A DNA stretch of 64,000 nucleotides from assembly GCA_031835245.2 (NCBI GenBank), contig JAVKOQ020000050.1:124001-188000 (forward strand). The letters run 5' to 3'. Below the pieces are notes generated by a model that made no database searches, was not told the DNA's origin, and saw only the letters and a program-made list of their open reading frames with translations. Positions 1 to 64,000 of the stretch are shown here, one piece after another (the stretch's first letter is position 1; every line of letters begins with the position of its first letter). Source of the stretch: Balamuthia mandrillaris (Eukaryota). Position numbers and translations under genes: made by a program.

Positions 1-12695: not shown

Positions 12696-13790
12696 GGTTG
12701 TTACCTATAATTTCTTTCTTGCCGCTTTCTTTCTTCACGTTTACAGTCAGTAGTAGTAGTAAGATTCCAAATGTAAGCTCGCTTACGTCATTCCAAGGCG
12801 GAGATTATCAGCACACGTCACCACCCGACAAATAGGAAACTTCAGAAAACAAAGGAAACAAAGAAGACCCCACCCGCACCGCTTGTGGTTGCTCTTTCCT
12901 TTGTCTGTTTCTCTTGTCCGCTGTTTTATGTATTTTGAAAGTGTTCCTACTTTTAGGCTTCCCCCTCCTTGATAGTCATATTAAAAACGTGCGGAGTTTT
13001 TGTTCTTCTTTTTTTTTCACAACCCACTCCTCCTCCACCCATTCAACTTGCTTTCACGTTGACGTCCACCCGTCAAAGCCTTGCGTCTTTTAAACTCTCC
13101 CATACAACCACAAGCGGACTAGCAAGGGGGAGGAAGAAAAACAGGCATATTAGGCTAAAAAGTACGTTCTCCACCACTCCCTTGAAGCAACAGACAGGAC
13201 ATTTGCTTAAAAACAGCAATTTGTGACATGGGTGACAAGACCCCAAAGGGGGGTCCTTACTCATTACAACTTACTTGCATGGGACAGCAGCAGCACCGCC
13301 AGCACCACCGCCTTAACATAGAAAAAACCCCCAAACCTCCAGCCAGCCAGAGACATGCGTTAATACAAAACCTGTCATACGCACGGAAACGGAGAAACAA
13401 ATAGAGAGAGAGAGACACATAAAAAAAATAACGGAGCAAGCGAAAAAACAACAAAGACAGCTGCCGCAGCTTTCAACTTTCATTTTTTTTTTGGGGGGTT
13501 CGCTACTTTTTTTCTTTCTTTCTTTCGTTTTTTTCTCTCTCTAACAGACAAGCAAACAAACAAATAGAAGCGCTCCTCTCCTTGGCTTCTCTTCGCTCCT
13601 CATCTCTTCTTTCTTTCTCTTCACCACGCAAACACCTTCTTCCGTTTTTTTCTTTTCGTTTTTTCTTTTTTTTTTGATTTGTTTTTTTTTCATTTTTTCA
13701 TTTTTTTTTTCAAATACGGAGATTCGATCAAGCGAACTTTCATCTTGTACTACTACACTCAAGAGCTAGACAGAGAGAGATACAAACACA

Positions 13791-15962
13791 ATGGCGATGG
13801 AATGGAAACCAACGGCCATGGACATGGAAATGGTGGAGCTGACGTCTCGCTCTTCTGCATCTCCCGAGCAAAGCGAGTGTCCTTTGATGAGCCCATTGGA
13901 CGAGGTTCCTCTCTCCTACTTTGACACCATGACGGAAGAAGGGGACGCCGCCACCGACTGCTACTACTACTGCGATGAGGACGAGGAATACGACTCCTAC
14001 GACTACGACTCGGACTATGACGATGACGACTGCTGCGAGGAAGGCGAGCTCATGGCAGAAGGAGGGGTGAATGCTCTCTCCAACTCGGCCTTTGCAGCCG
14101 TGTTCAACCCCAACGACAAACAACTGCAGTGGCAACATCAACAACAACGTCGGTCTCGCAGTAGAACCAACAGTCGCAATAATCTACACAACAGCAACGG
14201 CAACAAACAGCCAATGAAGAAGCAAAAGAAGAAGAGCACCATACCTCTGTTGCTTTGTCTGCCGGAGGAGATCACGCTTTACGTGCTCAGCTTTTTGGGC
14301 AGCGGGGAGGAGCTCTGTCGTGGAGCAGCCCTCACCAACCGCTACCTCTACGCCCTCTCTCAGGAGAACGCCCTGTGGAAGAGGATCTGCGAGCTGCGCT
14401 GGGGACCCGTTCAGGACTACTTGCAGGGCTACAGGTGGCTGAAGGGACTTTGCTGGAAGCAATACTACATCCAAAAGGCACATTTGCTCAAGTTTGGTAC
14501 GTATTTTAACACACCCAAACCAAAACCAAAAATTAACATTTTTTAATCAGGAGTGACATGGGAGTTTCCAGGAATGAGCGGAGAGGTGCCAAGCTCTCGT
14601 TTCGTGCACACCGGTACCCTGGCTGCCAACGACAAGATCGTCTTCCTGGGCGGTAAGGAGAGCGCCAATACCCGTCTGGATGACCTCTTCCTGATGGACC
14701 CCAAGAGCCGCGCCTGCACACAGCCGGAGGGCTTCAAGGGGAAGATCCCCAATATCGCTCGTCATACGGCCTGCTTGATGCCTGGCGACCCTAACAAGAT
14801 CATCGTCATAGGAGGCTATGGCAAGGAATACTTTCATGGTGTTTCTATTCTCGATCTTGGTAACCAATCTTCTTGTTTGTGTTCTAGCTTATTGTTAGAG
14901 GAGGGACTAAAACGTTGATTTCACAAAAAGCAACGCAATCGTGGCACACGATTCAAACAACGGGAACTGCTCCGCGTCACCGCTCGAACCACGCCGCTAC
15001 GGTCGTTGGCAAAAAGGTGTACGTCTATGGCGGCTCCTCCGACGGTGACGACGGCATGTACATCCTCTTGGGTGACTTGCATGTATTGGATACTGGTTTG
15101 TGTTTTCCTCTATCGCTTTCACTTTTTCTTCATACTATTATGATGTACAAAACAAAAAACTAAAAAAAAAATCCTAAATAAACAACAGAAACCATGGAAT
15201 GGACCGAAATAACCCAGAAGGACGTGAAGGGCAAGTTTCCGGGAGCAAGAGCTGGCCACAGGATGTGTACCATTCGCGACAAGGTCTTCATCTTTGGCGG
15301 TGGCGTGTGGGACCGTAGCAAGCATACTTGGGATCAAAAGCTAAACGAACTCTCTGTATTTGATCCAGGTAAACTTTCTTCCTCTTTCTATTTTTCTTTG
15401 CTTCTTCCTGTTCTACTTCTTTCCTCCTTTTTTTGTTTTTTCACAGCAATGAACATGTTGTTGACCGTTTGTATTGTGAATGTACAGAGAAAAAACTTTG
15501 GGTCCATTATTCGACTCCCTTGCCAAAGAAAGATGCAGCACCAATGCCTGATGCTTGCACCTTTTCCTCCATTTTCGCCATCCATGACTTTATGTTTGTT
15601 TGCTTTGGTCAAAAAGGTATGCTTTCTTTTCCTTCTTTTTCTTTCTTCTCTTTTTCTTCTCCTTCTTCTTTGTCATCTCACCATCAATGTCTTTGCAAAC
15701 AGTGAGCCAAGACACAGTAAGCAACAGCCTGTGGGTATTGGACACGGTCCAAATGAAGTGGGATGGCTTGGCGCCAACCCGAGGGGGCCTCCCTTTGGCC
15801 AGGGACATGACCTCCGAGACCTACGTGGAGGACCTCAACAAGGTCTTCTTCCTGGGGGGCAACAGCGGAGGCGCCTTTCAGTCGCCCGACCTGAGCGTGT
15901 TGGAGCTTCCCCCTTATTTTTGCCGACCCAGCTCTTCCTTCATTCTCTGCAACAAGAAGTGA
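13791..15962 (+). CDS. F-box and Kelch-repeat protein (multi-exon)
   Basis: F-box motif LLCLPEEITLYVLSFLGSGEELCR, followed by Kelch repeats (PSSRFVHT...VFLGG, PRHRSNHAATVVGKKVYVYGG, GARAGHRMCTIRDKVFIFGG). Confidence 0.9.
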
Positions 15963-16037
15963 GAAGGAATTTGCGCTTTGTTGTTTTTGTTTTATCGACA
16001 AAACAAAAAAAAAATTGTTTGTTTGTTTGTTTTATCG

Positions 16038-16173
16038 ATTTGCTCCGATTTTCTGCAAAAATTGTCACTTGCTGTTTTTTTATCGAAAAAAACGGAATAT
16101 AACTATCGGGAAAATAATTATTTGGGAGCATACCCGAAAGTTCGAAAAAAAATTGCAGAAAATCGGAGCAAAT
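16038..16173. repeat. Perfect 21-bp inverted repeat around a 94-bp AT-rich spacer (MITE-like)
   Basis: ATTTGCTCCGATTTTCTGCAA (16038-16058) and its exact reverse complement TTGCAGAAAATCGGAGCAAAT (16153-16173). Confidence 0.85.
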
Positions 16174-16295
16174 ATGGAAATTGCAGATTTCGTTGTATTG
16201 TGCGTTACGTGTGGAGTTCCACAGGAATCTTCGCTCTCAACTCTGCAGGCTGATCGGGGGAAACGCACCAGAAAGTAATTCTGAAAAATGCAACT

Positions 16296-16333
16296 CCATC
16301 ACTTGATCGCTTTGCCTCCTCCACTATTTAAAA
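16296..16333 (+). promoter_or_regulatory. Upstream motif plus TATA-like box of DUF4397-like copy 2
   Basis: CCATCACTTGATCGCT-N9-CCACTATTTAAA about 90 nt upstream of ATG 16424. Confidence 0.6.
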
Positions 16334-16423
16334 TCACTAACACGCTCACGCCAAAAGTTCTTCCCATCAACAAACGAACAAAACAAACACAAAGCACCTA
16401 ACTGCGAAAAACCATCCACTACA

Positions 16424-17326
16424 ATGAAGTGCTGTTCCTCGCTTGTGCTTCTCGCTCTTCTCGCCACCTTCAACCTCGCCCTCGCCCAACAACAACCACC
16501 ACCCAACAACTGCCGAGTCAAGGTGGTGCATCTCCTCCAAGGCGGCTCCCCCATCGATGTGCGAGTGGGTGAGCAACTGGTGGCTGCCAACCTGGCTTTC
16601 CTCCGCTCCCAAACCTCCCAGCCCAACCTCCCTTGTGGTCTCCAGAACGTCCAGCTCTTTGCCAGCGGCATGCAAGGCGACAGCTTCCGCTCTGAAAACT
16701 TTGCCCTGGCTGAGGGAGAGAATGTCATCAACTACATCGTCTTCGGAGGAGAGCTCCGCGAGCCAGCCAACACCAACGTCTTCTTGCTCTCCCACGAGCC
16801 GGTGGCCATTCCCCAAACGGAGGAGGGCACCATCAACATGGCTTTCTGGCATTACGCCCCTGTGGTGCGCTTGGAGCAGGTCCAGATGGATGTCTTGAAT
16901 GGCAACGAGACAGTGCTCTCCGCCATCGCCAACTTCCAACAGAGGACCAACTACATGACCATCCCTTCCGCCGATGCCCTGACCTTCCGCTTCTCCGATC
17001 TGGCTTTGGAGGAGCTCCTCACGGCCACGAGGAGTGTGGCAGCCTTGAGGAACTCTGGTGCTGGCACCGTCTTTGCTCTTGGTGCCAACGCCACGGAGCT
17101 CTTCCTGGAGGCCGACCCTGCCATCCTTGTCTCCTCTGGTGCTTCTTCCTCGGAGGGCTCAGAGTCCTCCTCCTCCAGTGGCCCTGTCATCCCTCCTCCC
17201 ACTGGAGATGGGGAGGATGTGAGCGAGAGCAGCAGTGCTGGTTCCGTGAGCTTGGGAAGCGAGTCCTCGGAAGATGACCTTACCAGCAGTGCTTCCTCTC
17301 TTTCCTCCTTCTTCTTCTCCTTCTGA
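16424..17326 (+). CDS. Secreted/surface DUF4397-like protein, copy 2 (300 aa, intronless)
   Basis: Inverted paralog of 2648-3538. The signal peptide differs, but the mature region differs at only about 20 positions, and the proximal 3' UTR is shared (TGAAACCTCTTC...CTTTGCCACGCCGTTT). Confidence 0.8.
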   Translation: MKCCSSLVLLALLATFNLALAQQQPPPNNCRVKVVHLLQGGSPIDVRVGEQLVAANLAFLRSQTSQPNLPCGLQNVQLFASGMQGDSFRSENFALAEGENVINYIVFGGELREPANTNVFLLSHEPVAIPQTEEGTINMAFWHYAPVVRLEQVQMDVLNGNETVLSAIANFQQRTNYMTIPSADALTFRFSDLALEELLTATRSVAALRNSGAGTVFALGANATELFLEADPAILVSSGASSSEGSESSSSSGPVIPPPTGDGEDVSESSSAGSVSLGSESSEDDLTSSASSLSSFFFSF

Positions 17327-17674
17327 AACCTCTTCGCCTTTGCCACGCCGTTTCCTACTCATTTATCCTCGATGATAGACATCGCTTTCATTTTTTTTTC
17401 AACTCCTTTTTGTACTGAGACCCCTTTTTTGCCGCTTTCAAAACAAAACAAAAGAACACATTTTTTTTCTATCACTTCTCCTCTTCCTTCTTTCTTCCTT
17501 CCATTCTTCCTTCTCTTCTTTCTTTGTGGTAAAATGTGAATTATTTTTGTCGACATTACGATTTTCGCAAAGAAAATATCAAATATATCTATATATTTAA
17601 ATATTTTGCCAAGCGGAAAAAAATTGTTGCCTATTTGGATGAATTTTAAAAATATTGTAATATATTAATAATAT

Positions 17675-17894
17675 TTAGTGGACCTTCAAAGTGACGCGAA
17701 TGTTCATGGCGGCCAGCTCCACCACCAGGTAACGGAAGACGTAGGGGATGGCCACCACCTCGATGCCCTTCTTGCTGTCGCAGAACGTGCAGTAGGCCTG
17801 CTTGATGTTGTGAGAGCCGGGCTTGATGCGGGTGCTTGGGGAGAGGATGCTGCCGCAGAGAGTACATACGCGTCCCTGTATTTGCGCATGCGAT

Positions 17895-17935
<41 letters not shown>

Positions 17936-20641
17936 AACAAAAGAGGAGGTAAGAAAAAATAAGAAAGAGACAAGAGAAGAAAGAACGCACGATAGAAAAA
18001 TCGGAGCATTTCATCAAGCGATCGTTGAGGAGGAAAGAGGTGCCGTGCGCCAACAGCGAGTCGCGCTCCATCTCACCGAAACGAATGCCTCCTCCCACTT
18101 TCCTTCCTTTGATGGGCTGGTGGGTCAAGTTGTTGACCGGCCCCGTGGCTCTCACCTGGTATTTGTCGCTCACCATGTGACGCAGTCTTTGATAGTATAC
18201 CACCTAAAGCACAGAGAATAGCAAAGCATGAGGAACAAAGATCAAAGAAAAGAAAAAAGAGAATACGGTACGCCAAGATAAATATCTGCCCTCAGCTCCG
18301 TTCCAAAGATGCCGCTGTACATGGGTTCATTGCCATAGTAATTGAAACCCGCTTTCAACAGCTGCTCTCCAAAATAGTGCAACGCGGTGTCCTTCTCGTT
18401 GAATCTGAACGGCGTTGCGTTCTGGAAAATGCCGTGCAAGCTTCCGGATTTGGAGGCCATGCTCTCCACCAACATTCCAATGGTCATACGCGAGGGGAAG
18501 GCGTGGGGGTTGATGATGACGTCCGGGGTGAGTCCACTCTCGGAGAAGGGCATGTCCACCATGGGCCAGAGCTGACTCATGACTCCCTTTTGGCCGTGGC
18601 GCGAGGCGAACTTGTCTCCAATGATGGGGTTACGGTTGTAGCGGCACTTGATGCTGAAATGTTGGATGCCCTCAGCGCTAGTGCCGATGACGCGGACCTC
18701 GTCCACGTAGGCCTCTTCCTTGTCTTTGAATTTCTTGACAAAGGCCTCGCCGGTGGTGGAATCCACTATGCAGTAGTAGGGGTCGTCTTTGTGCAATCGT
18801 TGGCCAACGTGTCTATAATATTTTTATTAAATGCTGTTAGAAAAAGAAAAAGAAAATGAACAGAAGTAACGTACGGAAGGCCATCATCGTCCAAGGCAGG
18901 ACAAAACCGCTCCGTGATAACTTCGCCGTTTGCGTTTTTCTTTTGTTGCAGCGGGTTGCCGACGAATTTCTTGCAGGCCCGATCCCTCTCAGCCAGGTCA
19001 ACGATCTCTGTCTTGTAGACGGATGCGTGTTCAAAGCCCCGCTCAAATGCGCTCTTGTTGATGATCATAGCGTCTTCCATGTCGTATCCTATTATGTCGT
19101 TACATTCGTCAATAGAGTAAGAGATGAGAGAGGAAAAGGGAATAGAAAGAGAGAGCATGGGAGAAAGAGACAGAAAGAAATGATCATGAACCTGTGTAAG
19201 AAATGACGGCAACGACGGCATTGGCACCAATGGGATAGTTATCGACCTCGTATTCCCTGTAGGTGTCCGTGCGACAAATGGGAGATTGGGGCGTTTGCAG
19301 CCGATACATTTTGTTGTCCACACGATGCCTCCACGAATGGCATGGCGTCGCCATAGATTGTTTACCCATCTTTTATCAATCCACTGTTAGTCTTTTGTAT
19401 GAAGAAGAAAGAGAAATGAAGAAAGAAAAATCATCGAGAGAGAAGATTGGAACCTGGCACTGATACATGTTTCTGGGACTTTGATTCATGTCAGAGAAGG
19501 GAGTGATGGAACCAACGAGGGACAGATAAGCGATGGGGCGTATTTCTTGATGCGTGAAGACCATTCCTTCTCCTTTGCCTCTGAGCGCTTCTGCTTCTCT
19601 GTCTTTGTCCATGCAGGCAATGTTCATGAAGACCTGCTCGAAAGAGCCGATGTACTCGATGTCTCCCGTGGCCAAGTACTTGACTGGACGCATCATGCGA
19701 GAGGCGGTCGTCCAAAGGAAAAGGCCTGGGAAAGTTCGTGGTGCCATTGAAGGTAGAACTAAGCCTATTTCTAGCATTGGTGGTACCTTTTTCACACGGA
19801 GAAAAAAGTAAATATGGAAAGAAAATGAGGCAAACCACCAAACAGAAAGAAGCAAAGGAGTATGTACATAAGGATCCGGATTCTGTTTTACTTTCAAGTA
19901 ACGAAGCTTGTCCACCAAACTGGTTATCAACTGTGGCGCCACAAAGCCCAACAACTCTCCATCCAAGAACACATCGATATAATCCTTTGGATAGACGATA
20001 GAAGAACGAATGGGAGACATTCCCAAAGAGGTCAGCAAACGCGGCAAAGCAGCGCCTCTATCCTGCTTCGTTACTACTTTGCAGGTGTGGGTCAGATGGT
20101 TGAGCAGGCCGCAGGGCGCTCCGTCGGGAGTATGGACAGGACAAAAGAATCCCCATGCCTCAGGCATTAGCTTACGAACGCTGGTGGTCTTCATTTCGGC
20201 GAAGAAGGCGCCACGATGTACGCAACGGAAGAGAGCAATGTACCGCAGCCAGTTCAATTTTTCGGCTAATACTACGAATCCTGTTGTCTGTTTTATGTAT
20301 TAATTATACAGTGAGATGAGAACAAAGGAGGAGAACAAGACGAAGATGATGAAGCAGAAGAATAAGAAGAACAAGGACCAGAAGCACAAGAAGCGAGGAG
20401 ATAAGGAAAAAAGACCTGCATGAGACCCAAGCCGGTGGTACTCCTTAAGTTACCAGTAGAAAGGAAATATTCAATTTTTTTGCCAATGTCAAAACAGCGG
20501 TCCATCGCTTTCTTCAAGTAGAGTTCAGGATTAGACCAATCGACCTTTCTGTTGCTGCGATGATCTTTCAATAAATTTAATGCCAAGTTTGCTAGCCATT
20601 CTTCTAGTTTTTCCTGTTATTTTTTATTTTGTTAGCAAGAA

Positions 20642-20683
<42 letters not shown>

Positions 20684-21277
20684 TAAAGAATGAAACATAC
20701 TTTGAGATACATGAGATAAATATGACCACCGAGAAGGATTTCTTGGTTCATGGGTGAGTCTGCGTTGTCTGGTCCTACTTCATTGTTGGCCAATGCATAT
20801 AACTTTCGAATCATAAAGCTACAAGAGAAGGAGAGAAATGAGATAACCTAACGCAAACGAACAAAAATAAGAGTTTTAAAAAAAGAAAACGTACATCAAC
20901 AAATCGAATTTGTTTTTGTTCTTTTCTGGTGGCAAATGTACAAAAATGTACTTCTGAAGAAGATATTCGCCCACCGCAACATCTGAATATCTATCTGGCA
21001 ATCGGAGCACGACCCTGAAACTATGTCCTGTTTGTTTGGCAAATCAGAGAGGGAGTAGAATAAAAAGAGAGAAGAAGAGCAACCTAAGAAAGCGAGACAT
21101 TGTTCCTTTGTGTGGCAGTTTTCGTAGAGAGAGGCTTCCCGCAACATGACCTCAACACGATCGGAAAGAAAAGTGTTATCTGTATCACCTCTCACAATGT
21201 TGTCATAAATTTCCCTATCAGTCGTTTCAAACAATGCCTGAAAATAAAGTGAGTTTGTAAATTGAAACACTCGTCAC

Positions 21278-21317
<40 letters not shown>

Positions 21318-21638
21318 ATACCTTTAAGAGAATGATAACGGGCACAAAGAATTCTTGCTTGCGTATGGTAAACCGAATGTTACAGTTGCCTGTGCTCAAG
21401 TAATGCAAAGTGAGAGTGACGTTGGACTGATCTTTCTTAACGCAGCGTATCTGCGTGCCGTATTTTGTGTAGTTGGCTCCTTTTGTCATCCATGAAGGTC
21501 TTTCGACTGCACTCACCTGTTTTTTTTTTTTTTGTTAATACATGGTAAGTTTGTTCGTCTTACGAAAAGAGAAAGTGGTGAGAGAGGATAAGAGGGAGAG
21601 GGAGAGGGAGAGGGAGAGGAGAAGGGAGAGGGAGAGGG

Positions 21639-21677
<39 letters not shown>

Positions 21678-22428
21678 AAGACGAAAAAAAACATACGTAA
21701 TTCCTGCGAGGCATGATCAACATACGAATGATCTTCTCCAAGCCATTGACCACGAAATAGCCGCCGAGCTCGTTGGCCTCCTCGTGTCGTTTCACCATCT
21801 CCGCGGGGCTGAGGCCGTAGAGGTTGCACTTCTTGGACTTGACCATGACCGGGAAGCGACCCAGCATGCGCTGCAGCTCGCCCGTTCGTCCACCGACAGA
21901 GTAGCCCAGCGAGGCGAAGCAAGGGCCGCCATACGTGGAAGAGCCCTCTCGGCACTGTCGTTGGGTGTGTTTGTTTCAGTGGACCGATCGGTGAAATCAA
22001 GAAGAGAAGAGAGAAGAGAGAAGAGAAAAGAGAAGAGCGAAGAGAGAAGAGAAACGAGAAGAGAGAAAAGAGAAGAGAGCAGCGAGAAGTGCGAAGCGCG
22101 AAGAGCGAAGAGAGGAGGAGCGAAGAGAAAAGAGTAGCGGTACCTCGCTGGGGTACATGCGGTCATCCAAAGCCTGGCGAGAGGGGTTGCCCACCTGGAT
22201 GTTGTTGAACCACACCTTGACCTCCGGCCCTCCTTTGTCCAGCTTGAGCTCCATGGGGTCCATGTCGGAGACGGCCAGGAGGAGGCCGTCCTCCATGGCA
22301 AAGTTGAAGGACTCCAGGTGCGGCACCGTGAACTCCACCAGGTGGGGGTTGGGCTTGGCGCGAACTCCGAGGACGTCGCAGCCCACCCCCGAGTTAGCCT
22401 GCAGCAGCGCCTTCTTTCGTAGCGACAT
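17675..22428 (-). CDS. RPA2: DNA-directed RNA polymerase I second-largest subunit (multi-exon)
   Basis: Motifs [100 protein letters not shown] and C-terminal [16 protein letters not shown]. Several of these are characteristic of Pol I. Confidence 0.97.
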
Positions 22429-22831
22429 GAGCTGAGCAGCGCGTGGGAAGAGAAGCCAAGAAATATACTAGAACCCGCAAAAAAAAAAAGGGTGCGAAGG
22501 AAGGAGGAAGGAGGAAGGGGGAAGAGAGAGAGAGAGAAAGAGAAGGGCCTCTTTCTTTCCTTTCTTTTCTTTTATTTATTTTTTTTGTTGAGAAAAAAAT
22601 TCGAAACCATGCTTGAGGTCATCTACTGCAGCTTTAATGTACACATTGTAAACATGTGGTGCAGCATAAGATGACATCATCACCCAAATTTTCATGACGT
22701 CTTGAAATTGATATCTGGAATTCTTTGATTGTGGATTGGACCAGATCGATTACTGATCAATTGAGATCATCCATACGTCGACAAAAATAAAAATATTGGT
22801 TAAAAAGAAAGTTAAAAAAAAAGCAAAAAGG

Positions 22832-23472
22832 ATGACGACGACGAGCTCTCACCTGCTCTACGAGCTTCCGGAGGAGTTGGAAAAGCAAGCCTTTGAGGAC
22901 AGCACCGCGGATCCCACGGGCCTCAACGCGCGCAGCTTCTGGAAAATCACGGGGGCGCGCTGCCAGACCGCCAACTCGGCCTACACCCGTTGCCAGGCGG
23001 AGCGCGGCCCCTCCGTCGGTGGCCGCAGCCTTTGCCTTACGGAGGGACAAGATGTTCTCACTTGCACCAGACAGACGTTCGTTTCCCCTTTTTCCCCCTT
23101 TTTATTTTTTTGATTGATTTTTAATCTTGTTAAACAAAAAAAAAACAGATGGAGGGACATAGCCACACATTGTATGCCGGAAGCGGAAGAGCACCAAAGG
23201 TGCATCATCGATAAGGGCTTCACCAAGCGTTGCCGAAAGACGGAGCAACCGCTCTATCGGTGCGTCCAGAAACACTTGGGCTTTGGTGCGTTTGAATTTA
23301 TTTTTTTTCTGTTAATGGCTGCTCTTTTTGTCTTGTCTCTATTGTTGCTGTTCTCGTTTTCCCTTTTGCACTTTGTTAGTGAACTTCTTTCTCGCCTCTG
23401 CTCTCTCGCTTCTCACCCTTCGCTTTCGTTCTATACTCCCTCTTGTTCTACACACTTCTCGCTCTTTCGCCG

Positions 23473-23507
<35 letters not shown>

Positions 23508-23802
23508 TCGCTGCTTGCACGCTCTACCGCTCGCTCTATATTCTCTCACTCTTCGCTCTATTTCTGTTTACTTTATTTTCTTTGTGGTCTTCCCTCCTTC
23601 TCTCTTCTTATCTCTTCTCTCCTACCTCTGTATCTTCTTTTATGTTTCGCTTATGACTCTCTCCTCCTTCTCATTTTTTTTGTTGACCCAAACAGATGCC
23701 GAGCGAGAGTGGAAAGTGCGTGCACGTATGGACCCGGATTCCACTGAGTACAATCCCTTCCATCAAACCATCCACAACCTTTTCGACAAGCTTCCTTTCT
23801 GA
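22832..23802 (+). CDS. NDUFA8: Mitochondrial complex I subunit NDUFA8-like (four CX9C motifs), 3 exons
   Basis: CQTANSAYTRC, CLTEGQDVLTC, CMPEAEEHQRC and CRKTEQPLYRC in a protein of about 160 aa. Confidence 0.8.
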
Positions 23803-23942
23803 GTTGAAAGCAGATCCATCAACAACAAAAACATCGTATTTGTTGTTGATGTGTGTTTGTTGTTTTGCTTTTTAACAATTGTCTTTGTTTTTCTTGTGCA
23901 CTTTTTTGTGTTTCGGTTGTCTTCTCTTTTCTTCGGTATTGT

Positions 23943-24785
23943 TCATAACGTTTCTTCCAGCTTCAAATCGAGTTTCTCTTTCATCCAAGTGAAGAACGCA
24001 TCAGAGGTTCCTCCACGCAACTGCGGCTCTTGTGTTTCTTTTAATCGACGTATTGCCTCTTCTTCTTCCTTTTCTTGCTCTGCTTTCTTTTCATCCTCGT
24101 GCTTCTTTCTTTTCTTTTGTTCTGCTTTCTTCTTCTTCTTCTGATAGAAAAAGACGAGTAAAGCCCTGCTAAGATAGGCTAACGCGGTTTCTCCTCGACG
24201 GCGATATCCTTTGTACCACTCTTCCTCCAAAAAGTGGAAGAAAGACGAAGAGGCAGTGAAAGTGCAGTTTTGAAGGATGTGGAAGAGGGCGGCGAGGGGT
24301 AAGGCGCGAAGCAACTTGAACTCGCCCTGATAGTAGTCATCTTGAAAGTCCCAATAGGGTTGCTTCACCTCTTCACAGAAAGAAAGAAAGAAAAAAGTTA
24401 AGTTAAGCAGACGAAGAAAGCAGAAGAAGCAAACCTCTTGGATGCCTTTCCAAAACACTATCATCGGCGAACATAAAGTTCTCCAACGCGCAAGTCACCT
24501 CAAACAGCAACCTACAAAGCAAACAAGCTTGTCTCACCACTTCATCCTCCGCGACAACAACAATATCCTCTCGCTTCTTCTCGTTATGGTTGTTGTTGTT
24601 GTTGAAACAACGGTCCAACATCCAAAGCAAGCCCTCTTCCAAACGATACAAGACGTGGTGGATGAGGGTGAGGGAAGGAAGCTCGTGGCGACGGTGCATG
24701 GCCAGGTATTTGGAGACCAAGTTGTGAAGCTTGGCCAAGCGAACCGTTTCTACGGTACCTATTGGTTTTTTATTTGTTTGTTAGC

Positions 24786-24817
<32 letters not shown>

Positions 24818-26764
24818 AGCAAATAAACATACATAAGACAGGCTCGAGAGCGACAATGTCTTGCTCAGAGAAGGGCTGTTGTCGGTTCAGTCTTTGGGCG
24901 ACCGTCTCTCCATGCGTGAACAAGCCGCTTTTCGGATCGACGTCCCGCACTCGAATGCCGGTCTTCCTCAGCAACTCCCGAAAGAGAATCCTCATATCGA
25001 CCCTTGCTTTCATCTCCATCAAGTACGTTCGTATTCCCAGCTTCTCTTCTACCTTCTTCGACTTCTGCGTCTCCTTCTCTTCCGTTGCATCTTGTTGCTG
25101 TTGAGGTACTTGTGCTGAGGAAGAAGAAAGGCGAAGAAGATAACGCCAATCGAACATATAATAGAAGGAGCGACAAACGCTCTCCACCAATTCTTCCCTC
25201 CAGTAACGCTGTGAGGCGTGGCTCGTGCCAAAGAGGAGGTTCATCCAACGCAACGCAACGAGATGAAAGGGCTCCGCTTTGTCCGTTTTTTGAAGCTGCA
25301 TCTCCCTTCGCATCAACGCTCGAAAGGTCTCTTTGCTCACTCGAACGACCATTTCAGTTTGCGTTCGTTGAAGCCAATAATGAATGGTTTCTTCTTCATC
25401 ATCTTCTTGTTCTTCTGCTGCTTCTTCTTCTAAAGAAGATGGAAACAGATCAGAAAGAAGCAAGAAAGGAGGCCTGCGGTTCTGTTCTTTCTTGTTCTGT
25501 TGTTCGTCGTCGCCTTCCTGTTCTTTTTCTTCTTCTTTCTTTGTGGTTAACAGCTGGAAGAGTTCCTCAAAGAGAAGGCCGAGATGACGAACGTTGATGC
25601 CCCATTTGTGCATCAACTTTGGGAGAGAAAGGAGGTCAGTCAGGTTGTCGTCCTCTCCTGCTATGGTATCTAGCTCGATGTAACATCCTCTGCCGGTTCC
25701 ACGCATGTTGGCCAGTTTTTGTTGGCGACGAGAGATGCAGCCGTGTTGCGTTACCAACCATTTGGCAAACTCACGAACTGAGAGAGATGGTGAGAAGCGG
25801 TAAGACAATAGCAAAGAGGAAGAAGAAGAAGAAGAAGAAGAAGAAGAAGAAGAAGAATAAGAAGAAGAACAAGAACAAGAAGAAGAAGAAGAAGAAGAAG
25901 AAGAAGAAGAAGAAGAAACCTCGATGCCGCATTAGATACAAGGTGGCTTGAATGGCTTGTTGGTTATGAGCAGCACGATCCGGGTCGAACATGATGAAAT
26001 TGCTGAAAGCATCGTTGCAGAGAGGAGCCGAGGAATAGCTGCGTACGAACTCGGGACGTAAAAGGCGAGTCAAGAAGGTGGAAGCCTTGCATTCTTTCTC
26101 ATCTTTGCTGATCGCGTTGTTGGTGAATGCTTTCAATAACGGCAGAGGTGCCTGGTGATATAGGATGGAAAACAAACAGATGTTGGAAAGTTGAACTTAA
26201 GATGAGAAAACGAGAGAACAAGAGCAATGGAGAATGAAGAACAGAAACAAGAAGAAAGAAAAAGGAAGAACCTCCGGTGGAAACAGCCGGTGGCAGTCAA
26301 TGACGTAAAGGCGTTCATCCTGTCCTTTGTGAACTTCCAAGTCGAGCGGCGTGTACATTTCTTTTGAGTCTCCTGGTAATCCACAAACGTGTTTCTTGAG
26401 GTTTAACTGCTTTGCCACTTTTGTTTAAGTTTTGTTTCAGGTTAACCTTGATGTTGTTTTCGAGGTGTCTTGAAAGAAGAAAAAGAGGACTTACTTTTTC
26501 GAAGAATGTGGTGAACTTTGGAGTCTTGTTTGACGTTTAGACCACCGTCGCTTGAGCCATAAAGCAAAGTGTTTTTGTTGATGGGTAACAAGCTCATCGC
26601 TGATATTCTAAAACCTATTTTGCCACATTTGTCAAGTACCAAAAGAAGAAGAAGAAGAAGAAGAAGAAGAAGAACAAGATGAACAGGAACAAGAAGAAGA
26701 ATAAGAAGAACAGAACAAGAAGAAGAATAAGAACAAGAACAAGAAGGAGAAGAAGAAGAAGAAG

Positions 26765-26802
<38 letters not shown>

Positions 26803-27408
26803 GAAGAAGGAGAAGCAGAAGAAGCAGAAGAAGAACAAGAAGAACAAGAAGAACAAGAAGAACAAGAAGAACAAGAACAAGAATAAGAAGAAGAACAAGA
26901 AGAACAAGAATAAGAAAAAGAACAAGAACAAGAACAAGAACAAGAACAAGAACAAGAACAAGAACAAGAACAAGAACAAGAACAAGAACAAGAACAAGAA
27001 CAAGTAAAAGCTAGAATTTTTACCTCGATAATCTATAACGACTAACAATGGGAAGAACAGATTCGGGTAATAAAGACTCAACATTGTACTCACATTTCGT
27101 AGCTCGTGTTTTGCTGCTTTGGCTGCATTTGAAGTGCCCTTTTTGTTTCAACGAACCAAGAAAGAAGAACAACCATTCTCAATAATAAAACATACAAAAA
27201 TAGTGAAATAAAGAGAAAGACAAAGACGTGGATAGCAGCCACAAGATAAGAGTATAAAGAAGAGAATATAAAAGAAGGTAAGATGAGAAAGGAAGAAGTT
27301 ACGCCATAAATAGAATGTGAGTCGATCGCAAACTTGAAAAAGATGCCTTGCACGATATACTTGTCACCGCCTGCTATCTGTACGTTAAAACCGAAAGGTT
27401 GTTAAAGC

Positions 27409-27450
<42 letters not shown>

Positions 27451-28362
27451 GCAAAGAGCGGCTACAGAGAGAGAGAGAGAACGGAAGAGACGAGATAAGA
27501 TGAGAGAGACGAGAACAGGGAGGCGAGAGAAAGCAGAAATAAATGAATGAGAATAGTTAAAAAAGAAAAAACGTACTCCTCCAGTATCGGCCGGTTTGTG
27601 TGTTCTCTTCTGCACCGGCAAAAAGTGCTGGTCCACAATGGTGATGGCCAAAAGCTTTGCCGTTCGCATAAAGTCCTTATAGAGCGTGTGCAGCTCCAAT
27701 AAAGCCTCGCTCTCATTGTGTTGGTGGGAGGACATCCGTTGAAGCAGCGCCTGATAGGTCTCGTTCCAACGAAACGTCTTTTGCTCGGTGCGAGCGGTCA
27801 GTTCTCGAGGCAGACAAACGCGAAAACTTTCCACTATCGTTTCATTTCCGTCTTTGTTTTCTTGTCCAGAGTTGTTGCTCTCATTTGCTTCCTCCTCTTC
27901 CTCCTCATCAGAGTCGTCGTTAAAGTCCAGACTGCCTTCTGTGGAGGCGTCCTCTTCGTCGTCTTCATCTTCTTCGTCGTCGTGGCTGCTATATTCTGGT
28001 TCTGTGTTGGTTGAGGCTGAAGAAGAAGAAGAAAGCTGTTTGTTATAGGAATGTCTCAAGTCTATAGAAGACGTAGCATAAGAGCCTTCTTCTTGTAACG
28101 CGCTGAGCTGTTCGGGAGTGAGTCCTTCGTGCAACGTTGAGGAGGAGGAGGAGGAAGAAGAAGAAGCAGTGTAGCCGTAGACTTGGCTAAGAGCCGACAC
28201 CTCTGCTTCAGAGAGGTCCACAACGTATTGTGCTGGTTCTTCCTCATCGTTGTTTGCTGTGGCGTAGGAAGAGGGTGGTGCGTCGGCACTGCCGTGCTGA
28301 AGAGCGTAGCATAGCGCATCGTAGGGGACGCTATAGGCATGTAACACCTGCTGTCGTTTCAT
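23943..28362 (-). CDS. CLU (clustered mitochondria/TIF31)-domain protein (multi-exon)
   Basis: Motifs WNETYQALL, AGGDKYIVQGIFFKFAID, AKAAKHELR, VIDYRGFRISAMSLLP, YGSSDGG, QLNLKKH, DLEVHKGQDERLYVIDCHRLFPP, LLRPEFV and MHKWGINVRHLG. Confidence 0.85.
26644..27004. repeat. Intronic GAA/GAACAA/CAA compound microsatellite; representative of many in the window (e.g. 8275-8400, 25820-25918, 55940-56090, 60600-60920)
   Basis: Seen directly in the sequence, inside a GT-AG intron of the CLU gene. Confidence 0.9.
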
Positions 28363-28746
28363 TCTTCTCCTCTTTCGCTGATAATTATTATTATTTTTCT
28401 TTGATCTTTTAGATTTAGTGAAAACCAATCGGAAAATTTATGTAATATTTTCAAATATCCAATAGGAAAATTATTAATCTCCCGTAGGACAAAAAGGGAA
28501 TATATTGCTGACATCACGCATGATTACATCATTGTTATTTAAAAATGGAAAGTATGATGTGGAAATCTCCGTTGCTGATGTCAGCATGGCGGATTTAACC
28601 CAAAATAAAATAAATAAAAAAGAGACAGAAAAAAAAAGCCAAACGAAATGCGAAACGGTGCGTTACTTCCGTCCGTTCATGGATCGGTTCTTTGTCGGCC
28701 GACGGGGCGTCGCGTGCGTCGCGGCGTTGGGGCGTTAACGGTGCCG

Positions 28747-29704
28747 ATGCTCCGCTCCTCCGGCAACGGGTTCCTCGCTGCCTCCCGCAGATGTTACGCT
28801 CAGATGTGGACCTCCTCCACTTTTCCAGCGGAGCAAGAAAATCGCTTCAAGATTTCTTCTTTTCGAAAAGTATTTTTTTTTGTGTTTAGGATCTTTTTCT
28901 TTGTGTGTTTTCTCACTAAAACGTTTTTTAAATATTTTTTTTTAAAAAAAAGAGCGCTGACGACGACAAACACGGACGTCACGTTTCGATCCAGTGGAAG
29001 GATAACACTGAAAGCAAAGTATAATTTTTCTTTTCTTTTTTTTTTTTGTATTTCTCTTTCTTTTTCTCTTTTTTTTTTACCTTTTTTTTCCTTTTTCTTT
29101 TTTTTGTTTTTCTTTTTTCTTTTTTTCTTTTCTTTTTTTTTCTCTTTTTTTCTTTTCTTTTTTCTTTTCTTTTTTCTTTTCTTTTTTGTTTTTCTTTTTT
29201 CTTTTTTTCTCTTTTTTTCTTTTTTGACTTTTTTTTCTTCTCTCTTCTTGAAAACAAAAATAGTATCATCTAAAATGGTTGAGAGACAATTGTCTTTGTG
29301 AGGCGTGCATGGACCAAGACTCGGGACAACGCATCTTCCGGGTGGTCGACAGCGATGAGCGGATGAGTCAAGCGAGTGCTGCTTCTGTTTCTTCGTAACT
29401 TTCTTTTTTCTTTTTCTTTTTTTCTTTTATCTTTTGGTGACCTTTGGAAACAAAAAAACAAACAGAAACGAAGAGAGCCTCTCCGTCGTTTGGACAGATG
29501 GGCATGAGAGCAGCTTTCCTTCCAGCTGGTTGAGACGTTATTGCTACGGTCAAACAGCAAAACAGGAACGGCGGAGGCAACGTCAACCTGTCCTTTGGAT
29601 GGGCAACTTTTGGTCTTCTTCTTCTACGTCGTCCTCACCCGCTCCTTCTCTCGACTTTGAATACGACTCTATCATGAACAGCGATGAACGTATATTCACT
29701 TCTT

Positions 29705-29743
<39 letters not shown>

Positions 29744-30923
29744 ATTGCTCTGTTAAATAACGAAATACAAATAGGTCGTTGGGAATGGCTTCGTCATATG
29801 TCTCTCTACGGTCTTAGTGTCATTCGTAACGTGCCCACTCGCGATCAAGAAGTAATGAACGTGGCACAAAGAACGGCTGGAATGATCCAGGACACCATCT
29901 ACGGGCGCAGCTGGGACGTGAAGAGCGTGGAGAAGGCTCACAACATCGCCTATACGGCCAAGCCGTTACATCCGCACATGGACTTGTTGTACTATGAGTC
30001 TCCGCCGGGCGTGCAGTTCTTGCACTGTTTGGAGTATAAGGCTGTTGGTGGGCTTAATACGTTTGCAGATGGATTCAAGGCTTGTATTTTTCTTCTTATT
30101 CTTCCTCTGCTGCTTCGTTGCTTCCTTTCCTTCCAAAACAAAAAGACAAAACATACGCTAAAGGTGAATGCAAATAACAGATATGCGAAGTGTTGAAAGA
30201 AAAGAACAGAAAGGCTTTCGATACTTTAGTCCGAGTTCCCGTTACATATCACTTTCAAGACAAAGATCATTGGATGCATTATCGGTAGCACTTCTCTCTC
30301 TTTCTCCCTCTCTCCTGTATGATTTCTTCTGTTTTTCTTATACCTCTTTGTTAACAAAACAGACGACCAAGCATAGTTTTGAACGATGACGGAGATATTG
30401 TTCAGTTCAACCATTCTCCCATCTTTGAAGGACCACTCGACATAAACTTTGAAGACGTCGAACCTTTCTACTCTGCTTATCGCGAATTAATCAAAGTTTG
30501 CTTCTCTCATTCTCATTCTCTCTCTTTCTCTCATTCTCTCTCTCTCACTCCCTCTTTCTCTCCCTCTCTTCCTTGATGTTTCTTCTTTTGTTTACTCACA
30601 CCAAAACAAAAACAACAAAGTTGGCTAGAGATGAAACGTTTCAACATAAGCTTCAAATGCAAGCTGGAGACTTGGTGGCATTCAACAATCGTCGCGTTCT
30701 TCACGCTCGCACCGCTTATCAAGGCCCAAGGCATCTTCAGGTACTTTCTTCTTTCTTATAGTCCCTTTTCTTTTCTCATCGCAATTGTATTTGCCTTGTT
30801 TTTTAAAAGGGGACCTACGTCAGTACGGATGAGTTCTTGAAGCATTACAGAGTCCTTCAAAGAAGATTCGAAACAGATCCATCCATTCGTTTGGGAGTCA
30901 CTCCAAAAGGAGGCAACTACTAA
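28747..30923 (+). CDS. Gamma-butyrobetaine/trimethyllysine dioxygenase family (TauD/TfdA Fe-2OG), probably mitochondrial; start uncertain
   Basis: N-terminal GBBH-like motif LSVVWTDGHESSFPSSWLR, HxD motif HPHMDLLYYESPPGVQFLHCL, and FNNRRVLHARTAY. Arg/Ser-rich presequence MLRSSGNGFLAASRRCY. Confidence 0.9.
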
Positions 30924-30946
30924 CAAAATAAATACCTCAATCACTA

Positions 30947-32358
30947 TCAACTCTTTTCTTCGTCGTGCTCTTCTTTCTTTTCTTTTTTGTTATCTTCTTC
31001 ATCGTTCTTTTCTTCTTTCTTTTCGTTCGTTGATGATGTTGTATTTGTTTTGTTCACTTTGTTGTTGTTGTTTTTGGTCTGCCTCTTTTTGCTCTGTTGC
31101 CGAGAACAAGCGACGTAAGCTACTTTCAATCGCTCATCTCGTTTTCGTCGCTTTGCTTCCTCCTCTGCCTCTATTGCTGTCTTGTTGATAACGTATTTGC
31201 CGATCAGGATCCTGTTGTGTGGTGTAATCTTTCGGTCGACGCATCTCCACCGACAGTCGTAACCTCTGTCCAATATCTTACCCATTCTCACTATTTGTTT
31301 AGCATATGAAGTCCGAAAGGTAATATAGAGAAGCAAACAAACGGAGGTGAGAACGAAAAAGAATAGAAAGCGAAGGAGAGAACGAGATAGAAACCTAAGT
31401 CGAGGGCAGCGGCCATAGGAATGCCAAGGCTTTGTGCGGCAGCAGTGACTTGTTTCTTGGAGTCATCATCTCTATGGCAGCATGGCATGATGGCAAAGTC
31501 AACAGCAGCAGCGGTGCATCTGTCGATGAGCTCGTCCGTGAGGTGGGCGCACGAATGACAGGCCACCACCATCACGTGACCCAGGGTTGGCCGCTCGCTT
31601 CTTTTGCTTCTCTCATCTTCCCCGGTTGGTTGCTGTTCTTCTTGCTGCTGTTGGCCTTTGGCGTTTGTTTTTGCTTCTTGTGAAAGAGAGGAGAGGAGGC
31701 GAGGTAACGCCACTTTGAGGTCTTCTTCCAGAAACTCAACGAATGACGAAGAAGGAGAAGGAGAAGGAGAAGAAGAAGAAGAAGAAGAAGAAGAAGAAGA
31801 AGAAGAAGAAGAAGAAGAAGAAGAAGAAGAACAAGAAGAAGAAGAGGAAGAAGAAGAAGAACAAGAACAAGAACAAGAACAAGAAGAAGAAGAAGAACAA
31901 AAAGAAGAAGAAGAAGGAGAAGGAGAAGGAGAAGAAGAACCAGAAGAAGAAGAAGAAGAACAAGAAGAAGAGGAAGAAGAAGAAGAACTGGAAACAGAAG
32001 GAAGAAAGTCGGCCCAAGCGGAGAGCATGGCATCAAAGGAACCCGGACGGTGAGGGTCTATCAGTATGGCTTTCGTTGCCTTTCGATAGGCCAGAAACAA
32101 CAGAGATATAAGTCCATGAGAGGCACACACTTCAATGACCTTACCACAAAAAAAAAAGATTAGTGATAAAGAATGAGAAAACGTGTGAGATGAGATAAAA
32201 TGTACCACTTGTTTCGAAGATGCGAATTTTTCGACTTTCTTGAAGAAGGCAAAGGCCTCCGTCACCTCCTTTTGATGAGGCTTGGTTCCCGGCGCTTTCT
32301 TGAAGGCGTGAAACAGCTTCTTCTCCAAGCTCAACGCCGGCGTCGGCCCGTTCTCCAT
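30947..32358 (-). CDS. SAM-dependent methyltransferase-domain protein (Methyltransf_32/METTL25-like)
   Basis: Motif I-like VIEVCASHGL, plus VVACHSCAHLTD and FAIMPCCH (HACG.L.D / PCC-type motifs) and ITPHNRILIG. Confidence 0.75.
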
Positions 32359-32386
32359 CTTTCACGCCTGGCAATCCTATCGTTAC

Positions 32387-32481
32387 GTCGACATGAGGAA
32401 CGTCTTCACGTCGACAGAAAGAGAATTATGTCGACTTAATTTTCTCGTGTCGACGTGTCATTTGTTGTTTCCTTAGTCGAC
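32387..32481. promoter_or_regulatory. Cluster of five GTCGAC palindromes immediately upstream of the methyltransferase gene
   Basis: GTCGAC at 32387, 32410, 32430, 32449 and 32476. Confidence 0.55.
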
Positions 32482-33332
32482 ACGACAAAGCTCAAACGTT
32501 GCAATAAACTTCAGATACCACGAACTAGAAAAGGGACGAGGAGGGACCAGAAGACTGCCACAGAAAAAGAGCTGGAATCACAACGAAGACCAATGGAAAC
32601 AACGCCGCTTTTGCACCAGCAGAACACGCGAAAAATCCAACCCAATCATAGAAAAAAAAGGAATACGTTTTCACACAAAACATGGGGCAGGTAGCGATGG
32701 ACCATCCGCCTCATTGGAGTGTGTTGGCTTATTTCGTCGCCCCCCTTCGCACGAAAACTCGTTCCTTTTTCCCCAACCACCACGCTCTCGCCGAAATGTC
32801 GCGTGGTTGTAGTTGGACACGTTGACGGTCGGTTTTATTCTTAATTGTTATAGTTATCCTTTTTAAGCGAATTAAAGCGATGCCGATTGGTCCAAATCAC
32901 CCTAGCAGGTGACGTGGCGGTCAACTCTCCCGATTTCTTTCCCTTAAATGGGTCCCTCCACGTCACCCCTTTCTCGTCACCATCTCTCATTGCTGTGTGC
33001 GTCACGCAACAAGACCACCACCAGATAGTTCTATCCAAGAGGCCTCCGGACTTTTTTTTTTTTTCTTTGGCCATAGTTTTCATCGTGTTATACGTTGACA
33101 GACAAAGCAACAACAAAATCAGAGGTTTCGCTTCTTTCTGACATAACAAACCATTACAAAAACAGCTTTTGACATTTAGGTAAGCGGCTTGCGTCTCCTC
33201 CTCCTTTTTGGCTTTGTCCAATGTCTCTCTCTCTCTTTGGGACAAAAAAAAAGAACGACGAGACGAGACATATGTCTCTCTCGTATTTTTCTTTGACAGA
33301 AAACCAATTTTAAAAACAGACTCTCTCTCTCC

Positions 33333-33370
<38 letters not shown>

Positions 33371-33646
33371 ATAAATATAACCAAAAAAAAAAAACTTGAC
33401 ACACTGACCTCTCTCTCTCATTATATTATTTGTACAAATAGTCTTACAGTTGACCCACCCGCTCTCTCCTGTGACGCGTTGTAAAACTCCCACTTTTATT
33501 ATTATCCTATATCCCCTCAGGTAATGCCTCTCTTCTCTTGTCTTTCTTGCACCACATACTACCTATATACGCTTATTATAGGACACTCTCTAACGTCATC
33601 TTCTTCTGCCACAAACAAACAAACAAACAAACAAACAGTTCTCATC

Positions 33647-35746
33647 ATGTCGAAGGTTTTCTTGTTGTTGTTGGCCTCTGTCCTCACCACGGACTCTGCC
33701 CTCCTGTCGAGCTCGTCGATCGCCACCGTCGGCGCTCCCCACGACTACTTTGAGCTGGTCGCCTCCGCGCCTCATCTTTCTCACCTCGAGGACGCTGCCG
33801 CCGCTGCTCTCTTTGCTCCATCGCTCGAGAGCATGGACGCCACTGCCAGTCATCCGCTCCTCGACTCGGGCGAACTCTCCATCACTTCCTCTTCCTCCGA
33901 GTCGGATGAAGAAGAGAGAGACCGAAAGCCGAAAAGCACGAAGAAGGTGAAGACAGCCTCTTCCGCGGCCAAGAGAGGCTTTCGTGGCACCTCGCTGAGG
34001 CGTAAGAAGGCCGAGCTGGCGCGCGCCCAAAAGACCAAGAACAAGAAGAAGCAACCTCTTCAACCGGCTCTTGCTTCGTTTGATGTTGCTCCAACGAACA
34101 TTAACAGCTCGGAAGACGAATCTGCTTCTTCATCTTCGTCCTCCGGAGATGGTGTTGTGGAGGCAGCTAGCTCTCCGACTCTGATGACCAGTCCTTCTGT
34201 GGTTGCGGCTTTGGAGGACGTCAAGCTGAAGCACAACTGGCTGTTTTGGTATGAAAAGAAGAAGAGGAACGCCAACTCCTCTTTCGAAACGAAAAAGAAA
34301 CAGCAAAAGACCTGTTCTTCCTCTTCTTCGAAAGGTCTTACGAAGCAAAGTTGGTTGAACCGACTGACCAAGACGGACGTCTTTGGCACGTACGGTCAGT
34401 TCATGGCCACTTGGGACGCTCTCTGGTCCTCTTCTTCATTCTCCTCTTCCTTCCGTGCTTCTTCATCGTCCAATTCTTCAGCTTCTTCTCCAACTCTCTA
34501 TCTCTTCAAGCATTCGACTTTGCCGCTGTGGGAAGATCGTGCCAACCGAAACGGAGGCAAACTCGCCATCAACCTGTCCTTCTCCTCTCCTTCTTCTTCG
34601 CCGAAGACGAACAGAAGAGACGAACTCCAACAAGAAAGAGTGGAGCGCAAAGCGGTGGATATCTTCCAACGAGTTGCGGTGGCGATGATCTGCTCGAGGT
34701 TCGTTGGAGCGGATGAGAGCGTGCATGGGGCCACCTTGTCGTTGAGGAGGAATGGCGCCTATCTCACGCTTTGGAATAAGGACGCGGAGGATGAGGAGGG
34801 TATTCAGCTGCTTCGCTGGCGCTTGGAGCGTTTGTTGGATGGAGCTTCAATGTCTTCTGGTTTTGGGGAAGATGGAGACGAAGAAGAGGACATCAAGTTT
34901 AGTACGAGCATTGCGTATAGGCCGCACCAAGAAAGCATTGTCGAGAATAGGAAGAAGAGACAGCAACATCACCATCAACAACGTCAGCGACGCAGCTCGA
35001 TTGACAAGGAGAGAGAGAAAGAGGTAGAAGTTAAGAAAGTTGGAACGAAGCTTTTGGAAGGAAGTGCTTCTTCGGAAAGCGGTTCTTCTGCTTCTCCTTC
35101 CGCTTCTTCTCGCAACAGCCGTTTCAATCAAGTTGACAAAGCCGCGCCGAAATGGAGAGAGCTATCCCCTTCTCTTTCCTCGTCTTCTCCTTCGGTGACT
35201 TCTTCTCCAGCTTCTTCAACAAGCTCTTCGGATTGTGAAGACGGCGCTGAAACGATCGTTGAAAGTTGTCCCTCGAAACCAACAGAAGGAGAGGATGAAA
35301 AAGACATCACAAATGATGCTGTTGAGAGAATCCAACAAGAACAAGAAGAAGAACTCGAACCAGAACAAACACAAGAAGAGGCAATGACTTCATTTATTGC
35401 AGAGCTGACGCAAGAAGAAGCAAAAGACAACAATAACAACCACCAAACCAACAAAGAAGAAACCGAAAGAAGGCGAAAGGAAAGAAGAAGGCAAAACAAA
35501 AAGAAGAGAAAGCAACAACGCAGAAATTCCTTTTCTGCTTCTTCTCTTTCTTGCTCTTCCGATGAAAGCGGAGAAGAAAGCTGCGATGACGAAGTACAAC
35601 AGAAAGCAGAATCAGAAGAGGCTGTCAAATCTTCTTTCGTTGCGCCAATTGTTTCTTCTCCTTCATCTTCTTTTACTTTGTCAGCATGCTGCGCAGTGAG
35701 TGCTGCGATAGCTGCTGCTGCTTCCTATTTCATCTTCTCTGTGTAA
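33647..35746 (+). CDS. Extended eIF4E-family cap-binding protein (699 aa) with hydrophobic C-terminal tail; 5' UTR intron at about 33521-33638
   Basis: eIF4E core LKHNWLFWY...SWLNRL...LYLFKHSTLPLWEDRANRNGGK...VHGATLSLRRNGAYLTLWNKD, flanked by long low-complexity arms. Tail FTLSACCAVSAAIAAAASYFIFSV. Confidence 0.88.
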   Translation: MSKVFLLLLASVLTTDSALLSSSSIATVGAPHDYFELVASAPHLSHLEDAAAAALFAPSLESMDATASHPLLDSGELSITSSSSESDEEERDRKPKSTKKVKTASSAAKRGFRGTSLRRKKAELARAQKTKNKKKQPLQPALASFDVAPTNINSSEDESASSSSSSGDGVVEAASSPTLMTSPSVVAALEDVKLKHNWLFWYEKKKRNANSSFETKKKQQKTCSSSSSKGLTKQSWLNRLTKTDVFGTYGQFMATWDALWSSSSFSSSFRASSSSNSSASSPTLYLFKHSTLPLWEDRANRNGGKLAINLSFSSPSSSPKTNRRDELQQERVERKAVDIFQRVAVAMICSRFVGADESVHGATLSLRRNGAYLTLWNKDAEDEEGIQLLRWRLERLLDGASMSSGFGEDGDEEEDIKFSTSIAYRPHQESIVENRKKRQQHHHQQRQRRSSIDKEREKEVEVKKVGTKLLEGSASSESGSSASPSASSRNSRFNQVDKAAPKWRELSPSLSSSSPSVTSSPASSTSSSDCEDGAETIVESCPSKPTEGEDEKDITNDAVERIQQEQEEELEPEQTQEEAMTSFIAELTQEEAKDNNNNHQTNKEETERRRKERRRQNKKKRKQQRRNSFSASSLSCSSDESGEESCDDEVQQKAESEEAVKSSFVAPIVSSPSSSFTLSACCAVSAAIAAAASYFIFSV

Positions 35747-35844
35747 ATATTTATTTATGCTTGTAAGTAAGAAACACTGTAAGTAAACAAAGAACAAGAA
35801 TAACAAACCTTGCAACTTAATTACAAAAAAAAGTTTCTTTTATG

Positions 35845-36811
35845 TTAGTCAAATGAAGAAGCCGAAAGTGTAAACGCTTCTAGAGAAGGATCAGCGACTA
35901 TCCAGTTGGCGAATGCTCTGTGCGCGAGAAACCGTTTTGTAGGTATCAAGTTAGCATTTATGGCTGCTGCTTTGGCAGCGTGATATGTTTGTTCACTCTC
36001 TGAAAGATCCAAAAAGCTTTTTTTGTTCCATTATTGTTTGCAAGGAAGTAAGAAGACAGAAAATAAAAGATGAGAGAGTAAAAATAGAAATGAATACCTT
36101 TGTAATGAAGGAGGTAAAGAGGATGAAGGTGAAGCAGAAGAGGAAGACGATGTTTGAAGGAGCCGGATGGTAGACCAAAATAGTGCAAAGAGTTCAGCTT
36201 TACAGAGACGAGAACGAAGCTTCGGATTGTTCCAGTTTCGTCGGTTGATGCCAAGCCTTTTGCCTAAAGTGCCGACCACCACTTCCACTGGTGGATAAAT
36301 GGTTCCGTCGTTGTTGGCTGCTCTTTGTTGTTCTTCTCTTCGTCGACACCACCAATTCAATGCTGTTTGTTTTCATTTTTTGTTATTTTTGTTTGGTAAA
36401 AAGAAAGCAAAAGGAAAAGGCAGAAATGAAATTACAATAAGAGGAAGCAACATCCTTGACACCCAATTCAGCAGCTCTTCCTTGAATACGTTCTTTGCTG
36501 AACTCAAATCGATGCTTCGTTGATAAAATAGAAACAACTCTTCCTATTTTGTTAATATTTAACATGATGAATAGAAACAAAAAAAAACACAAAGAGTTCA
36601 ACAAAACACACCATCATCATGAATGCCATCTGTGCGTTCAACAAAGGCTCGCCGAAGGGAGTGCTCATGAAAAAGTTCTCCTACGATGATGGAGTCAAGA
36701 AACACACCACCTTTTATAAAGAAGGAAAGCAACGCTCCTTGTAGTCCTACCGCCGTCCATCGTGCTATTTTATCACTTTCAAAAAAAATAAGTAGTCGAT
36801 AACAAGAGAGT

Positions 36812-36847
<36 letters not shown>

Positions 36848-38160
36848 GAGAGAGAGAGAGAGACAAAAACAATAGTATGAACGAAAAGAAAGAGAACCTA
36901 CAAGACATGCTCTTGGTACGATCTCCTCTTCCTGGCTTCGTTCTAAGAACCCCAGTTACGTGGTACTCCATTCCCTCCCCTTTCTGTTTTGTGAATGACA
37001 GAAAAGATAAGGAAATGAGAATAATAAAGCACAAGAGAGTGAAGAAAATAAGTACGGGGTCCTCCAATTCGCCTTCAACACATCGGGCACCTGTTCGTTG
37101 TATGTCTTCTTCCGGACGCTGTCTCTTGTTGCGATTCTTCTTCTTGGTCGTGTTGGTCTTTGCTAATTGGTCGTTGTCCTCTTCTCCTGTTGTTTCTTTT
37201 GTTTCCATTGCATCTCGTTTTCTTTTCGTTCCTTCCCCCTCTTTGTCTTTCTCTTTGTCTTTTGCCATTTCTTTTCCCGGTTCTTGTGCTGCTTCTTGGT
37301 TTGTCTCTTGTTTCTCGTGTACGTGTGCCAAAGAAGAAGAAGAAGAAGAAGAAGCTTCGACTTGCGGTGATAACGGGAAGATACTAGCGTCACCACCTTT
37401 GGACAAAGAAAAGAATAAGAATAAGCCAGCTTAAAAAGATAAGAGAACCAAAGGAAGAGATAAGAGAAGAGAAGAGAGAAGCGAGCCGGAGAGAGACAGA
37501 GAGAGAGACAGAGAGCGAGACAGAGACAGCGAGAGAGAGAGACAGAGAGCGAGACAGAGACAGCGAGAGAGAGAGACAGAGAGAGACAGAGACAGAGAGA
37601 GAGACAGAGACAGAGACAGAGACAGAGACAGAGACAGAGACAGAGACAACAGAGACAGAGACAGAGACAGAGACAGAGACAGAGAGTATGGAGGGGACGA
37701 ACATACATGGGCACTGGTTCACGTAGAGATGGAACCGATACCGTGGAGAAACTGCCACCGGTAACAAAGGTCCATCTCCATTCTCCTCCTCTATGGGAGC
37801 ACAAGGCACAAACAGGCTATCGCCGTCAGAGCGAAGCCCCTCTCTGCCCTCTTTCAAGTATTGCTGCAGCTCCTCCCACAAGAACCGTTGGAAGGCCCGC
37901 TTGGCCACGACCTCTGCGTGACAGTCGTTGAGCACGTCGCCATGTGCGCTGAGCTGGCTGCCGCCCAGGCATTTGTTGCCCGTGCCCACCGCGACCACTT
38001 TGGCCTCTTCACCAGCGGAGCAGGAGGTCATGACAATGGCGGCAAAGACGGTCCACTCGCGACCCCCATCAGCGGAGCTGGGCTTGCCTGTCTTGGGCAG
38101 CTTGCCCCAAAAGCGGTGACAGAGGTCGGCGAGCTCATCGCCAAAGCGTTCTTCTTCCAT
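35845..38160 (-). CDS. ADAT1: tRNA-specific adenosine deaminase 1 (A37 of tRNA-Ala), multi-exon
   Basis: Motifs [67 protein letters not shown] and GLQGALL. No dsRBD is present. Confidence 0.92.
37490..37685. repeat. (GAGACA)n intronic microsatellite
   Basis: Seen directly in the sequence, in ADAT1 intron 1. Confidence 0.9.
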
Positions 38161-38636
38161 CAGAGAGTTGCTTCTCTTTTGGCTACTTCGTGTTGTGCAG
38201 CTGGCCAGGTCAAATGCTGCATCCCTATATGTCCACGAATAACGAAATCGTGTCGTCCTGATATCGTTGCACGGTAACGTAGTGCCCCTCGTCGAGTGCG
38301 TATCCTCGATACGGTAGTCGAGGGTCTCCTTAATTGATCCCAACAAAAAAAAACAGAGTTCTGGCCAATGGCATCCTTGCTCGGAGAGTTTACCTCCATT
38401 CTCCATTGGCTCGGCCGTTTTATTTCAAACTACCCAACAACACCCAAAATGTAAAAAAAATCATTGGCTTCGTTTGCGCTGATATTTTCGTCCGGGTCGT
38501 GTGTTGCAGTTTTTTTTTTATCGCAGTGCGTCTCCTGGAAGAAAAAAAAAGTTTACGGCAAAAACAAAGAGACTTTCTTTTATTGTTTCAAACAAGAAAA
38601 GTAGCAAAAGGGTAGCGCACGTACACACAAAGAAAG

Positions 38637-39591
38637 ATGGGCGACCGTGAGGAGAACGTATACATGGCCAAGCTCTCCGAGCAGGCCGAGCGCTACGACG
38701 AGATGGTGGACTACATGAAGAAGGTGGCCAACAAGGACGTGGAGCTGACCGTGGAGGAGAGGAACCTCCTCTCCGTGGCCTACAAGAACGTCATCGGCGC
38801 CCGCCGCGCCTCCTGGAGGATCATCTCCTCCATCGAGCAGAAGGAGGAGAACAAGGGCAACGAGGCCCACGTGAAGCGCATCAAGGAGTACCGCACCAAG
38901 GTCGAGACCGAGCTCTTTGAGATTTGCAAAGACATATTGAGCGTCCTGCAGGACCACCTCATCCCGTCCTCCACCAACGGCGAATCCAAAGTCTTTTACT
39001 ACAAAATGTACGTTTCTTGTGTTTCATCATCCGATTATTATTGTTTTCACCACCCATGATTTTTGTTCTATACAAAAATCCACATTCAATCACATTTTGA
39101 ACAATCCGATCAAAACTCTCTTTAGCTTTGTTATATAAAAATTTTAACTTCAGAAAAAACTCAACAGGAAGGGAGACTACCACCGATACTTGGCCGAGTT
39201 TGCGCAAGGCGATGCCCGCAAAGCCTCTGCCGAGAACTCCCTGGCGGCCTACCAGTCCGCCACCGACGTGGCCAACACGGAGTTGCCCCCCACGCACCCT
39301 ATCCGCCTGGGCCTGGCCCTCAACTTCTCCGTCTTTTACTATGAGATCCTAAACTCCCCGGACAAGGCCTGCCAACTGGCCAAGCAGGCCTTTGACGACG
39401 CCATTGCCCAGCTGGACACACTGAGCGAGGACTCGTACAAGGACTCCACGCTGATCATGCAGCTGCTGCGAGACAACCTCACGCTCTGGACTTCTGATAT
39501 GCAGGGAGAGGGCGACGATGGGGATGAGGGGGATGACGGCGATGATGGGGACGATGGGGATAAGGAGGAAGGCAAAGAGGAGGGACAGTAA
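38637..39591 (+). CDS. 14-3-3 protein (intron 39008-39167)
   Basis: Motifs [64 protein letters not shown] and [22 protein letters not shown]. Confidence 0.98.
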
Positions 39592-39734
39592 AAGAAACGG
39601 TAAATAAAGAATTGTGTGTTTTATTTTATCCCTTCCTCTCTTTCTTTCTTTCTTTCTTGTGAGAGAGAGAAAGAACGACAGATGACCCAACGACCTCTCT
39701 TAACACATTTGAAACAGGATGGGAGGGCTTGTTC

Positions 39735-39779
<45 letters not shown>

Positions 39780-39916
39780 ACTTAGTTTTTTCATCAAAGC
39801 TACAGATAGGGGAGAAAGCTTTTTGGCTTCACAAGTGGTGCCGTATGGTGTCAAAAAGGGTGAACCAGGCCAGTTATTTGACCCAGTGTTAACTGGCCTG
39901 GTTCACCCTCTTTTCT

Positions 39917-41751
39917 TCACGGACGTTGTGGTGGCTGTGGTTTTGCTCTGTCCTGCAATTTTTTTCGTGCCTGCAGTATGCCAACCCAAATGTGACTCTC
40001 CTTGAGTAGGTTGCTGAATGCGGTTGCAAGGCCTTGGTTATGCAAAGCGAGCCGTTTGCCGTCCACGTCTCGAAGCACTCGCTTTTCAAGCAACGTTTCA
40101 ATCACCACAAACAACTCGTTGGTAGCAATGGTGTCCATTGGAACTTCCTCACTCTCATTGAGCGGTAAAGTCTTGATGTCTTCAGTGAGACTCTGATGGA
40201 GCAAATATAACACTTGCGACTTTGTGATGGTTTTGCGTTCTTGTCCCTGCAGTGCTTTACACACAAGGTATGCCACCAACCTTAACGTTGGATCTCTCTC
40301 TTGCTCAAATAGTGGACGCAGGTGCTGCTCCAAGTTATAAATAACTTCATTGATGGCCTCTGTGTGTGGGTTTTAACCATAGTAAGAGTTGAAGTTTGTT
40401 TTCCAGAGTAAACAGCGGGAGAGCAGACCAACCTTCGACATCAGCTTTGGACCATGCGCCAGCGTGGTTCCGCTTCTTGGCAACAATCTTTTGGCGTACT
40501 CTGTTGATATGGCCAAGATGGCTGCCAAGCTTTTCCACCATTTCATCGGCGGCTTCCTCGCTGAAATGCTCATATGTGACGAGGTGGTCACGCACTGTTT
40601 CTATCGGAATGTACTCCATGTTTTTTACAGAAAGCCGGTACCTGTAACCTGATACTGCCATGAGTGTGAAGTTAGTGCTGTAAAGTGCAAAAAAATAAGA
40701 ACCAAAAAAAAGGGAAGGAAGCAAGAAGGAGTCAACACGTTCTTTCAGCAGCCTCACTGCATCTCGCGAGCTGGACAGGAAGACAACGCCCAACTTTCCG
40801 GCTTTGCTCAAGTCCGCTAGCACTGCGAAAAAGCGTTCCATCCCGAGCGTAGGTTGTGCTGTCTCCTTAAAGCAACTTTGAGGGTCGTGGATGATAACCA
40901 GAGGCTGGGGAGCGTCTTTGGTATGGGTTTTAGGGGCCTTCGCTTGCACTGCGTCATTAAATGCCGCTACTAAGGTGCTATGGAGAAGATTAATGTTGGT
41001 TTCACGGCATAGAGCAGAGAGCATACCTGGCGTCAAGGTTAGCGGTGTCAATTATCCCCAAGCTTTGCGCCACAAGCTTCACAAAGTCGGCGTCTCTGCC
41101 TCCACGCAAAGAGAGGTAAATGGTGTTTCGGCGTTGCTCTGCCGCCAGCAGGTATGACCACGTCTTTCCTGAGCCGCTCGGGCCAACCACTAGCTGAAAG
41201 ATGTCTCGCGACCGAAGTTCGCCCTTTAAATCGTCCATGTATGGTCGCTCGATGAGCGGCTCAAACATCTCCTTATCGACCGTAACTCCTCGATCGAATT
41301 GTTCTTGAATCATTTTGGAGCAGAACGATACCTCGTTCTTGTTGTCTTCCAAACGCTATTGTGGTGAAAATAGTCAGCAAATACAAACTCAAGGAAACAA
41401 AAATGAACGGGGAAAACGCACATCGCTGTAATACTTGGACAGGAGTGAAAGGGGCAGGATCCCCAACAGGGCAACCAGATACACTCGATAGCGTGTTGCT
41501 GAATCTTCCGGTTTGGACGGCAGATTGTTGACACAGGGCGATTCTGCGTGGCTTACGGAAGAGGTCGCCGTTAACGAGGAGGGTGTTGTGCCCTGACATA
41601 AAACACGGGAAGGATGACCTCCTCCAATCGAGGGACGGACCCAGAGCTGCCACGCGACAGTTGTGGTGAAACTGGTGTGCTTGGCCAAAATTGGCCTTGC
41701 GGCAGGGCTAGCCGGCACGGTATAGCACAAAACACGCATGCCGTTCATCAT
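39917..41751 (-). CDS. Membrane-anchored P-loop ATPase-like protein (AAA+/archaeal-ATPase-like), possibly mitochondrial, multi-exon
   Basis: Presequence-like N-terminus, one TM segment (VYLVALLGILPLSLL), Walker A GPSGSGKT, an atypical Walker B (LVIIHDP), sensor-like VVFLSS and VEKLGSHLG. Confidence 0.7.
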
Positions 41752-42396
41752 CTTTTCTGTGTGCAGAGACAAAAGTAAAAGTCCCACGCAGAGGTTCGAA
41801 CGCGTGATTGTCTGCTCGTGGGCGTTGTCCTTGCTGTTCCCTCTCTTCGTTCCGCGGAGGTGGTCCACGGAACTTCCCACAGCCTCTTCAAACAAGCAAA
41901 GCGTTCAAGCTTGATACCACCACCGTTGAGCCTCCGCCACCTGCTTCCGTGGTATTTCCTCCTCCTCGGGCAGGCCTGGTTCCTGCTTCTGCCCCGTTCT
42001 TTTTGCCCAAAGGGCACTCTCCATCTTCGACAACAATAAACCATGACGACACGAATTTCCACGTAAGCCTCTCAGAATGGAACCGCTTGCGGCGAATTTC
42101 CCCAGCGAAAACAGAATCACATTTTCGCTGTCTTCTCGGGTTTTACCGCTGGACGCGAATATCCGCTGATCGATTCACCCGAAGGTCGTACTAAGACAAA
42201 TGACCGACGCGCAATGATTCAGTTTGACAGTGGTCCTTGTCGACACTGATAGCTTAGCAGGGAAGCGCAAGGACATATTTGCTGCCCTTTTTTCCCCTTG
42301 CCATTTCTTTTCGGTCATATTAATGATGCCAATTCCACTACCGCAAAGCCAAAGCTAAGCGGCAAAAGGCCAACAAAAAAAAAAGCAAACAGCAGC

Positions 42397-45032
42397 ATGC
42401 TGGGTGGGGTGCTCAAGCAATGTAGCATGCCGCGCGTTTGGCCCACGGCGAGTCAGGGCATTCCCAGAGGAAGCGGGCTCCCCTTTTCATCTTCTTCTGT
42501 TTGTCGCTACTCCACTTCTTCTGCCCCCGCCAAGTGGGACGCCATCATCATCGGCGCTGGCCACAACGGCCTCGTTGCTGCTTCTTATCTCGCCAAAGTT
42601 TGTTCCACTTTTGTGTTTCATCTCTTTCTTTCTCACTCTGTTTCTTTTCGAAACACCAAAAAAAAAAAGGCAGGAAAGAAAGTGTTGGTGTTGGAGCGGC
42701 GTCATGTGGTGGGAGGGGCCGCCGTGACGGAGGAGCTTCATCCGGGCTACAAGTACTCCAGGGCCTCTTATCTGTTCAGCCTCTTTCGGCCGAGCATCGT
42801 GCAGGAGCTTCGCTTGAAGGAGCACGGCCTGAAGCTCTTCCACCGCAACCCCTCTTCCTTTACTCCCATGCTGGACGGCCGATACTTGATGATGGGGGCC
42901 GATATGGCCATGAACAGAGAGGAGATCAGCAAAGTTCGTTTTGTGCTGTGCTGTGCTGTGCTGTGCTGTGCTGTGCTGTGCTGTGCTGTGCTGTGCTGTG
43001 CTGTGCTGTGCTGTGCTGTGCTGTGCTGTGCTGTGCTGTGCTGTGCTGTGCTGTGCTGTGCTGTGCTGTGCTGTGCTGTGCTGTGCTGTGCTGTGCTGTG
43101 CTGTGCTGTGCTGTGCTGTGCTGTGCTGTGCTGTGTTGTGTTGTGTTGTGTTGTTTGGAGGTTGTCTCGTCGTTCTCTTTCTTTTGTTCGTCACTCTGCG
43201 TTCTTCTTTTCTTCAGCTTGCTCTTTTTTTCTTCTGTTTGTTCTCCTTTCGTCTTTCTAACTGTTCATTTTTCTGGTTCATGGCGATTATTAGTTCTCGG
43301 CAAAAGACGCAGAAATGTATCCAAAGTATGAGGAGCAGCTCAGCAAGTTAGTTTCCTTCGTTACGCCTCTGTTGGATGAAGCACCTCCAAATCTCCACCA
43401 CAACGAGAACCTTCCGCTCTCTAAAGTTAAACTCTTTCTTCTTCTTCTGCTTCTTCCTTCTTGTTCTTCTTCTTCTTCTTCTTCTTCTTCTTCTTCTTCT
43501 TCCTCTAGTTCTTCTTCTTGTTCTTCTTCTTCTTCTTCTTCTTCTTGTTCTTGTTCTTCTTCTTCTTCTTCTTCTTCTTCTTCTTCTTCTGTTGCTGCTG
43601 CTTTCTATTCCTCCTTTTTTTCTTGTTTAGTTTCAGGACAAAACTAACAAATGTACAGAAAATGAAAGAACTTAAGTCACTTATGGACTTAGGATTACGA
43701 GCAGCCAAGTTCAGAGAAGAGATACCTGCTCTGTGGGAGCTCATGACTGCTCCCGCCAGTCAAGTTCTTGACAAGTGGTTTGGTAATATTGTCGTCCCTT
43801 GCTCGTTCGTATTGTTTCTTTCAGTCTTAACCAACCTTTTTCTAAATATAAAACAGAGTCAGAACCTTTGAAAAGCACGTTAGCCACAGATGCTATCATC
43901 GGTGCTATGACCAGCCCAAGTGTCGCTGGAAGTGGATACGTCCTGTTACATCATGGTCTCTTTTCTCACTTCTTTTCCTATCATATCCTTTATTGGTCTA
44001 TTCTCACGCTGTTTATCTTTCTCTTTCCTCTTCTCAACAAAAAGTAATGGGAGAAGTAGATGGCAAGAAAGGAGCGTGGTGCTATGTACAAGGCGGCATG
44101 GGCGCTGTCTCCCAAGCCATTGCCTCCTTTGCTAAAAGCCAAGGCGTTTCCATACAAACCAACGCTGCTGTTCGTTCTGTATTAACTCGTGCCGATGTTT
44201 CTCCTTCATCTTCTTCAAGCGATGTTGTGGGAGTAGAATTGGAGGATGGAACAAAGTTGGAGAGCAACCTAGTTCTGTCGAATGCAACTCCCGAGGTCAC
44301 TTTTCGGAAGCTTCTTTCTTCGGAGGCTCAAACACAGCTTTTGCCGGATGAGTTTAGAAGGACTATTGCTGGCTTTGACTACACTTCTCCTGTAATGAAA
44401 ATCAACATTGCTATGAACACTCTACCAAACTTTAGTTGTTGTCCTGTTAAAGGTTGCCTCCCCTCGCCCCTCTCTTCTCTCTCTCTCTTTCTGTCCCTAC
44501 TCTTTCCCCTATTCTCTTATTCTGATTCTCTCGCTTTGCCTGTGTTCTATGATCTCTGCTAAACAAAAAAAAAACCAACAGATAATAAAGCAGGACCACA
44601 ACATATGGGAACAATCCACTTTGTGGAGGACTGCGAACAAATAGAAGAGGCCTACAGAGACGCTCTCAACGGCCGCTTTTCTTCTCGGCCAGTCATTGAA
44701 ATGACAATCCCCTCTTCGGTAGACTCTACCTTGGCTCCCGCTGGCCATCATGTTGCTTCTTTGTTCGTTCAATATGCTCCTTACCATCTCAAGGTACATT
44801 TTCTTTTCTTTTATTTTGTTTCCTTTTAGAACTTAAAACACAATATAACAATAACAAAGGATGAACAATGGGACGAAGCAACAAAAGAGAAATACGCTGA
44901 TCGCGTGTTTGCGCTGATAGAGAAGTACTCTCCCGGCTTCACCGCATCCATTATTCATAGGGATATCCTGCCTCCTCCCGAGCTGGAGCGAGTCTTTGGC
45001 CTTACCGGTACGTCTCCTTTTCCTTTGCTTTG

Positions 45033-45082
<50 letters not shown>

Positions 45083-45345
45083 TCTCGCTCTCGCTCTCTC
45101 TCTCTCTTTCTCTCTCTCTTGTATATTTATTCTTACAAACAAATAACAAAAATATAGGAGGAAACATATTTCATGGAGCGATGGGGTTGAACCAGTTATA
45201 TTTATGCCGACCAGCGGCGGGCTACGGCCGCTATCGCAGCCCCATCAAAGGACTGTTTCTTTGCGGCTCTGGAGCGCATCCGGGCGGCGGCGTCATGGGC
45301 GCTCCTGGTAAGAACTGCGCTAACGCAATCCTTCAATCTCTCTGA
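42397..45345 (+). CDS. PYROXD2: PYROXD2-like FAD oxidoreductase (phytoene desaturase/CrtI-like), multi-exon
   Basis: Motifs [72 protein letters not shown] and [17 protein letters not shown]. Confidence 0.93.
42943..43135. repeat. (GTGCT)n pentanucleotide tandem repeat in a PYROXD2 intron
   Basis: About 38 near-perfect units, degrading to GTGTT units at the 3' end. Confidence 0.95.
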
Positions 45346-45383
45346 TGAACTGTTGGTTAAAGAAATATACATATCTTTTTTTT

Positions 45384-47151
45384 CTATTTTGTTTTGTTGG
45401 GTTTCTCTGAACGCTTATTGCTGCGCGAAGACCTTCTAGCTTGGAGGCGAATCCTTTTCGGTCGCTGCTCGGTCTCTTTCTCTTTTTCCTCTTCATCGGT
45501 TTCCACATCCCATCCAGTTCCCTGTAATTCCTCCGCCGGTCCGCTGTTGGCGGTCCGGTCAACGCCATGTTGCACGGAGCGCTTCCTTTTGCCCTGCAGA
45601 GGGTCTTCTTGATCAGAGCACACCTCTTCGACAATAACTTCGACCTGCGTTCTGTCAATGCAATCCTGTAGGAGAGAGAGAGAGAGAGAGAGAGAGTGGG
45701 ATGAGACAGAAGAACAATGCACTATAAAAATAATAAAAAGGGTTGATCTTGAGAGAGAGGAGAAAGAGAGAGAGAGAGAGAGAGAGAGGACAAACCAGTG
45801 TTCTTTGGTTGAATGTTTGAGGCACAGGTCGAACCCGCATGACCCGCTTTTGCGCTGTTCTAGGTGCAATGTAGGTTTTCCGTTCGGTGTTCCCTTCCAG
45901 CAGGGCGATGATGTCCTGGATGGCCCACCCAGCACTGATCAACGGGCACACCCCTATCTTGGTCTTCTTTCCCTCTATTTCCTTATCCCCAGGGAGCATG
46001 AACGACATAGGAATGCCGCTGTAGGAGGAGAAGACGCCAGCCGAGTGGAAAAGAGGCACCACCGTGGTGTAGAAATCCGAGAACTGCCCAACTGTAACCG
46101 ACATGCCGGTGATGGTGGAGTCCGCCGAGGTCTGGAGGGGGTACAGGAAGTCCTTGTTCTGATCGTTCTTCAGGACGGAGAGCACGGTGTTGGAAAGCCG
46201 GTCCTGGGTGCCTTTGTAGAGGCGTGGGGTCATTCCCTCCCGAACAAGGAAGCGATTGGCGATGACCAGACGGAGCTTTGGAAGTGGCAGACCGTACTTG
46301 GCAGCCTTTTTGGCAAAGGTGGTAAACGAGTATGGTGCTGGAGCGATGGCTCCACAAAGCAGGTCGGTTATCATTTTGACGGCGTTGACCGAAAAGTCGT
46401 CTGGGTTGCAGGGAACCAGCAGCTTATCGCAAGAGCACAGGGCCATCCTCGTGTACACCGTAAAGGCGGGGTTGGTATCTGCAAAGACCACCCAGCTGGC
46501 AGCGCCTCCGTCGTTCTGCGAGGTGACCTCCTCGATGAATCGGCGCATCATCGTGTGCACCACGTAATACGGCTGGGGGCTCCCTTTAAGAACGGTCTTC
46601 ACTCCTGCTTTGTCTTCCAGCTGGGAGGCGATCATGTCCAGTTTGTTGTCTCCAGGCAGGAGGTAGACGTTTTCCGGCACATAGTCAGAGTAGTTCTTCG
46701 GTTGGATGAGATAATCCTGCGCAGGTCTCTTCATTTGTTGGTCCAAATTCTCACCGATATACCTTGCTATGGTGGTTCTTCCTTCGCTCATCAGCTCTTC
46801 CGCAGCCCTGAAGCCAGAAGGCCCACCTCCCAAGAAGAAGGAGGTGCTATTGGCTTGCGGACACATATCCATCACTAGGACTTTTCGATCAGGGAATTGC
46901 CTGGCGTATTCGCAAACGATGTTGAAAGTCAAAGTGCTCTTTCCTACTCCACCCTTATTGTTCCACATCACGAATGTTTGGGTGTTGTGAGCGGCTGAAG
47001 ACGAAGAAGAAGAAGAACATGAAGAAGCTGAGGTAGAAGAAGAAGCGACGGCAGAAGAAGCACCAGACACAGATGATGGATTACGGGATGTGGCTATGAC
47101 TTCCATGCTTGTATGTTTGTTAAAATAAACAAAATTGTTGGTACCATCCAT
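45384..47151 (-). CDS. Bacterial-type ParA/Soj-family ATPase with a Ser-rich N-terminal extension and a basic/acidic C-terminal exon (exons 47151 or 47106 to 45796, and 45665-45384)
   Basis: Deviant Walker A WNNKGGVGKST, A' motif VLVMDMCPQANS, YLLPGD, Walker B VVFADTNP, CDKLLVPC and VIANR. A phase-0 GTTTG...CTACAG intron (45795-45666) joins the domain to a 93-aa tail containing KRKR and RPKRIR. Confidence 0.9.
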
Positions 47152-47185
47152 GTGGATGCACCCAAGTACTGTTCGGTGGTATAAA

Positions 47186-47317
47186 CCAGTAGCCAGGACC
47201 CATGCTACTGGCTACCATCCTTTCTAAAAAAAACATCCAGTAGCCAGGACCCATGCTGCTGGCTACCATCCTTTCCAAAAAAACAACCCAGTAGCCAGGA
47301 CCCGTGCTGCTGGCTCC
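47186..47317. repeat. Three tandem 51-bp repeats with an internal palindrome, between the ParA-like gene and the divergent ORF
   Basis: Units start at 47186, 47237 and 47288: CCAGTAGCCAGGACCC(A/G)TGCT(A/G)CTGGCT(A/C)C followed by an A-rich linker. Internal arms are GTAGCCAG/CTGGCTAC. Confidence 0.92.
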
Positions 47318-47318
47318 G

Positions 47319-48293
47319 ATGCTATTTCAAATTAGGAGCCGAAGCAAGCCAGGCCAGGTATCCATGACTCTTGCTGGTAATCAAAGGCAGAGTGTTTCTG
47401 ACAAAGCAACCCCAAATGAATCCCAGGTAAAACAAAACAATACATGCAGACAACATGGAGGGTCCAGGACAAGAGGACTTGATTGGGTTGCTGGCTTATA
47501 TCAAACGTCTGACTTCTCCACTCTACTCAGCACTACATGGCCGCTGCAGGAAACTCCATTATCGCAACCTCCCGCGCCATCACCGCAGGCTCCAGAACCA
47601 GGTCCCGCAGTGACAAGAACAGCGGCACAACCACAACCATGCTCACCACCCGGTTTCCTGGCAGGCCTACAGGGGACAGAAGAAGAGAACTGGTTCGGCC
47701 CTCTGCGGCAAGAATTGAGCCGGTTCATTGACGTGACTTCGCAACACAACCCAGGAAGTCAGGGCTGGCGCAAGGCTTTAGAGCACGCAGAAGAGTTGCG
47801 TAAGCATCTTGAGACCTGCTTGACGCCACCTCGCTTCTCTCGTTACCACTCCACCATCCCCTTTAATCACCCTCTCGTCATCCTCATTCTTCCTAAACAA
47901 CTGCAACAGCAGAACGCAGGCAACGAACCAATTCCGCTCAAGACCAAGACGACGTACAAGTTCCGCACCGAACTGTCCTTTCCGGCCCACCAACCTGCCT
48001 CCCTAACAATCTCTTGGCAGCCAGACGTAACGGAGTCATTCCCATTCGATTGTATGCTTGATGGCTTTAGGAACACGCCCACCACCAGGCGTCTGGGAGA
48101 AGAGTTTCGTATTTGTTTTGATGTTAAAGCAGGAACTCCCTCGCCGACGGCGACAAGCACGGCAAATCGGTATTGCTCCCTCGTCGTTGCTGAAGGGAAT
48201 GAAACTGTGCTGTTTACCGTTCGTTTCGCAGTGTACAGCTCAGCGGGATACAAGAAAGAGATGAAAAGAAGAAAATCCAATATTACAAAATAA
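47319..48293 (+). CDS. Orphan protein: Pro-rich N-terminus, helical middle, beta-rich C-terminal domain and basic tail; start (47319 or 47364) and introns uncertain
   Basis: Stop-free frame of more than 300 codons in non-repetitive sequence, ending VRFAVYSSAGYKKEMKRRKSNITK. No family recognised. Confidence 0.6.
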   Translation: MLFQIRSRSKPGQVSMTLAGNQRQSVSDKATPNESQVKQNNTCRQHGGSRTRGLDWVAGLYQTSDFSTLLSTTWPLQETPLSQPPAPSPQAPEPGPAVTRTAAQPQPCSPPGFLAGLQGTEEENWFGPLRQELSRFIDVTSQHNPGSQGWRKALEHAEELRKHLETCLTPPRFSRYHSTIPFNHPLVILILPKQLQQQNAGNEPIPLKTKTTYKFRTELSFPAHQPASLTISWQPDVTESFPFDCMLDGFRNTPTTRRLGEEFRICFDVKAGTPSPTATSTANRYCSLVVAEGNETVLFTVRFAVYSSAGYKKEMKRRKSNITK

Positions 48294-48336
48294 ATACAAA
48301 CGCCTTCCTTCTTCTTCTTTTTTCTACATTTTGTGT

Positions 48337-48391
48337 CTCTTTCTTTCTTGTCGTTTCCTTCTCTCTAGTCGTTTCTTTCTGTCTTCTCGTT

Positions 48392-48459
<68 letters not shown>

Positions 48460-48660
48460 GTCGTTTCTTTCTTTCTTTCTTGTCGTTTCTTTCTTTCTTT
48501 CTTTCTTGTCGTTTCTTTCTTTCTTGTCGTTTCTTTCTTTCTTTCTTTCTTGTCGTTTCTTTCTTTCTTTCTTTCTTGTCGTTTCTTTCTTTCTTGTCGT
48601 TTCTTTCTTTCTTGTCGTTTCTTTCTTTCTTGTCGTTTCTTTCTTTCTTTCTTTCTTTCT
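48337..48660. repeat. (TTTC)n array punctuated by TTGTCG (higher-order unit of about 18-22 bp)
   Basis: Seen directly in the sequence, between two converging genes. Confidence 0.9.
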
Positions 48661-48736
48661 TCTTATTTCGCGTCGTTCATTTGTTCTCAGCTCCTTTCCA
48701 TTCTTTTCCGTTCTTTGTCCCCTCTTTCCTCCTTTC

Positions 48737-49796
48737 TCAACAACACCACCAATGGCACCACTTGTCCTGACGTCGCTCGTAAATGTCCTCGTAGGCAAAA
48801 AAGTTGAAAAAGTTGGCCACCAAATCCGCATTCTCCTCCACAAACGCCGTAAACTCCTCTCGTGACAGCTTTCCGTCCGAGTTCAAGTCGGCTTTCTTGA
48901 AAGCCGTTAACACTTCCTGCAACGCGCTTTCTTCCTCGTCTATGATCTGCGCTCCAAACTCTTCCAAAGAGAGAACGTCCTCGACGGAGCGGCCGAGGTG
49001 CTCGCGGGACTCGTGCTCCAGGATGGACTGTTCGGAGCGGAGGAGCATTGGGATTAGCTCCTTTACTTCTTCCAGTTGGACAAAGCCATCGCCGTCCAAG
49101 TCGTACACTTTGAATGCGACTATATTTTCGTGTGTCAGGGAAAAAGAGATCATAAGGCCAAAGAAGAAATAACGGAAGGAGAGAACAGCTGCGTACAGTC
49201 AATTCGTTCTTGTCTATTGCCTCTACAAAGGGCAGACATGCCACGCGCAAACTCTGAAACTATGCGAGTTATTTGTTCAGTTAGACACACCACGAAGCTC
49301 GACAAACGAAGAGACGAAGAGAGAGCAGAGAGCAGAGAAGCAGAAAGCAACGGAGAAGGAAAGAGAAAGGGAGCAGCAGAGAGACGAGAGAAAAGAGAAG
49401 AGACGTACAGTCAATAAAGCCGTTTTGGTCGCGGTCAAAGACATTGAAGAAACGATCAGCGAGCGCCTCAGTGATGCCCCATTGCACCAACAGCTTCAGA
49501 AACACTTCCCTGCTGGCAGCATTTTTGCTGCTGCCAATCGCTCTCTTGAACTCTTTCATGATCTTGGTCAATTCCTTCCTGTTAACTGGTTTTTTTTGAT
49601 GGTTTGATTGTGTGCATGGATCAGCTTTCAGCTGATGATGAAAAGGGATATACGAACATTCGACAAGCGAGGGCTCCGGTAAGACGAGGCGCGTGTCGGC
49701 AGAGTTGCCGTTGGTGTTGACTCGGTGGATGAGGGTAGCACTGTCTCCCTCGTTGCCTCCACCCCCTCCAAAGTGCAGGCTTTGTGTTTGTCCCAT
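48737..49796 (-). CDS. NCS/calcineurin-B-like EF-hand calcium sensor, N-myristoylated
   Basis: MGQTQS fits MGxxxS. EF-hands FNVFDRDQNGFID, AFKVYDLDGDGFVQLEE and AFKKADLNSDGKLSREEF. Confidence 0.9.
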
Positions 49797-50395
49797 TGTC
49801 AGTGTTTTTTTTTTGTTTCTGACAAAATCAGAAGATGAGATGATAATCTTGATCTAATGATCCTCAGAGAGCTTTTTCTATTTTCTTGGTTTTTTGAATA
49901 ACTTGACCTGAATACAACATCATAGTTAAAGGGTATAAGGTATGGAAGAAGAAGAACGCTCAACTCACTCCACATCGTACCTGATCAACGCTGCTAATCC
50001 ACAACATAAACCATCTTTTTTCCCCCTTTTTTTCTTTCTTTCTTTCTTTTTCGCTCTATAATATCTTGGCGTCAGTTCGAAACGCGTCGGATACAATATT
50101 TTTTCGCGATAAAAACAGCCTTCGGTTCGAAGAAGGACGCAAGCAATGCTATTTGCCAATAATTATCTGTCGACACATTGCCCGCAAGTTCGAATCCCAC
50201 GGCGACATATTTGTTTTTTATTTTGTTTTTTTTGTTTTTTTGTTTTTTTGTTTTTTTGTTATTTTGTTATTTGTTTTTTGTTAAGTTGTTATTCTGTTTT
50301 TGCAAAGCATTTGAGAAAGTTTCACACCATCATCATTCAAAAAAAGTGGTTGCAAAGACGATCGCTCCACACTTGTTCTTTTTTAAATCTTTTGC

Positions 50396-53300
50396 TTACT
50401 GGTCCTTCTCACAGCGCTCGTAGAACAGAAGATAGGCCTGGGTGGAAAGCACCTTGGGGACGTCCACGCTGTGGCCTTGGCTGTCGGAGAAGTACCACCA
50501 CGCTCCGTCGGCCTCCGCCGAACGCACGTAAGCAACGTAATGGCCTCCTCCGAGTCCTCCTGAATGTTCGACAACGCCAAAAAGTCTATAACTTCCAGAG
50601 TATTTGGTATTGCTCTTGTCTTCTTCGTTGGAAGATGAAGATGAAGAAGAAGAGGATGAAGAGGATGGAGAAGCGATAAAAGGTCCCAGAGAGAGTTCCA
50701 AAGGAAAGCCAACGTGCTTGGACTGTTTGTCCAAACCGTGGAAGGTCTGACGGAAGCGTTTGAGATGGAGAGTGAGAACAGGAGGTGGTCGATGGATCAA
50801 GAATTGTTTCGTGGCTGTAGTTTTGATCCACAATTCTTCTTCTTTTTTCTCTTTTTCAACCGCTTTTTCTTTTCCTTTGTTCATCGCTGTTTGCTGCTGT
50901 TGTTGGCGAGTTGAAGAAGCAGCTGTTGGTGTTAGGCGACCGCGACCGCGAGTGCGTTTAGCCAATCTTTTAGGTTTTGTTGCTGTGGCTGTTGCTTTCG
51001 TTTTCTGCGCTGAGTGTTGAAGTTGTGCAGTTTCGTTTGTTGCGTTTTCGTTTTCGTTTTCGTCAGTGTTGCCTTTTTCTTTCTTCTCTTCTTCCTTGTC
51101 ATCCTTTGCTAATTCTTCTACTTTATTCTCCTCAGTTGCTCCATTCTGTAGTTGCTCTTCCTCACTTTCTTTTTTGTCTTCTTCTTTGTTTCCCTCCTCC
51201 TCTTCTTTTCTCTTCTGTTCTTCCTCAACTTCTTTTTCTCGTCTTCTCTTTTCTTCTTCCTCTATTCTCTTTCGTTCTGCCTCTTCTTCCTCCTGTTTTT
51301 TCCTCTTCTCCTCTTCTTCTTTCATCCTTCTTTGCTTTTCTGCTTCCACTATTGCCTCTTCTTCTTGTTCCTTCTTCTTTTCTTCTCTTGCTTTACGCGT
51401 GCATTCGGGGCAGGCAAAGCTATTATCTTCTTCCAATAATTCCGGATTCGTAAAGTCATAGAGACAAGTGTAGATAGAAAGGTCTCCACGTTCAAGGGTT
51501 TGTCTGATGGCATCTGGAATGGTGCCTCTTCCATCGAAGGAACATTCGGTATTCTTTATCTTGTCTTTTTCTTTGTTCTTCTCCTTTTCAACAGTTCCCT
51601 TCTTGTAGTTCGTTGTTTCTCTTCCGGCTTCGGTTTCCTTATCCTCGTTGTTCTTTTCCTTTGCAGCTTTCTGTTCGTCTTCTATTGCCTCATTCTTAGT
51701 ATCTTCATCTTTTGTTTCATTCTCCTTCCCTATTGCTACCTTTTCGCTTTCTTCGCCATTTTGTTGGGGCTTTACTTCGTCTTCTTTTTTCTCCTTTCTT
51801 TCCTCTTCTCCTTCTTCTCTTTCTCCATCTTGTTTTTTCTCTTCTTCATTCAATGCTGTTGATTCAGAAGCATTGGAAGCTACTCCACGCTTGTCACGTG
51901 CAGCAGCGTTTCTGCTTTGTTGCTGCTGTAATCTCTTCATTTCCTATTTGGTTTTTTTTTGAAAAAAACTAGAATGAGAAAAAGCAACACATGACAAAGA
52001 AAAGGAAGAAGACGTGAAACGGAAGGAAAGAAGGAGCCACAAACCCTTTTGGAGAGACGTGGTGATTGGTCGTCTTGTTTCTTTGAGTATAAAATGCCAC
52101 CCTGTCGCGTATCCTAAATATTAACAGAATAAGTAAGAATGGTTGTTCCCCAGCAAATGGAAACAAAATCCAAGAAACATACATGCTTGACGGCAGCTCT
52201 CGATCTCCTACCGCTGGTACGAGTATCTTCACAAAAGCGGCTTGGAATGGGAACAGACAGGTCCAGAAACGGCTCGTAGGTTTTTGATACCTGCATGATG
52301 AAGCATTAGGTACGAAGAGAACAAAAAAGAGAGAACAAAGAGAGGGAAAGAGAGAGAAGAAGATTGAAAAAGAAGCTATCCAAGAGGAATAACAAAGGAG
52401 AGGGTGCTATACATGATGGCAAGTATGGCAAGTAATGGTACTTTCAAGGACACCTCCAAAAATGGCATCCACAAACGTATTTGTTAGCAACGACAAAGGG
52501 TCTCTTTCTTTCTTGTTTTCCTTCTCCTTCTCTGTTTCCACTTTATCGTCATCTGCTTTGTTTTCTTCTTGTTTTTCTTCTTGTTTTTCTTCTTCTTTTT
52601 CGTCGTCCGCTATTGTAGAATCCTCTTGTTCAGATGATTTTGATGAATTTTGCAGCAAACGCACGCGTCTTACTTCCTCGGTACGGATTCCATCCAACAA
52701 GTAACGCAGCAATTCTTGGCTGTCTTGCTGTCGATAACCTCTGAAGCGAGCAGCTCTATTTGTAATATGTTGGTTTCTGAACATGAGAGAGAAAATACAA
52801 AAAAGAAAAAGAAAAAGAAAACAAACAAAATTTACATAAACGAAAAAGAGAAAGGATCGTAACTGTTGACAAACAGCACTGAAGAGCGCTTTAGGGGTGA
52901 GACAAGAGCCAGGAAGAGTGTACATAGCAATCATAAATGCCCGCAACGCACTCGTCAGCTTTCCTTCTCCTTTTACCACCAAAGAAGACTGTCCGCCTTC
53001 TCTCTCTTGATCTTCTTGTTCTTTGTCGAAGATAGAAGGGATATAAGAACGAGGCAAAAGCCCGGAAACAAAGTAGTTCTTGAGAGCCTTGGAATGAGCC
53101 AAGTTTTGGAGAATGGAGTTGAAAAAACACGTGTTGCCCAAGTTTCTAAGACCTTTGAGGCCGGGACCGAAACCACCGTTCGATGCCCCAGTTTTACCTC
53201 GTTTGGTTTCTACTGCAAATGAAGCCACTGAAAAAAATATGAGAAAGAGAAAGAGAAAAAGAAAGAGAAAGAGAAAGAGAGACAAAGAGAAAGAGACAAA

Positions 53301-54370
53301 AAGACAGATAGAGAACGCACGAGAGGAAAGAGAGAAAGAGAAAGAAGCCAAGAACGACAATTACCTAGCTGCTCTCCACTAAGTACGATATCATCTCCTT
53401 TCTTCTGTTGTTGGGGTTTGCCTTTCTTCTTACCGCCGCCATCTTCGTTGTCATCCGCATCTCCATCTTCTTTCGACAAAGCGGCTCTCACAAAAGCAAC
53501 ACATTCTTCCACTTTCTTATAAGCAGGGTGGCCATGGCTCGTTCCTTCCTCACCCTCATCCTCGTCATCACCTCCTTGTGGTTGAACAGGGATCTCTTGA
53601 TCGCAAACGTAGCACCATACCATAAAGTTGGACGGAGAGAGCACCAGAGCGTGCCGAGAGCTGCGAGAGTGCTTCTCTCCGTGCTCACGGTCGTTGCGAC
53701 CGCAGTTGGCCTGCCCGCAGGAAAGGCATATCCACAGTTGTTGCTGTTATTTTTTGGTGGAAAGAATATAAGTTGAAGGCAGGAAGGAAGTTAAAACAAG
53801 AGAACGCGAAGCAAGAAAGACAACAAGTTGAAGACAGGGAGAAAGAGGCAAGAGAAGCAAAGCAGACAAGGCCAGAGAAGAAGGATGGAGAAGAGAGAAG
53901 CCCAGAAGCCCAGAAGAGAAGAGAGAGGAGAGAAGAGATGAGAACGAGAGAGAACGAGAAGAGAGAAGAGGAGGAGAGAAGAGGAATGACGAAAGGAGGC
54001 GAAGCGGAGAAAGAGTTACGGGTTCATGAGGTGAAGCGCTTTGTAGGCAGGCCTACAGCAAAAGTATTTTTTGTTTTTTTCAAAAAAGAAAGTGAGTGAA
54101 AGGGAGTTGTTTTTAAGAAAAACAAAGAGTGGAAGGAGAAGGGCAGTAGCTTCATACTATGCAGCTTAAAGCAGGACCGGCCTGGAGGGGCTTCCGAAGG
54201 GCTTGCACGGAGGCTTGCCTCAAGTGAGGGCAACGCTGTCCAGCGCCGGCGGCAGGTTTCTTCTTGTTGGACGTGAGATCCTCGTCCCCCCTTCCGCCAG
54301 CACGTTTGCCCTTTCCTTGTTGTTGCTGCTGCTGTAACCTTTGCTTATGCCGCGCTTTGCTCTTTCCCAT
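50396..54370 (-). CDS. Ubiquitin-specific protease, USP16/USP45-like (zf-UBP plus USP domain), multi-exon
   Basis: CPHL, zf-UBP (...VWCYVCD), Cys box GLRNLGNTCFFNS, QQDSQE, YEPFLDLSVPI, LTLHLKRF and His box VEHSGGLGGGHYVAYVR. Confidence 0.92.
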
Positions 54371-54426
54371 CTCTCTCCTCTTCTTTCTTCTTTAGTTGTT
54401 TTTTTTTCACTTATTGTGGTATTTAC

Positions 54427-54571
54427 GTCGACACAAGTCGACAGTAATTTTAACTTAGCGGTAATGACGATATGAAGTCGACAATAATAATTTCGGGTCG
54501 ACGGAACAAAGCCATATTCCATGTCGACATTGCAGGAATTGCCACGTCACCTGACACGTCACAGTGTCGAC
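54427..54571. promoter_or_regulatory. Bidirectional promoter with six GTCGAC and two CACGTCAC motifs
   Basis: GTCGAC at 54427, 54437, 54477, 54497, 54523 and 54566, within the 270-bp gap between divergent ATGs. Confidence 0.55.
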
Positions 54572-54639
54572 ATAATAATAGACACAGGAGAAAGAAGAAA
54601 AAAAGTAGTGGAAAGAACAAGAAAGAAAGAAAGAGAAGA

Positions 54640-57600
54640 ATGGGGGCGTGTGGGCGCTCCTCCGGTGCGCTGGCTGTATTATTAGTGTTCCTTGGGTGGA
54701 CTTGGGTGCTGTTGCTATTGCGCGTTGGCGTGCCAGTGAGCGAGGCAGCGCCGCTGCCACATGAGCAACAACCACAGATGGGCTTCGAAGAAGAAGCGGA
54801 GGAGGAGCAGGAGAGCGAGAGGGGTGGCGAGGCTTCACGACAGGAGGGGATGGCGATGCCGAAACAAACTTCTTCATTGCCACCATCGCAACAGGGAGAA
54901 TCCCTTCCGGGGAAGATGGAGGAAGTAGGAGAAAAGGAAGGAGAGAACAAGAATGAAGAAGAAGAAAGGAGATCAGAAGAACAACCACAGAAAGAAGAAG
55001 CAGAAGAACAAGAAGCAGAAGGAGAGGCACAAGAGAGAGAGGATCAGGGAGTGTGGGTTACAGTAACAGCGGATGTTGCCGAAGCGGACGGCCAACCACA
55101 ACCGCAACAAGGAGAAAGCAGAGGGGATGAAGAAGGAGAGCTATCTTCTTCCGTTTCTGCTTCAACACAGGAACAAGTGGACGCAGGAGAACGTAATATT
55201 CTTCTCTCGATGAAAGAGGCAGCCGAAGAGGAGGAACAACGAGAACCACCTCAACAACAGGAAGAAGAGTTAGACCAAAGTAAGCTGCAGCAACAACTTC
55301 ACCATGAAAGAGAGGAGACAGTAGCCAAAATAAAGGGAGAAGAAGAAGAACCAGAGGAAAAAGAAGAAGAAGAAAGAGAAGGAGAAAAAGAAGAAATAGA
55401 AACGAAACAACAGCAACAACAGCGGCCAACAACAGCAACAACGCGGAGCAATAATAACAACCAAAGCCACAACAAGGAGGAGGCAAAGGAGGAGGCTGCT
55501 ATCGGAGAGAGCAAAGAGGTTGCTGCCACAGCAACCACGCCATCGGTGCCGGAGTGTCCCACTGAAGGTGACAAAAGCAAAAAACCAAAGGGTTAGCCTT
55601 CCTCTTTCTTCCTCCTTGTTTTTACCTTTTCTTCGTCCTTCTTGTGCTCTTCTTCTTTGCTTCTTTGTTTCTTTCTTCTTAATGTGATAATGTGTTCTTC
55701 AGAGGTCATTCCTCCGCTGGAAGAGTGGAAAGACAAGATCAAGTCAGACATGGAAAAAAAGGAAGGCCCTGGCCACCATCACAACAACAAAGATGGCAAA
55801 GGTCAACAGGGCAAAAAGAACAAGAACTTTCTCTCCATCCTCACTGAACGCTATTCCAACCAGTTTAACTACGCCTCTGAAGAGTGCGGAGCCAAAGTTT
55901 TGGCTTCTAGCCCCGAATTTCAGGTTTGTGTCTTGTCTCTTTTTCTTCTTGTTCTTCTTCTTCTTCTTATTCTTCTTGTTCTTGTTCTTCTTGTTCTTGT
56001 TCTTCTTGTTCTTCTTCTTTTTCTTCTTCTTCTTCTTCTTCTTCTTCTTCTTCTTTTTCTTTTTCTTCTTCTTTTTCTTCTTCTTCTTCACTCTCTCCAT
56101 TTTGTTCATTTCGTATTGTTTGCTTTTTCTTGCAAGGGTACTTCCAACGTTCTGAAAGATGCAATGGATGTATACTCGATGAGCCCCTGCGAGTCTACCA
56201 AATGGATGGTGCTAGAGCTCTGCGAGGAGATCGGCATCAACGCTTTGGAAATCTCCAACCTTGAATCGTTCAGCTCCACTTTTAAAGAGTTTCGTGTGTT
56301 GGGAAGTCACAAATGGCCAACCACCAAATGGGTTCCTATCGGCGGAAACTTTACCGCTCAGGACGTGAGAAAGATACAGCTGTTCACGCTGGAGGAGCCC
56401 GTTTGGTTCAAGTACCTCAAGTTTCAGTTCTTGAGCCATTATGGCAACCAGTATTATTGCCCTGTTACCTCTATTCGAGTGCATGGCATTAATCACGTAT
56501 CTGACTTGAAGCAAAGTATGTCCTTTTATTCTTTCATATGCTTCTTTCTTTCTTTCTTCTATTGCTTCTATCTTCGTTTTCTTTTCATATAGAGCTTTTT
56601 TCTTATTCTCATTTTCATTTTTTTTCAACAGAGATAAAACAGAACTCACAGGAAGTCAATGAATGGACCGAACGATTGAAAAACAGTGAAGTCACTGACT
56701 CTCCTTCCATTGACAAAGAGTTGATCCTTAGCGAGAAAGAAGAGCTGCAAACGCCACCGAACGCCATCTATCACGAAACACACTCTTCTGCTTCACAGGA
56801 AGAAGCAGCAAAAAAGAAGAGCAGCCTAGAGAGAGAAAACGAATTAGGAGGGAACAGCGTCATCGAAGAAGTAATAGGTGTAGTTGATGCAGAAGACATC
56901 CTTCTTAACAACCGATCTGCTCTACTTTCGGAAAACAACGCAACGCAGTTCGGTACAAACACAACAACAACCGGCGATCATACAAAAGAAAAGCAAGAGG
57001 AAGTTGTTGTTCCATTTGAACTCCCATCGTCTCCTTCACCTTTGCCGGAGCAAGTTATTATCAACAGTTCTTCGGCGATGTCACCTTCTGAAACTTCTTC
57101 GTCGCCTTCGGCAGAGATTGTGTTCACACAAGTGCAAGCCAATGGAATCGAAGAACAGAAAGATTCTACACCAAGCACCAACATTCAAAATTTGGAACGA
57201 CACCAATCCACTGACGTAGACGAACACGAAGAAACAGGTGATTTGCTAAATGGGGACGAAGTGCAACGTCAATTGAACGAAGGAGCTGCAATGCAACAGA
57301 AGTCGAAGGATAAAGAAGATACGTTACAAATTTCAACTAAAGATTCAGAAATAGAGAAAGAAGATGGGAAAGAAGAAAAGGAGTTTCCTTCGAGAAATGA
57401 CGAGAACATCATTTCTAGGGACAGCGAGACACAACCTGCTACAGAGAAAGATATTTACTTTCACGAGATCATCAATACTACTTCTTCTCCTCTTATTCTC
57501 GATCCTCCTCTTAACACTCAGCTCGAAGAGGATGTAAACAAGGTAGAGGAATCAGAAGAAAGAACGGTAAAAAATAACGAGACGATGACAAACAAAGACA

Positions 57601-58151
57601 ACGCAGAACAAGTGTTGATGGAAGTAACGATCAATGAAAAAGCAGCCCAGCGTTTGAACGAAGAAGGCAACAAAGAATCCGACCGTGGCAAAATGGAAGA
57701 AAAAACGGAACAGGAACAGAAGAAGGAAGAAATACAAATTGGCAAGGGTGGAGACGAAAAAGCAGAACAAATACAAAATGGAGAAGTCAAGCGTAAGCAA
57801 GAGGAAGAGAAGTTGGAGAAAGACAAAAAGCAAAAGGATGAAGAGACAAGTGCTGAACAAGAACAAGCAGATCCTAAAAATCAAAAACAACAACAGCAAC
57901 CAACAATAACAACTCAACAAGAAGAAACTTCTAAAAAAATTGGCAAAAAAGAAGAAGAGGGCAAAGAGAATATACAACAACACCAACGTGGGGAAGAAAT
58001 GAAAGTTGAAGAAAAAGAAATGGAAGTGGAAGTGGAAGTAGAGGAAGAATTTTCGGAATTGGAACTGTTGATGATGGATGATTCGGATGGCGAAATGGAG
58101 GAACTTAGCGCTGGCGAAAGCGTTTTTACCACTCTTGCGAATCGAAGTACG

Positions 58152-58187
<36 letters not shown>

Positions 58188-59592
58188 CCTAGGTTTGTTT
58201 TCTGACTGACTGAAAAACAAACAGTGAAAGAACTGGAAATAAATCAATCTCTGTCAAACAGATATCTGGAAAAAGTGTCCTCTCGTTATGTGGAGTCTTA
58301 CAATGAGCTGATGGAAGAGTTAGAGCGATATTCATCGGAACGAGCATTACTCATCAGCTTAGTAAACGACCTTTCCAAAAACACGTCCAACTTGGTACTT
58401 GTCGTTCACTGTTCGCTCTGCTTTCTTCTTCTTACTTTTCCGTATGTTTTCTTTGCAGGAAGCACAACTTCTACATAATGTTCAACAGATGGTCGACGAT
58501 CGCGTCTCCATCGCCACTGAAGTTTTGCTCCTCGAGTTCCAAGACCGCATCGACCAAATGCAACAATCCTTTGCCGAAGAGCGCAACGAACTCCTTCTCT
58601 TCATGTTTGTTGCTGTCGTCATTGCTTTCTTCTTTCTTCACTATTTTCACCTTATCATGGTGGAAGCGTTTCATTATGTCAACAGCCAAAAGCAGAGTTG
58701 GAGGGAGAGAATTTCCTCCTTTCCTTCTCTTCGAAGGAGCAGACGGAAAACGTCATCGCTTCCTCGTTCGCGCTCTCACGAAGAGTTTCGTTCTCTTCTT
58801 ACTCCCAAAAAATCTTCTTCCTCTTCCCCAGCTTCCTCAATTTCTTCTCCATCTGCTTCATCTTCTTCCATTGTTTCGATTCGACGGAGCAAAACTTCGG
58901 CGTCTTTGCAATCTTTGTATTTAGCCGCTTCTCCTTCCAATCACCAAAGCCTCGACTTGCTGAACATCAACAAAACAAACGAACGCGATAACGAAAATGA
59001 CAGCGAAGAAGAAAAAGATATAGTTTGCTATAATGACGATAAACGTGACAATTACAACGACATCAACAACAAGAAGAGTTATAGGAAAGCTTCAAGTGTT
59101 CCAGCAACGCATCGTGATCAAGCCACTTCTTCATCTTCATCTCCGTCTTCACCGGCTTCTTCGTCTTCTTCTCCTTCTTCATCTCAACTAACCAGCAAGC
59201 GACACAGTTTACCTGCTCCTTTTTCCTCCTCTTCTCCGCTATCCCTTTTCTCCTCTTTCTCCTCCTCCTATTCCACTTTGTTTGGTGATTATCACCAACG
59301 GAAAGAAAAGCAGACGAAGCAAGAGACAACCTCACCAACAGCTCCTCTTCCACCAAGTTCGAACAGGTTACGCGAAGGTGAGCGTAGCGGTATTTATCGA
59401 TACAAGGTTTCTTCGGCAACATCTTCTTCAACTGCTGCGCATTCTTCTTCGTCGATCCCCTCCACTTCCTCTTTGTTGGCAAAAGTGAAGGGAGCGACAA
59501 ATAATCGAAAGAAGCGACGAAAGAGAAAGGAGCAACTGCAACAACAGCAACAACGGTCTCACAAAGAGAAAAGCTATAGTTTGGAATTGTAA
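54640..59592 (+). CDS. Mid-SUN domain protein (SUCO/Slp1-like), multi-exon
   Basis: Signal/TM segment at the N-terminus; SUN domain FNYASEECGAKVL...LELCEEI...NLESFSS...FLSHYGNQYYCPVTSIRVHG; coiled coil ESVF..LANR..ELEINQSLSNRYLE; and a TM segment (LLLFMFVAVVIAFFFL). Confidence 0.92.
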
Positions 59593-59614
59593 TTTGTTTT
59601 TTCTCCCTTGCAAC

Positions 59615-61563
59615 TTACTTCTTTTTCCGCTGCTGGAAAACCCAACGAATATCCTCCTGAGTTGCTCTAACGAGCAAGGCAATCCGCGTCTTCCAAGGAG
59701 AAGACGCAAAAGCGCTCCAAGCACGCAAGGAGATGGCAATATAGCCGGCCATCACAGGGAGGAACGCAAAAGGAGAGTAGGAGAGGGCCAAGAACATGGC
59801 GACAGCTTGCAGGCCACAGGCCACCTTCCTGGCTTGGAAGCTTGCCGCGAAGGAGGGCAAGGCGGAGTAGAGAGCGTTCTGCTCTGGGGAGCCGGTCAGG
59901 TCGAGGGTACGTTCTGCAGAGGGGACAGGATAGCGCCACTGATGGGCCTCCATTAAGAGCATGTACTCCTGAGAGGTGCTTGCTTTGTGGCTGTAGTACT
60001 TGGTGCCGATAGTGACGGCAGTCATCAGCGCCACTGCCAATGCATTCTGGCCAGGGAAGGAAACAAAACAGAGGAAGCAAGGCAAGGTGGATTAGTGGTG
60101 GGAGGAAGTTAAACAAATTAATAATAAGGTTGCGGAGACGTACCCTCCGTCCAGAAGAGGCAACAACCAAGCGGTTCGCTTGTGTGACGGCCTCGGTAAG
60201 GTAGCCAGCGCCTTCAAAGGCAGAATTGAAAAAAAAAAGCTAAGTGGAATGCACAAAGAGAAGAGAGAAAGGAGACAGAGAAAAAGGGAAGGAGAGGATA
60301 AATACCAAAGCGACTGGCAATGAACTTTTGCCAACGCCTGTTTGTTCTCCTTATTGCCCATAACAACCCAAAAAGACTAGCGGCGAATGTGGTAGCTAAC
60401 ACAGGGGCGGGGAACAAGCTTTTATCCAAGTACATGGGAAGGGAGGTGTGCACCATGGCAACGTATTCCCTTAGCAACAGCGGAACTCTGCGGCGCTTCT
60501 CCATCTCGCAATAAATGGCCCAAGTGTAGAGCGGAGGAGCTACGCCAAAGGCCATCCAAAAGAGCCAAAGCTTTGGTACATGCACTCCTAATATCTAGAA
60601 GGAGAAGAAGATAAGGAGAAGGAGAAGGAGAACAAAGAAGAAGAAGAAGAAGAAGAAGAAGAAGAAGAAGAAGAAGAAGAAGAAGAAGAAGAAGAAGAAG
60701 AAGAAGAAGAAGAAGAAGAAGAACAAGAACAAGAACAAGAACAAGAACAAGAACAAGAACAAGAACAAGAACAAGAACAAGAACAAGAACAAGAACAAGA
60801 ACAAGAACAAGAAGAAGAAGAAGAAGAAGAAGAACAAGAACAAGAACAAGAACAAGAACACGAACAAGAACAAGAACAAGAAGAAAGAAGAAGAACAAGA
60901 ACAAGAAAGACGAAGAAGAAGAGCAAAGACAAAGAGAAGAGTAAAGAAGAACTAGCAAAAACAACAAGAAAAAACAACAACTAAGAACAAACAGGAGGTG
61001 CTGCAACAAAACCTGTTGGTAACTGCGCTGCTTCTGCCATGCCGAGAAGCTTTGCACCAGCAGCTGAACATCAGACGTGAGCTCGGGCGAGGAAGCCACA
61101 ACGTTGCCATCCGACGGAAAGAGGCCCTGCGCTCTCTTGGACTTGGGGCTGTGGAGGGTCGTTCCTCTCTGGGGCACCGACCCTCTGCTGCTACCGGAAG
61201 ATGAGCTGAAAAAAAAGAAAGAGAAGCAAGGAACAAATCAACCACACAAAAGAGAGGGGAGGGAAGGATTTTGATTTGTACGCACAACAACCGAAACAAA
61301 GCGAAACTCTTGGGTTTGTTTGGCGCACGGTGATCTCTCATCAAAGATGGCAGCAGGCCACGTCGGCCTACGCCCACTGAGTTGATTTTTCTCATTGAGG
61401 ACGTGAGGAGAAATGGGTGGTGAGGAGGGCACACCCCATGCTGATGATAAGTCCTCGTGGGATTATTCCTACCCAATCCCAGCGTCGTCCGGCCAACAAA
61501 CAAGCCGCATGGGCCACGGGCCATCCCTTCCACTCTGTTCGCGCCCCGTCGCTTCATCAGCAT
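59615..61563 (-). CDS. Hypothetical multi-pass membrane protein, possibly mitochondrial; start uncertain
   Basis: Several exons carry hydrophobic helices (LWLFWMAFGVAPPLYTW, VLATTFAASLFGLLW, AVAMFLALSYSPFAFLPVMAGYIAI). The N-terminus is Arg-rich and poor in acidic residues. Confidence 0.6.
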
Positions 61564-61627
61564 TTTTCTTTCGTTCTTTCTTTAAACAAACTAATATAGA
61601 AAGTTAGAGAAGAGAAGAGAATGATGA

Positions 61628-61728
61628 AGAGAAGAGAACGACGAAGAGAAGAGAACGACGAAGAGAAGAGAACGACGAAGAGAAGAGAACGACGAAGAGA
61701 AGAGAACGACGAAGAGAACGACGAAGAG
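61628..61728. repeat. 17-bp minisatellite (GAAGAGAACGACGAAGA), about 5-6 copies
   Basis: Seen directly in the sequence, intergenic. Confidence 0.85.
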
Positions 61729-61838
61729 AGGAGAGGAGAGATTTTACAAACAATTTTTGTTTAAAGAAAGACAGAAAGAGAGAGAGCTCATCATGATTCA
61801 CCTTCTTCTTCTTCCTCCTCCTCTATCTTCTCCTTGGC

Positions 61839-64000
61839 TCACTTGGCTCTGTTGTTGTTAATGGAAGAAGGAGCGCCGCTGCCCCAGGCAGCCGCCGGCG
61901 GGATGATGATCCTTTTGGACCCTGCTCTGCCTGCTCCTCCTCCGCTGCTGCTGCTAACGCCCTGGCTGTAGACGGGGTGGGCCACCGACAGACGTGCCGC
62001 TTGGCTGGAGTTCACGCTGCTCGAGGCTCCACCTCGTCCTCCTCCCCAGGCGGAGGAGGAAGGGGCGCTCCTGTTCAACCTCTCCGTAGAGACGACGCCC
62101 TTCCTGGCGGCCTCCTCCAGGGCTTGCTCGGTGAGGTCGCTGGCATCGCTGATCTCCAGGCTGCCTTTGAGGAGGAAGTTGGTGTGGCCGTTGAGAGCGC
62201 GCTGGGCAGATGTGGGGATGCTTGGCTTGGCGGTGGAGTACACCATGCGGAGCTTTGGCGGACAACCCTCCGGGCAACAGTAGATGAATGCTGTTGTGGT
62301 TTGTTATAAGAGACGAGCGAGTGAGAAGAAAAAGACGAAGAAGAAGAACAAGAAGAGAAGAAGGGAACAAGAAAAAGAAGGACGAAGAGAATGATGATGA
62401 AACCGAAGAACAAGAAGAAGTAACGTACAAAGTGTTTTGGAGGCAGCAGGAGAGGATTGGTAAGAGTTTGAGACAGAGGATGGAGAATTCTTGCGATAGA
62501 AGTAGAAACGAGGTTCAGAGGAGACGATGTTGGCTTGCAGCTCGCTGGGTTGAATGGTTTTGGTTTCCACCACTTCCACAGCGTCCTTTTGTTCGCTTAT
62601 TTTCTGCATAAAGAAAGAAAGGAAGAGGCGACAAGAAAGAAAAGATAAGAGGAAAAGCGAAAGCGAAGGAGAAAGACGAAAGGAAGAAAGAGGAATTGAG
62701 AGACTCAAGTACAAAAGAAAAACAAAGGGACAGTCATTTTTTCAAAAAATAGGTACCAGCTGAATCCAGTTTGCTGACCCGTCAACAAGCGTGCGCAATG
62801 CAGCAGTGGCTTCCTCGTTGAATGGGATGGTTACGGTGTGGAAGCCACTGGACTTGCTGTTGGAGTGAGAGTTGATTTCTTGGGCACGTGAAGAGTACTC
62901 CTTCCTTGCTTCGTTTTCCATTTGGTTCTGTGAGAGAAAGAGACGAAGTGAACAAAAAGCATGAAGAACGAAATGAAATAAGGAATAAGCAGGGATAGAA
63001 GGGACAAGAGAAGGAGAAGGAGAAGAAGAAGAAGAAGAAGAAGAAGAAGAAGAAGAAAGAAGAAGAACAAGAAGAACAAGAAGAAGAACGAAGAAGAAGA
63101 AGCACAAGGACCAGCAGAAACAGAAGCAGAGAGTAGAAAGAAGAATGCAGAATGGAGAAAACGGAAAGAAGAACAAAGAGAAGAACAGAAGAAGATAAAT
63201 GTACCAAAGCGCTAACAGCAATCTCCTTGTCACTATAGCATCCTTCAACAGATTTGCTTCCTTTGAACGCAGCCCACGATAACTCTCCCTGTTTTTATTG
63301 TTCACAAACGGGAGTGTTTGTTTTTGCGTAAGAGAAAGAAAGAAGAACAAAAGCAATAAAGAGCAGCAGTTCGGTGCAAAACGAAAGCATAGAGGGAGAG
63401 CGAAACGAACCGGAATGTTGGCATGCAGCTCTTGTACAAAGGAGTTCGTGCCCAGTTCCTCCCTCAGTCGTGACTAAGACCATACCAACCAAAAGAACAT
63501 AAGAAAGAGGACTAAACAAAACCAAATAAATGCAAACCCCAAAGGTTTGTGTTGTGTCCGATTCTAACCTTACTTGCAGCATACACCATTTTTTGGCTCA
63601 CCTGTTTCATAGCAGCTTTCAAAGTGAGGATAGCGGATAGCAAAGAGAGGAAAGAAAAGCAAACGAACGACAAGAAAGGAAGACGACAAGAAAGAAAAAA
63701 CGACAAGAAAAAGGTGAAATGTACCGAAATGGTGTCAGGAACATAGCTGACCAACAACCAGCCCACCGGAGAGGTCACTTTGACCAACAGATAGCAAGGC
63801 TTGTCCTCCTCCACCATCGTCTTCAGCTTGTCGAAATGTATGCAACGGTAGCCAGAGTAAAGGCACAAAAACAACAAAGAAACGAAACTCTATGCATAGA
63901 AGAGGAAGGATGAAAGAGAAAAAATTTGGTTAGAAAAAAAAGGATATCAGCAGACTCTACTCCAAGTGGCATGGTTCCAGTTTGTGTGATGGTCTCTGCC
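61839..64000 (-). CDS. Twinfilin-like protein (two ADF-H domains); 5' end lies beyond the window
   Basis: Spliced motifs KPCYLL, WLLVSYVPD...KMVYAASKSRLREELG, NWIQLKI, EPRFYFY and FIYCCPEGCPPKLRMVYSTAK. Confidence 0.85.

What the first reader, a model, noticed from the sequence alone, without database searches (positions are those of the whole stretch)
45384..48293. Partition-like cassette in a eukaryote: ParA/Soj ATPase, palindromic tandem repeats and a divergent basic orphan protein
Seen in the sequence: a ParA-family ATPase gene (deviant Walker A KGGVGKS, DxCPQAN, Walker B ADTNP) and an unknown ORF are transcribed divergently from a spacer of under 200 bp. Three 51-bp palindromic repeats fill most of that spacer. 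Both predicted proteins end in basic NLS-like clusters, and the block from 45.8 to 48.3 kb lacks the long microsatellites typical of neighbouring genes. Established: plasmid and phage partition loci combine a ParA ATPase, a DNA-binding adaptor and iterated cis sites that often overlap the promoter. Inference: this may be a horizontally acquired, domesticated ATPase/adaptor/repeat module acting in the amoeba nucleus, in segregation, as mobile-element or viral cargo, or in defence.
Basis: partly seen in the sequence, partly recalled or inferred. Interest (0 to 1): 0.88.

Follow-up and report, generated by a model that had tools for sequence, protein, structure and literature searches.

The report
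Bacterial anti-phage ATPase kept by amoebae
An amoeba carries an intron-containing gene from a bacterial ATPase family in which one member is known to block phages, head-to-head with an unknown gene whose only relative found is in the one other amoeba that has the ATPase, so this is likely a borrowed antiviral gene rather than a plasmid-style DNA-partition cassette.

Summary
The window is Balamuthia mandrillaris. The ParA-like gene, three 51-bp palindromic repeats and divergent unknown gene are real; the spacer is about 350 bp, not under 200. The partition reading fails. The ATPase is not a Soj/partition ParA: it falls (100/100) in a family of stand-alone ~350-aa bacterial ATPases with no ParB neighbour (0 of 16 loci), patchy, on prophages and small plasmids. 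That family includes an E. coli orthologue of GiPD474, a single-gene anti-phage protein (PMC12724215). A profile built only from bacterial members scores the amoeba protein at 291 bits, the GiPD474 orthologue 280, Soj 40-45. The amoeba gene has an intron and a new basic tail, and is 70% identical to a transcribed Stenamoeba stenopodia protein. The unknown gene's only credible relative among 1.84 billion representatives is also from Stenamoeba. Best reading: an old, domesticated bacterial defence ATPase, likely antiviral (untested); partnership with the neighbour and binding to the repeats are open. Two environmental relatives lack the neighbour. No earlier scan note described this.

The parts
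45796..47106 (-). ATPase gene exon 1: Ser-rich N-terminus, GiPD474-family ParA-like ATPase core (residues ~42-401) and start of a C-terminal extension shared with the amoeba-side clade
46936..46956 (-). Deviant Walker A KGGVGKS inside the family signature WNNKGGVGKS
   Evidence: W48-S57 at 97-100% in the 121-row alignment
45666..45795 (-). 130-nt GT-AG intron with host-type AG microsatellites
   Evidence: spliced product equals NCBI protein P0004
45384..45665 (-). ATPase gene exon 2: acidic then basic low-complexity tail (NLS-like, predicted)
   Evidence: in-frame 3-nt insertions in strain X4
47107..47454 (.). 348-bp spacer between the two start codons, likely a bidirectional promoter
47186..47338 (.). 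Three tandem 51-bp units with an interrupted palindrome GTAGCCAG-N11-CTGGCTAC (intact in units 1-2, decayed in 3)
   Evidence: covered by contigs of samples S2 and S3
47455..47486 (+). Unknown gene (QOT17_007144) exon 1
47487..47530 (+). 44-nt intron of the unknown gene
   Evidence: strain insertion at 47492 lies inside it
47531..48293 (+). Unknown gene exon 2: Pro-rich linker, predicted helical hairpin, predicted beta-sandwich, basic C-terminal helix (VYSSxGYKK shared with Stenamoeba)

Best explanation
The ATPase gene belongs to a bacterial family of stand-alone ParA-like ATPases that includes an orthologue of the anti-phage protein GiPD474; it was likely taken up once by horizontal transfer, has gained an intron and a basic tail, and likely serves the amoeba as an antiviral factor. 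Shown: family membership, the two-exon structure, presence in three Balamuthia samples and a 70%-identical transcribed orthologue in Stenamoeba. Inferred mechanism: like other ParA/MinD proteins it would dimerise on ATP and bind DNA or a protein partner; the new basic tail would take it to the nucleus or to a viral factory; there it would stall viral DNA replication or the infected cell. GiPD474's own mechanism is unknown. The head-to-head gene would be a co-inherited regulator or cofactor, and the palindromic repeats would be binding sites in the shared promoter, not a centromere. Odds by step: family and bacterial origin about 0.9; antiviral or conflict role in the amoeba about 0.5; functional link to the neighbour about 0.35.
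For: (1) Family. The E. coli protein in L020/L021 matches the paper's description of gipd474: 1,086 bp, GGVGKT at residues 29-34, primer arms at the two gene ends 28/40 and 31/39, internal primer 21/23, downstream of a phage repressor. Balamuthia vs this protein: 30.5% over 272 aa, E 2e-33; vs the ParA/Soj/MinD-like controls E 2e-4 to 0.3 (7 of 10 controls hit). A profile of 40 presumed bacterial members covers Balamuthia over positions 4-353 of 355 at 291 bits, the E. coli orthologue at 280, Soj at 40-45. Tree of 60 rows: the family is one side of a 6.2-long branch, 100/100; the six amoeba-side rows form a 100/100 clade inside it. (2) Bacterial relatives look like cargo, not partition genes: ParB in 0 of 16 loci vs 4 of 4 Soj loci; 4 of 121 genomes in one genus, 6 of 300 in one class, 71 of 5,426 E. 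coli genomes for the GiPD474 subgroup; just downstream of the repressor in both annotated phage loci opened; 153 plasmid records, many of 3-15 kb. (3) Domestication: GT-AG intron; 6 of 8 listed exon-1 strain differences are synonymous; Stenamoeba transcript product 70-71% identical; a basic tail in 3 of 4 full-ended clade members. (4) The neighbour's only credible relative is also from Stenamoeba (E 7e-8 among 1.84 billion; source; score 151 vs shuffled maximum 63). (5) Precedent: a bacterial anti-phage TIR was domesticated in Dictyostelium (PMC13142454, abstract).
Against: No test of antiviral activity exists for any amoeba member. The amoeba clade groups with other bacterial branches (98/98), not with the GiPD474 branch, so activity is carried over from a relative at about 30% identity, known from one paper, and through an E. 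coli proxy rather than the Salmonella sequence itself. Defence-island enrichment is modest: PADLOC hits at E <= 1e-15 in 8 of 16 family loci vs 4 of 16 arbitrary loci (p 0.14); after dropping ABC-transporter cross-hits 6 vs 2 (p 0.11), and 6 vs 1 (p 0.04) if a partial protease hit is also dropped. The bacterial rows of the tree were picked as top hits of the amoeba proteins. No homologue of the neighbour lies in environmental loci L052 (about 780 bp upstream held) or L053, and their upstream repeats are unrelated in sequence. RNA reads were shallow: about 2 reads on the ATPase in each of two runs, none on the neighbour's coding region, flanking PYROXD2 exons at depth 1-9. 70% identity across two amoeba groups also fits a housekeeping role.
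Confidence: 0.5

Rival explanations
1. The ATPase came from the same bacterial family but was recruited to a non-defence job in the amoeba, such as nucleotide-dependent positioning or nuclear DNA handling; the neighbour and repeats are incidental.
For: High conservation (70%) between Centramoebida and Thecamoebida; mostly synonymous change in the core; ParA/MinD switches are generic positioning modules (established knowledge).
Against: No Acanthamoeba or other named amoebozoan hit among the top 120 rows of either search, which is patchy for a core function; the neighbour shares the same two-species profile.
Confidence: 0.25
2. The ATPase, or the gene pair, is cargo that moved between amoebae and giant viruses or another mobile element, and serves inter-viral competition or is a domesticated viral insert.
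For: Two clade members lie on gene-dense environmental contigs: L052 is intronless and 33% GC; L053 has a weak F-box/ankyrin neighbour and two AAAATTGA motifs (a giant-virus promoter motif, recalled). They pair with each other in the tree (96/89).
Against: No relative in IMG/VR viral contigs in four scans with clade or neighbour queries. L053's gene appears to have an intron and its flanks have microsatellites. The Balamuthia pair lies between ordinary host genes; the 25 longest of 94 inverted repeats around it are all microsatellite.
Confidence: 0.13
3. A true partition-like module: ParA motor, the neighbour as DNA-binding adaptor, the 51-bp repeats as centromere-like site.
For: Three-part layout; co-occurrence of both genes in Stenamoeba; an invariant Arg (R285) aligns with the Arg of Soj's D-x-R motif, which I recall as a DNA-binding residue; short tandem repeats also lie upstream of the gene in L052 and L053.
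Against: Not a partition-clade ParA; relatives have no ParB; the neighbour has no Pfam or NCBIfam match; the repeats occur once in 64 kb inside a chromosome between host genes; divergent rather than operon-like layout.
Confidence: 0.07

Closest known systems
GiPD474 (STM474_RS13505), single-gene ParA-like anti-phage protein of Salmonella Gifsy-1 (PMC12724215)
   Same: Same family by profile and tree, through the E. coli orthologue: WNNKGGVGK, DxCPQxN, DxNPxF..YT motifs, ~350-aa core longer than Soj, no ParB.
   Different: Eukaryotic, with an intron, Ser-rich N-terminus and ~130-aa C-terminal extension with basic tail; a different sub-branch (about 30% identity); head-to-head with an unknown gene; no activity data.
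Type I partition systems (Soj/ParA-ParB-parS; type Ib ParA-RHH adaptor-repeats)
   Same: Deviant Walker A ATPase beside a second gene and iterated DNA.
   Different: ATPase far below the ParA_partition cut-off and on a separate long branch; no ParB in relatives; no replicon.
TirBCD of Dictyostelium (PMC13142454)
   Same: Bacterial anti-phage protein moved into an amoebozoan genome without its bacterial context (abstract).
   Different: TIR NADase, biochemically tested, described as a recent transfer; here a P-loop ATPase shared by two amoeba groups, untested.
p53/CP2-type Ig-fold DNA-binding domains (for the neighbour; resemblance recalled)
   Same: Predicted beta-sandwich ending in a strand and a basic helix; Cep-1 appears at Z 4.2, rmsd 4.5, 128 of 143 residues aligned.
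   Different: Model pLDDT 40; 38 generic Ig-like folds rank as high or higher; no sequence match.

Membership tests
GiPD474-like stand-alone ParA-type ATPases | AAA_31/ParA P-loop with GGVGK[TS] | tested here: met
GiPD474-like stand-alone ParA-type ATPases | Homology over the whole ~350-aa core, including the part beyond the Soj fold | tested here: met
   profile positions 4-353 of 355, 291 bits; E. coli orthologue 280 bits
GiPD474-like stand-alone ParA-type ATPases | Same side of the tree as the GiPD474 orthologue, apart from Soj/MinD | tested here: met
   100/100; proxy identified by length, motif position and primers; the Salmonella sequence itself was not held
GiPD474-like stand-alone ParA-type ATPases | Single gene without ParB, in prophage or defence contexts (bacterial relatives) | tested here: met
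   0 of 16 with ParB; after repressor; defence enrichment only modest
GiPD474-like stand-alone ParA-type ATPases | Reduces virus plating | not testable with these tools
   shown only for GiPD474 (PMC12724215)
Type I partition system | Deviant Walker A ATPase | tested here: met
Type I partition system | ATPase of the partition ParA/Soj families | tested here: not met
   43 bits vs cut-off 180 (NF041546), far below PrgP and RepA cut-offs
Type I partition system | Adjacent ParB-type adaptor | tested here: not met
   no ParB Pfam/NCBIfam match for the neighbour or its Stenamoeba relative, while ParB is detected at 4 of 4 Soj loci
Type I partition system | Adjacent DNA-binding adaptor of another fold | tested here: inconclusive
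   low-confidence models, pLDDT 52 and 40
Type I partition system | Repeats bound by the adaptor act as centromere | not testable with these tools
   repeats real; binding untested
p53/CP2-like Ig-fold transcription factors (neighbour) | Ig-fold DNA-binding domain with C-terminal recognition helix | tested here: inconclusive

The most novel reading that the evidence does not exclude
Two groups of amoebae share a nuclear antiviral module: a domesticated GiPD474-family phage-defence ATPase plus a new Ig-fold DNA-binding partner, co-regulated through palindromic repeats in their shared promoter and aimed at giant viruses. It would be the first eukaryotic member of this defence family and a new amoeba immune pathway.
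Probability: 0.2. Interest if true: 0.88.

Novelty: new variant of a known kind. Interest (0 to 1): 0.64.

Why it matters
Eukaryotic immune genes borrowed from bacterial anti-phage systems are an active question, and amoebae are the main hosts of giant viruses with few known defences. This adds a family with no eukaryotic member in the papers searched, kept at 70% identity across two amoeba groups, and gives a cheap test by phage plating. It also shows that GiPD474, described only from Enterobacteriaceae prophages, belongs to a much wider family annotated everywhere as 'ParA'. If the neighbour is a partner, it offers a way into a mechanism that is unknown even in bacteria.

Tried and rejected
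No whole genome was held, so no search for second copies, paralogues or an empty site in Balamuthia. Run search: no RNA holder listed. Complex prediction of ATPase with neighbour: no verdict, the job was not folded. Structure of the neighbour: two single-sequence models, pLDDT 52 and 40, made before its relative was found; Foldseek had no match at E <= 0.001, VIA-align gave only helical hairpins (best Z 6.8) or generic Ig-like folds (best Z 5.2); ESM Atlas gave no usable feature hit and TM under 0.5 by query; PDB sequence search with the pair gave nothing under E 0.3. P0233 (E 9.6e-4) rejected: 49-residue match to a clostridial repeat protein, E 0.18 with the pair profile. PADLOC has no model for this ATPase (only short P-loop hits). 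Viral contigs: nothing for the clade, the neighbour or an L053 flank protein. The palindrome pattern gave 7 isolated viral matches with no array, taken as chance. A shared TAGCCA between the Balamuthia and L052 repeats is chance (199 of 500 shuffles; a first version of that test was faulty); the L053 match (10 of 500) is a poly-A run. The long 324-aa reading of the neighbour was dropped for NCBI's 264-aa model. The microsatellite gap was rejected as a sign of recent insertion. GC3 values rest on few exons and were not used. P0238 was left out of the tree as a near-copy of P0144; 40 of 213 bacterial proteins were kept after dereplication.

Full report
Source and anatomy. Both proteins match NCBI proteins of Balamuthia mandrillaris, QOT17_007143 (530 aa) and QOT17_007144 (264 aa). 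The ATPase gene has exons 47106-45796 and 45665-45384 around a 130-nt GT-AG intron; the neighbour has exons 47455-47486 and 47531-48293. The start codons are 348 bp apart. Three 51-bp units at 47186-47338 are 100/90/75% alike, unique in the window, and carry an 8-bp inverted repeat with an 11-bp spacer in units 1 and 2. The microsatellite-free block is only the seventh longest in the window.

Other strains and expression. Contigs of two other samples cover all 30 bins of 44600-48340, including the repeat region, so the arrangement is not a one-strain accident; contigs cannot give the copy number. Of the 40 differences shown (175 in all), 6 of 8 in ATPase exon 1 are synonymous, 3 of 10 in its tail exon, 2 of 4 in the neighbour. 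Of 12 indels shown (20 in all), those inside annotated exons keep the frame (3-nt insertions; a 2+1 loss in one X4 contig), while frame-breaking ones fall outside. RNA depth was very low, with 3-5% of each run read: about 2 reads on the ATPase per run, none on the neighbour's coding region, depth 1-9 on upstream exons; most laid reads were spurious matches to a GAA run. Both Stenamoeba relatives come from an assembled transcriptome.

What the ATPase is. Among 5,988 candidates, 1,120 passed; of the top 120, four exceed 40% identity: itself, Stenamoeba stenopodia (71%) and two environmental proteins (46%, 41%). The other 116 are 30-36% identical, mostly about 350 aa, and prokaryotic where named. 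A profile search added one more environmental member. No Acanthamoeba hit appeared in either list, although it is the closer relative by NCBI taxonomy; these searches are word-indexed and length-limited, so this is not proof of absence. The protein scores far below every partition-ParA cut-off.

The bacterial family. In 16 genome loci no neighbour is ParB (111 flank ORFs), whereas 4 of 4 Soj loci from the same genomes have it; 29 more flank ORFs from 8 short loci also gave none (one of these repeats the context of L008). Neighbours include a complete Lamassu system, PDC-S21/S01, a type II restriction system and an McrBC-like pair. Against 16 arbitrary 10-kb loci the enrichment is modest: 8 vs 4 raw, 6 vs 2 or 6 vs 1 after removing cross-hits, p 0.14, 0.11, 0.04. 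The family is patchy: 4 of 121, 6 of 300 and 71 of 5,426 genomes. It occurs in 153 plasmid records and in temperate phages right after the repressor (3 of 7 phage records opened: annotated; unannotated, with a repressor-like ORF by my reading).

The link to a tested defence gene. PMC12724215 (abstract, second half of Results, Discussion, passages and primer supplement read) describes gipd474, a single 1,086-bp gene in the Gifsy-1 immunity region. It has an AAA_31/ParA domain with GGVGKT at residues 29-34 and cuts plating of T4 and Alf5 by about 5 logs; its mechanism is unknown and no ATPase mutant is reported in what I read. I could not fetch that sequence. The E. coli prophage gene in L020/L021 has the same length, the motif at the same residues, and the paper's primers at both ends and inside, so I use it as the orthologue. 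A profile of 40 presumed bacterial members, without amoeba or GiPD474-like rows, scores Balamuthia 291 bits, Stenamoeba 277, the orthologue 280 and Soj 40-45. In a 60-row tree the family is split from 10 ParA/Soj/MinD-like controls at 100/100, and six amoeba-side rows form a 100/100 clade on a 1.7-long stem inside it, closer to other bacterial branches than to the GiPD474 branch. Some controls are long branches and the bacterial rows were chosen by similarity to the amoeba proteins, so the exact donor is not resolved. The amoeba-side members that are complete share a C-terminal extension that bacteria lack.

The neighbour. HMMER over 1.84 billion representatives gave three hits: itself, a 246-aa Stenamoeba stenopodia protein (32%, E 7e-8, residues 11-197 of 204) and a marginal repeat protein. 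So both genes have their best or only relative in the same species from another amoeba group. This is suggestive, but I had no control for how often Balamuthia orphans map only to Stenamoeba, and linkage there is unknown. Two environmental loci with the ATPase have no homologue of the neighbour. Low-confidence models suggest a helical hairpin and a beta-sandwich ending in a basic helix; the conserved end VYSSxGYKK reminds me of CP2/Grainyhead domains, a recalled resemblance that no call confirms.

The repeats. They look like sites for a dimeric DNA-binding protein in a shared promoter (inference). Short tandem repeats also precede the gene in L052 (4 x 22 nt, about 60 nt upstream) and L053 (21-nt units, but also duplicated before the previous gene); the sequences are unrelated.

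Mechanism. Shown: family, gene structure, conservation. Inferred: an ATP-switched dimer that keeps the family's invariant residues, including an Arg aligned with Soj's D-x-R (DNA-binding role recalled), carried by its basic tail to the nucleus or viral factory, where it would block viral replication or halt the cell. I put antiviral function at about 0.5, a non-defence job at 0.25, viral or mobile cargo at 0.13 and partition at 0.07.

Novelty. Domestication of bacterial defence genes in amoebae has a precedent (PMC13142454, abstract and a term search; no mention of Balamuthia, Stenamoeba or ParA). GiPD474 appears in one paper of the library. Searches for a eukaryotic or amoebal member found none (listings only); the Balamuthia annotation paper PMC10471605 has no 'ParA' or 'partition' in its main text (supplements not read). 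Subscription journals are largely missing from the library. This scan had no note on this genome or idea; one note on other DNA places a family member in a window of integron cassettes (not checked). Verdict: new variant of a known kind, interest 0.64.

Noticed in passing
L001:1385-6050, L008:4009-8096, L054: The bacterial ATPase sits right after a ribonucleotide reductase operon (L001) or between its small and large subunit genes (L008, L054 same context) in Bacteroidota; may hint at a nucleotide-pool link or an insertion hotspot.
   Followed up: no
L007:345-3659: The ATPase is the last gene of a tight operon: multi-ubiquitin, unknown, ThiF/E1-like; possibly a ubiquitin-like defence system that uses this ATPase.
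   Followed up: no
L053:1-10076: Gene-dense contig with weak F-box/ankyrin and bestrophin-like genes, two AAAATTGA motifs, a ~160-bp promoter segment duplicated before two genes, and a clade ATPase with an apparent intron and divergent 3' half; protist or giant virus unresolved.
   Followed up: partly
L052:259-721: Intronless clade ATPase on a 33% GC contig, preceded by about 14 copies of a 9-nt unit and 4 copies of a 22-nt unit.
   Followed up: partly
window 39917-41355 (- strand): Another P-loop gene (weak AAA_22, E 4e-4, GPSGSGKT) in a microsatellite-poor stretch; origin not examined.
   Followed up: no
plasmid hits H10-H37: The family is on many small plasmids (2.9-15 kb; Salmonella, Acinetobacter, Erwinia) annotated as 'ParA'; likely misannotated defence cargo.
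   Followed up: no
protein P0211: Several conserved Gly positions read as Trp, as expected if the source uses UGA for glycine and was translated with UGA as Trp.
   Followed up: no
protein P0007, alignment A1 columns 227-241: A 15-residue insertion before Walker B looks like a read-through intron, suggesting a eukaryotic source.
   Followed up: no
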